From assembly GCA_947085185.1 (NCBI GenBank), contig CAMTVK010000009.1:1-51505 (forward strand): a stretch of 51,505 nucleotides of DNA, read 5' to 3'. Below the pieces are notes generated by a model. The model searched no databases and was not told the origin of the DNA. It worked only from the letters and a program-made list of their open reading frames with translations. This document shows positions 1-51,505 of the stretch, piece by piece (positions within the stretch are counted from its first letter, which is position 1; each line of letters starts with the position of its first letter). The translations under genes were made by a program, and so were the position numbers. The stretch is from Candidatus Fraserbacteria bacterium (GTDB lineage Bacteria > Bipolaricaulota > Bipolaricaulia > RBG-16-55-9 > DRXL01).

Positions 1-52
1 AAAAAGATAAACCTCACCTGCACATTTCATGCCGAACAGTATTGGATAATCC

Positions 53-1567
53 TCACTCTTTACCTTTAGCCTTTTTCTTCAGCTCTATCCAGTCCTTCAT
101 ATGCTGGAGATTTTCGGTAAGATTCCACCAGCCATTCTTAAAGGTAGCATAATCAGGCGCGCCTGTCATTGCAGAGGCATATTTAATAGAATTCCCATAG
201 AACAGCCACTGCCTTATCCACAGCTGCTCTATAGTCTCATCAAAGGGGTTCTTGCCGTGGGGAAGTCCCTCAGCGAGGTTGTTCTTCCATGCATCAACAA
301 GCAGGAGGGTGGCGGCAAGGGTCATGCTGTCAACCTCTTTAATGGTATTGTCCAGTTTGGCAAAGTGGTTGTTCGCCCACGATGTGCCATGGCAGGTGTT
401 GCAGATATTCTTCATTGCGCCTTCCCTCTTCATCTGCTCTTCTTTGCTGATTAGACCTTCTGCGGCAACCTCGCCTGTGAATGCGGTCGGCATAGGCAAT
501 CCGTCCTTATTTCTGAGAACGGACGTATCGCCGTGAACCGGCTGTGGATGGGAATAAACAAGGCCGAAGAGCCTTACCCATAGCCTTGAGCCAAAGTCAT
601 GGGTCCTCTGAGCGATGACCGTTTTTCCGTCAGGCGCGGTTATGAGGCTGTTATGGCATGTGGCGCAGGTGGGCGTCTGGAAGTCCTTTCCCGCCTTCCA
701 TGGAACTGCATTGAAGTTCCACTCCTGATATTTTGAGAAGTATATGTTTCCGTGCTTACTCTCTTTATAGACATTCCACGCAGGTACGTCCGGGTCAAGG
801 TGGCACTGGGCGCATGTGTACGGTTTCCTTGCTATCTCAATAGAAAAGCTATGCCTCGGATGGCATGCAGTGCACGCCCCCATGCTTCCATCAGGATTAA
901 GCCTTCCCACCCCCTGATTGGGCCAGTTCCTGAGATTGGGGACCTTTATCTTTCCGAGCTTTGTCTCAACCTCCTTCAAGCCTTCCACCTTTACATCTGT
1001 GCCATGACATGAAAAACATGTCTCTTTCTGTGTAAGGTGCGAGGATTCCAGCTGGATCACCTTTCCATCTTTTACTTCCTTTTTGCTTATAATGGTCTCT
1101 AAAAGGGTACTATATACCGGATTCTTCTTGAGATTTCCGTGTGCATGGGCCTTTTTGCTGCCCGAATATTCCTTCGCCTCTGCGGGATGGCATGTAGAAC
1201 AGTCATTCATGGATACCACAACATTGATCTTGTATCCCATGTGGTCAAAGTTGTCCATATGTCTGTCGGGATTCAGGCTGTGGCACTCATAGCATCCCAC
1301 CACAACATTTTCAAGATGAGCAGGAACCTTTTCTGCAGACATCCTTCTTTCAAGCTCAGGTTTTTTTAAGGCAAGGGCAGGGGTTGTTTTTGAATGCAGG
1401 CTCCTTAACCAATCCTCAACAATACCCGGCGTGTAAATCCTGTGGCACGCCAGGCATGCCTCTGTCTCTTTGCTCATGGGTGGTGCAGACTCTTCTTTCT
1501 TCGTCTGAGCAAACACAAGGGTTAGCGATAGAAGTAAAACAGAAGAAATAAATATTGACTTTTTCAT
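53..1567 (-). CDS. Octaheme cytochrome c, hydroxylamine oxidoreductase (HAO)-family, probably reductive type
   Basis: Sec signal peptide; 8 CxxCH (CLACH, CYECH, CSTCH, CFSCH, CTACH, CAQCH, CATCH, CNTCH); HAO-typical segments WPNQGVGRLNPDGS, CHPRHSFS, YKESKHG; SD GGAGGA upstream. Confidence 0.88.
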   Translation of the reverse strand: MKKSIFISSVLLLSLTLVFAQTKKEESAPPMSKETEACLACHRIYTPGIVEDWLRSLHSKTTPALALKKPELERRMSAEKVPAHLENVVVGCYECHSLNPDRHMDNFDHMGYKINVVVSMNDCSTCHPAEAKEYSGSKKAHAHGNLKKNPVYSTLLETIISKKEVKDGKVIQLESSHLTQKETCFSCHGTDVKVEGLKEVETKLGKIKVPNLRNWPNQGVGRLNPDGSMGACTACHPRHSFSIEIARKPYTCAQCHLDPDVPAWNVYKESKHGNIYFSKYQEWNFNAVPWKAGKDFQTPTCATCHNSLITAPDGKTVIAQRTHDFGSRLWVRLFGLVYSHPQPVHGDTSVLRNKDGLPMPTAFTGEVAAEGLISKEEQMKREGAMKNICNTCHGTSWANNHFAKLDNTIKEVDSMTLAATLLLVDAWKNNLAEGLPHGKNPFDETIEQLWIRQWLFYGNSIKYASAMTGAPDYATFKNGWWNLTENLQHMKDWIELKKKAKGKE

Positions 1568-1660
1568 GTTATCCTCCTCCTCGTACTTTGGCCACTGGCG
1601 CTTCTGTTACTTCGCTCATGGTTTATCCCTACTCAGTATAATCACTGGGCTTCGGGAGGC

Positions 1661-1676
1661 TATGAACTGATTCACA
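1661..1676. promoter_or_regulatory. Crp-family binding site upstream of the HAO-like gene
   Basis: TATGA-N6-TCACA (1 mismatch to TGTGA-N6-TCACA), ~30 nt upstream of a minus-strand TATACT -10 (1635-1640), i.e. class II activator spacing. Confidence 0.55.
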
Positions 1677-1694
1677 GAATGAAGCTGATCTTAG

Positions 1695-2492
1695 TCAGCT
1701 CTCAGCGGCCTGGGCCAGAGATCTGGAAGCTGAGATGGGGCCCGTATCCAAGAGTCGTTCGAGGGACGTCTGGTCAATGAGCATATGACGCTCATGGTAG
1801 CCAAGAGCGCCTGCTTTTCGAAAAGTATTCAAGTGTTTGTTGATGGCTTCTCTGGTAAGGCCAAGCATCTCCGCCAGCTCTGTCTGAGTGAGTTCCAGCT
1901 CGATCAAGATTTGGCCGTTGAAAGGGCGTCCATACTCCTGAGCCAGGCTCAAGAGCAGCCGGGCCAGGCGCTCTTCGGCGCTGCCGTGGCGTGTGGCCAA
2001 CAGCAACTCCTCTGTGCGGTGGAGGCGCTGCAGAAGATACCTGAGCAGGCGCCGCATCACCGAAGCATTCCGCAGGAGATCGGACATATCGCTGCGCGCG
2101 ATGAAGAAGAGCTTTGTCTCCGTGAGGGCTTGCGCGGAAGATAAATAGGTCGAATTCTCTCTGAGAGCTTCTTCACCCAGCAGCCCTGCCGGTCCTACGA
2201 TCTGCAAGATCTGGCGCCGACCATTGGACGCGCGCTTAAAGAGCTTGACCTTCCCTTCGTAGACGACATACAGCCCAAACGCCGGGTTGCCTTCATGGAA
2301 GACCATCTGCCCTGGATCGTAGCGGAGCGCATGGACCCGTCGCTTCAGCTCCTCCTCAGGAAGCTCGCCAAAAATGCACCGGTCTCTCATCAGACAGCAT
2401 GTGCATACCTCGTGCGACTTGTTCGTTTTCATCTTTGTGAGCTTCTGGGCATAGTATAGACGTGCTTGCTCTGGTTGTGCTATGAGCTCCAT
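1695..2492 (-). CDS. Crp/Fnr family transcriptional regulator with N-terminal Cys cluster (FNR-like); true start may be 2432
   Basis: CTCCLMRDRC N-terminal cluster, cNMP-fold motif (VYEGKVKL...GEEAL), HTH LTQTELAEMLGLTREAINK. Confidence 0.9.
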   Translation of the reverse strand: MELIAQPEQARLYYAQKLTKMKTNKSHEVCTCCLMRDRCIFGELPEEELKRRVHALRYDPGQMVFHEGNPAFGLYVVYEGKVKLFKRASNGRRQILQIVGPAGLLGEEALRENSTYLSSAQALTETKLFFIARSDMSDLLRNASVMRRLLRYLLQRLHRTEELLLATRHGSAEERLARLLLSLAQEYGRPFNGQILIELELTQTELAEMLGLTREAINKHLNTFRKAGALGYHERHMLIDQTSLERLLDTGPISASRSLAQAAES

Positions 2493-2520
2493 CAGAGAGA
2501 GGCATGATTTTTATCCATAA

Positions 2521-2560
2521 ATAAAACAAAGAGGGCTTGGCTGGCGTGCCAAAGCCCTCT
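2521..2560 (-). terminator. Rho-independent terminator after the octaheme cytochrome gene
   Basis: AGAGGGC-TTGGC...GCCAA-A-GCCCTCT stem followed on the minus strand by a U-rich tract. Confidence 0.6.
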
Positions 2561-2577
2561 GCCGACTCCATCTCTGC

Positions 2578-3711
2578 TTACCGGCCGAGCTTCTTGAGCT
2601 GTTCTTCGGTAAGCGGCTCGGCGTAGAGCATCTGTACAAGATCGGTTCCGGACTTCAGGAAGACCCACTTGGCCGGATCGGTTTGTGGATCCTTAGGATC
2701 GCCCTTGTAGTCCACAAAGTCCAACTGGAGCGCCTTCTGCCAATCAGGCGGAATAGGGATGACGCCCTTGGCGAAGACGAGCTTCGAGCCGTCCCACTTG
2801 GAGAGCGTGATCTTCCCCGTGCTCTTGTATTCTTTCAGCGCCTCGCTGGCGTGGCACTCCATGCAGTCGCGCCCTTGTTTGGTGATCGTATGGGCGCGGA
2901 AGGGCGCCAAGGCTACAAACGACTTGCCCCTATACGTGAGAGTCATCAGCGTGCCCGAGTAGACTTTATCGGTTCCCTTGCGGTTGAGCAGCAACGCGAA
3001 GTCGCGCATCACCCCGTAGGTGCGTTTGATGCCCGCTGCGACCTCGCTCTCAAAGTGGCAGTTATAGCAAGAGATGACGGTCTGGGAGTGGCAGCTCGTG
3101 CAGTGCACGGTCTTCTCGTGCACGACGTGGGCGGTATTTGCTGCAAGCTTCGTGTGGCACTTCTCGCAGCTGGCATCCATGGCGCCGGGCTCCAGCCACG
3201 ACTTGTATATCTTGCCGTCGCCGTGCATCTCCCGGGTGGTGTGACAGCTTGTGCACTCCAGCTTCTTCTCCCGATGGACGTCGGAGTAGTGAGCGATCTC
3301 AAAGGCCTGCCGCCGATGGCACTTCAAGCACGTCTCTTGCTTCACCTTGTCCCCAGGCTGCACATGACAGTCTTTGCAGCTTGGGGTGTAGGTAGCCGGA
3401 TCGACTTTCGAGCCGTCGGCGTAGGTCCCCGGATGGCACTTGAGACACCCTAACTGTTCTATAGGGATATTCGTGAGCGTCTCAAAGCCACCGTTTTCCT
3501 TGCTGTACCACGTGCGCTTGCCCTCGCGAGTCGCGTGGAGGCTCGTGGGGAAGGTCGCAGCCGGGTCCTGCTGCACCGCCGGGTGGGCCTGGGCCAGCAC
3601 CGCGTCAAAGTGGTGCTGGTGGTGAGATGGAACGGACTTCCACAGCCCCGACCCAACAAGCACGCCGATACAGAGCCCTACCACCACCAGTGTTGCTAGG
3701 AGCTTCTTCAT
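2578..3711 (-). CDS. Periplasmic octaheme cytochrome c
   Basis: Signal/anchor N-terminus; 8 CxxCH (CLKCH, CKDCH, CLKCH, CTSCH, CEKCH, CTSCH, CYNCH, CMECH); SD AGGAGG. Confidence 0.88.
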   Translation of the reverse strand: MKKLLATLVVVGLCIGVLVGSGLWKSVPSHHQHHFDAVLAQAHPAVQQDPAATFPTSLHATREGKRTWYSKENGGFETLTNIPIEQLGCLKCHPGTYADGSKVDPATYTPSCKDCHVQPGDKVKQETCLKCHRRQAFEIAHYSDVHREKKLECTSCHTTREMHGDGKIYKSWLEPGAMDASCEKCHTKLAANTAHVVHEKTVHCTSCHSQTVISCYNCHFESEVAAGIKRTYGVMRDFALLLNRKGTDKVYSGTLMTLTYRGKSFVALAPFRAHTITKQGRDCMECHASEALKEYKSTGKITLSKWDGSKLVFAKGVIPIPPDWQKALQLDFVDYKGDPKDPQTDPAKWVFLKSGTDLVQMLYAEPLTEEQLKKLGR

Positions 3712-3840
3712 CTGAGTTCACCTCCTTTCTCGCTCAGTCTTTTATTATCTTGATGAGAATAGTGTGGTTTGTCTAGGACACATATCAGGGGAAAGCCTGC
3801 GTTTTTCGAGAGAGAAGGACGCTTTGCGCCTGAAAAGGAG

Positions 3841-3854
3841 ATGATGAAAATCAA
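3841..3854. promoter_or_regulatory. FNR-type box
   Basis: ATGAT-GAAA-ATCAA, 1 mismatch to TTGAT-N4-ATCAA, upstream of the octaheme gene. Confidence 0.5.
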
Positions 3855-3984
3855 ACTCTGCCGGTTACTGAAGTTGCCAGCTCATCACACGCGACCCTCG
3901 CCAGCAGGCTTGCTCCTCCTAAGCAGGATGCTTTAGCATCGGCGCTACCGACGCAGCTCTTTATGTTTTAATTTCCGTGATTTA

Positions 3985-4719
3985 TCAGAATAGCTTCTCA
4001 TCCAAGCAAGTCGTTTGTGGCTCAGCCAGCTCTCTTAATTGCTCCGGGTCTGTGATGACGATCTTGTGATCACTCAGGGTTATTAAGTCCTGCTCCCGAA
4101 GCTTGCTCAATTCGTGAATCACCGTGTCCAGGTGAACGCCCAGAAGCTCCGCGAGCTCTTGGCGGCTCAGCGGTATATCTAACACAATGCCATCGCGCGT
4201 GCGCCTCCCAAAACGATCCATCAAGATCACCAGCAATCTCAAGAGATTCTGCTCCACCGGCTCGTACGCTAACTCCACGAGCTTGCACTCGAAGATTCGC
4301 AATTGACGTGTCAGGTGCTCGCACAATTGCTGAAAGATCACGGGATAGCACTTCAGAAAGTCCAGAAAAGCGCGACGCTCGATGAACGCTACTTCGGTCT
4401 CGGTGAGGGCGCGGGCGTAGCCAGGGCAAGCACAGAACTCCGACTGAAAGAGCATCTCCTCGCCGAAGCAGTCCCCTGGCCCTAAGATCTTGAGAATCCG
4501 TCGGCGGCCGCGCCGCCTTGAGCGCTTTCCGTACTGTACCAACCCACGAACGACAAAATAAAACCCTGCTGAAGGCCCTCCCTCTTGAAAGATCAAATCC
4601 CCTCGACTGTATGTGATCTTATGGAGACGTCTCGATAGCTCCTCCAGCGCTTCTTCGGGCAACTCCCGCAAGAGCGCGCATCTTTGCAGTGCAGCTCGAT
4701 CTCTCGTGGCAGGTGCCAT
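3985..4719 (-). CDS. Crp/Fnr family transcriptional regulator
   Basis: cNMP fold (IFQEGG...ILGPGDCFGE), HTH LSRQELAELLGVHLDTV; start moved to ATG 4719, which has a GGAGG SD. Confidence 0.9.
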   Translation of the reverse strand: MAPATRDRAALQRCALLRELPEEALEELSRRLHKITYSRGDLIFQEGGPSAGFYFVVRGLVQYGKRSRRRGRRRILKILGPGDCFGEEMLFQSEFCACPGYARALTETEVAFIERRAFLDFLKCYPVIFQQLCEHLTRQLRIFECKLVELAYEPVEQNLLRLLVILMDRFGRRTRDGIVLDIPLSRQELAELLGVHLDTVIHELSKLREQDLITLSDHKIVITDPEQLRELAEPQTTCLDEKLF

Positions 4720-4807
4720 AGCACCTCCGCTCTTTGAGTATAGCGAGTCTATACCAGAGCAGGCTATGACAAGGAGCATCCCTCAAGCTGCGCTCCGTCA
4801 CGTGCTG

Positions 4808-4821
4808 TTGACAAGAATCAT
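4808..4821. promoter_or_regulatory. FNR-type box in the divergent promoter region
   Basis: TTGAC-AAGA-ATCAT between the Crp/Fnr gene and the cytochrome operon. Confidence 0.4.
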
Positions 4822-4962
4822 ATTTCTCGATGCGCTCCGTCATGGCCAACTCCGCGAGGGGCCGATTACAATGGAGCACCAAGCTGCTAGGGAAGAAAGG
4901 AGGTGCACAAGTATAGAGATTCAGCGTAGAAAGCGCACACCTACACAAGAAGAAGGAGGTAG

Positions 4963-5544
4963 ATGGACATGCGTAAGCTCGTGGTTGGGATACTCGTAGG
5001 AATTGTCGTAGTGGGTGGCGTGAGCTTCATGATCGTGACGCAGCCGAAGTTCCCCGTTCCGGACAAGATCCCTGGCGTTACAGCGGCAGACCCCGCGCCC
5101 CGCGGGTGCGTGGACTGCCACACTAAAGACAAGGCCGATGACCCACTAGCAAAACTCTCCGTCCTGATGGACGCGTACAATAAGCGCGGCGCCCCAGCGT
5201 CGGTGAAGGCTGCCGCTCAAGTCGCCATTAAGGCTGCCGGGGGCGATCCCGCCAAGATCACGGGCAAGCATCCCACCGGCGGGGCCATGTTCAAAGGCCA
5301 GGACCTGCCCAAGGCGTGCTTGCAATGTCACAGCGGAGACGGCAAGAGCATCCCGCGCCTGGACGCCATGCTCTATCTGCTCAAGTACGCGGACTTCAAA
5401 GACGGAAAATTCGTCACCCCTGCGACCACAGACTTTGTGAAGAAGCTCGGCGGGTGGTGCACCGCGTGTCATACGTTTGAAGGTTGGAAGGAGAAGGACG
5501 GGGCCCTCACGAGCAAGATCGTGCTCAAGCAGGGCAAAGAATAA
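4963..5544 (+). CDS. Membrane-anchored or exported triheme cytochrome c
   Basis: Hydrophobic N-terminus; CVDCH, CLQCH, CTACH; SD AGGAGG. Confidence 0.85.
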   Translation: MDMRKLVVGILVGIVVVGGVSFMIVTQPKFPVPDKIPGVTAADPAPRGCVDCHTKDKADDPLAKLSVLMDAYNKRGAPASVKAAAQVAIKAAGGDPAKITGKHPTGGAMFKGQDLPKACLQCHSGDGKSIPRLDAMLYLLKYADFKDGKFVTPATTDFVKKLGGWCTACHTFEGWKEKDGALTSKIVLKQGKE

Positions 5545-5598
5545 TAACTCAGAAGGGGTGAGGCCGTGAAGAGGGCGTGGGGCGGGGAAGGTGCGCTC

Positions 5599-6027
5599 AT
5601 GACGGATCGTCGGACGTTCTTAAGTCAGCTCTTATCGGGCTCGCTGATCGTGGGGCTGATTGGGGTGGTGGGGGCTGTCGTAGCATATCTCTTTCCCCCG
5701 GAGCGTCGGGTCTTCACCCCAGCGCGCAGGCGGCTGAGGGTCGCCAAAGCAGACGAGCTCCCCCAAGGCAAAGGTAAGCACGTGCTCTTCGACGGCGAGC
5801 CCGTGTGGGTCTTGCATCTGAAGGGAGGGTTTGTGGCGCTCTCCGCGATATGCACCCATAAGGGGTGTATCGTCACTTGGGATGAGAAGCGTCGGGTGCT
5901 GGCGTGTCCGTGCCATGCGGGGGTCTTCGACGCCAACGGCAACGTGTTGGCGGGACCGCCGCGGCGCCCCTTGGAGCGCCTGCGCGTCTCCATCATCAGA
6001 GAAGAGATCTATATCGGGGAGGGATGA
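5599..6027 (+). CDS. Rieske [2Fe-2S] subunit of a bc/b6f-type complex
   Basis: Tat motif DRRTFL plus TM; CTHKGC and CPCH Rieske boxes; GPPRRPL; start placed at ATG 5599. Confidence 0.92.
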   Translation: MTDRRTFLSQLLSGSLIVGLIGVVGAVVAYLFPPERRVFTPARRRLRVAKADELPQGKGKHVLFDGEPVWVLHLKGGFVALSAICTHKGCIVTWDEKRRVLACPCHAGVFDANGNVLAGPPRRPLERLRVSIIREEIYIGEG

Positions 6028-6998
6028 TGAGCGCTCTCGCACGGGTGAGAGAGCTGGTGCGCGCTGAACTGCGCGCCAAAGCACCCTCAAACGTGCGCCT
6101 CTGGCACGTGTTGGAGGGACTGACGCTCTTTGTGCTCCTCATTGAGATCGCTTCAGGGATATTGCTGATGGTCTACTATCGTCCCTCGGCTGACGAAGCC
6201 TACGAAAGTGTGATCTATATTCTCAATGATGTGCGGTTGGGCTGGCTCATCTATGGGATACATCGCTGGGGGGCACAGCTCTTGATACTCTTGGTACTGG
6301 GGCATCTGGTACGGGTCTATTGTGCGGGGGCGTATCGAGAGCGCGAGCTCAACTGGGCCATCGGGGTTGTGCTCTTATTGGTCGTTGGGGCGTTCGCGTT
6401 TACAGGGACGCTCTTAGTCTGGGACCAGAGGGCTTTCTGGGTGACCGATGCAGCGCGGCGCGCCATCGCAGAGGTCCCCATTGTGGGCAAAGCGATTCTC
6501 TATTTTCTGTGGGGCAGCACCGAGCTCGATGTTGGAGCGCTCTTGCGATTCTATGTCTTTCACGTGGGGCTGCTGCCCTGGATCGCTATCGGCTTGGTGA
6601 TGGCTCATCTGTATTTAGTCAGCCGACAGGGGCTGTTCGGTCCACCGCGCTCGACTCAGTCAGATAAGACTTACGGCGATATAGTGCTGCATGGGGTGGC
6701 GTGGGCCATGCTGACGTTTGGAGTGGTGCTCACCTTGGCGGTGCTCTCCCCTGTGGAATTGCAAGGCAAGGCCGATCCTTTGAGCATAGAGCGCTTCAAG
6801 CCCCCTTGGTATTTCCTGCCCGTCTATGGGCTGCTGAAGCTGCTGAATAATACGGTGCTTGGGATAGCCCTCGTGGGCCTGGGGACGGTGGGGCTCTTTC
6901 TCGTGCCGTTGCTGCGCCAGCAGATAGTCGCGTGGGGAGTGGGCGTGATACTCATAGCCCTGATTGTGCTCTTGGGGGTAGTTGGCTTCTCTATCTGA
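6024..6998 (+). CDS. Cytochrome b/b6 (b6 and subunit IV fused)
   Basis: Heme b His pairs (IHRWGA...GHLVRV; FHVGL...AHL), LLMVYYRPS, KPPWY at the PEWY position; start overlaps the Rieske stop. Confidence 0.9.
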   Translation: MMSALARVRELVRAELRAKAPSNVRLWHVLEGLTLFVLLIEIASGILLMVYYRPSADEAYESVIYILNDVRLGWLIYGIHRWGAQLLILLVLGHLVRVYCAGAYRERELNWAIGVVLLLVVGAFAFTGTLLVWDQRAFWVTDAARRAIAEVPIVGKAILYFLWGSTELDVGALLRFYVFHVGLLPWIAIGLVMAHLYLVSRQGLFGPPRSTQSDKTYGDIVLHGVAWAMLTFGVVLTLAVLSPVELQGKADPLSIERFKPPWYFLPVYGLLKLLNNTVLGIALVGLGTVGLFLVPLLRQQIVAWGVGVILIALIVLLGVVGFSI

Positions 6999-7002
6999 GA
7001 CT

Positions 7003-8208
7003 ATGGCTCGCGCGATCATACTCGTGTCGCTGCTGGTGCTCTCTGGGCTCCCTGGTCGAGGTCAAGAGCAGAACTCGTGCTTGGTCTGCCATAGCGAGAT
7101 CAAGATAGACTATCTCGAGAGCATTCACGCGGCATTCAATGTGACGTGTGTGGCGTGTCACGGCGGCGATCCCTCCACGCTCGACCATCGAGCAGCTCAC
7201 GCTCGAGAAGCTTTCTTTCAAGGCACACCCCAGCGAGCTCACATCCCTGAACTCTGTGCCGGATGCCATAGCGACCCCGTCAAGATGAAGCCCTATGGGC
7301 TCCGCACCGACCAATATGCTGAGTATCAGACATCGCAGCATGGCAAGCTGCTTGCCCAGGGAGATACGAACGTCGCAGTCTGTACCGACTGCCACACGGC
7401 TCATAGAATCCTGCCGGCGTGGGAACCCCGCAGCAGCGTCCATCCTGACAATATCCCTCAGACGTGTGCACGCTGCCATGCCGATAGACAGCTCATGGAG
7501 CCCTACGGCATCCCTACGGATCAGTTCGAAGAGTTTCGTCGAGGGGTACATGGGCAAGCTCTGCTTGAACAGGGGAACACGAAAGCTCCCAGCTGCGCTA
7601 CGTGCCATGGCGCTCACGGGGCTGTGCCCCCGGGTGTCGAAGATGTCTCCAAAGTGTGCGGGATATGCCACATCAACGAGCGTGTGTCCTTCAATGCCAG
7701 CCCCCACAAAAAACCTATGAATGATGCCCGAATCTCCGAATGTGCCAGTTGCCATGGCAACCACGCAATCGAACCCGTCGCGCACACTCAATTCGATAGG
7801 GTCTGTCTCAACTGTCACAGCGCGGGCTCGAAGGAGTACGCCGTGGGACAGAAGCTCAAGACATTGCTCGTAGAAGCGCAGCAGGCTCTCGAAGAAGCGA
7901 CGGCGCTCTTGGAGCAAGCGCAACGGATGGCCGTGGACGTCTCGGGCTATCGGTCTCGCATGATCGAAGCTCGGGCTTATCTCATTCAGGCGCTGCCGGT
8001 GCAACACTCGCTCGATGTCTCCCAAGTAGAGGAGCTGGCGCGCCGCGCTCGGTCTATCGCGAACGACGTGCGCGGGGCTCTACACGGTGTGCAAGCGACG
8101 TTCGCCATCCGGCTCTTGGGGCTGTCGCTCGTGTGGGTCTTCTTACTGTTGGTGATAATAGTGATCATGCTGGTGCGGCGCGAGCGGGCGCAACGCTCAG
8201 AGAGGTGA
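7003..8208 (+). CDS. Nonaheme cytochrome c3-like protein with C-terminal TM anchor
   Basis: Signal peptide, 9 CxxCH, helical region, C-terminal hydrophobic helix followed by RRERAQR. Confidence 0.88.
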   Translation: MARAIILVSLLVLSGLPGRGQEQNSCLVCHSEIKIDYLESIHAAFNVTCVACHGGDPSTLDHRAAHAREAFFQGTPQRAHIPELCAGCHSDPVKMKPYGLRTDQYAEYQTSQHGKLLAQGDTNVAVCTDCHTAHRILPAWEPRSSVHPDNIPQTCARCHADRQLMEPYGIPTDQFEEFRRGVHGQALLEQGNTKAPSCATCHGAHGAVPPGVEDVSKVCGICHINERVSFNASPHKKPMNDARISECASCHGNHAIEPVAHTQFDRVCLNCHSAGSKEYAVGQKLKTLLVEAQQALEEATALLEQAQRMAVDVSGYRSRMIEARAYLIQALPVQHSLDVSQVEELARRARSIANDVRGALHGVQATFAIRLLGLSLVWVFLLLVIIVIMLVRRERAQRSER

Positions 8209-8214
8209 CGCACC

Positions 8215-10026
8215 ATGACCTTGAGAATCTGGGGGTTGAGGGCGTTACAGACTGTCCTGATCTTTGTGCCTGTGGGAATAGCTGCGGCCTTCGCCGGCAT
8301 GCAAGTCAGCTCCCAGCCGGGCTTCTGTGGGACTTGTCATGTCATGAAGCCCTATTATGAGTCTTGGAAGACCTCGACGCACAACGATGTGGCGTGCGTC
8401 GAGTGTCACATCCCGCCGGGCATTACCGCAGAACTTCAGAAAAAATACGAAGCCCTCTCCATGGTCGCGCGGTATTTCACGGGCACCTATGGGACGAATC
8501 CTTGGGCCGAAATCCCTGATGAAGCGTGCCTAAGACCCGGCTGCCACGAACAGCGCCTCCTTGTGGGAAGAGAGGTCTTCAAGGGAACGCTCTTTGACCA
8601 TCGGCCCCATCTGTTAGAGATGCGCCGCGAGAAGAAACTGCGCTGCACCAGCTGTCATTCTCAGATTGTCCAAGGGCAGCACATCGCCGTCACCGAAAGC
8701 ACGTGCTTCTTGTGTCACTTCAAAGAGACCAAGCTCAATGAGGGCACGGCGCGCTGTACGCTCTGTCACGAGGTCCCAGAAAAGCTCATCACGACCGCGG
8801 GATTGTCGTTCGATCACGCGGACGTGAAGAGATTTGGGATGGAGTGCACGCTCTGTCATAGCACGGCCATTAAGGGCGACGGCGACGTCCCCCAGGAGCG
8901 CTGCTACACGTGCCATAATGATCCGACGCGCCTGGCACGCTTGGGAGACGTCGAGCTTCTACACCGTATGCACATCACCGAGCACAAGGTAGACTGTCTC
9001 AATTGTCACTTAGAGATCCAGCACAAAGTTCCTAAAGAGTTAGAAGTCATCGCGACGTCGTGCGAGACCTGTCACGTTGGGGGCGGGCACTCTCCACAGC
9101 GCGATCTGTACGTAGGGATCGGGGGCAAGGGGGTCGCGCCTCAGCCCGCAGCTATGTATCTTGCGGGCGTCCGTTGCGAAAGCTGCCATATAGTCTCACA
9201 AGATGGGCGCAAGCTCGCCAGCGACGTGAGCTGCATGTCCTGCCATGGCGCTAAATTCTCTGCTATCTACAAAGATTGGCAACAGGCGCTCTCCGAGCGA
9301 CTCCGCAAGACCAAAGAAGCGCTCGCCCACGTCAAATCCCTTGTCACTTTTCGGGAGGGCGCAGTCTCTCAGTCTACTCAGCAGACCCTCAGCCGCGCCG
9401 AAGAGAATATTCTCTTTGTCGAAAGCGCTCGCCCCGTGCATAACCCCGGCTACGCGTCGGCCCTCTTATGGCAATCCTACGAAGACCTTCAGCAAATTCT
9501 CAAGGAAATAAGCCCAGAAAAGATTCTGCCGGCCCCGTGGGCTCCAGTGCCCTATCAGACGCGGTGCACCGCGTGTCATCTTGGTGCTGCGACGATCACC
9601 CAAGAGACTCCAGATGGGCTCTTCCGTCACGAATCTCACGTCGCTCGTCGCGGCTTAGCATGCTCGCAGTGCCATCAAGAGAAAAACTATCGCGAACCCC
9701 AGCACGGGGCACAGAAACGCAGCTGCACAGAGTGTCACCCTGCGGCCGAGCGTATGCAAAAGCTCTCGTCAGAAGACTGTTTGCAGTGTCATTCAGCGCA
9801 GATCCCTGTGCGCTCCACGCTCGTCAAGTTCCCCCATGAGCAGCATATCTCTCTGGGCATAAGCTGCACTCTCTGTCACGAGGGGGTCACCCAGAAGAGC
9901 CATCTGGATTTTCTCACATCCAAGCAAGGTGTGCCTGCCCTCGGACACGAGTTCTGCGCCACCTGCCATAGCCGCGACGTCCCCCCTCAAGGAAGCGATT
10001 GCCTCAAGTGTCACAGAGATTTTTAA
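8215..10026 (+). CDS. Large multiheme cytochrome c with N-terminal NapC/NirT (quinol dehydrogenase-like) domain
   Basis: N-terminal TM, FCGTCHVMKPYYESWKTSTH NapC-like motif; 18 CxxCH plus one CX4CH (CLRPGCH). Confidence 0.88.
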   Translation: MTLRIWGLRALQTVLIFVPVGIAAAFAGMQVSSQPGFCGTCHVMKPYYESWKTSTHNDVACVECHIPPGITAELQKKYEALSMVARYFTGTYGTNPWAEIPDEACLRPGCHEQRLLVGREVFKGTLFDHRPHLLEMRREKKLRCTSCHSQIVQGQHIAVTESTCFLCHFKETKLNEGTARCTLCHEVPEKLITTAGLSFDHADVKRFGMECTLCHSTAIKGDGDVPQERCYTCHNDPTRLARLGDVELLHRMHITEHKVDCLNCHLEIQHKVPKELEVIATSCETCHVGGGHSPQRDLYVGIGGKGVAPQPAAMYLAGVRCESCHIVSQDGRKLASDVSCMSCHGAKFSAIYKDWQQALSERLRKTKEALAHVKSLVTFREGAVSQSTQQTLSRAEENILFVESARPVHNPGYASALLWQSYEDLQQILKEISPEKILPAPWAPVPYQTRCTACHLGAATITQETPDGLFRHESHVARRGLACSQCHQEKNYREPQHGAQKRSCTECHPAAERMQKLSSEDCLQCHSAQIPVRSTLVKFPHEQHISLGISCTLCHEGVTQKSHLDFLTSKQGVPALGHEFCATCHSRDVPPQGSDCLKCHRDF

Positions 10027-10054
10027 GCTGACATAGCTCATATTTTCTTCCGAC

Positions 10055-10228
10055 TTGCTGACATGGCACGTCTATCATGTGCACGTGAAGCGCTTCAATA
10101 CGAGCATCTTCACGGGCAGCGGCGGGCTTGGGTCTTCGTGCCTACAGCGGCCGTCGCGGCTGCGGCCCTTCCCGCCCGATCACACGGGGCGGGGCAACGA
10201 GAGCTGCCTCACCTGCCACGCCCGCTAA
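10055..10228 (+). pseudogene. Remnant of a cytochrome b (FdnI-like)/cytochrome c fusion gene
   Basis: Start-less frame from 10064 reads WHVYHVHVKRFNTSIFTG...PFPPDHTGRGNESCLTCHAR*, i.e. a cytochrome b C-terminal helix motif plus a CxxCH. Confidence 0.6.
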
Positions 10229-10272
10229 AATATTTGCAGCACATCCCGCCGATTGCTATACTCTAAAACCCC

Positions 10273-11064
10273 ATGCGCCCTACGATCTGGACCCTAGCGA
10301 TAGCTCTGCTCACAGCCCTCGGAAGCTTTGCTCAGCAAGCTTCTGTCGTCCTCGAGCGTTTGCAGATCTCGCTTTGGCCCGAGTACGACGATCCGCGACT
10401 GTTAGTAATCTATCGGGGCGAGCTGGCCCAAGACCCTCAGGGCGCTCTGGTCTTCACTATCCCTAGCACAGCGCAAGTGCACGCCGTCGCGTATATGAGC
10501 CCCGACGGACGCTTGCTCATCGCCGAGTGGCAGCTCCTGCCCACAGACGCTCCGGAGAAGCTCGTGCTCTTCATCCCAAGAAGTCGCTTCTTCCAGTTTG
10601 AGTACTATGACGATGTGCTTGGTGCCCTCCCGGAGAGATCGTTCGTCTTTCGGTTCTTTTCAGATCGCTATGACATAAAGAATCTTGAGATCGAGGTGCA
10701 GCAGCCCTTGCGGGCGAGGGGGCTGCAGGGAAGCCCGGCTCTAGAGCCCCAGGGCACCGATACTCGCGGGTTCAGCTACTTTGGGCGCAAGATCGGCGCA
10801 GTCCCCACAGGCACCCTCGTGGAGCAGCGCGTCAGCTACACGAAGACAGACACGCTGCCCTCCCTGCGCCCTCAGATCTCTCTTCTCGTGTGGGCGGCGG
10901 TAAGCTTCATGGTCGCAGCTGTGGGGGTTCTGGGTCTCTTATGGGTGCGACGGAGACGTCTTGCGGTGCCGTCAGGCGCGGCGCAGTTTTGTGCGCGGTG
11001 CGGCTATCGCTTCCGCGCCGATGAACACTTCTGTCCCGCGTGCGGCCAGCGCCGCACTTTGTGA
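10273..11064 (+). CDS. Exported membrane protein with C-terminal zinc ribbon
   Basis: Signal peptide, LWPEYDDPRLLVIY domain, TM helix, CARC...CPAC zinc ribbon. Confidence 0.8.
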   Translation: MRPTIWTLAIALLTALGSFAQQASVVLERLQISLWPEYDDPRLLVIYRGELAQDPQGALVFTIPSTAQVHAVAYMSPDGRLLIAEWQLLPTDAPEKLVLFIPRSRFFQFEYYDDVLGALPERSFVFRFFSDRYDIKNLEIEVQQPLRARGLQGSPALEPQGTDTRGFSYFGRKIGAVPTGTLVEQRVSYTKTDTLPSLRPQISLLVWAAVSFMVAAVGVLGLLWVRRRRLAVPSGAAQFCARCGYRFRADEHFCPACGQRRTL

Positions 11065-11074
11065 TCAATATCAA
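11061..11074. promoter_or_regulatory. FNR-type box
   Basis: GTGAT-CAAT-ATCAA upstream of the Crp/Fnr pair. Confidence 0.45.
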
Positions 11075-11152
11075 GTCTCTCCTTGATCTACCCCATCTCG
11101 CAACCTGAGCGCACTCATAATATCCCGTCTCTGGTATAGCTAGACTATAAAC

Positions 11153-11824
11153 ATGGCAAGAGTCGTCGAGCTCGCTCGATGGATAGAAGGCGTAGATCCT
11201 GAAGCGTGCACAGCTTTGACCAGAAGGGCGCATCTGTTAGAATTCCCTCAGGGGGCTCAGCTCTACGCCCAAGGCGATCGCGTTGACGGCGTCTGGATCG
11301 TCCTGGAGGGTGTGGTGAAGGAGACCGTCAGCGCTGCAGATTGCTTGCGGTTCGTCCGGCTGAGCGGCCCTGGGGAGTTCTTAGGGGTTGGAGAGCTCTT
11401 CAGCGGGGGCGTGCACGCTATGGCTGCGTCTGCCCTGCGCCAGACCCGTCTTGCTTGGCTTGGGGAAAAAGAGCTCCAGAAGATCTTTGCCGAGCATCCG
11501 AGCGTCTTGCTCTGGCTGATGCGGCAATTCTCAATAAGGCTCTGGGGGTTGCGCACAGCGCTCGTCGAGATGGTCTACGTCGAGAGTGCTGCGCGGCTCA
11601 CACGGAAGCTCGTCGAGGTCGCGGAGCGCTTTGGCACGCGCACTCCTCAGGGGATGACGATTGACTTAAAACTCTCGCGTGACGAGTGGGCAGCTTTGGC
11701 GGGCATGGCTCCAGAGACCGTCAGTCGGGTTCTGCACGACCTTGAGCGCCGTGGATGGATCGCTCTTGAAGGGCGAAAGATTGTGTTCTTACAGGAAGAT
11801 AAGCTCCGATCCCCGTTTGATTGA
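11153..11824 (+). CDS. Crp/Fnr family transcriptional regulator
   Basis: cNMP fold (VLEGVVKE...GPGEFLG), HTH LSRDEWAALAGMAPETVSR. Confidence 0.9.
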   Translation: MARVVELARWIEGVDPEACTALTRRAHLLEFPQGAQLYAQGDRVDGVWIVLEGVVKETVSAADCLRFVRLSGPGEFLGVGELFSGGVHAMAASALRQTRLAWLGEKELQKIFAEHPSVLLWLMRQFSIRLWGLRTALVEMVYVESAARLTRKLVEVAERFGTRTPQGMTIDLKLSRDEWAALAGMAPETVSRVLHDLERRGWIALEGRKIVFLQEDKLRSPFD

Positions 11825-11872
11825 GCTCAGCAAGTTGCATGACGGCGGGCAAACGATTACAATGAAACTGGC

Positions 11873-12625
11873 ATGGTCTCTCAACGTATAGCTTCTGAGC
11901 GTCAGGGGAGCCCGCCGCTCTGTGGAATCCAGGGCTGCCCGGGGTGTTCGTGGATCTTCACCGAGTTGGATAAGAAGGGCCAGCATGAGTTGCGAGAACT
12001 CATGCGTCCGGTCGAGTACAAGGCCGACGAGGCGATCTTTCATGAAGGGACGCCGGCGTTCGGGTTCTTTATTATCTGTAGTGGGAAGGTCAAGCTGATC
12101 AAGCAGGGGCCTGCGGGGAAACGGCAGATTCTCAAGATCGTCGGGTCTGGAGAGCTTCTGGGGGAGGAGAATCTCTTCGATGGTGGGACGCACACGGCGT
12201 CGGCGCGGACGCTCGAACCCACGCGGGCGCGCTTCCTCAAGCGCGAAGATTTTTTGGATTTTCTCAAGCGTCATCCCATGGTCGCCTTGCGGCTCGCGGA
12301 GAAGGTCGCTCGCGAGCTCCAAGGGTTTCAGGCGAAGCTCATTGAGACGGCCTATGAGAGCTGTCGGGCGCGCTTGGCGCGGCTCCTGCTGGCGTTCGCC
12401 GAGAAGTATGGGACAGGTGAGGGTGAGATCCAAGCTTGTATCAGTCGCACGGATCTGGCAGAGATGGCCGGGATTTCTACAGAGACGGCCATTCGCACCT
12501 TGGGGGAGTTTGAGGAGCGCGGGCTGGTCGTGCTGCAGCGTCGGAAGATTCGGATTTTAGATCGGGCCAGATTGGAGGAGATAGCCGCGCCTCTGCCGGT
12601 GGAGACCATCGAGAATTTGCTCTAA
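11873..12625 (+). CDS. Crp/Fnr family transcriptional regulator with N-terminal Cys motif
   Basis: CGIQGCPGC N-terminus, ICSGKVKL...GEENLF, HTH ISRTDLAEMAGISTETAIR. Confidence 0.92.
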   Translation: MVSQRIASERQGSPPLCGIQGCPGCSWIFTELDKKGQHELRELMRPVEYKADEAIFHEGTPAFGFFIICSGKVKLIKQGPAGKRQILKIVGSGELLGEENLFDGGTHTASARTLEPTRARFLKREDFLDFLKRHPMVALRLAEKVARELQGFQAKLIETAYESCRARLARLLLAFAEKYGTGEGEIQACISRTDLAEMAGISTETAIRTLGEFEERGLVVLQRRKIRILDRARLEEIAAPLPVETIENLL

Positions 12626-12643
12626 CCTAGGGAGTGAAGACCG

Positions 12644-13078
12644 ATGTTTAAGAGGATCTTAGTGCCTACAGATGGATCTCGTGGTGTGGAGAAAGCGATC
12701 AATTGTGCGACGACGATTGCGCTGGCTTTCGATGCCAAAGTGTATGTGCTCTTTGTGGCGGAGCCCCCGCCTTTGCTCTTTGGGTATGCGAACATTGCCG
12801 AGAAGAATATTATTGAGGCGCTCCATCAAGAGGGCCAGCGGATCGTAGAGAAGACCGCGGAAGTGATTCGCAAGTCCGGGGTCGAAGAGGTCGAGACGGT
12901 GCTCAAGACGGGGGTCCCGGCCAAGGCGATCCTAGACTCTGTAGACGAAGCGAAGATCGATCTCATTGTGATGGGGACGCACGGGCGACGGGGCTTAGAC
13001 CGGGTGCTCTTGGGGAGCGTCACCGAAGAAGTTGTGCGCCTTTCGAAAGTCCCCGTGATGACGGTGCGCATGGGGTAG
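12644..13078 (+). CDS. Universal stress protein (UspA family)
   Basis: FKRILVPTDGS and DLIVMGTHGRRGLDRVLLGSV motifs. Confidence 0.95.
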   Translation: MFKRILVPTDGSRGVEKAINCATTIALAFDAKVYVLFVAEPPPLLFGYANIAEKNIIEALHQEGQRIVEKTAEVIRKSGVEEVETVLKTGVPAKAILDSVDEAKIDLIVMGTHGRRGLDRVLLGSVTEEVVRLSKVPVMTVRMG

Positions 13079-13083
13079 TAATC

Positions 13084-13158
13084 GGGCGCTTAGCTCAGCG
13101 GGAGAGCGTCCGCCTTACACGCGGAAGGCCAGAGGTTCGAATCCTCTAGCGCCCACCA
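13084..13158 (+). tRNA. tRNA-Val(TAC)
   Basis: Cloverleaf: acceptor GGGCGCT/AGCGCCC, anticodon arm TCCGC-CTTACAC-GCGGA, T-loop TTCGAAT, encoded CCA. Confidence 0.96.
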
Positions 13159-13180
13159 CCTCTTCTTCAGCTCTTATGTT

Positions 13181-15787
13181 TCAGGGCTCGGTGTCTACCA
13201 CTCCCCGAATACGATGCCGCACCTCCATCACATGAGCTTGAGCCAACGGGTCCTTGATCCCCTCGACCAACAGATCGCTGATCGCGCGATCTATGCGCGC
13301 AAGCTCAGCATACGCCATCGCTACAGCGTCGCTCACCCGATCGCGAGACTCGTCAGTGGCAAGCTTGAGTAAGAGATCGACATAGACGCTCTGGATCGCT
13401 CGTTGGAACGAGTCCGTCGGCGCTCTCTTGCTCAACACGTCGGCCCATATTGTGTCTGTGAAGCCCGTAAAGTGCTCGACGAGCGTGTAGGGGTTCTCTT
13501 CATCGGAGCGATAGGCGTTATCCCGGATGCGCCGCAGGCGCTCCGGCCAGAACGCTGCCGTCAAGACCGAAGCGCGCATCTCCGTGATCGAGTCATGGAT
13601 GGGGAAGTGAAAACGCTGGCCGACGCTCCAGCTGGAGGCCCAGTCCCACCAGCGCTCGCGCGGCATCTTATCTAACAGATGTTTGGGGAAGCGCTTGGGG
13701 ATCTCTGGGCTGAACGCGTCGAGCACGAAGCGTAGCGCGCGGCGCTGCTGCTCTGCGGGAAGGACTTTCAATGGCGTGAGCACGTCGCCCTTGTGGGCAC
13801 GGGTCACTTCCATGCCCCCAAGCGCTTTGACGGAGCTGATATACCCGCGCATCTGCTGATAGAGCAAGACATTCACAGCGTTGCGCAACGGCCAGTACTC
13901 AGCGTCGTCGGCGATCACCCTCTCTTCTAAGCCGGGCCAGAGCCGCTCTACTAATCTCTGAAGATCTGTGTAGTACGCGATGGGGTCGTCGCTCAGGTCC
14001 CATTGGGTGATGGCGGGATCGAGCGCATAGGGATAGTTCCACGCGTCTTCATCGGTGCCATAGAGATGCTCTCTTTGGCTGTGTTGCTGGGCGATCGCCT
14101 GGAGCTCTGGGTGCGGCTGGAGGGTTTCATTGCCCACGGGCTTGTAGCCCCACTGAATCGCCCAGATGTCATATGGGCCCACGGTCGAGCTGTAATACTC
14201 CCCCTGACGCTCGCGATCCGCTGCGATATTGGGGGGATTGTATTCCATCACCGACGCGGTGATCCCGTATTTCTGGGTGTAGCTGAGATCATGGAGCTTC
14301 TCAAAGGGGGTGGCAAAGCTCGCTTTGAAGTTATGGCGCAGTCCCAGGGCATGGCCGACCTCGTGCATGGTTATCTCGCGCAACGCCGCTCCAATGTATT
14401 CTAACGGCATTGGCCCGCCGGGGCTCACCAGGCCGTCGGCCATGAGCGTCATGTTCAATAACGCCATATGAGGGGCCATGCCCGTCTCATAGGCGCAGAG
14501 CTTGTCCACGTCATGAGAGTTGAGGAGCCGAGCGATCTGGCGGGCTTGTTCTTCGTGCTCGATGAACGCTGCAGGACTGTCGACCATACGCAGATATTCG
14601 TTGGTGAGGGCTCGCACCCAATCGGCCGTGAAGAGAATATCGGCGTTCAAGATCTCCCCCGAGCGCGGGTCGACATCCGATGGGCCGATCGCGAACACAG
14701 ATGAGACCGAGGGCATCCAGCGGATCGTCGAGTACCGAGCGTCTGCGGGATCCCAGGTGGGATCGTTGGGTTGATCGAGCGCGATGATCGCGTTCTTGAA
14801 ACCCGCGGCTTCAAACGCTCTGTTCCAAGCTTCGACTCCTTCTTTGATATAGGGGCGAAATTCCTTGGGGATGGTATTTTCGAGATAGAAGATAATAGGC
14901 TTGACGGGCTCAGAGAGGGGTGCATAGGGGTCTCTCTTCTCCAAGCGCCAGCGATTGATGATGCGGACGGAGTTGGTCGGGTCAGTCTGGCGCTCGTAGT
15001 CTTTGTACGTCGTGACGAAGTACCCCACGCGGTCGTCTGCGAGTCTAGGCTTCATGGGTTTGTCTGGGAGCGCCAGCACGCTGTAGTGCAGCGCGATCGG
15101 GAGAGTCTTCTCGTCCGGGAGAATAGCAAAGATGCGAGCGGGGACGTTGGTCAGCGGAGCCAGAGCAGCAAAAGTGAGGTCAGCTTCGATCTCGACGTTT
15201 CTGGGAAAGCCCTTGACCGAAGAGATCGTCGAGCGGCTGGGGTCGAGCCGGAAGCCCGTCTTGAAGATCGCCGGAAGATAGTCAGCTAAGTTGGGCCAGT
15301 CCGAGACAAAAAGCCCTGTCGCGTCAATTAAGTACCGTCCGGCGGCGTCATCGCGGGCGACGATAGAGAAAGCACGACGGACTGAGTCGCGAAAGCCCAA
15401 CTGCACCATCTTCTCCAGAGGAGTTCCTGGAGCTGCCCGGAAGTACGGGTTGCGCGTCAGAAGCTCGATCTTATCGTGGCGCAGCCTGAACTGTAACAGA
15501 TCCGAATCCAGCGGGTAGCCCGTGAGCAAGAACGACTCCCCCAGGCCGCGAGCCATTTGGACAATGACCAAAAAATCTTTCTCGAAGTGCTCTTTGGTCA
15601 CTTCGAGATAGAGCGTGCCGTCTCTTTTGAGATAGAGATTAAAGAAGCCGGGGATGGCTTTCATCTCGGCGACGAACGCTTCGATGGGGCCTTTGGCTGG
15701 GGCTTCCTGGGAGACGAGCGCATGGTTCAGCGCCAGCCCCGACAAGCCAACGGTGAGCAAGACTGCCAAGATCCTCCGAGCGCGCAT
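13181..15787 (-). CDS. Exported zinc-dependent metalloprotease (metzincin, DUF5117/DUF4953-type)
   Basis: HEVGHALGLRHNF zinc motif, SVMEY Met-turn, PRLADDRVGYF; signal peptide after ATG 15787 with AGGAGG SD. Confidence 0.9.
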   Translation of the reverse strand: MRARRILAVLLTVGLSGLALNHALVSQEAPAKGPIEAFVAEMKAIPGFFNLYLKRDGTLYLEVTKEHFEKDFLVIVQMARGLGESFLLTGYPLDSDLLQFRLRHDKIELLTRNPYFRAAPGTPLEKMVQLGFRDSVRRAFSIVARDDAAGRYLIDATGLFVSDWPNLADYLPAIFKTGFRLDPSRSTISSVKGFPRNVEIEADLTFAALAPLTNVPARIFAILPDEKTLPIALHYSVLALPDKPMKPRLADDRVGYFVTTYKDYERQTDPTNSVRIINRWRLEKRDPYAPLSEPVKPIIFYLENTIPKEFRPYIKEGVEAWNRAFEAAGFKNAIIALDQPNDPTWDPADARYSTIRWMPSVSSVFAIGPSDVDPRSGEILNADILFTADWVRALTNEYLRMVDSPAAFIEHEEQARQIARLLNSHDVDKLCAYETGMAPHMALLNMTLMADGLVSPGGPMPLEYIGAALREITMHEVGHALGLRHNFKASFATPFEKLHDLSYTQKYGITASVMEYNPPNIAADRERQGEYYSSTVGPYDIWAIQWGYKPVGNETLQPHPELQAIAQQHSQREHLYGTDEDAWNYPYALDPAITQWDLSDDPIAYYTDLQRLVERLWPGLEERVIADDAEYWPLRNAVNVLLYQQMRGYISSVKALGGMEVTRAHKGDVLTPLKVLPAEQQRRALRFVLDAFSPEIPKRFPKHLLDKMPRERWWDWASSWSVGQRFHFPIHDSITEMRASVLTAAFWPERLRRIRDNAYRSDEENPYTLVEHFTGFTDTIWADVLSKRAPTDSFQRAIQSVYVDLLLKLATDESRDRVSDAVAMAYAELARIDRAISDLLVEGIKDPLAQAHVMEVRHRIRGVVDTEP

Positions 15788-15928
15788 ATCGCTCCTCCTT
15801 TGGTTCGAATTTCTCTGGGCAATATTATACAAAGAAGTCATCGTTGGGGGCTAGAGGCTCTTGACGCGGTCGCACAAGCCTCGTAGCATAAGTATCAGCA
15901 TTGTGCTGAAATTTCTCAAGGGGGAGCT

Positions 15929-16672
15929 ATGAATCGTCTCCAGGAGAAAGTGGCGATTATCACGGGTTCGGGGCGTGGGATCGGGCGCGAGACCGCGTGG
16001 CTCTTCGCGCAGGAAGGTGCTCGTCTCTGCGTCAGCGATATCGATTCAGCGTCGGGAGAGCAGACAGCGACGGAGATTCGACGTCGGGGCGGCACAGCGA
16101 TCTTCGTCCGTGCTGACGTCTCTCAGAGGGCTGACGCCCAACTGCTCGCCGACACTACAGTCAACGAGTTCGGACGCATTGATATCTTAGTGAACAACGC
16201 GGGAATTCTCAGAGACGCGACGCTGCTGAAGATGACGGAAGAACAGTTCGATCAAGTCATCTCTGTGAATCTGAAGGGGGTTTTTAACTGTACCCAAGCG
16301 GTCGCCCCCATTATGGTCCAACAGGGCAGGGGGAAGATCATCAACGTCAGCTCGGTCGTAGCGCTGTACGGGAACTTTGGGCAGACCAATTACGTCGCGG
16401 CCAAGGCCGGCGTGATCGGCATGACGAAAGTCTGGGCGCGGGAGCTGGGGCGCAAGGGGATCTGCGTCAACGCCGTCTGCCCAGGGTTTATCGCGACAGA
16501 GATGGTCAAGAGCGTCCCGGAGAAGATCTTAGAAGCTATGAAAGAGCGAATTCCCTTGGGGCGCTTGGGCGAACCCCACGAAGTGGCGCAGCTCTTTCTC
16601 TTCTTGGCTTCTGATGAAGCAAGCTATATCAACGGCGCCGTGATCAGCATTGACGGAGGGATCACGGTCTAG
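15929..16672 (+). CDS. fabG: 3-oxoacyl-ACP reductase / acetoacetyl-CoA reductase (SDR)
   Basis: TGSGRGIG, NNAG, GNFGQTNYVAAKAG motifs. Confidence 0.85.
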   Translation: MNRLQEKVAIITGSGRGIGRETAWLFAQEGARLCVSDIDSASGEQTATEIRRRGGTAIFVRADVSQRADAQLLADTTVNEFGRIDILVNNAGILRDATLLKMTEEQFDQVISVNLKGVFNCTQAVAPIMVQQGRGKIINVSSVVALYGNFGQTNYVAAKAGVIGMTKVWARELGRKGICVNAVCPGFIATEMVKSVPEKILEAMKERIPLGRLGEPHEVAQLFLFLASDEASYINGAVISIDGGITV

Positions 16673-16674
16673 CT

Positions 16675-16729
16675 ATGCCGCTACGCCAAGATCATCGCGA
16701 CGGGGCACTACGTTCCTGAACGAGTCATG
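16675..16729 (+). pseudogene. fabH: 5' remnant of beta-ketoacyl-ACP synthase III
   Basis: ATG plus one extra base, then RYAKIIATGHYVPERVM, a typical FabH N-terminus directly after fabG; the rest of the gene is absent. Confidence 0.65.
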
Positions 16730-16848
16730 TTTAGGAGGGTATCTTGTGCGCGTCACCGCGACGTGCACCGACGATACGACGGACATCGATCCTCAAAGTT
16801 AATCTCTTCGAGTAGATGGTCTTGGAGTATGGGCGAGAGGCTTGCTCT

Positions 16849-17061
16849 CTAGCGGAGCCGTGAGAACAGATACAAAACCCCTGAGATGAGCAAGCTGAGA
16901 AGGAGGCTCGTCGCTAGGGGAATGTAGATCGTGAGATTCGGGCGCTCAATGATAATATCCCCTGGCAGGCGTCCCACCCATGGTAGCGACCTGCTCAGCG
17001 CCCCTCCCACAAGCACGAGCACGATCCCCAGGAGCATCAACAGCTTTCCCAGCGCTTGCAT
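16849..17061 (-). CDS. Small membrane protein, DUF2905-like
   Basis: GRLPGDIIIER...IYIPLATSLLLS signature between two TM helices. Confidence 0.85.
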   Translation of the reverse strand: MQALGKLLMLLGIVLVLVGGALSRSLPWVGRLPGDIIIERPNLTIYIPLATSLLLSLLISGVLYLFSRLR

Positions 17062-17133
17062 CTCTTGATATTATAGCCGACACCATGGGGACCCGCCGTG
17101 CAGGTGGGATATCTCCTGGCTATAATATCTGTG

Positions 17134-17940
17134 ATGTCTCAAGAGTTTTTCGCGATCGCTCATGAGCTCAGCACCAAGGATGAACCCTTCGCTTGCGCTC
17201 TAGTCGTGCAAACCGAGGGCTCCTCAGCAGCGAAGCCCGGCGCTAAAGCGATCATCACTGCCAGAGGCGAACTGATCTGGGGCTGGCTCGGTGGCGACTG
17301 CCTCGAATCTTCCACGATCTCGGCGGCTGTAGAGGCCCTGAAAGATGGCAACCCCCGTCTCATCACGATTGATTTGACGGATGAGCTGTCGGGGATGCCC
17401 TGCGGCGGAAGGCTCTGGGTGTACATTGAACCTGTCTTGCCCAAGCCCCATCTGCTTGTGGTAGGCCACGGTGCGATCGCCGAGAGCTTGGCACAGTTTG
17501 CCCAGCTCCTCAAGTTCCGCGTCACCGTGGATGATCCCCTCGCGGCTCACGGGAAATTTTCAGGCTGCCGCATCATCACCGATGATGCGGACTACAGCAG
17601 CTTGGAGATCACGCCCCATACGTATGTGGTGATCGCGACCCAGCACAAGTCGGATCACCTTGCAATCAAGAGCGCTCTGGAGAAGGGGGCGCGCTACATC
17701 GCGCTCATTGCCAGCCGAAAACGCGCAAGCCTCGTCTTAGAGTATGTGCGGGGGTACGGGTTCTCCAAGGAGCAGCTCCGCGTCATTCGCTCGCCTGCAG
17801 GCTTGGATGTGAAAGCCGTCACGCCCGAAGAGATCGCGCTCAGCGTCATGAGCGAGATCGTGGCAATCCGACGCGGAGGCACCGGAGCACCGTTGAGCAC
17901 CCCCTGCACACATTTGCACGGGAGCAGCTCAATAGGGTAA
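17134..17940 (+). CDS. XdhC/CoxI family molybdoenzyme maturation factor
   Basis: GSSAAKPGAK, GWLGGDC, MPCGG, YIALIASRKR, SPAGLDV...PEEIALS motifs. Confidence 0.88.
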   Translation: MSQEFFAIAHELSTKDEPFACALVVQTEGSSAAKPGAKAIITARGELIWGWLGGDCLESSTISAAVEALKDGNPRLITIDLTDELSGMPCGGRLWVYIEPVLPKPHLLVVGHGAIAESLAQFAQLLKFRVTVDDPLAAHGKFSGCRIITDDADYSSLEITPHTYVVIATQHKSDHLAIKSALEKGARYIALIASRKRASLVLEYVRGYGFSKEQLRVIRSPAGLDVKAVTPEEIALSVMSEIVAIRRGGTGAPLSTPCTHLHGSSSIG

Positions 17941-17997
17941 ACTGTACTCGCTCCCCCACGCGGGGAGAGGTCGTTCAAGAAAGGGGAGCGAATCTCC

Positions 17998-18381
17998 ATG
18001 CCCTATCCCAAAGAATATCGCTACACCAAAGAGCACGAGTGGGTCAAGCTTGAAGGCACCAGAGCGAGAGTCGGTATCACCGATCATGCCCAACACGAGT
18101 TGGGCGATGTCGTCTATGTCGAGCTTCCCAAGGTCGGCACTTTCGTCACACAGATGAAGGAGTTTGCTACCGTCGAGTCTGTGAAGGCCGTCTCGCCCAT
18201 CTACGCCCCCGTCAGTGGGGAGATCGTTGAGGTCAATAGAGAGCTGGAGAGCAGACCTGAACTGATCAATCAATCCCCCCATGAGCAGGGCTGGATCGCG
18301 ATCATCGCCGTCAGCGATCCCCAAGAGGTGGAGCATCTCCTGACGGCCGAGCAGTACGAAAAACTCATTGGGAGCCATTGA
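17998..18381 (+). CDS. gcvH: Glycine cleavage system H protein
   Basis: YTKEHEW, GITDHAQ, ESVKA lipoyl-Lys. Confidence 0.97.
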   Translation: MPYPKEYRYTKEHEWVKLEGTRARVGITDHAQHELGDVVYVELPKVGTFVTQMKEFATVESVKAVSPIYAPVSGEIVEVNRELESRPELINQSPHEQGWIAIIAVSDPQEVEHLLTAEQYEKLIGSH

Positions 18382-18387
18382 TCAGCT

Positions 18388-19722
18388 ATGCCCGCCTGTG
18401 AGTTCATCCCCAATACCCCCGAAGACCAACGCAAGATGCTCGCCGAGCTTGGGCTCACCGACATCGAAGAGCTCTTTGCCGATATCCCCGCTGAAGTGCT
18501 CAAGAGATTCAAGCCCATCGGGCTGGACCCCATGAGCGAGTTGGAAGTCTCTCAGCTTGTGAGAGGGATGGCCGCCTCCTGCGCGCATACCGAGAGATAC
18601 GTGAGCTTTCTTGGCGGTGGCATCTACGATCACTACGTACCCGCGATCATTCCTCACTTGATCTTGCGCGGGGAGTTCTTGACGTGCTACACGCCCTACC
18701 AACCCGAGCTCTCCCAAGGGACGCTCACGTGGATGTTCGAGTTCCAAACGATGATCTGTGAGCTGACCGCCATGGACGTTGCCAACTCTTCGATGTACGA
18801 CGGCGGCTCAGCACTCGCCGAAGCGATGCTCATGGCCAAGAACGTCACAGGAAGAACGAGATTTCTCGTGGCCCAAAGCCTCAACCCATACTATAGAAAG
18901 TGCGTGGAGACCTACGCCTGGGGCGCGGGATTGGAGCTTGGTGACGTGCCCTTCACCAAGACCGGACAGCTCGAGCGCTCGGCGATCTCTGCCCATGATC
19001 TTGCCGGACTGATCGTGCAAACCCCCAATTTCTTTGGGGTGATCGAAGACCTCTGCGGGCTGAAAGACCTGATCAAAGATGCGTTTCTCATCGTGAGTGT
19101 CAATCCCATCTCGTTGGGGGTCTTAGCGCCGCCGGGGGTGTTTGGCGCAGATATCGTAGTGGGCGAGGGGCAGCCGCTTGGGATTCCCCAGAGCTTTGGG
19201 GGCCCGCTGCTGGGGCTCTTTGCTACCAGAATGAGCTACGTGCGCAAGATGCCGGGGCGCATGGCCGGACGCACCGTAGATAGCGCAGGCACAACGGGCT
19301 ACGTCATGGCCCTGCAGACAAGAGAGCAGCACATCAGAAGAGAAAAAGCGACTTCGAATATCTGTACCAACCAAGCGCTGATGGCCCTCTGCGCCACGAT
19401 CTACTTGGCGACGTTAGGGCGGCGCGGCTTAAGAAGATTAGCCGAGCTCAATCTTCAAAAATCTCATTATCTTGCGGAGAAGATCGCCAAGCTCCCAGGG
19501 TATGCGCTGCGATTCTCCGGGCCGTTCTTTAACGAATTTGTGATCCAGACGCGCAAGAAGCCAGCACGGCTCTTGAAGGTCTTGCGCGATGAGGGCTTTT
19601 TGGGCGGTCTTGATCTTGCGCCCTATAAGATCCTAGACGGCAACAATCTCTTGCTCGCCGTCACGGAACGGCGCACACAAGCCGAGATGGATCGCTTTGT
19701 CAAGGTGCTGAAAGGAGCTTAA
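18388..19722 (+). CDS. gcvPA: Glycine dehydrogenase subunit 1
   Basis: [36 protein letters not shown]. Confidence 0.96.
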
Positions 19723-19723
19723 G

Positions 19724-21208
19724 ATGGGAACGACGATCTTTGATATTGGTGAGGCAGGGCGCATGGGCCTGCGGCTCCCCGCGCTCGATGTTCCAGAGAG
19801 AAGCCTCACCGAGCTCATCCCCCCTGAGCTCATCCGGAAAGAAGACCCAAAACTCCCTCAGGTCTCTCAGATCGAAGTCGTCCGACACTACACGAAGCTC
19901 TCGCGCATGAACTACGGGGTTGATAACGGCATCTATCCCTTGGGGAGCTGCACGATGAAGTACAATCCCCGCATCAACGAGGAGATGGCGCGGCTGTTCG
20001 CGCACGCCCACCCGTTGCAAGGAGAAGAACTCTCCCAAGGGGCTTTGCAACTGATGTACGAGCTTGGGCAGTATCTCTGTGTCATCGGGGGCATGGACGC
20101 GATCACGCTCCAACCCGCCGCCGGCGCCCATGGGGAACTGACGGGAATGCTCATAATAAAAAAGCACTTCGAGCGCACCAAAGAGCTTTCCAAGCGCACA
20201 AAGATCTTATTGCCCGACTCAGCCCACGGGACAAACCCCGCTTCGGCAGCAATGTGCGGCTTTGAAGTCGTGCACATCCCCTCGGATTCCCGAGGACTGA
20301 TTGACTTAGAAGCCCTCACAGCTCATCTCGATGAGTCCGTCGCGGGGATCATGCTCACGAACCCCAACACGCTTGGGCTCTTCGAGACGGATATCTTAGA
20401 GATCACCAGGCTCATTCACGATGTGGGAGGGCTGGTCTATTACGATGGGGCCAATCTCAATGCGATTGTAGGGCGTGCTCGTCCCGGAGACATGGGGGTT
20501 GATATTGTGCACTATAACTTACATAAGACGTTCAGCACGCCGCACGGGGGCGGCGGCCCCGGCTCCGGCCCCGTGGCCGTCGTCAAGAGACTCGAGCCGT
20601 ATCTGCCCGTGCCGTGCGTCGTCAAGAACAAAGACAGATATATTCTTGACTACGAGCGCCCGCACTCCATCGGGAAGATTCACTCGTTCTACGGGAATTT
20701 TGGGGTGCTCGTCCGCGCGTATACTTATATTCGGATGCTGGGAGACGAGGGGCTGCGGGATGTGAGCACCAACGCCGTGCTCAATGCGAACTATTTGCGA
20801 GCCCGCCTGAGTAGAGTCTACAAAGCGCCCTATGACAGACTCTGTATGCACGAGTTTGTGCTGACGACCAAGGGCATGTCCGCAGAGATCCGCACTCTCG
20901 ACGTCGCCAAGAGACTGATAGACTACGGCGTCCATCCCTCTTCGATCTATTTCCCCTTGATCGTCCCGGAAGTGATGATGATCGAGCCCACGGAGACGGT
21001 CAGCAAGGAGGAGCTCGATCGCTTTGCGGATGCGCTCATCAAAGTCGCGCAAGAGATGAAAGAGAACCCCCACCTCCTGAAAGAAGCTCCTCACGCGGTG
21101 CCCGTCTATGGGGCATCGGTGCGACGCTTAGACGAGGTGCGTGCGGCGAAGGAGCCGATTTTGAGAGAGCCACCTTCGTCCCATCTCCCCTCTGGGGGAG
21201 GGCAGTAG
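19724..21208 (+). CDS. gcvPB: Glycine dehydrogenase subunit 2
   Basis: [41 protein letters not shown] motif. Confidence 0.96.
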
Positions 21209-21220
21209 AGAGGTGAGGGA

Positions 21221-22072
21221 GTGGTGGTGATGAGAGGTCTCGTCGCGGTGCTGGGCGCGATCTTTTTCATAATCGCTGGGGGCCTTGCCCAACCCCAGCC
21301 CAAAAATTTTAACGATTGGGCCCCCGATTGGGCCCCCGACGGCACGAAGATCGTCTTCGTCTCCGACCGCGACGGCAACTCTGAGATCTATGTGCTCACC
21401 CTGGCTCCTGTCACGGATTTGAAGCGCCTCACAGAACATCGCGCCAGCGATCTTGGCCCGCGCTTCTCCCCCGACGGCACCAAGATCGTCTTCTACTCAA
21501 GCCGCGACGGCAACTATGAGATCTATCTCATGGACGCCGACGGCTCCACCGTCACACGCTTAACACATACCATAGCCATCGACTGGGACCCCAATTGGAC
21601 CCCCGACGGAAAGATTATCTTTGAGTCTTTTCGCGACGGCTGGCCCGATCTCTATCTGATAGACCCCCTCACCGGCGCCTTGGAGCGCTTGACCCAAGAC
21701 CCCTGGCGCGAAGCGTTTCCCGCTTGGTCACCCAAGAACGAGAAGATCGTCTTCGCTTCGTATCGCGAGGGCAGTTGGAATCTGTACGCCATGCGCCCCA
21801 ACGGCTTGGTGCGCCAGAAGCTGACCGACGGCAATGGGATCTATCGGCACCCAAGCTGGTCGCGCGATGGACGATTCATCGTGTTGGAAGCAGTTCACGG
21901 CGACGAGTCCGACATCGCTCGGCTCGATGCGGACGGACAGAACTTCACCTGGCTCACTCGTGATATCTCTCGCGATTCGTATCCGTCGTTGGCCCCCCAT
22001 GGCAAGAGGATCGTTTACACCAGCGAACGCGCCGGCTACCAGCGGCTGGTCATTCGAGACGTTTCCCCGTAA
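21221..22072 (+). CDS. Exported TolB-like beta-propeller (PD40 repeats)
   Basis: Signal peptide; repeated PxWSPDG/IVFxSxRDG motifs. Confidence 0.88.
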   Translation: MVVMRGLVAVLGAIFFIIAGGLAQPQPKNFNDWAPDWAPDGTKIVFVSDRDGNSEIYVLTLAPVTDLKRLTEHRASDLGPRFSPDGTKIVFYSSRDGNYEIYLMDADGSTVTRLTHTIAIDWDPNWTPDGKIIFESFRDGWPDLYLIDPLTGALERLTQDPWREAFPAWSPKNEKIVFASYREGSWNLYAMRPNGLVRQKLTDGNGIYRHPSWSRDGRFIVLEAVHGDESDIARLDADGQNFTWLTRDISRDSYPSLAPHGKRIVYTSERAGYQRLVIRDVSP

Positions 22073-22120
22073 AATAGAGAAATCCCCGGAGCGAGAGCGC
22101 TCTTAGAAAGGGCTTCTATC

Positions 22121-23137
22121 ATGGTCAATGAAGTCAAGGCCGTCATCCGTGCTCATGGGCGGTTTGGCATTCTCTCTCATATTGGTCCAGAGGGCGATGC
22201 CATCGGCAGCGAGCTGGCTTTAAAGTTTATGCTGGAGCAGCTCGGCAAGGAAGCGTGGGTGGCCAATCGTGATCTCGTCCCCCCGAATTTGCAGTTTCTG
22301 CCCGGCGCTGATGCGATGCTCCATCCCACCCAGCTGCGCAGCGACGAGATCGAAGTCTGGTGTGTCGTGGATTGTGGAGACTTAAGCCGCGTCGGTGAAG
22401 ATGCTTTAAAGCTCTTTCACGAAGGTCAGATCATTGTGAACATAGACCATCACCATCGCGATAACCCTCGGTTTGGCCATGTGAACTTTGTCAAAGAAGC
22501 AGCCTCGACGACGCAGCTGCTCTATGAGCTCGCGCGCTATCTGCCCGTTGAGATCACCCCACAGATCGCTACGTGTCTCTATACGGGGATCATTGCTGAC
22601 ACGGATTCATTCCGAAACTCCAACGTCACCCGCGAGGTGCTGGAGATGGCGGCCCAGCTTCTGTCATACGGCGTGGACACGCGTGAGATCGCCATCAATC
22701 TCTATGAGAGTCGCAGCGTGCATGAGCTGCAGCTGTTGGGCTATGTCTTGCAAAATGCTCAGGTTCGTGACGGGATCATCTGGAGCATCATTCCCAAGTC
22801 GGTCTTTCACAAGACAAATACATCGGTCACGGACACCGAGCGCTTGGTAGAGGAGCTGCGCAGCGTCGCGGGCATCGAAGTCGCGGTACTCTTCAAGGAG
22901 CTGGAGAACGGGAAGATCAAGGTCAGCTTGCGCTCGAAGGGTCGAGCGACGGTCAACGGTGTGGCGCGTCTCTTTGGGGGAGGAGGGCACGAGCAAGCTG
23001 CCGGCTGCGTCATCCCCGGCGAGCTGAGCGACGTCCAAGAACAGGTGCTCGCGGAGCTCCAGCGCCATCTCTCCCGAACTCCTTCTGGCAATGGAAGCCC
23101 CGCTCCCACCGGAAGGGAGGGCGCGAAGAATTTGTAA
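22121..23137 (+). CDS. nrnA: DHH/DHHA1 bifunctional oligoribonuclease/pAp phosphatase
   Basis: HIGPEGDAIGS, IDHH, SLRS, GGGGHEQAAG. Confidence 0.88.
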   Translation: MVNEVKAVIRAHGRFGILSHIGPEGDAIGSELALKFMLEQLGKEAWVANRDLVPPNLQFLPGADAMLHPTQLRSDEIEVWCVVDCGDLSRVGEDALKLFHEGQIIVNIDHHHRDNPRFGHVNFVKEAASTTQLLYELARYLPVEITPQIATCLYTGIIADTDSFRNSNVTREVLEMAAQLLSYGVDTREIAINLYESRSVHELQLLGYVLQNAQVRDGIIWSIIPKSVFHKTNTSVTDTERLVEELRSVAGIEVAVLFKELENGKIKVSLRSKGRATVNGVARLFGGGGHEQAAGCVIPGELSDVQEQVLAELQRHLSRTPSGNGSPAPTGREGAKNL

Positions 23138-23139
23138 CG

Positions 23140-24036
23140 ATGGCCATCTACACTCTGAGAGAGTATCGTCCGCAGCGGCGCACCGCTCTGACGTTGGGGA
23201 CGTTCGACGGAGTGCACCGGGGCCATCGAGCGCTCCTAGAACGCACTGCAGCTTGGGCACAAGAACACAGCACGCTGAGCATGGCGTTTGTCTTCACCCA
23301 CCCCCCGGCAAACTATCTGGGGGTTCCCAAGCCTCTGCTCATGCCCGTGAGCAAGAAGCTTCAAAGGATCGCGCAAATCGTCGAGCACGTCCTGGCTGTG
23401 GAATTTCCTGAGGTCGGTGGCATGACGGCAGAAGAGTTCGTCGAGGATATCTTAGTAGGGCGCCTACGCATGGCTCATATTGTCATCGGTCCTGATGCGC
23501 GCTTTGGCAAGGGGCGGCGAGGGGACAGGGCGCTCCTGGAGCAGCTTGGCGCAGACCTGGGGTTCTCTGTCGAGGTCGTCCCACCCATAGACAGTATCAG
23601 TGCGACGGCGATCCGAGAGAGCTTGCTTGCGGGACGTGTTGAAGAAGCCCGGAGGATGTTAGGCTACGCGCCGACGCTGTGGGGCACGGTAGTCCATGGT
23701 GATGGTCGGGGGCGGCAATTGGGCTATCCCACCGCGAACTTAGCGATAGAGCCGGGTGTGCTCGTGCCAGCAGCGGGGGTCTACGCCGTGCGAGTGCGTG
23801 TCACAGAGTCGCAGCGCGGCGGGGTGCTCTACATTGGGAGTCGCGCGACGTTTGAGGGAGCCACTCCCAGCGTTGAGGTCCATCTCTTTGACGTGAAAGA
23901 AGATCTCTACGGCATGGAGCTTGAGGTCGAGCTGCTCAAGTATCTCCGGGGTGATGCGCGCTTTCAGCGCTTAGAAGACCTTAGAGCGCAGATCGAGGCC
24001 GATATTCGTGAGGCGCGGGCAGCCTTGCGGCTTTAG
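23140..24036 (+). CDS. ribF: Bifunctional riboflavin kinase/FAD synthetase
   Basis: GTFDGVHRGH, ISATAIR, GYPTANL, EVHLFD. Confidence 0.95.
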   Translation: MAIYTLREYRPQRRTALTLGTFDGVHRGHRALLERTAAWAQEHSTLSMAFVFTHPPANYLGVPKPLLMPVSKKLQRIAQIVEHVLAVEFPEVGGMTAEEFVEDILVGRLRMAHIVIGPDARFGKGRRGDRALLEQLGADLGFSVEVVPPIDSISATAIRESLLAGRVEEARRMLGYAPTLWGTVVHGDGRGRQLGYPTANLAIEPGVLVPAAGVYAVRVRVTESQRGGVLYIGSRATFEGATPSVEVHLFDVKEDLYGMELEVELLKYLRGDARFQRLEDLRAQIEADIREARAALRL

Positions 24037-24051
24037 AAGCAGCCGATGAAG

Positions 24052-24285
24052 CTACCCTGTAGCTTGCACCTCGACAAAGTCTCCCTCCGAGCTTGGCGCA
24101 GGCACAGGCAATCCCTCCCGCTGGAGGCCTTCAATGTGAAATTCAATAGCTTCGCGAATCAACTTGAGCACTTCCTCGCGGCTCTTGCCCACCGCTACAC
24201 ACCCCGGCAAATCCGGGACATAGGCTCCCCAACTTGTTGTCCCTCGCTCGATGACTACAAGATAGCACAGCTTCGTCATCCTCAC
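24052..24285 (-). CDS. hicB: HicB family antitoxin
   Basis: YLVVIE...AYVPDLPGCVAVG...EAIEFHIEGL. Confidence 0.9.
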   Translation of the reverse strand: MRMTKLCYLVVIERGTTSWGAYVPDLPGCVAVGKSREEVLKLIREAIEFHIEGLQREGLPVPAPSSEGDFVEVQATG

Positions 24286-24476
24286 CTCTCCTTCTTCAAG
24301 CTGGCTTGTTTGAGTATAGCGTTCAGCGTACCAGGAGGCACATCTAAACTCAGCTTGCCGGCTACTGTAACAGTTCCCGGCTTACTTGGATGCTTATATT
24401 GCCGGTGACTGCCACGAGTGCGCACCAACTGCCATCCATCTTCTTTAAGAAGCCGAATCAACTCTCTGACCTTCAC
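24282..24476 (-). CDS. hicA: HicA family toxin
   Basis: GWQLVRTRGSHRQYKHP, GTLNAILKQA; overlaps the hicB start. Confidence 0.92.
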   Translation of the reverse strand: MKVRELIRLLKEDGWQLVRTRGSHRQYKHPSKPGTVTVAGKLSLDVPPGTLNAILKQASLKKER

Positions 24477-24525
24477 TTCTTTATAATATACGAACCTTAT
24501 AGGTCAAGCGTCAAGGAGACTTGCG

Positions 24526-24756
24526 CTAGAGCCCCAGTTTCTTGGCCAAACGGTGCTTGTCGAACCCGACAATAAAATCTCCGTCAATCTCGATGACCGG
24601 GACGCTCGCGCGTCCTGTCCGGCTCACCAACTCGGCCATCTTCTGATGGTCTTTGGAGATGTCGTACTCCGTGAAGCCGATCCCGCGCTCCGCGAGAAAT
24701 TGCTTGGCTATCCCACAATAGCGACACGTCGGCGTAGTGTAGAGAATAACGTTCAT
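24526..24756 (-). CDS. Glutaredoxin/NrdH-like redoxin
   Basis: YTTPTCRYC, SVPVIEIDG, VGFD; start at ATG 24756. Confidence 0.88.
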   Translation of the reverse strand: MNVILYTTPTCRYCGIAKQFLAERGIGFTEYDISKDHQKMAELVSRTGRASVPVIEIDGDFIVGFDKHRLAKKLGL

Positions 24757-24864
24757 TCTGCGACCACCGGCTGGTAAGTCTACACATTGGGTCGGGGGGT
24801 TGTCAAAAAAATTTTTGCGCACTTGCAAAAGTCTCGATTTTCCTGTATTATTTCAGCAAATCTT

Positions 24865-25518
24865 ATGATTGTGCTCGGCATAGAGACCAGCCACGAACAA
24901 GGCAGCGTCGGCCTCTCCACAGACGGGCATTCCTTGGGGGAAGTGCTCTTCTCCACCGAGCTTGGTTCTGGGGAACGACTCCTGCCCGCTGTGGAGAGCG
25001 TGCTTATGCTCAACAACATCGAGCGAGATCAGCTCGAGTTAATCGCCGTGGCGTTGGGGCCAGGATCGTTCACGAGCTTACGGATTGGGATGGCCGTGGG
25101 CAAGGGGCTCGCTCAAGCGCTTGGCATCCCCATTGTCGGGGTTCCCAGCATGGCTGCGTATGCGGAGATCGTCTCGTTCTTGCCGGGAAAGATCTGCGTG
25201 GTGCTCCCCGATCGGCGCGATCTCGTCTATTATGCGCTCTATGAGCGTGCTGTTCCGATCACGGCTTTTCTCTCCAGCACGACAAGAGCGCTCCACAAGC
25301 AGTTAGCACAGATTCCTGATGTTGCGCTCTGTATTGGGCCGGGCGCGGAGCGCCATCGCGCTCTCTTCGAGCTGATAGCCCCAGTAGCGCCGGCGGCGCT
25401 TAATCGGCCCTGCGGCGCCGTGATCGCTCAACTGGGAGCTCGAACATATCTGCACTCTCAGCGTGACGAGTTATGGACGCTCGAACCACACTACGTTCAG
25501 AAGCTGATCGATACTTAA
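24865..25518 (+). CDS. tsaB: tRNA threonylcarbamoyladenosine biosynthesis protein
   Basis: MIVLGIETS, GPGSFTSLRIG, LEPHY. Confidence 0.9.
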   Translation: MIVLGIETSHEQGSVGLSTDGHSLGEVLFSTELGSGERLLPAVESVLMLNNIERDQLELIAVALGPGSFTSLRIGMAVGKGLAQALGIPIVGVPSMAAYAEIVSFLPGKICVVLPDRRDLVYYALYERAVPITAFLSSTTRALHKQLAQIPDVALCIGPGAERHRALFELIAPVAPAALNRPCGAVIAQLGARTYLHSQRDELWTLEPHYVQKLIDT

Positions 25519-25531
25519 GAAAGGAGCTCGC

Positions 25532-26281
25532 ATGAAGGTGCTTGTCTGCGTCAAGCGCGTCCCGGATACCGGGGGCGGGTTCAAGCTGACGGCCGATCAC
25601 ATGCGCTTGGACACGACGAATTTGGGGTTTGCTATCAGTCCTCACGAGGAGTGCGCCGTCGAAGAAGCCATCAGAATCGTGGAGAAGCATGGGGGCAGCT
25701 CCACCGTGCTGACGCTGGGCCCCACAGCAGCGGCGGAGCAGTTGCGCGAAGCGATCGCCAAGGGAGTCAATAGTGCGATACTTTTAGAAGCCGAAGACTA
25801 TGAGTTTTGGGACCCTGCGGCGACCGCTTGGGCGATCGCGGAGACTGTGAAGCCTCTGGGATTCGACGTGCTTTTGTTTGGGAACGAATCGGCGGATGCG
25901 TGCCATTATCAAGTTGGGGTGCGAGTAGCGTATCTGTTAGATCTGCCGTGCGTGACGGGCATCAAATCGCTAGAGCTTCAGAGATCTCTAGCGATCGCCA
26001 AGCGCGAGACCACAGAGGGCTGGGAGGTCTACGAAGTTCCGCTCCCTGCGGTCTTCACGGTGAAAGAGGGCATCAACACGCCCAGACACCCAAGCCTACG
26101 TGGGATCATGAGCGCCAAGAAAGTCTCCATCGAGCACAGAAAAGTGACCAAGCCCGCGCCGCAGCTCGTGCGCAAAGCCCTCAAAAAACCCCAAGAGGGC
26201 CGACAGCTCGAGATCTTGGGCCAGGGGGTCGACGCAGTACCCAAGATCATCGAGAAACTTCGCGAAGTGGGGGCGATCTGA
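25532..26281 (+). CDS. etfB: Electron transfer flavoprotein beta subunit
   Basis: VCVKRVPD, AVEEA, INTPRHPSLRGIM. Confidence 0.92.
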   Translation: MKVLVCVKRVPDTGGGFKLTADHMRLDTTNLGFAISPHEECAVEEAIRIVEKHGGSSTVLTLGPTAAAEQLREAIAKGVNSAILLEAEDYEFWDPAATAWAIAETVKPLGFDVLLFGNESADACHYQVGVRVAYLLDLPCVTGIKSLELQRSLAIAKRETTEGWEVYEVPLPAVFTVKEGINTPRHPSLRGIMSAKKVSIEHRKVTKPAPQLVRKALKKPQEGRQLEILGQGVDAVPKIIEKLREVGAI

Positions 26282-26282
26282 G

Positions 26283-27257
26283 ATGATCTTAGCTATCTTA
26301 GAGACACCCAAGGGCACGCCGACGGAAGCGTCTTTAGAAGCTGTCACGGCAGCGGCTGAGCTGGCGCACAAGACCGGAGACTCGGTGACAGCGTTGCTCA
26401 TGGGCAAGGGAGTGAGCGCGCTGGCGCAAGGGCTCAAGGGCATCAGCATGGTGCTCGTCGCCGAAGATCAGCGCTTAGAGGGGTACGTCCCGGAGGCGTG
26501 CGCCAAGATCGTCTCGCAAGTGATTACGCAAAAATCTCCCAAGATCGCCATAGCCCCAGGCACGGAGACCGGCAATGATCTGATGGCGCGCGTCGCGGCG
26601 CGGCTCAATGTGGGGCTGGCTACGAACTGTTCAGAGTTCTTTGTCGAGGACGGCACGCTGAAGGGAGTGACGCGTTCCACCTGGGGCGGCAGTCTCTTAG
26701 AAGAACTCGAAATTTTGAGCAGCCCGATCTTGCTGACGCTCCAGCCTCACACAAGACCCGCTCAGGCTGCCGATGGCGCTGCCCCTTCCGTCGAGGTTCT
26801 CCCTTTGGAACTGAGCGAGAGGGACTTTCGCGTGCGCGTGAAAGAGCTTCTTCGCGTGGAGAAGAAGGGCATCTCGCTCACGGATGCCAAGGTCGTCATT
26901 GGCGGTGGGCGGGGCATGGGGAGCGCCGAGGCCTTCAAGATGCTCGAGGAGCTTGCCGGTCTGCTCCCGATGGCAGCCGTTGGGGCCACGCGCGTCGCGA
27001 CCAATAACGGCTGGCGTCCGCACTCCGATCAGATCGGGCAGACGGGCGCTCAGATCGCTCCCAATCTCTATATTGCGTGCGGGATCTCCGGGGCGATCCA
27101 GCACATGGTCGGCTGCAAGAATTCTAAGAAGATCCTCGCGATCAATAAAGACCCCGAAGCGCCGATCTTCCAACGCGCCGATTACGGGGTCATCGGGGAT
27201 CTCCATCAGATCGTCCCCGCGTTGATCGCCGAGCTAAAGAGGCTAAAAGGGGCTTGA
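26283..27257 (+). CDS. etfA: Electron transfer flavoprotein alpha subunit
   Basis: GGGRG, QIGQTG, LYIACGISGAIQH, INKDPEAPIF. Confidence 0.94.
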   Translation: MILAILETPKGTPTEASLEAVTAAAELAHKTGDSVTALLMGKGVSALAQGLKGISMVLVAEDQRLEGYVPEACAKIVSQVITQKSPKIAIAPGTETGNDLMARVAARLNVGLATNCSEFFVEDGTLKGVTRSTWGGSLLEELEILSSPILLTLQPHTRPAQAADGAAPSVEVLPLELSERDFRVRVKELLRVEKKGISLTDAKVVIGGGRGMGSAEAFKMLEELAGLLPMAAVGATRVATNNGWRPHSDQIGQTGAQIAPNLYIACGISGAIQHMVGCKNSKKILAINKDPEAPIFQRADYGVIGDLHQIVPALIAELKRLKGA

Positions 27258-27369
27258 ACCAAAATTTCACCTCCGTTCCATTGACAGAACACTCGGGTAT
27301 TCTGTATAGTAAAGGCCTAGCAAACCATAAGCGCACTCGATAAAAGAATTGGAGTAAGGAGGCAGATCT

Positions 27370-28683
27370 ATGCGACTGGGGGCCATTGTTCTGCTAGGGA
27401 TTGTGTGGTGCGTAGGGATGGGGGTGCAGGGGCAAGCGGGGTTGCCGGATCTCACTCTTAAGACTCTTCGGATATCTCCCGGCGACCTTGAAGAGGGGCA
27501 GCCCTCGCTCGTGCGTGCAGTCATCGCCAATCAGGGCCAAGGGGATGCCCAAGGGTCTTTTGATATACTCTTCGAGCTTGATGGGCGTGAGTTCGCGACT
27601 CGCTCGCTGGGGGGGCTCAAGAAAGACCAAGCCATCGAAGTGCAAGTCCCCTGGAGGGCGGAGCTGGGCTCCCATACGCTGAAAGTCTCTGTAGACGCGC
27701 CCTTCAATGCGATCCGGGAATCGAACGAGTCCAATAATAAATTCTTTAAGAAATTCACAGTCTTGCCGATGGCGGGCGTTCGCTCGTTCAGTCTTGATCT
27801 TATCAAGCTCTTTGGGCGCACTCTCGATGAAGCCGGCGCGGCGCTCGATTTCAAACTCACCGATAATGTCTTCACGTCGTTGGGTAACGCCGTGCGGGCG
27901 ATCAACGACCTGGCTCTTGCTCTGCGCAACGTCTCCGTTGAGTTTCCCCTCGTGCGCGGCCTGGTGCCTCCCGCGCTCGCGACCGATCTTAAGATCTCTG
28001 ATGCTGAGGTGCTCGTAGCGCTCTTTGAGGCTATGGCCGAGTCGTGGGTGCGCATCGGCGGGATGCTGAGCATCGGGAATTTCGACGGGGTTTTGGAGAA
28101 CGCTTCGGTCTTAGCGCGCCAGCTTGTTGAGCTTTCGCACAAGAGCTTGGCCAGAGTGAGCTTCGCCCCGCTGGGGTCGGCTCTTGCTCGATTTGACAGG
28201 GTCATGGCGCTTGCGACGGAGCTGCGCAATCTGCTCAAAGGGGCTCAGGGACGATCGCAGTATGAGGTCGCGGTCGAGCTGTTCAATGCGTTCATAGCGT
28301 TTGGGGCTGAGCTCAGTCGGAGCGGGCGCATAATAATACAAGATGCCCAAAGGCGCTCGGCACGCTTCTCCAACGGCGATGAGCCGATCGACGGTGCGAT
28401 ACGCAGCACGAACCCCTTGGTCATCGAATGGCCTGGCATTATGTTCATGCGCATAGAACTGTATGAGCTGACGAGCGGGATGCTGCTCTTCCGCAGTGAA
28501 GAGCAGGGGCCATGGCTGGAGATGAGGGCGAACGGTTCTCTGGCGACCGGGATGTATGGCTATAAGCTGGTGGGCGTGACCAAGCAGGGGAGGAGTCTGG
28601 TCGAAGTCGGTCGGTTGCAGATCAAGCAAACGAGCACAACACCATTCAAGCATGACGCCCCTATGGGTATGTCTGGGCATTAG
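27370..28683 (+). CDS. Exported CARDB (Ig-like) domain protein
   Basis: Signal peptide; PDL...IANQG...IRESNESNN CARDB motif; helical middle; C-terminal beta domain. Confidence 0.75.
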   Translation: MRLGAIVLLGIVWCVGMGVQGQAGLPDLTLKTLRISPGDLEEGQPSLVRAVIANQGQGDAQGSFDILFELDGREFATRSLGGLKKDQAIEVQVPWRAELGSHTLKVSVDAPFNAIRESNESNNKFFKKFTVLPMAGVRSFSLDLIKLFGRTLDEAGAALDFKLTDNVFTSLGNAVRAINDLALALRNVSVEFPLVRGLVPPALATDLKISDAEVLVALFEAMAESWVRIGGMLSIGNFDGVLENASVLARQLVELSHKSLARVSFAPLGSALARFDRVMALATELRNLLKGAQGRSQYEVAVELFNAFIAFGAELSRSGRIIIQDAQRRSARFSNGDEPIDGAIRSTNPLVIEWPGIMFMRIELYELTSGMLLFRSEEQGPWLEMRANGSLATGMYGYKLVGVTKQGRSLVEVGRLQIKQTSTTPFKHDAPMGMSGH

Positions 28684-28924
28684 CTTCGTTTTAAGTCTTC
28701 AGAGCCCCGAGGCCATAGTGAGTGTGCGCTTGGAGGTCTTTGATCTTTCGGGGCAGCGGGTCTTCTCCAGCGGGCCGGTGCCGGGGGCTACGTATAAATG
28801 GTATTTGGAGCGCGATGACGGCCGTCCCGTGGCCAATGGGGTCTATCTCTATATTATTTTTGCGCGCACTGCTGAGGGTAAGGAGATCCGAAGTTCTGTG
28901 GGCAAGCTCTCCGTGCGGCGCTAG
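28652..28924 (+). CDS. Small FlgD-Ig / T9SS-CTD-like beta-sandwich protein
   Basis: VRLEVFDLSGQRV...W...GRPVANGVYLY...GKLSVRR. Confidence 0.65.
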   Translation: MTPLWVCLGISFVLSLQSPEAIVSVRLEVFDLSGQRVFSSGPVPGATYKWYLERDDGRPVANGVYLYIIFARTAEGKEIRSSVGKLSVRR

Positions 28925-28994
28925 GTCTTGACTTTCCCCACCAATCTTCTATAATCAAGACGACAAGCAGACCTCGACCGCTCAGAGGGGTGAG

Positions 28995-30068
28995 ATGGAC
29001 AAGTTCTCTGTAGAGCTTCAAGAGATTTCGAAGCGCTTCGGCCACACGACGGTGCTCGAGGGCGTGACGCTGCGCGTGCGCGCAGGAGAGTTCTTCTCGC
29101 TCTTAGGACCCAGCGGATGCGGCAAGACCACAACACTGCGCATCATCGCGGGGTTTGAATCCCCCGACAGCGGCGCAGTCTTCATCAACGGAATTCCTGC
29201 CACAACGACCCCTCCCCAAAAGCGCGATGTGAATTTAGTCTTTCAAAATTACGCGCTCTTCCCACATCTGACGGTCGAACAGAACGTGGCGTTTGGGTTG
29301 GAGATGCAGAAGCTGCCGCGCTCTGTCATCCGGGAGCGCGTCGGCAGGGCACTGGAGCTTGTGCGGCTGAGCGGGCTTGGCTCGCGCTTCCCGCATCAGC
29401 TCTCCGGGGGACAGCAGCAGCGAGTCGCGTTAGCTCGGGCCATCGTGACCGAGCCGTCGGTGTTGCTGCTTGACGAACCCTTGGGAGCCCTCGATCTGAA
29501 GCTCCGTCAGGAGATGCAACTGGAGCTCAAGAGGCTCCAGCGTGAGCTTGGGATCACGTTCATCTACGTGACTCACGACCAACAAGAAGCCCTCACCATG
29601 TCTGATCGCCTGGCGGTGATGCACTGGGGGAGAGTCTTGCAAGTGGGCACGCCCCAACAGATCTACGAGCACCCAGCGACGCGCTTCGTCGCGGAATTCA
29701 TCGGGGAGAGCAACTTCTTGGAGGGCCGAGTGGTGCACATGGCCGACAGGCGCGCGGTCGTCCAAATCGGGGCGCTCCAAACGGACATCGTGAGCGACTG
29801 TCCATTGCAGGTCAATCAGCCGATCACCCTGGTGCTGCGGCCGGAGCGGATTCAGCTCTGTGCCCCGTGCGAGCGAGATCGGGTGTGGACGGGGATCGTC
29901 GAGGAGCTCATCTATGCTGGGAGCCAGATGCGCTACCGGGTGCGCGTCTCTGCAGAGCTGGCGCTGACGGTGAGCGGGCCCAGTGCGAACGGCATCACGG
30001 CGGGGGAGCGCGTCGGCCTGACCTGGGATCCCCAGAGCCTCCGCCCCCTCTCAGAGCGCTCGGCATGA
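28995..30068 (+). CDS. potA: Spermidine/putrescine ABC transporter ATPase
   Basis: [27 protein letters not shown]-like C-terminus. Confidence 0.9.
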
Positions 30069-30901
30069 ACACGCGCACGAGAACGCTGCTGTGGCCTGGG
30101 CTGGTGTGGTTGCTGCTCTTCTTTGCTGTTCCCTTGGGGATTATTCTGGTGATCAGCCTCGGGCGCCGCACCCCCGATGGGGCGATTGTGTGGGGATTCA
30201 GCTTTGACAATTATCTTCGGGTGTTTGATCCCCTCTATTGGATAGGGCCTTGGTGGAATTCTCTGGGGTTAGCAACGCTCACGACGCTCTTCTGTCTTGT
30301 GCTGGGGTATCCCGTGGCGTACACGATAGCGCGGCGCTCCGCTGCCGTGAAGAATCTCTTGCTCTTTCTCGTGATCGTGCCGTTTCTTACAAACTTTCTT
30401 GTGCGTATCTACGCGTGGTTTATTCTGTTGCGGCCGGAGGGCTGGATAGCGTCGCTGCTGCGCTCGGTGGGGCTTGAGCTCGCACTGCTGGGATCGCCCG
30501 TGGGGGTGCTCATAGGACTGATCTACGGCTACTTGCCGTTTATGATCTTCCCCATCTATGCGACGTTAGAGCGTCTGGATTTTGCGCTCGTTGAGGCCGC
30601 GTACGATCTAGGGGCCACGCGCTGGCAGAGCTTCTGGCGGATCATCTTTCCCTTGAGTCGTCCCGGGGTGATCGCGGGGGCGGTGTTGGTCTTTGTTCCG
30701 GTGCTGGGGGAGTTTATCACGCCCAAGCTCCTGGGCGGTGGGAAAGTTCCCATGTTCGGAGTGCTCATCGAGGAGAAGTTTTTGGGCCGGGTGTCCGACT
30801 GGCCCCTGGGCGCGGCGATGGCCGTCGTCCTGATGGGCTTGGTCTTGCTCGTCTTGACTTGGTACTTCCGGCACTTAACACAGACGCGATGGGTCGGATA
30901 A
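30065..30901 (+). CDS. potB: Spermidine/putrescine ABC permease
   Basis: [20 protein letters not shown]; start at ATG 30065 overlapping the potA stop. Confidence 0.88.
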
Positions 30902-31698
30902 TTCTTGGGTGCGATGTGCTGATGACGTATATCTTTCTCTATCTTCCCATGGGCGTCTTGCTCGGGTACAGTTTTAGTGCGAGCCGCTATGCGCTCGTGT
31001 GGGGCGGGTTCTCCCTCGAGCCGTATAGGAGGCTCTTGGCCGACCCAGAGGTCGCTTCTGCGCTGGTTGGAAGCGTGATCGTCGCTTCGATCTCGACGGC
31101 CTTGGCGACGCTTTTGGGGACGTCGCTGGCGCTGGCGCTGGAGCGTGCGCGCGTGCGCTTTCAAGGGGGCCTCGAAGCGCTGGTCTATCTCCCCATCGTC
31201 ATTCCGGAGATCGTGATGGCTGTGGGAGTGCTGCTCTTCTTTGCGCAGGTGCTGCGGCCTTCGCTGAGCGCTCTTGGGATAGAGCTCGGGCCGCTGCCGT
31301 CCGTGATCATAGGGCATGTCACGTTCAGTATCTCCTACGTGATGGTCGTGGTGCGGGCGCGCCTGCGCGATCTTGACAGATCTCTTGAAGAGGCTGCGCT
31401 CGATCTGGGAGCGACTCCGTGGCAAGTGCTGCGCCGGGTGACGCTCCCGCTTTTGGCACCGGCGATTCTGAGCGGGGCGCTGTTAGCGTTTACTCTGTCG
31501 CTTGATGACTTTTATGTCACGTACTTTGTGACCACGGGGGGAAGCGGGTTCAAGACCCTCCCGTTGTATCTCTACGCCCTTGCGGGGCGAGCCGCCATCC
31601 CCCCACAGATGAACGCCGTCGCTACACTGATGATCTTGGCTTCATTGGTCCTCATTACTCTGGCGTTCCTCATCCAACGCCGCACACAGAGGGGGTAG
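30889..31698 (+). CDS. potC: Spermidine/putrescine ABC permease
   Basis: FLYLP, PEIV, EEAALDLGA, SLDDF. Confidence 0.88.
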   Translation: MGRIILGCDVLMTYIFLYLPMGVLLGYSFSASRYALVWGGFSLEPYRRLLADPEVASALVGSVIVASISTALATLLGTSLALALERARVRFQGGLEALVYLPIVIPEIVMAVGVLLFFAQVLRPSLSALGIELGPLPSVIIGHVTFSISYVMVVVRARLRDLDRSLEEAALDLGATPWQVLRRVTLPLLAPAILSGALLAFTLSLDDFYVTYFVTTGGSGFKTLPLYLYALAGRAAIPPQMNAVATLMILASLVLITLAFLIQRRTQRG

Positions 31699-31701
31699 AC
31701 A

Positions 31702-32757
31702 ATGTCACTCATTCGTGCTCTTGCTCTCGTGACGTTCGTCGTGCTCGGTCTTGTGGGGGTGGGGGCTTGTGGGAAGAGAGCTCCTCACGAGCTCCATCTC
31801 TTCATTTGGGCCAACTATATAGACCCCGAAGTCTATCAGCTCTTTGAGCGCGAGTTTGGGGTCAGAGTGATCGAAGAGAATTTCGACTCCAACGAGACCC
31901 TGCGCACGAAGCTCCAAGCCGGCGCGACCGGCTACGACGTCATCGTGCCCTCCGATTATACCGTCGAGATCTTGATTCGTCAGGGCTTGCTCACCAAGCT
32001 CGACTTGAGCAAGATCCCCAATTCCCAGAATATCTCAGGGAGATTTCGCGGGCTCTACTACGATCCGCACAACCAATACGCGCTTCCGTATCTGTGGGGC
32101 ACGACGGGTCTGGGATACAACGCCCAAAAGCTCGAGAGCCCCCCAACCAGTTGGGCAGAGGTCTTCGAGCTCTCCCGCTTAGCGCGATATAAAAATCGCG
32201 TGAGCATGCTCGACGACCCGCGCGAGACCATCGGCGCGGCTCTGAAATATCTCGGGTATTCTGTGAATAGCACCGACCCGCGCGCCCTCCAAGAAGCTTT
32301 AAGAGTTCTTCTTGCGCAAAAACCCTATCTGGCTCGCTACGACAGCGAAACCTATGATGACTTTCTTCTCACGGGGGATCTCGTCATAGCGCACGGCTGG
32401 AGCGGGGAGTTCGCCAAAGCTCGTCAAGAGAATCGGGACATTCGCTATGTCATCCCCCAGGAGGGCGGGGTGATCTGGGCCGATAATTTAGCGATCCCTA
32501 AGAGCTCCCAGAGAGTTGAGCTTGCCCATCAGTTCATAGATTTTCTGTTGCGCCCGCAGATCAACGCAAAGATTGTGAATTATGTACGCTATCCCACGAC
32601 GAACGAAGCGGCTCGGCCGTATATTCTGCCGGAGATCGTCAACGACCCGGCCATCTATCCCCCTGAAGAGATGGTAGAGAGACTCGAATGGATCAGGGAC
32701 GTGGGGGATGCGCTCGCGCTCTATGAAGCCGTCTGGGACGAGCTGAAAAACCGTTAG
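31702..32757 (+). CDS. potD: Spermidine/putrescine-binding lipoprotein
   Basis: Lipobox VGAC, WANYID, FDSNE, YDVIVPSDY, PYLWGTTG, WSG. Confidence 0.9.
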   Translation: MSLIRALALVTFVVLGLVGVGACGKRAPHELHLFIWANYIDPEVYQLFEREFGVRVIEENFDSNETLRTKLQAGATGYDVIVPSDYTVEILIRQGLLTKLDLSKIPNSQNISGRFRGLYYDPHNQYALPYLWGTTGLGYNAQKLESPPTSWAEVFELSRLARYKNRVSMLDDPRETIGAALKYLGYSVNSTDPRALQEALRVLLAQKPYLARYDSETYDDFLLTGDLVIAHGWSGEFAKARQENRDIRYVIPQEGGVIWADNLAIPKSSQRVELAHQFIDFLLRPQINAKIVNYVRYPTTNEAARPYILPEIVNDPAIYPPEEMVERLEWIRDVGDALALYEAVWDELKNR

Positions 32758-33482
32758 AAATCGGGCAAGGTTGACATAGCTGGACGATGCTCTTCCTTGG
32801 GGCAGTGTTTGAACCCCCCGTAGACCACAAATTGATAATACTTCCAGATCACATCAATGGAGGAGAATCCTGCGATCTCCAGCAGATGGAGCTGGGTTTT
32901 GAGGGTGGAGAGATTATCTCCGGTGCCGGAGTGCGTCTCGGCGTCAAGAGTTTTGAGATCGATCCCGCTGGCCGAGGCGTGCTCGCTGCGCACTTGCTCT
33001 TGCAAGAACGTATGTCGGCTCGACTCAAAGAGCACCACGTCGCCGTTGACGAACCAGCCATCGCGCTTGAGCACCGTATAGATTTTCTTAAAGAGTTCAA
33101 GTTTTTGCGGGTCCGTCAGGTGATGAATAGCTAATGTCGAGATGACGACGTCGCAGTCGCGTGGGAACGTCGAGACCGCAAAGTCCCCTTCAATGAGCTG
33201 CACCCGATTCCCAAAGCGCTTGAGCTTTTCCCGACAGACCGCGAGCATCCGAGGGGAGTAGTCCAACGCCGTGATACGAGCGTTGGGGTAGCGTTCACAG
33301 AGTTTCTTGGTGAGTTCTCCGGTGCCGCAGCCCAATTCTAAGATCTGTACATCTTCGGGCAGATCGGGAGGGATGCTGCGCAGCACGGCCTCGTGCAGCT
33401 CTTCATAACGCGGCACGATCAGCTTGATGTGCCTGTCAAACTGCGTGACGTCAGGGACGACCTCACCGGGCTTGATCTCCAT
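32754..33482 (-). CDS. Class I SAM-dependent methyltransferase
   Basis: ILELGCGTG, LDYSPRML, STLAIHHL. Confidence 0.88.
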   Translation of the reverse strand: MEIKPGEVVPDVTQFDRHIKLIVPRYEELHEAVLRSIPPDLPEDVQILELGCGTGELTKKLCERYPNARITALDYSPRMLAVCREKLKRFGNRVQLIEGDFAVSTFPRDCDVVISTLAIHHLTDPQKLELFKKIYTVLKRDGWFVNGDVVLFESSRHTFLQEQVRSEHASASGIDLKTLDAETHSGTGDNLSTLKTQLHLLEIAGFSSIDVIWKYYQFVVYGGFKHCPKEEHRPAMSTLPDF

Positions 33483-33488
33483 AGGGTC

Positions 33489-33812
33489 TTACAGATGCGG
33501 CTCTATTTTGCTTAAGAGCTTGCTCTTGCTCATATAGCCAATCACGCGCTCGATCTCCTTGCCGCCTTTGAAGATGAGCAAGGTGGGGATGGACTGAACC
33601 CCATACTGCATGGCCGTCTCTTGGTTCTGGTCTACATTGAGCTTGACGACCTTGAGCCTATCACTGAGCTCTGCCGCGATCTCTTCGATAATGGGAGCAA
33701 TAGCCCGACAGGGGCCGCACCAGTCTGCGTAAAAGTCTACCAAGACGGGCTGAGGCGACTGTAAGACTTCTTGAGCGAACGTCTCATCAGAGACATACGT
33801 GAGCTTGGACAT
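33489..33812 (-). CDS. trxA: Thioredoxin
   Basis: DFYADWCGPC, SIPTL. Confidence 0.96.
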   Translation of the reverse strand: MSKLTYVSDETFAQEVLQSPQPVLVDFYADWCGPCRAIAPIIEEIAAELSDRLKVVKLNVDQNQETAMQYGVQSIPTLLIFKGGKEIERVIGYMSKSKLLSKIEPHL

Positions 33813-33876
33813 CGCATCTGCTCCTTTCCACGAAAGGTCTTCTCAGTGTAGCTGGGAAATGAGACGCGTGCAACCG

Positions 33877-35796
33877 CTACGGCCGAGCCACCTGAACTGC
33901 TGCGGGCAACGGCCCCACCCGAAGTGCTAGAGCTAACGCGTGCACCTCCTCAGCCGACGCCGCAGCGTCCTCCCATTGAATATCGAAGACACTTCCCGAT
34001 TGTGCCAAAAGCTCCCTCATCGTCGCCCCCACCTCAAGAGTTCCATAGACGACCCCGTCGAGCACGATAGCCAATGTCTGATCTGTGGTCAGAACTTTGG
34101 CCAACTTCTGCACCGTACCAGCGCTCAGGCGCACGCGCACCATCGGCGGGGAAGCTTTGATCTCTTGGATCTCAAGCTTCTCTATGAGGGGGGCTTCAGC
34201 GACTATGTACGAGCGCCCTGCGCGGTCTTGGAGGGCTTGCTCCCCAAGCCCCGTCGCTTGAAGCTTCTCTCCAAGAGCTCCAACACGCAAGATACGCTTG
34301 AGCTCAAGCCGCCCTTGGACACTCACCAGTCGTGCGACCGCCTTCGCTTGGTCGGTGCGCGCCCAGATCACCATTTGCTCGTCACCCCCAGCAAGCACGA
34401 GACTCTCTAAGACCCCGTACTCTTTGAGACGCTTCTGAAAGATTTTCACTGTCTCGTCCAAAGCTTCAGATCTGACAGCGATCTGAAAGAACGTGTGTCC
34501 TGGGAGTTCGTTGGGCTTGAGCGCGATAATTTGGGAGACCGCGTAGCTGCGGTCAGCGAGAGTCCAGGCTGCCATCTGGGCCAGCCAAAGCTGAAGAATC
34601 TCTTCTTTGAGGGCCAGCACCAGCTCTGGGGCAGCTTCCGGGCCAAGAGCTTCGAGTTGCTTCTGCGCCACCCGTGCGATGTGCAGCTTCTGATTGGGGT
34701 CCTTGAGCTTGGCGTACTCGTGACGCGCTTCTTCTAAACGGCCGGCGCTCTCGTAAAGATAAAAGATCCTTAAGATCGGGTCGGCGATAGAGATCTGAGC
34801 GCGGGCTTTGAGCTCGTTATAAAACTTCTCGAAGCGCTTGGTGCGCTCGGCCTCGATATAGTCTTGTAAGACTTGATCTCGGATCTGGGCAAGCTCCGGG
34901 TGAGAAGCGGGCTTCTTCTCCTCGACTTTAATTAAGTGAAACCCGAACTGAGTTCGCACGGGATCGCTGATCTGACCGGGTTCGAGAGCAAACGCTGCGT
35001 CTTCGAACTCTTGGACCATCTGGCCGCGCCTGAAAAATCCCAGATCGCCGCCGTTGTGGGCACTGCCAGGGTCTTGGGAGTATTTTTTGGCAAGCTCTGC
35101 GAAGTCCGCCCCGTTCTCCAGCTCTTTTTTGATGTCTTCTATCTGTTTTTTGGCTTGGGCGATCTCGGTCTCGGAGGCGTTCTCAGGGACACGGATGAGA
35201 ATATGTCGGGCGTGCACTTCTTCTGGGGTGTCGTAGTCTTCGCGGTGCTCTTCTAAGTACGCCGCGAGCTCTTGATCGGTCGGTTCGATAGGGCCGACGA
35301 CACTCGCGCGCAGGCGCTCCGTTTGCATCGAGAATTCGAGGGCTTGGCGCAGGTCTCGCTTGAAGCTTTCGAGGGTGCGCCCTTGCTTGTGGAGGATTTG
35401 CGCCGCTTGTTCTTCGGTGAGGTTGTTCTGTTTCAAAATGCGCTCAAACTGAATTTCCGTCTGGTCGTCGATCTCTCTCTTGGGAATGGTGATCTGTCGG
35501 CGTTCGATCTCTTTGGCGATGAGGCGTCGTCGTACGAGTTCGTCAACGACGCGGCTTTGGAGCTGGAGTCGGCGTTCGATCCCTCCTGGCCCTTGCAAGA
35601 ATTTTGAGAAATCTTGGCCATACTGGGCGTAGACCCGTTGATACTGTGCGACCACGTTCTCATAGAGTTTTGCGAACTCTTTCTGTGAGATCTTTTGGCC
35701 TTCGAGGACGAGGGCAGGAGGCTCCAGCCCCTGCCACACGAAGACCAATCCCACGGCTATCACTCCCACAACGACCCACGTCATCCATGATGGCAT
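33877..35796 (-). CDS. Membrane-anchored SurA-N/parvulin (PpiC) foldase with C-terminal SecD P1-like domain
   Basis: N-terminal TM; VHARHILI, FAELAKKYSQD, GGDLG, FGFHLIKV; C-terminal LAIVLDG and EEVHALALALRVGPLPA. Confidence 0.85.
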   Translation of the reverse strand: MPSWMTWVVVGVIAVGLVFVWQGLEPPALVLEGQKISQKEFAKLYENVVAQYQRVYAQYGQDFSKFLQGPGGIERRLQLQSRVVDELVRRRLIAKEIERRQITIPKREIDDQTEIQFERILKQNNLTEEQAAQILHKQGRTLESFKRDLRQALEFSMQTERLRASVVGPIEPTDQELAAYLEEHREDYDTPEEVHARHILIRVPENASETEIAQAKKQIEDIKKELENGADFAELAKKYSQDPGSAHNGGDLGFFRRGQMVQEFEDAAFALEPGQISDPVRTQFGFHLIKVEEKKPASHPELAQIRDQVLQDYIEAERTKRFEKFYNELKARAQISIADPILRIFYLYESAGRLEEARHEYAKLKDPNQKLHIARVAQKQLEALGPEAAPELVLALKEEILQLWLAQMAAWTLADRSYAVSQIIALKPNELPGHTFFQIAVRSEALDETVKIFQKRLKEYGVLESLVLAGGDEQMVIWARTDQAKAVARLVSVQGRLELKRILRVGALGEKLQATGLGEQALQDRAGRSYIVAEAPLIEKLEIQEIKASPPMVRVRLSAGTVQKLAKVLTTDQTLAIVLDGVVYGTLEVGATMRELLAQSGSVFDIQWEDAAASAEEVHALALALRVGPLPAAVQVARP

Positions 35797-36052
35797 AAAA
35801 AAACCCCCTAAGTCTTCAAATTATAGTGCTGTTTCTTGGGGATGGCAACTTTCTCGTTCGAGCGCTTGACTAAAATCAGTTTTCGAGACGTCCCAGAAGG
35901 GCGTTCATAAGCTGGGGAAATAGCGATTCTGGAAGGAGCTCTGGAGACAGAGAGAGAGTTTGGGGAAGAGCCTTGGTCACTTTGGTCAGGGCTCTTCTTG
36001 TATAATTGTCTTCGGACTTGCGGGACCGACAGCGTAGCCGAAGGAGGAAGCA

Positions 36053-37882
36053 ATGATGCTCACAGTGTTGCGTCTTGGGTTTGTGGCAGCTCTTCTGTTG
36101 GGGCTGCTGAGTGGTATCAGCGGGGCAGAAGGCCAGCCCCCCTGCACGGTGACAGTTAAACCGGGTGAGTCCATTCAGAGTGCGATTGACGGGGCGAAAG
36201 AGGGCGCGGTCATCTGTCTTGGGGCGGGAACTTACGAAGAGAACATCACCATCAAGAAGGGGTTGACTCTGCGGGGCACAGGGGCAAAGCCAGAGGAGGT
36301 GTGGATCGTCGGGGTGAAAGAAAGATATCCGGTGATGCGCATCGAGAGAGAGGGGGAGATCGAGGTGCAGTTGGAGAACCTAACTGCTGCCGAGGCCAAG
36401 GGAGATGATGGCATTGAGGTGGTAGGCAAGGCCAAGGCTGTGATCCGCGATGTGCAGGTTTCCGGCAACTTGTATGGCCTCGATGTGGGTGACTCGGCCA
36501 CGGTGAGCCTTACCAACTCCCAGGTCTCCGACAACAGGGGGTGGGGCCTCTCTGTGTGGGACTCAGCCACGGTGAGCCTCACCAGCTCCCAGGTCTCCGG
36601 CAACGTGCATGGCCTCTGGGTGAGGGGCTCGGCCACGGTGACCCTCTCCAACTCCCAAGTCTCCGGCAACGAGTGGCCTGGCCTCGAGGTGGAGGACTCG
36701 GCCACGGTGAGCCTCACAAACTCCCAAGTCTCCGACAACGGGTTGTGGGGCCTCTTGGTGAGGGACTTGGCCATGGTGAGCCTCACCAACTCCCAAGTCT
36801 CCGACAACGGGTTGTGGGGCCTCTTGGTGAAGGACTTGGCCATGGTGAGCCTCACAAACTCCCAGGTCTCCGACAACGGGTATGGCCTCGTGGTGAGTGG
36901 CTCGGCCAGGGTGGAGATCAAGGAGAGCACCCTCCAAGACAATCGAGGCTGTGGCATCGAGGTCTTCTCCAAGGAGGCCCAAGTCCGTGGCACCCCCAAC
37001 AAGATGCGGGGCAATGGGGCCGACCTCTGCGGCTTCGCCCCTGCATCCTTGCGCCAGCCCTTGGCCCCACCAGATCCGCGACCGAAGCTGGTTGTGCCCA
37101 CTGACTACGCCACCATCCAGGAGGCCATTGATGCGATTCTCCCCGGCGGGACAGTTGAGGTAGCGGCAGGCAGCTATGAGGTAGGGCTGACCATCTGGAA
37201 GCCGGTGGTGCTGCTGGGAGCGGGGAGGGATCAGACGATCTTGGAGGCCCTGCCGGAGCGCGGGTTGGTTCTCTCGATCATTGCGGAGGCGCAAGGTGTG
37301 AGGATCGAGGGGTTCCAGGTGAAGGGCAGCAAGGGGGCTGGTCTCCTGATCTATGGGAGGGAGGTTACAATCCAAGGGGCCCTGATCTCCGGCAACGGGG
37401 ATGATGGCCTCTCTGTGAGTGGCTCGGCCAGGGTGAGCCTCACCGACTCCCAAGTCTCCGGCAACGGGTATGGCCTCTCTGTGAGTGGCTCGGCCGAGGT
37501 GAGCCTCACAAACTCCCAGGTCTCCGGCAACAGGTTGTGGGGCCTCTGGGTGTGGGGCTCGGCCACGGTGGAAGTGCGCTCCAGCACCATCGAGGGCAAC
37601 GGCACTGACCCTGAGTGCCAGAGGCTTGGCTACATCTGCAATGGCATCAGGGTAAGTGGTGAATCCCAGACGACGATCACGGATTCCAAGATCAGAAACA
37701 ACACCGACTGGGGCGTGGCCGCTTGGCTGAAGAAGTGCGGGTACTATTTTGATGAGTTCAGCGGCCGGGTGGTCTTCCAAGGCAGGAACGTCATCGAGGG
37801 CAACAACAAGTCGGGCAACCATGAAGGCAACCCAGGCTGGAGCGGGCCACCCTTGCCCGATGGGCAGGTCTGCTTGCCGTGA
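36053..37882 (+). CDS. Exported right-handed parallel beta-helix repeat protein (two beta-helix modules)
   Basis: Signal peptide; SIQSAID/TIQEAID caps; 22-23 aa repeats ATVSLTNSQVSxNxxGLxV; ends PDGQVCLP. Confidence 0.9.
   Translation: MMLTVLRLGFVAALLLGLLSGISGAEGQPPCTVTVKPGESIQSAIDGAKEGAVICLGAGTYEENITIKKGLTLRGTGAKPEEVWIVGVKERYPVMRIEREGEIEVQLENLTAAEAKGDDGIEVVGKAKAVIRDVQVSGNLYGLDVGDSATVSLTNSQVSDNRGWGLSVWDSATVSLTSSQVSGNVHGLWVRGSATVTLSNSQVSGNEWPGLEVEDSATVSLTNSQVSDNGLWGLLVRDLAMVSLTNSQVSDNGLWGLLVKDLAMVSLTNSQVSDNGYGLVVSGSARVEIKESTLQDNRGCGIEVFSKEAQVRGTPNKMRGNGADLCGFAPASLRQPLAPPDPRPKLVVPTDYATIQEAIDAILPGGTVEVAAGSYEVGLTIWKPVVLLGAGRDQTILEALPERGLVLSIIAEAQGVRIEGFQVKGSKGAGLLIYGREVTIQGALISGNGDDGLSVSGSARVSLTDSQVSGNGYGLSVSGSAEVSLTNSQVSGNRLWGLWVWGSATVEVRSSTIEGNGTDPECQRLGYICNGIRVSGESQTTITDSKIRNNTDWGVAAWLKKCGYYFDEFSGRVVFQGRNVIEGNNKSGNHEGNPGWSGPPLPDGQVCLP
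36455..36910 (+). repeat. Intragenic 66-69 bp tandem repeats
   Basis: About 6-7 units; 36707-36775 and 36776-36844 differ at only 2 nt; a second block lies at ~37370-37600. Confidence 0.9.
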
Positions 37883-37915
37883 GCCCCTCTGGTGTGGCTT
37901 AAGCAATCGTAGACT

Positions 37916-37944
37916 TTGACAATCGCTCTGCTTCGGTATAGTAT
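37916..37944 (+). promoter_or_regulatory. Sigma70-type promoter of the first TA module
   Basis: TTGACA-17 nt-TAGTAT. Confidence 0.55.
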
Positions 37945-37966
37945 GCTCGTACAGACGGGAGGACCC

Positions 37967-38182
37967 ATGGCTACCATAGCCGAGATGACCAAGGACGAGC
38001 TTCGACAGATGATCGAAGCGGTCGTTGAACAGAAACTCCTCGAACTCCTTGGCGATCCTGATGAAGGGGCGCCTCTGCGCCAGGCGGTCAAGGCTAGGCT
38101 TCTGCGTCAGAAGCAAGCCGTAGCCAAGGGGGAGCGAGGGGAACCCCTTGACGATGTGATGCGGCGGCTTGGGTTGGAGTGA
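37967..38182 (+). CDS. Putative type II antitoxin
   Basis: 71 aa, GGAGG SD, ends GEPLDDVMRRLGLE, translationally coupled to a RelE remnant. Confidence 0.7.
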   Translation: MATIAEMTKDELRQMIEAVVEQKLLELLGDPDEGAPLRQAVKARLLRQKQAVAKGERGEPLDDVMRRLGLE

Positions 38183-38277
38183 TGGCTCCCTACGTCATTT
38201 ACGAAGTCCTTTGGGATGAGAGGACCATTGTGATCCACGCCATTGGGCATCGCAGTGAGATCTACCGAAGACGGTAA
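38182..38277 (+). pseudogene. Internally deleted RelE/ParE toxin
   Basis: MAPY fused to VIYEVLWDERTIVIHAIGHRSEIYRRR*, which is only the RelE C-terminal third (31 aa). Confidence 0.75.
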
Positions 38278-38356
38278 GCGGCCGGGTGGTCTTCCAAGGC
38301 ACGAACGTCATCGATGGCAACGGGCAGGGGCAGGTCTGCTTGCCATGAAGGGAATA

Positions 38357-38420
38357 GCTGTCAGCTTTCAGCAATCAGCGGTCAGCAAAGGCAAAAGCTG
38401 AAGGCTGACAGCTGAATGCT
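38357..38420. repeat. Inverted heptamer (GCNNTCA)n / (GCTGANN)n array
   Basis: GCTGTCA GCTTTCA GCAATCA GCGGTCA ... GCTGAAG GCTGACA GCTGAAT. Confidence 0.75.
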
Positions 38421-38489
38421 CACACCCGATGGGCAGGTCTGCCTGCCGTGACAGCGTAGATTCTGGACTTGGGGTATAATCAATAAGCC

Positions 38490-38714
38490 ATGAGCGAAAC
38501 GATCGAAGCCATCTACAAGAAGGGAGCCCTTCGTCTGCTCAAGCCCTTGAAGGGGCTCAAGGAGAACTCGCGCGTTCGCATAACCGTGGAGTTGCCCTCT
38601 GTAACTCCCCATCCCCTCGAACGGTTCGCGGGCATCTTGAGTACGGAAGAAGCCGACGAGATGCTCCGACTGGTCGAGGAAGAATTCGAGCGGATCGAGC
38701 CAAATGCTTGGTGA
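38490..38714 (+). CDS. DUF104/AF2212-like antitoxin
   Basis: TIEAIYKKGALRLLKPL...VRITVE motif; upstream of a PIN gene; TATAAT at 38475. Confidence 0.8.
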   Translation: MSETIEAIYKKGALRLLKPLKGLKENSRVRITVELPSVTPHPLERFAGILSTEEADEMLRLVEEEFERIEPNAW

Positions 38715-39106
38715 AGCGGTCCTCGATACGAACATCGTCATCGCGTATTTCAAAGGGGAAGCGGCGGGTAAAGGAAGGAGTGCTTGGCCTGGAGCGCGTC
38801 TGCCTTCCCGTTCCGGTCGTGGGCGAGTTGCTCTTTGCAGCAGAGAACTCGGCCCGCCGACGTGAGAATCTGGCGCTCTATCGCGAGTTCATTCAGGCCT
38901 GCCGCGTCTTGAATCTCACGCGTCGGACGGCTGCCATCTACGCGAGGATCAAGCTCGCCCTCAAGCGTCGAGGCCGCCCGATCCCTGAGAACGACTTGTG
39001 GATCGCCGCCGTGTGCATAGAGAGAGACTTACCCTTGATCAGTCGCGATGAACACTTCAGTGAGGTGCCGGAGTTGGTCTGGGAGCGCTGGGAGAGTAGG
39101 AGCTAA
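38704..39106 (+). pseudogene. vapC: VapC PIN-domain toxin, frameshifted
   Basis: MLGEAVLDTNIVIAYFKGEAA in the frame from 38704; continuation VVGEL...PIPENDLWIAA...SRDEHF lies in the +1 frame after GCGGCGGG (~38767). Confidence 0.8.
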
Positions 39107-39217
39107 GGCTGATGGCCTGACGCCCCCCGATGTGAAGAACGATCTGGACAATCCCGAATCACTCCTGAAACCGACCCGGGGTGCCCGATGGGCAGGTCTG
39201 TCTGCCCTGAGCCCCCA

Positions 39218-40453
39218 CTATAACCTCTCCCCGCGGCTCAAATTATAATAATAATCGGGATCAAGCCCACACGCCCGAATGAGCGCCTCGCGTTCCTCTT
39301 GAGTTATACGAGCACGACTGTCAGCTCTTCTGATCACATTGGGCACGCCCTTGCCTCGCGCGATCTCCGCTAACAGAATCTTTTGCAAACGCTCCGGCTC
39401 GCAAAACTGAAAGACCGCTTTTGGGGTCTCAATCTTCAAGACGCTGCGCACCCGAGGGTCATAGACATAGAAGAACGCCACGTGATAGAGACTCGAGTCT
39501 AAACTGAGCGCAAAATCGCTCACGGCCTTGGGCAAATCAACGACAGATTCGCGCTCCTCCCACGACGGATAGGCTTCTTGCACAAACCAATTCGTATAGC
39601 CTAACGAGTCTTTTGGAGTCTCTCTCAGGACTGCCGTCATAAACTGACGATCACTAGCCCAGCGCCGATCCGAAGAGCCTAGACAGAACCGCAAGAGCCA
39701 ACTGGTCTCCGGCGTCTTGTTGATCGCCACTACGGGGAGCCGACGTGCCAGACACGCCTCGACGAGGCGCACCGGCGCCGCCAGCAGCGCGACAATATCC
39801 TCGCGGTCGCTCAGACGCACTCCCCAGCGATACCCCCACTCCCCCTTCAGATCGCCCAAAAGATAGTAATACAGCCCGATGGGATAGAGTGCCCCGTCTA
39901 TGAGAAGCAGCCCCTCGCGGATGTCGAGAGCCTTGAGCATCGCGAGGGCATGAGTCGGCTCGCTGGTCACGTCCGCAAGCCCTTTGACGATGTGCTCGAC
40001 CTCGCGCTCAAGGAAGTCTTTGGTCAAGTGAATTCTCCAATGATAGATATGTTTGCTCTGGACGCACGTGACGCGGGCTTCGCCGACGTTCTGGAAAGAA
40101 TGCGAGACGAGCGCGATGGTGCGCCATGTCTCCAGAGGGAATTCGTGATGGCGCTGCGGAGGATCAGCGACGAACACAGCTTGATTTGCACAGAGCGTCG
40201 TGCCATCTTCGAAGTGCATGGGGCGGGTACTGCCCCCATCCACCCCATAGATCACGCCGGTCGTGTGCTGGGCCAGCTGAAGCACAGGTTCAGCACGGCG
40301 CTCTAGGGGCGTCAGGGCCTTGATGGCGCCATCAAGCTGGAGCATGCCGAAGAGCCGACGCGCCTCGTCGCGGTGACTGACGGCCCGCTGAGCCCGCTCG
40401 CCTAAGATCTTCAGCTCCGCAAGAAAGAGTCTCCGAACGTGGGAAGAGAGCAT
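39218..40453 (-). CDS. nurA: NurA family DNA double-strand break repair nuclease
   Basis: YGVDGGS, LLIDGAL, AINK, ADSRARI motifs; downstream of rad50. Confidence 0.8.
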   Translation of the reverse strand: MLSSHVRRLFLAELKILGERAQRAVSHRDEARRLFGMLQLDGAIKALTPLERRAEPVLQLAQHTTGVIYGVDGGSTRPMHFEDGTTLCANQAVFVADPPQRHHEFPLETWRTIALVSHSFQNVGEARVTCVQSKHIYHWRIHLTKDFLEREVEHIVKGLADVTSEPTHALAMLKALDIREGLLLIDGALYPIGLYYYLLGDLKGEWGYRWGVRLSDREDIVALLAAPVRLVEACLARRLPVVAINKTPETSWLLRFCLGSSDRRWASDRQFMTAVLRETPKDSLGYTNWFVQEAYPSWEERESVVDLPKAVSDFALSLDSSLYHVAFFYVYDPRVRSVLKIETPKAVFQFCEPERLQKILLAEIARGKGVPNVIRRADSRARITQEEREALIRACGLDPDYYYNLSRGERL

Positions 40454-43314
40454 TAGCGCACTTTATAGATTGTACTGATATTGTCGCTGCCCTTCTCCGT
40501 CCGATATTCGTGATCGGCCCCTTCAACTAAGCCCACCTCGTGCGAGACCACGATCACTTGGCCAACGCGCCGCCCTAAGTCCTCTAATAAGAACTGTAAT
40601 CTGTGAATGCGATCTCGGTCAAGATAGATCGTAGGCTCGTCTAAGATCAGGGGCATGCGGCGGACGGCTTTGGCTAAGACTTGATGGATCGCGCAGCGCA
40701 GCGCAATATTAATTAAAGCTCGTTCGCCCCCGGACATCAACGACGGGTTGAGGGTGCGCCCGTTCTTCAGCTCTACTTCGATCTCGTAGTCATCGCGGAC
40801 GGTCACGCGACTGTAACTGTCCCCCGCGTCCATCAACGAGAAGAATTCATTGAAATAATAATTGAGCGCCTCAAGATTGCGCTTGCGCAGCGCAACTTTT
40901 GTGCTCTGGTAGATCGAGACGATCTCGTCCAGCTCGACGGTGAGATTCTTCAGTTCTTGGTGTTTTTGTGTCACGTGCGCCATCTCGTCTTGGAGATGTT
41001 TGAGGTGTTCCAGGCGCCCTTGAATGACTCCACGCGCTTGCGCCACGCGATCGTAGTGCTCTTGGAGCGCGGCGCGCTCTTGATCTAAGGCGCTCAAGAG
41101 TTCTCGGACTTGGGCGCGCTTGCTCTCGATCTCGTTTTGGTCTTTGAGGCGCTCTTGGATCTGGTGACGCCGGTCGAGCAGTCGTGCGATGTCACCGCGC
41201 AGCTCGTTGAGGCTTTCTAAGAGCGTCTTGCGCGCGGCGTGTCTCTCGCGCCATTGTTGGCGCACCCGTATCAGATGCTCGAGCTCGCTCTTGAGTCTTT
41301 CCAGCTTCTCGTGGGTGCTCAACGAGCGATGGAGTTCTTGGGTGAGCGTCTGCACGGCGGCGGCTTGCCTCTCTTGTTCGGCTTGTTGGGCCACGATAGT
41401 GTGTGCCTCGCTCTCGATGTGGCGACGCAGCTGATTGAGACGGGCTTGAGAGAGCTGCTGGCGCTCGAGGGCGTGTGCGAGGGTGGTGCGCTTGAGCGCG
41501 AGTTCAGTGCGGCGCGCCTCCAATCGCTCGATCTCAAACAGAAGCTGCTCGAGCGAGCTGTGCACATCCTTCCAGAGCCCAAGCCGCTGTTCGATGCGTG
41601 CCAACTCTTGTTCTTCGTATTGGACTGATCTTTCTAATTCAGCGATCTGGGGTTCGATCGCGTTGAGCGACTCTGCCAGATGTTCTGGATGAACAGCTTG
41701 GCCGCAGGTGGGGCAGCGTCCCGCGGCGAGCAACGCCTGTTTTTGGGCGAGCTCGTGTCGCAGGGCATCGTAGTGGGTCTTGGCTTCCAATACGGCCCGC
41801 TTCGCTCGATCGTGTTGCTCCTCAAGATCTCGAAGCTCCGCAGCCCACTGCGCCCGAATCTTTTCGGCGAGCTGCACATCGGGGAGCATCGTTGGGAATG
41901 GCACTTCGAGCGTTTGTGCGCGCGCCGCGATCTGATGCAGGGTGCGTCGCACGGCCTGCTCGTGGTCGGCGTGAGCTTGGGCGAGAGTAGTGAGCTCTGT
42001 CTCTAAGTGTTTGATCTGTTCGGCTTCGCGCGCGTGGGTGCGGGAGAGTTCTTCGCATTGCGCGCGCAGGTGCGCGAGGGCTCGCTCGCGGTGCGTGCGC
42101 TCGGCGCTCAGACGAGCCAGCTCTTCGCGCACTTCTTGAAGTTGAGCCCTTTGGGTTTCGATGAGCGCTTTGCACTCCGCGAGCTTTGTTGATACTGCTG
42201 TGACGTCGTCGGACGTTGTGGCTTGGTCGAGCGACTCTATAATGGGTGCAGCGTCGAGAGAGCTCTCCGCGAGTAGCTTTTTGAGGGTGAGCATGGATTT
42301 CTGATGGCGCCCGCTGAGGCTCTCAAGCTCGCTCTCGAACTCCTTGCGTTCGGCCTCGCGCTGCGCCAGCCGAGATTGTTTGTCTTCAAGTTCTTGGTCT
42401 ATCTGGTGCAGCTCTTGAGTAGCTTGGGCGAAGTGCCTGAGGGAATCTTCGTAGCTTTGTAAGAGCTTATGAGCGTTGGCGCGTCGCTCGTCGAGGTCTT
42501 TGAGATCGTTTTGGAGGCGCTCCAAGGACTCGGTAAGCTGCGCTCTTTGTTTGTCCAGCGCTTCGCGTTCGAGGGCGTCTATCTGTTGGCGCAGGCGGGC
42601 TGAGCGCTCTTCCAAAGAGCTCATGCGTCGGTTGAGAGCGCGTAGGGCTTCTTTGGAGCGCGGGGTGACAAAGAGATCTATCTTATACAGTCCCAGCAGC
42701 CCGTCGAGCATCTGTTCGCGCGTCCGACGATCCGCGCGGATGAGCCTGTCTATCTCCCCTTGGCGCACGTAGACACAATTGGCAAACCCCTCGCGGTCCA
42801 TCCCGAAGAACCGTTCGATCTCGGCGATCACGTTCTCCGTGCCGATCCACACCGAGCCGTCGTCGCAGGTGAGCTGACAGCCGTTGCGCTCGCTCTTGAC
42901 TGTGCCGCCAGCTCGTCGCAGGGCGATCTCGGCGGTGTAGCGTTTCCTGCTGTAGATGAAGCGCAGCTTCACCGAGCCGGAATCCGCACCAATCCGTAAG
43001 ATCTCGTCGAGAGTGCGCCCGATGACGTGGCGTGCCTCGCTGCCGTAGAGCGCAAAGAAGATGCTCTCTAACAGCGAGGACTTGCCGCTGCCGTTGGCCC
43101 CAGCGATCACTGTGATCCCCGGCTGGAACTGCACCGAAGCTTTCTTATAGCTCCAGAGGTTTTCGATCTCCAAGTGCTCTAGTTGAAACTGATCCCGTGC
43201 GAGCCCCAAGCGATCCTCATCGCGCAAGGCCGGACGAGCCGTCTCCGGTTCCAGCTGCACTTTGCTCAACAGATCGAGCAAATTCTCTTGTTCTCTTATG
43301 GGTTTTCGTGCCAT
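40453..43314 (-). CDS. rad50: Rad50/SbcC SMC-like ATPase
   Basis: GANGSGKS Walker A, YVRQGE Q-loop, CPTC zinc hook, MSGGE, LILDEP, VSH. Confidence 0.92.
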   Translation of the reverse strand: MARKPIREQENLLDLLSKVQLEPETARPALRDEDRLGLARDQFQLEHLEIENLWSYKKASVQFQPGITVIAGANGSGKSSLLESIFFALYGSEARHVIGRTLDEILRIGADSGSVKLRFIYSRKRYTAEIALRRAGGTVKSERNGCQLTCDDGSVWIGTENVIAEIERFFGMDREGFANCVYVRQGEIDRLIRADRRTREQMLDGLLGLYKIDLFVTPRSKEALRALNRRMSSLEERSARLRQQIDALEREALDKQRAQLTESLERLQNDLKDLDERRANAHKLLQSYEDSLRHFAQATQELHQIDQELEDKQSRLAQREAERKEFESELESLSGRHQKSMLTLKKLLAESSLDAAPIIESLDQATTSDDVTAVSTKLAECKALIETQRAQLQEVREELARLSAERTHRERALAHLRAQCEELSRTHAREAEQIKHLETELTTLAQAHADHEQAVRRTLHQIAARAQTLEVPFPTMLPDVQLAEKIRAQWAAELRDLEEQHDRAKRAVLEAKTHYDALRHELAQKQALLAAGRCPTCGQAVHPEHLAESLNAIEPQIAELERSVQYEEQELARIEQRLGLWKDVHSSLEQLLFEIERLEARRTELALKRTTLAHALERQQLSQARLNQLRRHIESEAHTIVAQQAEQERQAAAVQTLTQELHRSLSTHEKLERLKSELEHLIRVRQQWRERHAARKTLLESLNELRGDIARLLDRRHQIQERLKDQNEIESKRAQVRELLSALDQERAALQEHYDRVAQARGVIQGRLEHLKHLQDEMAHVTQKHQELKNLTVELDEIVSIYQSTKVALRKRNLEALNYYFNEFFSLMDAGDSYSRVTVRDDYEIEVELKNGRTLNPSLMSGGERALINIALRCAIHQVLAKAVRRMPLILDEPTIYLDRDRIHRLQFLLEDLGRRVGQVIVVSHEVGLVEGADHEYRTEKGSDNISTIYKVR

Positions 43315-44342
43315 GCTCGCTCCAGCAGCGCCGTCACTTCGGGATCTACATTCGAGTCTGCGATCGTCAGATCTCTGATGACTTGGTCAATCTCACGAGC
43401 GATGGATGAGAGATTCTTCTTGGCCAGGGCTTCAGATATGACTTGCTCGACATCGCTGAACTCCATGGTGACCGCCGGCTCGGTGGGGTGTTCGGTGGGG
43501 GTGCGCACATCGCGCACGCGCACCGCGAGCGCCCCGCGTTCGTAGCCAAGCTGCTCGATCTCGGCAACTGTCGGCTCAGCAGTGCTTAAGTACACGACCA
43601 CGACGGCGCCGTGCACGTCCGAGTTGGCAATTCGCTGAAGAGGGTCTTCATCCGATGGGATATAGAGAAAACGTCGTGTGACCAGCTCATGACGCTGGAG
43701 CCGCCCGTTCTGGAGGTCTATAATATTGACGCCTCGGGGACGCTTCTCGTCGAGCATCCAGCGTTCGGTGCTGCCGCAGTACGTCACGAGCTTCTCGTCG
43801 TTGCGCCAGACGCGGTGCTCGTGATAATCTCCCAGCAGCACGAATTGGGCGCCGCATTGCCAGAGTTGTTCGAGTGTCAGCTCGCCGTCACGCTCGACTT
43901 GGTCAAGCAACTGATGGCAGACCAAAACGCCGCCCTCGCACGAAGTGAGCGTCACCGAGCGTCGTCCAGAGAAATCGTGCCCGTAGATGGGGACGCCCTC
44001 CAAATCGAAGGGCTCTGCTCGCAGGTGCACAGCTAGGCCCAAATCCTCAAAGAGATCGAGCCATTGGACGCCGCGGCGCTGCTCGTGATTGCCCACGATC
44101 CCTAAGAAGTGAATGCCTGCATCCTTGAGGGTGAAAAGCCCCTGCAAGGTCGCGAGGAGATCTTCGGCGCCGGGATTGCGGTCTTCGAAGAGATCGCCGG
44201 CGTGGATGACGGCAGCAACCCTCTCGTCCAGGGCGACCTGGACGACTTGCAAGAACGCGTCGGCGAAATCCTTACGACGCTCTTCTAAGCCATACTGGCG
44301 AAAGCCTATGTGCGTATCGCCGGTGTGCAAGACTTTAGCCAT
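43296..44342 (-). CDS. mre11: Mre11/SbcD nuclease
   Basis: HTGDTHIG, AGDLF, GNHE, GDYH, YCGSTER. Confidence 0.92.
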   Translation of the reverse strand: MAKVLHTGDTHIGFRQYGLEERRKDFADAFLQVVQVALDERVAAVIHAGDLFEDRNPGAEDLLATLQGLFTLKDAGIHFLGIVGNHEQRRGVQWLDLFEDLGLAVHLRAEPFDLEGVPIYGHDFSGRRSVTLTSCEGGVLVCHQLLDQVERDGELTLEQLWQCGAQFVLLGDYHEHRVWRNDEKLVTYCGSTERWMLDEKRPRGVNIIDLQNGRLQRHELVTRRFLYIPSDEDPLQRIANSDVHGAVVVVYLSTAEPTVAEIEQLGYERGALAVRVRDVRTPTEHPTEPAVTMEFSDVEQVISEALAKKNLSSIAREIDQVIRDLTIADSNVDPEVTALLERAWHENP

Positions 44343-44393
44343 GTGCTTTTATACTAGCACGATTGGCGTAAAAAGCAAGGACAAGGGTCTATT

Positions 44394-44433
44394 AAAAAAG
44401 CCGCTCCGCCGTAGGGCAGTGCGGCGGAGCGGC
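44394..44433 (-). terminator. Rho-independent terminator
   Basis: Perfect 12-bp stem GCCGCTCCGCCG/CGGCGGAGCGGC followed on the minus strand by T6. Confidence 0.8.
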
Positions 44434-44780
44434 CTGCCCCCTCAAGCAGCAGGGTCTTGAGGGGGATTGCTGTCATCCCTCTACCGGTGCTTCCCCCACT
44501 CCACGGGGGCGTTATCGCCCCCTCCCCTCTCTCCCGCGGTAAGCGCTCCCAAGTAGAGAGGATGACAGGGCCAGGGAGCTTGAGCCTTCCGGCGCTTGCG
44601 CGCCGCGCTCGTGACTGGGGAAAAATCCCGCCTTGCTGGGGGCCTGGTCCAAAAAGGCGGGCAAAACCCTGGTCGTCGAGCAGACCGAAGCATCGCTCCG
44701 GCGAAGGCTTCCGTCCCCCTGGTAAGGAGGTTGTGTTGGGGTCGTATAGAAATTACTATTTCTCTCATATTTAATCGTCA
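44394..44780 (-). ncRNA. Candidate large structured ncRNA of unknown family
   Basis: Two promoter-like elements upstream, at least seven helices including GCAA and C-UUCG-G loops on the minus strand, terminator at the 3' end, no credible ORF. Confidence 0.55.
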
Positions 44781-44816
44781 AGGATAGTGTATAGCATATT
44801 TTTCAAATATTGTCAA
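44753..44816 (-). promoter_or_regulatory. Tandem sigma70-type promoters
   Basis: TTGACA-17-TATACA with TG extension (44816-44788) and TTGACG-17-TAGTAA (44781-44753). Confidence 0.55.
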
Positions 44817-45031
44817 GTCGGTGCTATGATTTACGATGTCATCAGTGGTGCACGAGGACAAGGGGCTTTTCGTTACAGTCTCCCGATCAAGCTCACTAGG
44901 GAAGGGCATGAGCGTGACGCGGTGAAAGATATGAGCGAATTGGTTTAGAAGAGCGCGACTGTGCAATGTGCATTACATACTCCACCCAAGAAAAGAGCTA
45001 TATAAGAATGAAGGCTTCGAAAGGAGGGGCC

Positions 45032-45280
45032 ATGAAGACCAGAGAGATAAGCCAATGGAAGTGGGTCTACGTGCGGATGCGCGGCGGATTGGGCTTTGCG
45101 TTCGTGTCGGTACCGCTGGACCTGACTGTCTCCCAACTCAAACTCATGCTGGGGGCCGACCCACGCAGTGTGGTCACCGTGCGCTCGGCGTTCCGGCCCC
45201 TCGCAGAGAACGAGTCCCTCTACGGTCGTGTTGCCAACTACGATACAGTCTACATTGAGCCGTGTCGTCGAGCTGTGTAA
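45032..45280 (+). CDS. Small protein, probable ubiquitin-like beta-grasp fold
   Basis: AAGGAGG SD; VYVRMRGG...VSVPLDLTVSQLKLML...PLAENESLY...DTVYI pattern. Confidence 0.55.
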   Translation: MKTREISQWKWVYVRMRGGLGFAFVSVPLDLTVSQLKLMLGADPRSVVTVRSAFRPLAENESLYGRVANYDTVYIEPCRRAV

Positions 45281-45456
45281 AATACCCCCTCTCCCTCTCT
45301 TCAGTCAGCGGGAGCCGTCTTGGAGCTCTTCAGGGTGGCCCCCGCTGCTGTAATGGGTCAAGAGATGGTTACCAGGGCCCAAGCGGTCGAGATGCGATCC
45401 AAGCAGAGCCGGTTGAGTCTGGCGTGGACAAGCTATAGAAGAAAAGCTTTTCGAAG

Positions 45457-45723
45457 GTGCGAAGAGAGGGGGTCGCTCTCGCACTCTTGGTTTTGTTTCA
45501 GTTGAGCTTGGTGCTGCTGGGCTTGGCGCACTATGATGATCTGGAAGATTCGCACGGAACTTGCCACATAGGCGGTGGCATGACGTGTGGTCTTCTGACA
45601 ACCGCTGATCTTGCCATCCCTCTGCCGCTCGCCTACGAGCTTGTGCATCTGGATAGTATCCATCAGGAACCCATCCAACTCTCTATTCTCGAAAGACCTC
45701 CTCGCCCGCTCGCAAGAGCGTAG
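45457..45723 (+). CDS. Putative regulatory leader/arrest peptide (DUF2946/CutF/CruR-like)
   Basis: Hydrophobic N-terminus, His/Cys cluster HYDD..HGTCH....C, C-terminal ERPPR; first ORF of the copper operon; GTG start. Confidence 0.6.
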   Translation: MRREGVALALLVLFQLSLVLLGLAHYDDLEDSHGTCHIGGGMTCGLLTTADLAIPLPLAYELVHLDSIHQEPIQLSILERPPRPLARA

Positions 45724-45807
45724 CTGCGCGTTCTTAACAGACAGACTCTCGTGTTTCTCGGCTTCAGCCGCGTGAGACGGATTTTCAAACTACGAGGAGG
45801 TTTTCAG

Positions 45808-46293
45808 ATGACACGACGCAACTTGCTCAAAACCGCCGGCGCATTCGCTGTGACCGGCCTAACCACCGCTCTTACAGGGCAGAGAGTGAAGGCTCACAAG
45901 AAAGAAGCCCTGCGCGAAGTCCATCTCTATATGGGAGACGGCTATTATCGGTGGGAGTTCAAAGAAGGCGACAAGCCCGTGAGAACTGAGAGAAACGCCC
46001 CTATGAAGCTCAAAGTTGGTCAGCTGCTTTTCTTCATTGCTCACAACGAAGGACGGCTCGTCCACAATGCGCACATCGGACGAAGAGCCAATCTAACGGA
46101 GCAACGGTACGACGAGCATCTCTTTGAGAATTTCTTCTCGCTGACGCTCGAGCCGCGCAGCGTCGTCGAACTAGAGGTGCTCGTCCCGGACAAGCCCGGC
46201 GAGTGGGAGCTGGGCGACTTCTCGCTGGATCGCAACGGGAAGACGCTCTACGAAGCCACGGGCATGAAAGCCCCATTGACGGTGGAGAAGTAA
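45808..46293 (+). CDS. Tat-exported cupredoxin-fold protein with degenerate Cu ligands
   Basis: TRRNLL Tat signal; HNEGRLVHN, PGEWELGD, YEATGMKAPLTV; GAGGAGG SD. Confidence 0.7.
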   Translation: MTRRNLLKTAGAFAVTGLTTALTGQRVKAHKKEALREVHLYMGDGYYRWEFKEGDKPVRTERNAPMKLKVGQLLFFIAHNEGRLVHNAHIGRRANLTEQRYDEHLFENFFSLTLEPRSVVELEVLVPDKPGEWELGDFSLDRNGKTLYEATGMKAPLTVEK

Positions 46294-46323
46294 GAAGACC
46301 TAGCTTCCACCTCTTCTCTGCAA

Positions 46324-46378
46324 CCCTCACCCGGCCTAGGCCACCCTCTCCCTTTTAGGGAGAGGGACGGGGTGAGGG
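46324..46378. repeat. REP-like palindromic element
   Basis: CCCTCACC...CCCTCTCCC-TTTTA-GGGAGAGGG...GGTGAGGG nested inverted repeat in an intergenic position. Confidence 0.7.
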
Positions 46379-46418
46379 TAATGAAGGGTTGAGAGAGAGC
46401 CATAAGGAGGAGACACTA

Positions 46419-47027
46419 ATGCAGAATAGAAGAATCGAATTGCGTATCGAGCCTTGGGTATTGGTGGCCGCTTTGGCCGCCGTGCTCTTGGTTGGGTGGA
46501 TGACCCTGCGAGCCAACAATCCGCCCCCGGTCAGCCAGCCAAGCCCTGAACAATCCAACAGAGTCTGGGTCGTCAAGATGGTCACGAAAGTTTCTGACGG
46601 AAAAGTCGAGCAGGTCTTCGAGCCGGATCGCTTAGTGATCGCCCCCGGCGACACGGTGCGCTGGGAGCTCGAGAACGGCATACACAATACAGTTGCTTTT
46701 CATCCAGGCGATGAGCACGCGGACCATCACGACGATGCCGGCAGCCCTGGCGAGCGCCCGTTGCGCATCCCGGCGAAAGCGAAGCCCTGGGAGTCAGAGC
46801 ACATGCGCACACCGGGCGAAGCCTTTGAGTACACTTTCACTATTGAAGGCATCTATAACTATTTCTGCCATCCGCACGAATTCGATGGCATGGTCGGCGC
46901 GATTGTCGTCGGCAGTCCCAAGCCGGGGCCGGGGCTGGAGCCTCCGCAAAGAGACCTGCCCGAAGCAACCCAAGCCAAACTGAAAGAGCTAATCGCCTGG
47001 GCGAAGGCCCAGAAAGGAGTTCGATAA
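46419..47027 (+). CDS. Membrane-anchored plastocyanin/azurin-family blue copper protein
   Basis: PGDTVRW, HNTV, YFCHPHEFDGM type-1 Cu ligands; AAGGAGG SD. Confidence 0.9.
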   Translation: MQNRRIELRIEPWVLVAALAAVLLVGWMTLRANNPPPVSQPSPEQSNRVWVVKMVTKVSDGKVEQVFEPDRLVIAPGDTVRWELENGIHNTVAFHPGDEHADHHDDAGSPGERPLRIPAKAKPWESEHMRTPGEAFEYTFTIEGIYNYFCHPHEFDGMVGAIVVGSPKPGPGLEPPQRDLPEATQAKLKELIAWAKAQKGVR

Positions 47028-47029
47028 TT

Positions 47030-48022
47030 ATGAAAGCCTTGAAGAACAGAAAAGTGATCTTTGCGCTCACGCTGACAACTTTGGGCGTGGCAACCGGCCT
47101 GCTGTGGCCTAATCTGGCGCTCAAACAAAGCGTGACTCAACAACCGGAAGCGCAAGCTCAAGCGCCGGTGGTGCGCGAGTTTTTCATCACGGCTCAAGAG
47201 ACGAATTGGATGCTCGGCCCCGATATGCCTTTCGAGGCGTGGACCTATAACGGAACCGTGCCGGGGCCGGAGATCCGGGTGAAGGAGGGCGAGGTCGTGC
47301 GCATTGTTTTCAAAAACGAGCTTCCTGTGGCGACCACGCTTCACCCTCACGGCGTAGATCTGCCCAACGCCATGGACGGCGTGCCGGGCATCACTCAAAA
47401 ACCCGTACAGCCGGGCGAGACGTTCATCTATGAGTTCATCGCCCGACCCGCGGGGACGCGCTTCTATCACACGCATGGCAACGGGGAAGAGATGTCCGAA
47501 GCCGATCAGATGGACCGCGGGCTCTATGGGGCGCTCATCATTGAGCCTACGCCTCCACAACCCGTCGTGGACGAGCCGGGCCGACGGCCTCTTTTCATGC
47601 CAAAGCCCTATGACCGCGAGTACACGCTCATCTTGGACGAGTGGCGCGGCGGCGAGCATGGGCCGCACGGCGTGGGCGATTACAGCATCTTCACCATCAA
47701 TGGGAAGGCCTTCCCTGAGACAACGCCCCTGAAGGTGAGGAAGGGCGAGCGCGTGCGCCTTCGCTTAATCAATGCTGGTACGACGGCCTTTCACCCGATT
47801 CACTTGCACGGGCATCAGTTCAAAGTGGTCGCGACCGACGGAAATCCCGTGCCCTTTGGGCTGGAGCTGACCAAGAACACCATTACCGTGATGCCCGGCG
47901 AGACCTATGATATTGAGTTCGTTGCTGACAATCCAGGCGTTTGGGTGTTGCACTGCCACGAACTGCACCACGCTGGCGGCGGGATGGTCACGCTGGTACA
48001 ATTGGTACAATATGAGAACTAA
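47030..48022 (+). CDS. Two-domain multicopper oxidase (small laccase, T1 site in domain 2)
   Basis: HPHG and YHTH (no T1 Cys) in domain 1; HPIHLHG and HCHELHHAGGGM in domain 2. Confidence 0.88.
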   Translation: MKALKNRKVIFALTLTTLGVATGLLWPNLALKQSVTQQPEAQAQAPVVREFFITAQETNWMLGPDMPFEAWTYNGTVPGPEIRVKEGEVVRIVFKNELPVATTLHPHGVDLPNAMDGVPGITQKPVQPGETFIYEFIARPAGTRFYHTHGNGEEMSEADQMDRGLYGALIIEPTPPQPVVDEPGRRPLFMPKPYDREYTLILDEWRGGEHGPHGVGDYSIFTINGKAFPETTPLKVRKGERVRLRLINAGTTAFHPIHLHGHQFKVVATDGNPVPFGLELTKNTITVMPGETYDIEFVADNPGVWVLHCHELHHAGGGMVTLVQLVQYEN

Positions 48023-48044
48023 TAGCGCAACCGAGGAGGTCTCT

Positions 48045-48839
48045 ATGAAGCACAACTATATAGAGCTGCGCACTCAAGCGTGGACGGTGATGCTTGCTGT
48101 TGCCGTGGCCGCATTGTTCGCGTTTATGTTCTTACGCATGGGCGGCATGATGAGGCCGATGAACCAACAGGCAACGATGACACAGATGATGGCCAGCATT
48201 GACAAAGCCCTAGGGCAAGTGAATGCAGCGCTGACCCACTCTGACGAAGCTTTGAAGACCACTGATTTGGCCGCTTTGAAAAAACACGTTCGCTTGGCCC
48301 AAGGCGCGCTCACCGGCCGAGGCGGAGCCATGATGCAGATGCAAATGATGGGACAGATGATGAAAGGCCCGATGATGACCATGTCTGGCCAGGGCATGAT
48401 GGGGATGTCGATGGAGCATCATACAAATATGATGGCAGCTCGCGAAGCAGCTCAGTCGAGTCTTCAGAGGGCTCGTGAGCACTTTGAAGAGGCCCTGAAA
48501 GCATATAAGTTGGAGACGGCCCAAGAGCACGTCCGATTAGCAGCAGAGCAATTGCAAGCGGCACAAGGCACAGCAGGGAGCAACGATCCCAAAGCTGGGG
48601 CTCTCACGTATTTGAAGGAGCAGATGGCCCAGATGATGGGGCAGGGGATGATGCAGTCCGATCTGAAGAGCAAGATCGACTGCGCGGTCCCATGGCTGGA
48701 GAAGGCCATCGCGCTGCATGAGCTGCACATGAAAGATCCCTCGACGACTACGGAGCAATCGCAGATGGAGCTTATGGATCAGATCAAGAAGGCCCATGAG
48801 TGTTTGACCGGCAAGTCCATGCCAGGGATGCCCCATTGA
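48045..48839 (+). CDS. Met-rich helical membrane-anchored protein, probable Cu-binding
   Basis: TM helix, multiple MMxM tracts, His in helices; GAGGAGG SD. Confidence 0.7.
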   Translation: MKHNYIELRTQAWTVMLAVAVAALFAFMFLRMGGMMRPMNQQATMTQMMASIDKALGQVNAALTHSDEALKTTDLAALKKHVRLAQGALTGRGGAMMQMQMMGQMMKGPMMTMSGQGMMGMSMEHHTNMMAAREAAQSSLQRAREHFEEALKAYKLETAQEHVRLAAEQLQAAQGTAGSNDPKAGALTYLKEQMAQMMGQGMMQSDLKSKIDCAVPWLEKAIALHELHMKDPSTTTEQSQMELMDQIKKAHECLTGKSMPGMPH

Positions 48840-48932
48840 AAACTGTGGGCATGGAGCACGAGCTGGGCATAATCCTATGGCTCCATGACTGGCTTGGCAT
48901 ACCCAAACCCAACTAGAGAAAGGAGACTCTGT

Positions 48933-49334
48933 ATGAACAACTTCACCTACGTTGTCGAGACGAAGAAATCGTTCCCAGAAGCTGTCATTGCTGTGCGCAA
49001 GGCCGCCGAAGCCCACAAATGGGGCGTCTTGGGCGATTATGATTTTTCGGAGATCTTAGCTGCCAAGGGCTTTCCCCAGGCAGAGCAAGTGAAGTCATTA
49101 GATATCTGTGCCCCGGCGCACGCCCATGCGCTCATGGGCACGGAGCGCCTGACGGGACTCTGTATGCCCTGCAGTGTCTTAATCTTTACTGATAGAGGCA
49201 AGACGAAGATCGCGGCAATGCGCCCTGGCGCGGTGATGCCTCAGATCTTCCCCCATGTGATGCAGAAAGCGGGTGATCTGCCCAAGAAGATTGACGCTGA
49301 GATTCAGTCTATTTTGGATACGGCAGCACAGTGA
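48933..49334 (+). CDS. DUF302 domain protein
   Basis: KSFPEAV...WGVL...ICAP...MPCSVLI...AMRP. Confidence 0.85.
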   Translation: MNNFTYVVETKKSFPEAVIAVRKAAEAHKWGVLGDYDFSEILAAKGFPQAEQVKSLDICAPAHAHALMGTERLTGLCMPCSVLIFTDRGKTKIAAMRPGAVMPQIFPHVMQKAGDLPKKIDAEIQSILDTAAQ

Positions 49335-49345
49335 GAGAGGGATCA

Positions 49346-50881
49346 ATGAGTCAGCGCAGAAACTTAAACCGACGGGAGTTCCTACGCTGCGCCAGCCTTA
49401 GCGCAATGGCGTTGGTGACCGGCAGTTGGTTAAGCGGTCGGGCCACAAGCAGCCTCCCGGACTTAGAAATCGCTCTGAGGGCAACTGCCTCGGAGGTCTC
49501 TATACTCCCCGGCCAACCGACCCGCGTCTGGACGTATCAAGGGGAAGTGTTGCGGGGCAACCCCACCAGCTTACAAGCGTTACCAGGCTCTTATCTGGGC
49601 CCCATTATCCGGGCGCGCCAAGGGCAGCGAGTCCGCATCCGCTTCACCAACAACCTGCCGGAAAAGACGGTCATCCACTGGCACGGCCTGTACACACCGG
49701 AGAGGATGGACGGGCATCCTCGTGATGTCATCGGTCCAGGCCAGAGCTATGTCTACGAATTTCCAGTGATCAACCGAGCAGGGACGTATTGGTTTCATCC
49801 GCATCCCCACGGGCGCACAGGGCCGCAGGTCTACTCCGGTTTGGCCGGGCTCTTCTTAGTATCGGACGACGAAGAAACCCAGGCTGGCCTCCCCAGCGGC
49901 GAGTACGACCTGCCCTTGATCATACAAGACCGCACCTTTGACACGAGCAATCAACTTGTTTACTCGACCGGCGGCATGGGCATGATGGATGGCTTCTTGG
50001 GCGAGCGCATCCTGGTCAACGGGCATCCCAATTTCACTCTGTCGGTCGCGACTCGGGCTTACCGTCTGCGCCTTCTTAATGGCTCCAATTCCCGCATCTA
50101 CAAGTTGGCCTGGAGCGATGGAACGCCTCTCATCGTCATCGGCACCGACGGCGGCCTTCTAGAGACACCGGTCCCTCGGAGTTATGTGATGCTTGCACCC
50201 GGAGAGCGGATTGAACTGTGGGCCGATTTCAGCCAGCGCCCCGTAGGCACAGAGATAGTATTGCAGAGCTTGGCCTTTTCTGGGGCGGAAGTCGGCATGG
50301 GCGGCATGATGGGAGGTGGTCAGCCCTTGCCCAACGGCGCTCCTTTCCCTGTGCTTAAGGTCCGCGTAGAGCGTCAGGAGCCAGAGGCGCTCACCCTGCC
50401 CACGAAGCTGTCTGCCATGACCCGTTATCGGCCTACAGATGCCGTCAACTATAGCAATCCCCGCACCTTCGCCGTTTCTTTGAGCATGATGGGCATGATG
50501 CAGGTGCAATGGCTGCTCAACGAGCGGCCGTTCCAAATGGAAGAAGTGGCCCCTAATGAGAAAGTGAAGCTCAATACGTTAGAGATGTGGGAATTTGTCA
50601 ATGAGACGACGCCGATGGCCATGGCCCACCCCATTCACATCCATGGGCCGCTGTTTCAAATTATCGAGCGACAGGTTCGCCCTGACCAGATCGCCAGCTG
50701 GGAGACAGTGCGCGCCGGCTACGTGGATGAGGGCTGGAGGGATACAGTGCTCTTGATGCCCGGCGAGCGCGTGAAAGTCTTGCTCAAGTTTGAGAACTAT
50801 ACAGGGCTGTACGTCTATCACTGCCATAATTTAGAGCACGAAGACGCAGGAATGATGCGCAACTATTTGGTGAGTACCTGA
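49346..50881 (+). CDS. Tat-exported three-domain multicopper oxidase (CueO/bilirubin oxidase-like)
   Basis: NRREFL; HWHG, WFHPH, HPIHIHG, HCHNLEHEDAGMM; Met-rich loops. Confidence 0.93.
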   Translation: MSQRRNLNRREFLRCASLSAMALVTGSWLSGRATSSLPDLEIALRATASEVSILPGQPTRVWTYQGEVLRGNPTSLQALPGSYLGPIIRARQGQRVRIRFTNNLPEKTVIHWHGLYTPERMDGHPRDVIGPGQSYVYEFPVINRAGTYWFHPHPHGRTGPQVYSGLAGLFLVSDDEETQAGLPSGEYDLPLIIQDRTFDTSNQLVYSTGGMGMMDGFLGERILVNGHPNFTLSVATRAYRLRLLNGSNSRIYKLAWSDGTPLIVIGTDGGLLETPVPRSYVMLAPGERIELWADFSQRPVGTEIVLQSLAFSGAEVGMGGMMGGGQPLPNGAPFPVLKVRVERQEPEALTLPTKLSAMTRYRPTDAVNYSNPRTFAVSLSMMGMMQVQWLLNERPFQMEEVAPNEKVKLNTLEMWEFVNETTPMAMAHPIHIHGPLFQIIERQVRPDQIASWETVRAGYVDEGWRDTVLLMPGERVKVLLKFENYTGLYVYHCHNLEHEDAGMMRNYLVST

Positions 50882-50910
50882 CCAACGAAATCAGAAAGGG
50901 AGTGAACGCT

Positions 50911-51291
50911 ATGGCAGAGCAACGACCAACAGAGAAGCCCATCGCGGCTTTTGTGCTCTCGCTCTTGGCGGGTCTGGGGATGCTGACCGTCGGAGTCGGA
51001 GCGATGATGTCCGGTGGAGGGGACTGGGGGATGGGCGGCTGGATGTGGGGCCATGGGATGATGCGGGGCTTTGCCCCAACGTTCTGGTGGCTGTGGTTTT
51101 GGATCATCGCTGGGATCGTCGTCTTAGTGGGAGCCGCGATGCTCTATGCCAAGCCGGAGCAGCGTCAGACATGGGGGATTGTGATCTTAATTGCTTCAGC
51201 GCTCAACTTTTTCTTAAGCATGGGGCTGGCAGGGGGGCTGGGTGTGATCGGAGGAGTACTGGCATTAAGACAGACACCCTGTCAGTTTTGA
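50911..51291 (+). CDS. Small Met/Gly-rich integral membrane protein
   Basis: 3-4 TM helices with a GMGGWMWGHGMM loop; last gene of the copper operon. Confidence 0.7.
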   Translation: MAEQRPTEKPIAAFVLSLLAGLGMLTVGVGAMMSGGGDWGMGGWMWGHGMMRGFAPTFWWLWFWIIAGIVVLVGAAMLYAKPEQRQTWGIVILIASALNFFLSMGLAGGLGVIGGVLALRQTPCQF

Positions 51292-51372
51292 AGAGCTGGA
51301 GGATAGATAAGGAATATCGGGAGCAGCGTCACTGGTAACGATCTCTTGGCACAGGGACCCTGTCCTCCGTGA

Positions 51373-51505
51373 TGCCTCATAAGTAGCTGTTACCGAAGCC
51401 CGCAACTTTGCCTCATAATTCTTGTTACCCATGTAGCCTCCTTAGTTCCTCCAGATTCCTCTCAATCCGCCGGCGAAGCTCCAGAGGATTCAGTGTACGG
51501 TAGAC
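51373..51505 (-). mobile_element. End of an IS element: transposase C-terminus plus terminal repeats (partial, runs off the window)
   Basis: Minus frame 51505-51425 reads VYRTLNPLELRRRIERNLEELRRLHG*, an LNP-helix tail recalled from integrase-core transposases; direct repeats TGCCTCATAA-N4/5-TGTTACC at 51373-51394 and 51409-51429. Confidence 0.55.

Follow-up and report, generated by a model that had tools for sequence, protein, structure and literature searches.

A divergent representative of a multicopy, uncatalogued family of predicted structured RNAs in Bipolaricaulota, carrying an anti-Shine-Dalgarno motif and a U-rich internal loop

Introduction

The 51,505-nt stretch of Candidatus Fraserbacteria DNA analyzed here (the window) raises the question of what is encoded between the mre11-rad50-nurA operon and a divergently read small ORF. 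An earlier note on this DNA had proposed a standalone, unclassified RNA with promoters and a terminator of its own, and this first reading is supported by Rfam, repeat and covariation checks. The comparisons described below indicate that the locus holds a real, conserved element with a predicted structure, which belongs, as a divergent member, to a multicopy RNA family absent from the catalogues. That the family has six copies in this genome, with a common core and tRNA-like relatives, is not visible from the window alone.

Results

Locus and comparison with known RNA classes

The element occupies the minus strand from about 44781 to 44394 and is predicted to be a structured non-coding RNA gene of ~350-390 nt. 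A search of the window with Rfam 15 placed tRNA-Val alone at threshold, and at E<=10 the matches of the element all stayed below threshold, the highest scoring 21 bits where the cut-off is 50. Seven paralogue loci gave nothing at the gathering threshold, and the C4 antisense models matched neither the window element nor these loci. The element was also not matched by models of RNase P RNA, tmRNA or SRP RNA, as the earlier note had anticipated, and such genes sit elsewhere in the genome: RNase P RNA on contig C1 (224 bits), tmRNA on contig C21 (124943-125277, minus strand, 134 bits), and an SRP-like gene on contig C14 (49 bits, below the large-SRP cut-off). ARAGORN called nothing for the family. 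A permuted or missing tmRNA in this genome was considered and rejected, since the Rfam model found the tmRNA that ARAGORN had missed.

On the plus strand, the neighboring small conserved ORF (45032-45280, about 82 aa) adjoins the RNA. It had been described as ubiquitin-like; no Pfam or NCBIfam match was obtained, only beta-grasp leads scoring below 0.9. Its nearest Atlas clusters are without names and mostly viral. The ORF adjoins the RNA in the sister genus as well, and adjoins lexA in several congeners. Further along the plus strand (45751-51291) lies a cluster of ORFs that by eye appear cupredoxin- and multicopper-oxidase-like, which was not seen beside the element in relatives.

Promoter, terminator and predicted fold

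A predicted sigma70-type promoter (44788..44816, minus strand) consists of TTGACA (44816-44811), a 17-nt spacer and a TG-extended TATACA (44793-44788), matching 10/12 consensus positions, and TTGACA is found upstream in 12/14 orthologues. Transcription would start near 44781. A second promoter had also been proposed, but this one (TTGACG/TAGTAA) scores 8/12 and is not seen in orthologues. The perfect 12-bp terminator with U6 was confirmed (44394..44433, minus strand): its stem (44433-44422/44411-44400) encloses a 10-nt loop with conserved UGCCC, and 6/13 pairs change on both sides among orthologues. A promoter and terminator prediction tool listed neither this terminator nor any minus-strand promoter here, as it accepts loops of at most 8 nt and the -10 box has A as its last letter. 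Transcription would run from the TTGACA promoter through to the terminator.

In likeness to the lexA promoter (15/26 letters), the RNA promoter ranks third of the 662 TTGACA sites of the genome (second after lexA itself). LexA control was nevertheless rejected: several other TTGACA sites of the genome also have TGCTATAC, the -10 letters recur in other promoters, and a palindrome scan found no site at recA or uvrA, so that the likeness was treated as promoter consensus. The lexA gene itself (contig C19, near 82029-82060) starts almost directly after its -10 box, as it does at L003, L004, L006 and L159, and its promoter bears a long palindrome, making it a candidate leaderless, self-repressed gene. 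Two genes that we take to be recA-like by a motif search are located on contigs C2 and C19, one of them directly downstream of a lexA-like gene.

Read 5' to 3' on the minus strand, the element begins with a 5' extension (44746..44781) conserved neither in length nor in sequence, followed by a predicted single-stranded leader, GACCCCAACACAACCUCCUUA (44723..44743), which is unpaired in the fold. The word resembling the 16S anti-Shine-Dalgarno (anti-SD) sequence that the earlier note had seen in the 5' part lies here, as AACCUCCUUA at 44732-44723. In Domain 1 (44571..44722), closing helices 44722-15/44578-71 and 44708-03/44589-84 surround a four-way junction bearing a hairpin (44702-44684), a long arm (44682-44606) and a further hairpin (44605-44590), the last occupying the site of the T-like arm of paralogues. 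The long arm contains the family core (44613..44674), composed of (i) a GAC/GUC helix, (ii) tandem C-A mismatches, (iii) GGG/CCC, (iv) a U-rich internal loop formed by UUUUG (44666-62) and AUUUUU (44626-21), and (v) an upper stem (44661-54/44634-27) with a C-rich apical loop, ACCAGGCCC. Domain 2 (44470..44568), seen in the orthologue group of the window copy, has a 15-bp helix around purine-rich strands and a hairpin (44522-44505); it is followed by a conserved hairpin with a C-rich loop, ACCCUGCUG (44437..44465), and by the terminator.

Most of the helices first picked out by eye recur in this model. The upper stem (44654-61/44627-34), the long helix 44553-68/44470-84, interrupted by a single bulge, and the hairpins at 44505-22 and 44437-65 are present in both the sequence and the predicted fold, as is the hairpin at 44591-44604, although its GCAA loop is not conserved. 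The C-UUCG-G hairpin proposed at 44678-98 is not supported: its bases sit in a stem that covaries, without conservation of UUCG. The same holds for the pairing 44667-72/44571-76, since GGG 44669-67 pairs instead with CCC 44620-18 throughout the family, and the partner of 44578-71 is 44722-15.

The minus-strand fold is more stable than expected from shuffled sequences (z = -5.1 and -5.4; 0/100 shuffles equally stable), but the plus strand folds comparably well (z = -5.3), so that folding energy alone cannot fix the strand. The tetraloops had been taken to indicate the minus strand. Across 66 core copies, the minus reading gives 51 G-U pairs against 17 A-C mismatches, and this excess together with the U-tailed terminator supports an RNA encoded on the minus strand.

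Orthologues and relation to the mre11 operon

A blastn search of 184 genomes of the phylum identified orthologues of near full length, with 73-83% identity, in 8/12 congeners. In the sister genus, partial matches were obtained in 2/3 genomes, both of which align over the whole length. The conserved span extends from the leader (44743) to the terminator, and the leader contains 20 invariant columns in nine congeners, or 17 when the sister genus is added. Covariation, called for as a check, is present in the full-length alignment: 25 of 80 consensus pairs change on both sides, amounting to 46 cells against 14.7 +/- 3.3 in shuffled alignments and 4-12 when the structure is slid, with the qualifications that the 80-pair structure was derived from the same 11 alignment rows on which it was scored, and that related rows are not independent, the counts sharing ancestry. 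Compared with the window copy, every one of the ten orthologues (10/10) has indels that shift the frame. The element thus shows no conserved reading frame and is predicted to be non-coding.

At 8/14 orthologues (L003, L005-L008 and others), an AUG stands behind a purine-rich stretch just 5' of the leader. It opens a 7-codon frame ending in Pro-Pro, often then a stop, across the anti-SD motif. The purine-rich stretch repeats the 3' strand of the Domain 2 helix and could compete with it.

The operon downstream (39218-44342, minus strand) comprises mre11, rad50 and nurA, with Mre11 matching a haloarchaeal model best (280 bits, under its cut-off). As the element immediately precedes this operon in the same orientation, has a terminator at its end and keeps its synteny with mre11 in nine genomes, it might be a cis-acting leader, attenuator or riboswitch of this operon. 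Beyond the terminator, however, lies a separate, conserved mre11 promoter (44342..44378, minus strand; TTGCTT 44378-73, TAGTAT 44356-51, ATG 44342). Three congeners keep both this promoter and the small ORF but have no element at the syntenic site; two more congeners, in which mre11 is cut by contig ends, are uninformative on presence. In the sister genus, the element again comes after the small ORF, but the gene beyond it is not mre11, and this placement together with the three congeners without the element argues that it is not an mre11 leader. The predicted fold contains no competing antiterminator, and paralogues precede unrelated genes. The cis-leader reading is thus largely refuted and in our view scarcely credible, and the element stands alone relative to the operon, as first proposed. 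The absence from three congeners also means that this copy is dispensable. The mre11 ATG lies only 8 nt past the -10 box, so that its message is predicted to be leaderless.

A multicopy RNA family of the order

Besides the window copy, which is a divergent member, this genome contains five further copies, all intergenic and beside unrelated genes; a promoter-like site scoring 9-10/12 is present at 4/6 copies. A blastn search with no query but the window copy already retrieved cores of paralogues from a different family. An exact-pattern search with the best-conserved 60 letters found matches in 32/184 genomes, all in the order of the window, and a reversed-pattern control gave 0 matches. With a covariance model built from 63 cores, 2-8 copies per genome were found in 33/33 genomes of the order that were scored, and matches in 41/151 genomes overall. 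Other orders contributed clear copies in three genomes and weak copies in five more; family f11 had no copies in its 55 genomes by the same method. The window copy scores 64 bits with model R1, in whose training set it is included.

The core, a small and sharply defined unit of 68 positions, is all that the paralogues have in common; their lengths, read from the flanks, range from about 100 to 480 nt. Among 63 copies, 9/14 core pairs change on both sides (206 cells against 72.4 +/- 7.9 in shuffled alignments), and the helices flanking the loop are paired in 96.7% of cells. The loop itself, GGG-UUUUG/AUUUUU-CCC, is near-invariant, an invariance that is partly circular because the core rows were chosen by a pattern fixing invariant letters. 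The counts of anti-SD motifs, tRNA-like arms and A-tracts given below draw on a set of 112 copies selected by pattern and stem filter, from which the window copy itself and five divergent matches of the model are absent. In the divergent copies found by the model, which provide a non-circular check, the upper stem differs but GGG, CCC and both U-runs are retained. Five U stand on each side of the loop in two copies of genome G052.

Family members generally combine a leader with a closing helix, short hairpins at a junction and the long arm, and finish with a C/U-rich tail or a terminator; to this plan the window group adds a second domain and two C-rich hairpins. The paralogues L073, L142, L070, L287 and L288 are minimal, at ~100 nt, with the closing helix, core arm and C/U tail. 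Another minimal copy, with an anti-SD loop, is located in a 111-kb viral contig (L150, IMGVR_UViG_3300023197_000086, 1493-1556, minus strand), where it has a promoter-like site in front and is flanked by hypothetical ORFs.

Several other candidates were rejected. Five matches outside the phylum (L072, L086, L091, L143 and L120) scored 20-28 bits, compared to 47-75 for real copies, and were dropped before counting; they are stem-poor, and the opposite strand of four reads as the Walker A region of an AAA-ATPase, which we take to be FtsH-like. Eight further viral pattern matches were attributed to chance, six scoring 22.6 bits or less and two being unmatched by the model. A blastn search against phage and plasmid collections gave no match. 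Taken together, these comparisons of genomes show a conserved, uncatalogued, order-wide multicopy family of predicted RNAs of Bipolaricaulota.

Two other readings of the element are a non-autonomous mobile element of the MITE kind and a short protein-coding gene. Presence is patchy: in an Mre11 tree of 15 rows, one genome with an empty site is sister to a carrier (94/93), implying at least two separate losses or gains. One copy is viral, and the AUG described above precedes the leader in 8/14 orthologues. Against a MITE stand the single blastn match of the element in its own genome at E<=0.001, so that it is not a repeat, the restriction of similarity among paralogues to the core, the differing left breakpoints of empty sites, and the lack of a target duplication by eye. 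Against a coding gene stand the broken frames in 10/10 orthologues, the lack of any Pfam match when the two ORFs overlapping it were scanned, and the absence of the AUG from the window copy and the sister genus. Both readings are largely refuted, and we assign them very little probability.

The anti-Shine-Dalgarno motif

An anti-SD motif, counted as either CCUCC in the arm or an upstream CCUCCU no more than 120 nt away, is carried by 102/106 copies; CCTCCT occurs in 3.5% of random 120-nt windows. The motif is located in the apical loop in 82 copies and in the leader region in 56, one or both sites being occupied in the 102. In the window copy it is found in the leader only, the apical loop being of another kind, and it matches the 16S tail of this genome, GGATCACCTCCTTTCT. 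The C-rich, SD-complementary site is conserved and predicted to be unpaired, and its shifting between leader and apical loop is as expected of a seed that needs to be single-stranded. On the 5' side of CCUCC, the sequence differs from paralogue to paralogue and for the most part does not follow the 16S tail.

Pairing with ribosome-binding sites is suggested by the anti-SD motif, which is predicted to be exposed and changes place among copies, by the standalone layout and by the divergence of the seeds. We consider the chances about even that the RNA is an Hfq-independent sRNA repressing translation in trans. The anti-SD leader would pair with the ribosome-binding sites of target messages and block ribosome docking on selected ones, lowering their translation. 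The rigid junction, tRNA-like in paralogues, would hold the seed exposed and resist decay; the letters beside CCUCC, differing from one paralogue to another, would direct each to its own target set; and the U-rich loop may provide a second site of binding, whose partner would be either a protein or an A-rich strand of RNA.

With the window leader, 10-11 contiguous pairs are possible at 7/603 SD-led starts, mostly of proteins with N-termini resembling signal peptides by eye, a count that is not specific because an anti-SD seed matches any strong SD. No conserved target emerged among the candidates; efp was rejected because the extended match is present in only 4/11 RNA-bearing genomes. The antisense reading leaves the U-rich loop, the most invariant feature, unaccounted for.

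The U-rich internal loop

We presume a letter-level likeness between the core loop and the ENE of PAN RNA. Excerpts of two reports describe ENEs as U-rich internal loops beside G-C pairs, occurring in KSHV PAN RNA, MALAT1 and plant and fungal transposons (PMC7583470, PMC13541005), and the family core, a U-rich internal loop with adjacent G-C pairs, fits this description. By analogy, the family could form an ENE-like triple helix in which the loop clamps an A-tract, a reading that we consider unlikely and that is compatible with the antisense one. The clamped A-tract might be the RNA's own added tail, conferring stability, or an A-run by the SD of a target, giving a two-point grip.

The retention of both U-runs and GGG/CCC in divergent copies with changed upper stems is consistent with this, as is the presence of PNPase in the genome, an enzyme that can add tails. 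However, the window RNA has no A-tract of at least four, and among 112 copies none has a conserved position. The genome has a single gene of the PolyA_pol family, whose best score is with a CCA-adding enzyme though under every cut-off, and no clear PcnB was found in it. AAAA is present within 8 nt upstream (<=8 nt) in 8/31 GGAGGTT starts compared to 22/389 others (p = 0.0007), but against AT-matched starts the enrichment is 8/31 versus 9/72 (p = 0.15), and 3/8 of the genes look paralogous; with significance lost in this control, an A-tract beside the SD was rejected as triplex partner. Unlike the ENEs in the excerpts cited above, the family is bacterial and encodes no A-tract, a G-A pair caps the loop in place of a fifth U pair in most copies, the loop is internal and distant from the 3' end, and the triplex is hypothetical. 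A protein-binding role for the loop is about as likely.

tRNA-like arms and protein-binding readings

After the core, 39/107 copies have a 4-bp arm with a heptamer that we take to be T-loop-like, and 26/107 have both this arm and a D-like, GG-containing hairpin before the core. With D-like and T-like arms on either side, the long arm stands at the place of an anticodon arm. In the window group, hairpins persist at the same places with drifted loops, and a canonical T arm is present in 1/17. Such arms at a junction recall the YrlA Y RNAs, whose tether mimics tRNA in the part of the source available (PMC4201824), and the tRNA-like domain of tmRNA. This genome, unlike one with a YrlA system as described there, has no detected Ro60 gene (0 TROVE matches, which argues against a YrlA Y RNA), and the arms of the window copy are degenerate (PMC4201824). 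Unlike tmRNA, the family receives no ARAGORN call, and the genome has a separate tmRNA.

These arms also bear on a doubtful but possible alternative, a decoy or scaffold mimicking the 16S 3' tail and, in paralogues, the tRNA elbow, that would bind not mRNAs but a nuclease, a 30S maturation factor or another protein recognizing the U-rich loop. The invariant core is a non-canonical loop, which would be typical of protein sites; one paralogue leader has 11 letters in common with the 16S tail; and the YrlA precedent (PMC4201824, as excerpted) accords with the T-like and D-like arms counted above. Against this, the letters 5' of CCUCC are mostly unlike the 16S tail, the D and T arms are degenerate in the window group, Ro60 was not found in the genome, and no candidate partner protein was identified. 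No CsrA match over the cut-off was found in the genome either, which argues against a CsrB/RsmY-type sponge.

A divergent 6S-like RNA, binding RNA polymerase via the internal loop, is highly improbable. No RF00013 match was found in this 96.8%-complete genome, leaving room for such an RNA, an absence that is weak evidence as the 6S model finds only 5/14 control genomes. The element, however, is not matched by the model either, is branched rather than rod-shaped, has a small U-rich loop and has six paralogous copies in the genome, and its anti-SD motif would be left unexplained.

Discussion

Among described RNAs, the antisense reading finds its nearest likenesses in two systems. The LhrC1-5 sRNAs of Listeria are multicopy, carry UCCC sites and act independently of Hfq, and RsaE, RNAIII and FsrA are named as further C-rich, SD-pairing sRNAs of Gram-positives in the same excerpts (PMC4132741). 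The present family resembles LhrC1-5 in being multicopy and standalone, with C-rich, SD-complementary sites predicted to be single-stranded, in a genome without detectable Hfq. It differs from LhrC1-5, as described in these excerpts, in that its paralogues are divergent where LhrC copies are near-identical, in the full ACCUCCUU anti-SD in place of UCCC, in the multiway junction and in the invariant U-rich loop; there is also no sequence or Rfam match (PMC4132741). The C4 loop of phages P1 and P7 occludes ribosome-binding sites and has multicopy derivatives in Acinetobacter (PMC5320573, excerpts). Like C4, the family presents a loop to ribosome-binding sites, by prediction, on a branched scaffold, and is multicopy in chromosomes with one viral copy; unlike C4 as described there, it is much larger, has the U-rich internal loop and gives no Rfam match (PMC5320573).

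Within the full text searched, no published description of the family or of a bacterial ENE was found, nor any description of regulatory RNAs of Bipolaricaulota. The ENE-type loops described in the sources consulted all belong to eukaryotic or viral RNAs (PMC7583470, PMC13541005).

A more speculative combination, which we regard as quite unlikely, is that a tRNA-like junction, an ENE-type loop and an anti-SD seed together clamp messages by pairing and a U-A-U triple helix, free of Hfq. If true, this would be a lineage-wide brake on SD-led translation, borrowed by a phage and sparing leaderless messages such as that of mre11. At stake are the use of ENE-type triple helices by bacteria and the recurrence, as a design, of an anti-SD motif on tRNA-like scaffolds.

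Hfq was not found in this genome, the LSm search returned 0/35, and CsrA, Ro60 and 6S RNA were likewise undetected in it. With 2-8 copies per genome across the order and no such factors detected here, the family may be the main post-transcriptional layer of regulation in these bacteria.

Follow-up and report, generated by a model that had tools for sequence, protein, structure and literature searches.

The opening of a stem that masks a gene's Shine–Dalgarno (SD) sequence, by a ribosome stalled on the preceding leader, is a textbook mode of bacterial gene control. Leaders predicted to sense metals number in the thousands; to our knowledge, just two of them, CutF and CruR, have been put to the test, both from Proteobacteria. 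CutF of Rhodobacter capsulatus is exported through the Sec pathway and binds copper through Cys residues located 45 amino acids before a C-terminal PPP (PMC9973294), and either copper or the loss of EF-P prolongs a pause that opens a stem over the SD of cutO (PMC9973294, PMC8456105, bioRxiv 10.1101/2025.02.05.636593). CutF-like leaders have also been described ahead of nickel/cobalt genes and other genes (PMC9973294). In CruR (Bp2923) of Bordetella pertussis, the spacing between the Cys motif and the arrest site is conserved, and a default stall keeps the operon on until copper relieves the stall and translation is turned off (PMC9426467); the arrest itself has been demonstrated (PMC12992588). 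In RAPP, RGPP and RAGP peptides, an Arg residue stands two residues before the Pro or Gly of the ribosomal P site, with Pro in the A site (PMC10951233, PMC12992588).

The window considered here is the whole stretch of 51,505 nucleotides that was analysed, from a Candidatus Fraserbacteria contig. Near its end, a copper operon on the forward strand, to which all operon coordinates below refer, begins with a leader ORF of 88 amino acids read from GTG (45457..45723) and of CutF-like architecture. In our assessment this leader is probably a CutF-like, copper-induced ribosome-pausing switch, whose Pro-Pro codons are predicted to mask the SD of the first gene. That the 88-residue ORF is a real, conserved leader is established by a family of 14 aligned proteins, and its translation agrees with an earlier sequence-only reading, which had pointed out a hydrophobic N-terminus, a His/Cys cluster and ERPPR. 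The hydrophobic N-terminus corresponds to a predicted Sec-type signal peptide (45457..45528; RR n-region, hydrophobic core, conserved G-L-A-H), as judged from sequence, conservation and a helix in the structural model; G22 and A24 are each conserved in at least 90% of the 14 proteins, and cleavage after Ala24 is likely. The Cys/His stretch, HYDD..H.GTCH...C, belongs to a conserved cluster, H25...H33..C36-H37-x6-C44 (45529..45588), which is a candidate metal or disulfide sensor with putative metal-binding capacity. The ORF ends in SILERPPRPLARA, with the C-terminal residues ERPPRPLARA, in which the E-R-P-P-R codons GAA AGA CCT CCT CGC (45691..45705) form a candidate pause site. The AlphaFold model of the leader is of low confidence overall (mean pLDDT 61, pTM 0.29) and contains a helix at residues 2-32, with a pLDDT of 86-92 for residues 1-20; the middle of the protein is a low-confidence, unstructured region of variable sequence and fixed spacing.

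The start codon of the window copy is uncertain, with TTG at 45487 as a possible alternative, since the SD of the GTG reaches only -2.5 kcal/mol with the genome's own 16S tail and since the ATG used by an 83%-identical homolog (L034), 8 codons upstream, reads ATA in the window. The best leader starts of five relatives have SD energies of -6.7 to -11.3 kcal/mol (for L037 the value refers to the ATG at 1107; the ATG at 1113 gives -0.6). Between 45420 and 45459, the window departs from L034 by the change of ATG to ATA, the loss of 2 nt and the replacement of a GTA Val codon by GTG, and the DNA upstream of the leader is unrelated to the promoter/operator region of L034. In the window copy, it seems, the operon has come to lie behind different upstream DNA. 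Given that both the ATG and the promoter of L034 are absent, translation of the window leader may be poor or may begin at TTG 45487. A sigma-70 scan found no promoter beside the window leader, the nearest candidate lying at 45255-45283. Further upstream, the neighbourhood comprises a GC-rich inverted repeat without U-tract (45308-45348), located between the leader and a 104-residue ORF without Pfam match (44966-45280, forward strand), and, on the reverse strand, a row of genes for NurA, an SMC/Rad50-like ATPase and an Mre11/SbcD-like metallophosphoesterase (39218-44342).

The 14 proteins of the family alignment come from leader searches and profile searches (1 match in the single-sequence search, 7 and 7 in two profile searches), and five further loci with DNA (L007, L034-L037) were found with leader and next-gene queries. 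C36, C44, E79, P81, P82 and R83 are invariant in all 14 proteins and H37 is conserved in at least 90% of them, the motif taking the form E-[RK]-P-P-R. Spacing is equally constrained: C44 is separated from P81 by 37 residues, gap-free, in 14/14 proteins, and C36 by 45 residues in 11 proteins and 46 in the other three. The proteins are 81-101 amino acids long, contain 4-9 His residues each, and end 0-5 residues after PPR. Six of six loci share the gene order leader, Tat protein, cupredoxin, oxidase, with variable upstream genes, a gap of 53-97 nt between leader and first gene, and a leader identity to the window protein of 31-83% (six related loci). The same leader is present in L088, a sequence also labelled 'Candidatus Fraserbacteria bacterium'. 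Conserved leaders ahead of orthologous operons, a search for which had been proposed along with the first description of the ORF, are documented at all six loci with DNA, within the family of 14 proteins.

As far as sequence searches indicate, the leader family is small and narrow, because its profile matched 2 of 184 phylum genomes. Among more remote homologs of the first operon gene, 22 had no convincing leader before them; in one of these, L010, an upstream frame ends in PP and has neither a signal nor a Cys/His cluster. Three further leader matches are weak (E about 0.01) and lie within long frames. In the ESM Atlas, the leader resembles nameless clusters of 86-91 amino acids at 0.94-0.95; its likeness to a single DUF6769/'DUF2946' cluster, at 0.91, comes from only 99 shared features. 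Among NCBIfam models, CzcI is matched by one of the 14 proteins, with an E of 0.1.

The genes controlled would be those of a copper operon. The first (45808..46293) encodes a cupredoxin/sulfocyanin-like protein of 161 amino acids with a Tat signal (a weak TAT_signal match, below cut-off). Its best ESM Atlas matches are of the Copper-bind/SoxE type at 0.89-0.91, which is a lead only, and a PDB sequence search of the protein gave no match. There is no Cys in its C-terminal ligand loop; where a type-1 site usually has its Cys, the protein appears to have Asp (GDFS). Tat-type cupredoxin-like proteins of the family to which this gene belongs have expanded, being present in 15 of 184 phylum genomes in up to 6 copies. 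It is followed by a plastocyanin/azurin-family cupredoxin (46419..47027; PF00127, E 7e-14), a small two-domain multicopper oxidase (47030..48022; PF07732, PF07731), a Met-rich helical exported protein recognized from its sequence, with no Pfam match over the cut-off (48045..48839), a DUF302 protein (48933..49334; PF03625, E 2.7e-13), a multicopper oxidase with a twin-arginine N-terminus (49346..50881; PF07732, PF07731), whose plasmid homologs are annotated as multicopper oxidases and which is presumably CueO/CutO-like, and, at the end of the operon, a small Met/Gly-rich membrane protein (50902..51291; DUF4064 below cut-off). A REP-like palindrome, ACCCTCACCC...CCCTCTCCC-loop-GGGAGAGGG...GGGTGAGGGT, lies between genes 1 and 2 (46322-46380); seven similar sites occur in the genome, and copies are found in the leader intergenic regions of L178 and L181.

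The candidate pause site and the SD of the first gene are linked by a predicted helix. The anti-SD arm lies within the leader coding sequence (45693..45704), its core CCTCC consisting of the Pro81 codon and two bases of the Pro82 codon, and the SD arm (45793..45804) contains AGGAGG at 45795-45800, the SD of the first operon gene, with an energy of -12.8 kcal/mol against the genome's 16S tail. In the fold, the two arms are joined by small local hairpins formed by the intergenic region of 84 nt (45724..45807). The sequence-only reading had noticed that the ERPPR codons are complementary to the SD of the next gene over 9 bp that could extend further, and this holds: ACCTCCTCG (45696-45704) is perfectly complementary to CGAGGAGGT (45793-45801), and the helix grows to 12 contiguous base pairs, one of them G-U (45693-45704 with 45793-45804). 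Folding of the region, which had been suggested as a check, gave over 45660-45830 (171 nt) a predicted pairing probability of 1.0 for the CCTCC:GGAGG pairs, the helix masking AGGAGG ahead of ATG 45808. Taken in its entirety, the 171-nt region shows no unusual stability, with z = -1.45 and 15 of 200 shuffles folding as well. The duplex between leader tail and SD (-20.2 kcal/mol) is equalled in 0.7% of 2000 synonymous recodings, and 6 of the 83 other co-directional gene pairs that approximate gene calls delimit in the genome reach the same level. Judged on the single sequence, the pairing in the window is somewhat beyond chance.

Across the loci, the RNAalifold consensus is exactly the window helix, 95% of its cells being paired versus 37-70% for slid controls. 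All six loci have CCT for the first Pro and CC right after it, opposite GGAGG, while the genome-wide share of CCT is 20% for the first Pro of PP and 23.5% for [RK]PP, and the helix reaches beyond the Pro codons in every case. It is better than synonymous recoding (p<0.02) at four of the six loci; at L007 and L035 it is no better, 20% and 80% of recodings being as good, and at L037 the core helix has a probability of 0.1 in one folding window. The five core pairs are invariant across the loci, and covariation is not significant, since one of 10 pairs changes on both sides and 191 of 500 shuffles reach that level. As the loci are related, six of six does not amount to six independent events.

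These data bear on the possibility that the ORF encodes an ordinary small secreted metal-binding peptide, or is a decaying leader, with Pro codons whose pairing with GGAGG is coincidental. Any SD is complementary in part to CCN-CCN, the stability of the region, the control gene pairs and the covariation analysis do not set this helix apart, and the loss from the window of the ATG and promoter seen in L034 would suit a decaying copy. Coincidence is nevertheless spoken against by CCT-CC at six of six loci against a background of 20-24%, by a helix that runs past the Pro codons at all of them, and by a peptide middle that is variable and unstructured yet of fixed spacing, and we regard this explanation as quite unlikely.

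The effect of a ribosome on the helix was modelled. In the window, ribosomes with P-site codons 76-86 cut the modelled cost of opening the ribosome-binding site (RBS) from 18.8 to 5.7-9.8 kcal/mol, and P-site codons 40-74 or 88 leave it unlowered. In five relatives, with the whole leader free to refold, a ribosome on the first Pro shifts the RBS cost by -2.8 to +1.6 kcal/mol, a small change because upstream pyrimidine tracts take over the pairing. When all upstream RNA is treated as covered, as by queued ribosomes, a ribosome on Pro81 lowers the SD-core cost by 3.5-11.3 kcal/mol at five of six loci and by just 0.5 kcal/mol at L036. The earlier proposal that a ribosome at RPP frees the SD is supported by the window model, and the weak modelled opening in relatives speaks against it. 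Since any ribosome on codons 76-86 opens the helix, a stall is not strictly needed, and the fall in opening cost at all these codons, beyond the prolines, is what would be expected from plain translational coupling or from an export monitor, in which a passing or finishing ribosome opens the helix, translation of the operon follows that of the leader or the activity of Sec, and copper acts via CsoR or not at all. Such a scheme, for which CsoR-like promoter palindromes in three of five relatives could alone explain copper control, has however no need for the invariant Cys36 and Cys44, for E[RK]PPR or for the fixed 37-residue spacing found in 14/14 proteins, and we consider it unlikely.

The palindromes in question, CCCCACC-N3-GGTGGG, follow a TTGAC/TTGCC-17-TA.ACT promoter in three of five relatives. 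Sites located just after -10 boxes are L007:1128, L035:131 and L036:937, together with G000:C2:69969, C2:74095 and C18:14654. The palindromes resemble type 2 CsoR operators by their two G/C tracts (PMC3902906) and lack the TAC/GTA dyad. The palindrome was not found upstream of the window leader, and with 2 mismatches the pattern occurs 10 times in the genome, not above the 12 of a reversed control. The genome encodes both CsoR and EF-P, and the CsoR-type operators of the relatives, combined with the CsoR of the genome, favour induction by copper.

The direction of control could also be that of CruR, with a default stall that keeps the operon on and is relieved by copper, another metal or a disulfide. 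CruR itself works in this way (PMC9426467), the ligand of the present leader is putative, and CutF-like leaders precede Ni/Co genes too (PMC9973294). The cargo of two multicopper oxidases and cupredoxins is nevertheless that of the copper-induced cutFOG, the CsoR-type operators imply induction by copper, and the RAPP that would provide an EF-P-proof constitutive arrest is present in 0 of 14 proteins; a CruR-like polarity is accordingly the option to which we give the least credence, as very unlikely.

Copper induction of the CutF type, the reading we prefer, would proceed as follows. On free mRNA, the predicted helix would close the SD of the first gene. The leader peptide, if it behaves as CutF does, would be exported co-translationally through SecYEG, and with Pro81 in the P site Cys36 would lie 45 residues away, a distance that would place it where the copper motif of CutF sits, in the periplasmic vestibule of SecY. 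Without copper, the pulling force and EF-P would let the ribosome pass fast and the helix re-form. Binding of copper to the His/Cys cluster would lengthen the diproline pause and hold the ribosome on the anti-SD, leaving the SD free and the operon translated. In the relatives, a CsoR-type operator likely adds a transcriptional layer of copper control, and the window copy is without that promoter region. We infer the export of the leader, copper binding, pausing and the direction of control by analogy.

Further leader candidates occur in the same genome. A second CutF-like leader (G000:C2:70092-70421, L172:593-922, forward strand) has 109 residues, a signal-like start, a His-rich part followed by CC...CCxxC, and the ending LHLRPPTT; it stands behind a TTGACA promoter with a CCCCAC palindrome and heads genes for an exported protein, a YncE-like propeller and ABC/MacB proteins. 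Matches to leaders of this type were found in 11 of 184 phylum genomes, and the nine that could be parsed end in [HRP]PPT. The third (G000:C18:12090-12398, L173:3091-3399, forward strand) has 102 residues, a CxC and the ending IFHPPT with CCT CCT codons; a 14-bp stem starting from its stop masks the SD belonging to a gene for a DUF1573 protein. Its neighbours include csoR and a gene with an HMA domain, and a homolog exists in G012. A rule-based leader scan of the genome returned 4 ORFs with PP and 1-4 with control dipeptides, so that the rule alone is not discriminating and the C2 and C18 leaders rest on conservation. Two deltaproteobacterial ORFs (L056 and L070) bear a signal, are Cys-rich, have RVERPPR immediately before the stop and are followed about 105 nt later by a thioredoxin/DsbA-like gene with CPFC motifs, which makes them candidate redox-sensing leaders. 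They were rejected as members of the present family, being unrelated RVERPPR leaders with CCC/CCG codons.

The sister leaders also inform the choice of Pro codon. For the first of two paired prolines, E. coli avoids the slow codon CCU (PMC8129111), and in B. subtilis distal CCUCC-like stretches can pair with SDs and repress them in vivo (PMC12697547). In C2-type leaders the first Pro is CCT in three of nine and the masking stem lies at or after the stop in six of nine, and C18-type leaders have CCT CCT in two of two although the stem lies after the stop. Because of this last arrangement and the slowness of CCU, the choice of CCT may serve pausing rather than pairing. A degenerate contig scan for ERPPR...GGAGG...ATG gave at least 120 stretches, of which 80 were analysed; among the matches listed, the motif is closely followed by a stop in 32, the majority look random, L088 alone is a member of the leader family, and no evidence of a general CCT bias was found.

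Which of the described arrest leaders is the closest can be judged from motif, spacing and RNA. The sequence-only reading had likened the tail to the RAGP/RAPP-like motifs of SecM, ApdA and CruR, a likeness that does not survive the alignment, as none of the 14 proteins carries such a motif and Glu holds the place of Arg: two residues before the P-site Pro stands Glu in 14/14 proteins and, unlike in RAPP peptides, the Arg adjoins the prolines. The leader was accordingly rejected as a RAPP/RGPP/RAGP arrest peptide of the SecM, ApdA or ApdP type (R[AG]PP or RAGP in 0/14). Sec/YidC activity is what SecM, ApdA/ApdP and the RGPP peptides monitor, and their motif is R-[AG]-[PG]-P. In SecM, ApdA/ApdP and uDF_RQH, a stalled ribosome opens the SD-masking stem of the next gene, and the same is predicted here (PMC7897499, PMC10987492, PMC10951233); from the sequences compared, the analogy with SecM and ApdA holds for the logic and not for the motif. 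CutF, with its EF-P-type diproline pause, is a better model than SecM or ApdA, since the Arg of the present leader is one residue nearer the prolines than that of RAPP. An FPPR pause has been rated 'moderate' in an efp mutant (bioRxiv 10.1101/2024.08.03.606492).

CruR and the present leader are both the first ORF of a copper operon, and in both the distance between a Cys motif and a C-terminal Pro-Pro motif is conserved. They differ in that CruR carries CXXC and RAPP, works by Rho-dependent termination, is turned off by copper and needs no signal peptide (PMC9426467). Membership of the leader in DUF2946/CruR (PF11162) was rejected, CXXC and RAPP each occurring in 0/14 proteins, and a PF11162 search found no Pfam match for the window protein or nine family members. 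Two sub-threshold PF11162 matches exist elsewhere in the genome, and the better one, L040, was discarded as antisense to a membrane-protein gene.

ERPP endings are found in other leader-like ORFs as well. Four of 40 listed plasmid oxidase loci were inspected: three have a leader-like ORF ending in PP, and the fourth, L042, a transcription regulator. At L044, from a Frigidibacter plasmid, the ORF ends in NERPPQLRLL, CCT encodes its first Pro, and the oxidase SD pairs with the end of its coding sequence, the masking bases being the last three codons and the stop and not the Pro codons as here. At L043 (Microvirga) there is no strong duplex between tail and SD (-9.6 kcal/mol). ERPP tails and predicted anti-SDs within coding regions thus occur, on the sequences compared, among alphaproteobacterial CutF-like ORFs, and the list and cluster logos of CutF-like leaders may already include ERPP-type clusters (PMC9973294). 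In the text of the literature searched, the leader family, leaders of this lineage and Pro-Pro arrest codons serving as an anti-SD were not found.

The system with which the window operon shares most is cutFOG of Rhodobacter capsulatus. Both have a short leader, with a Sec-type signal in CutF and a signal-like hydrophobic N-terminus here; both leaders stand ahead of genes for a copper protein exported by Tat (Tat-type and cupredoxin-like here) and for a multicopper oxidase, and both have a stem that masks the downstream SD (here predicted). The anatomy of the leader, its 45-residue spacing, the cargo and the EF-P of the genome all agree with CutF. By the rules given for CutF-like leaders (PMC9973294), the leader is shorter than 150 amino acids, has PP within its 15 C-terminal residues, lies adjacent to the genes concerned and carries a putative Cys/His metal site. 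An SD-masking stem within reach of the stalled ribosome, as in the SecM and ApdA/ApdP peptides, is predicted, with a weaker effect in some relatives. The CutF tail reads PEPEGPPPRL with a Cys motif about 45 amino acids before it, and in the present leader Cys36 lies 45 amino acids before Pro81. [quoted passage not shown] A bolder and more tentative proposal can be made, which we hold possible and somewhat doubtful as a whole: E-[RK]-P-P-R would be an arrest motif of its own, tuned by copper and not of the RAPP kind, and its Pro-Pro codons would have been selected to be the anti-SD, so that the same 15 nucleotides would act as pause and lock; the paused ribosome would free an SD 100 nt away by sitting on its partner and not by unwinding a nearby hairpin; and a deep-branching lineage would have at least three such leaders per genome, some of them also under CsoR. 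In the two Pro codons, synonymous changes would separate the RNA lock from the peptide pause. Relative to CutF and CruR, the leader family would take their common design to another phylum, with a different arrangement of Cys residues and a tail that is not RAPP.
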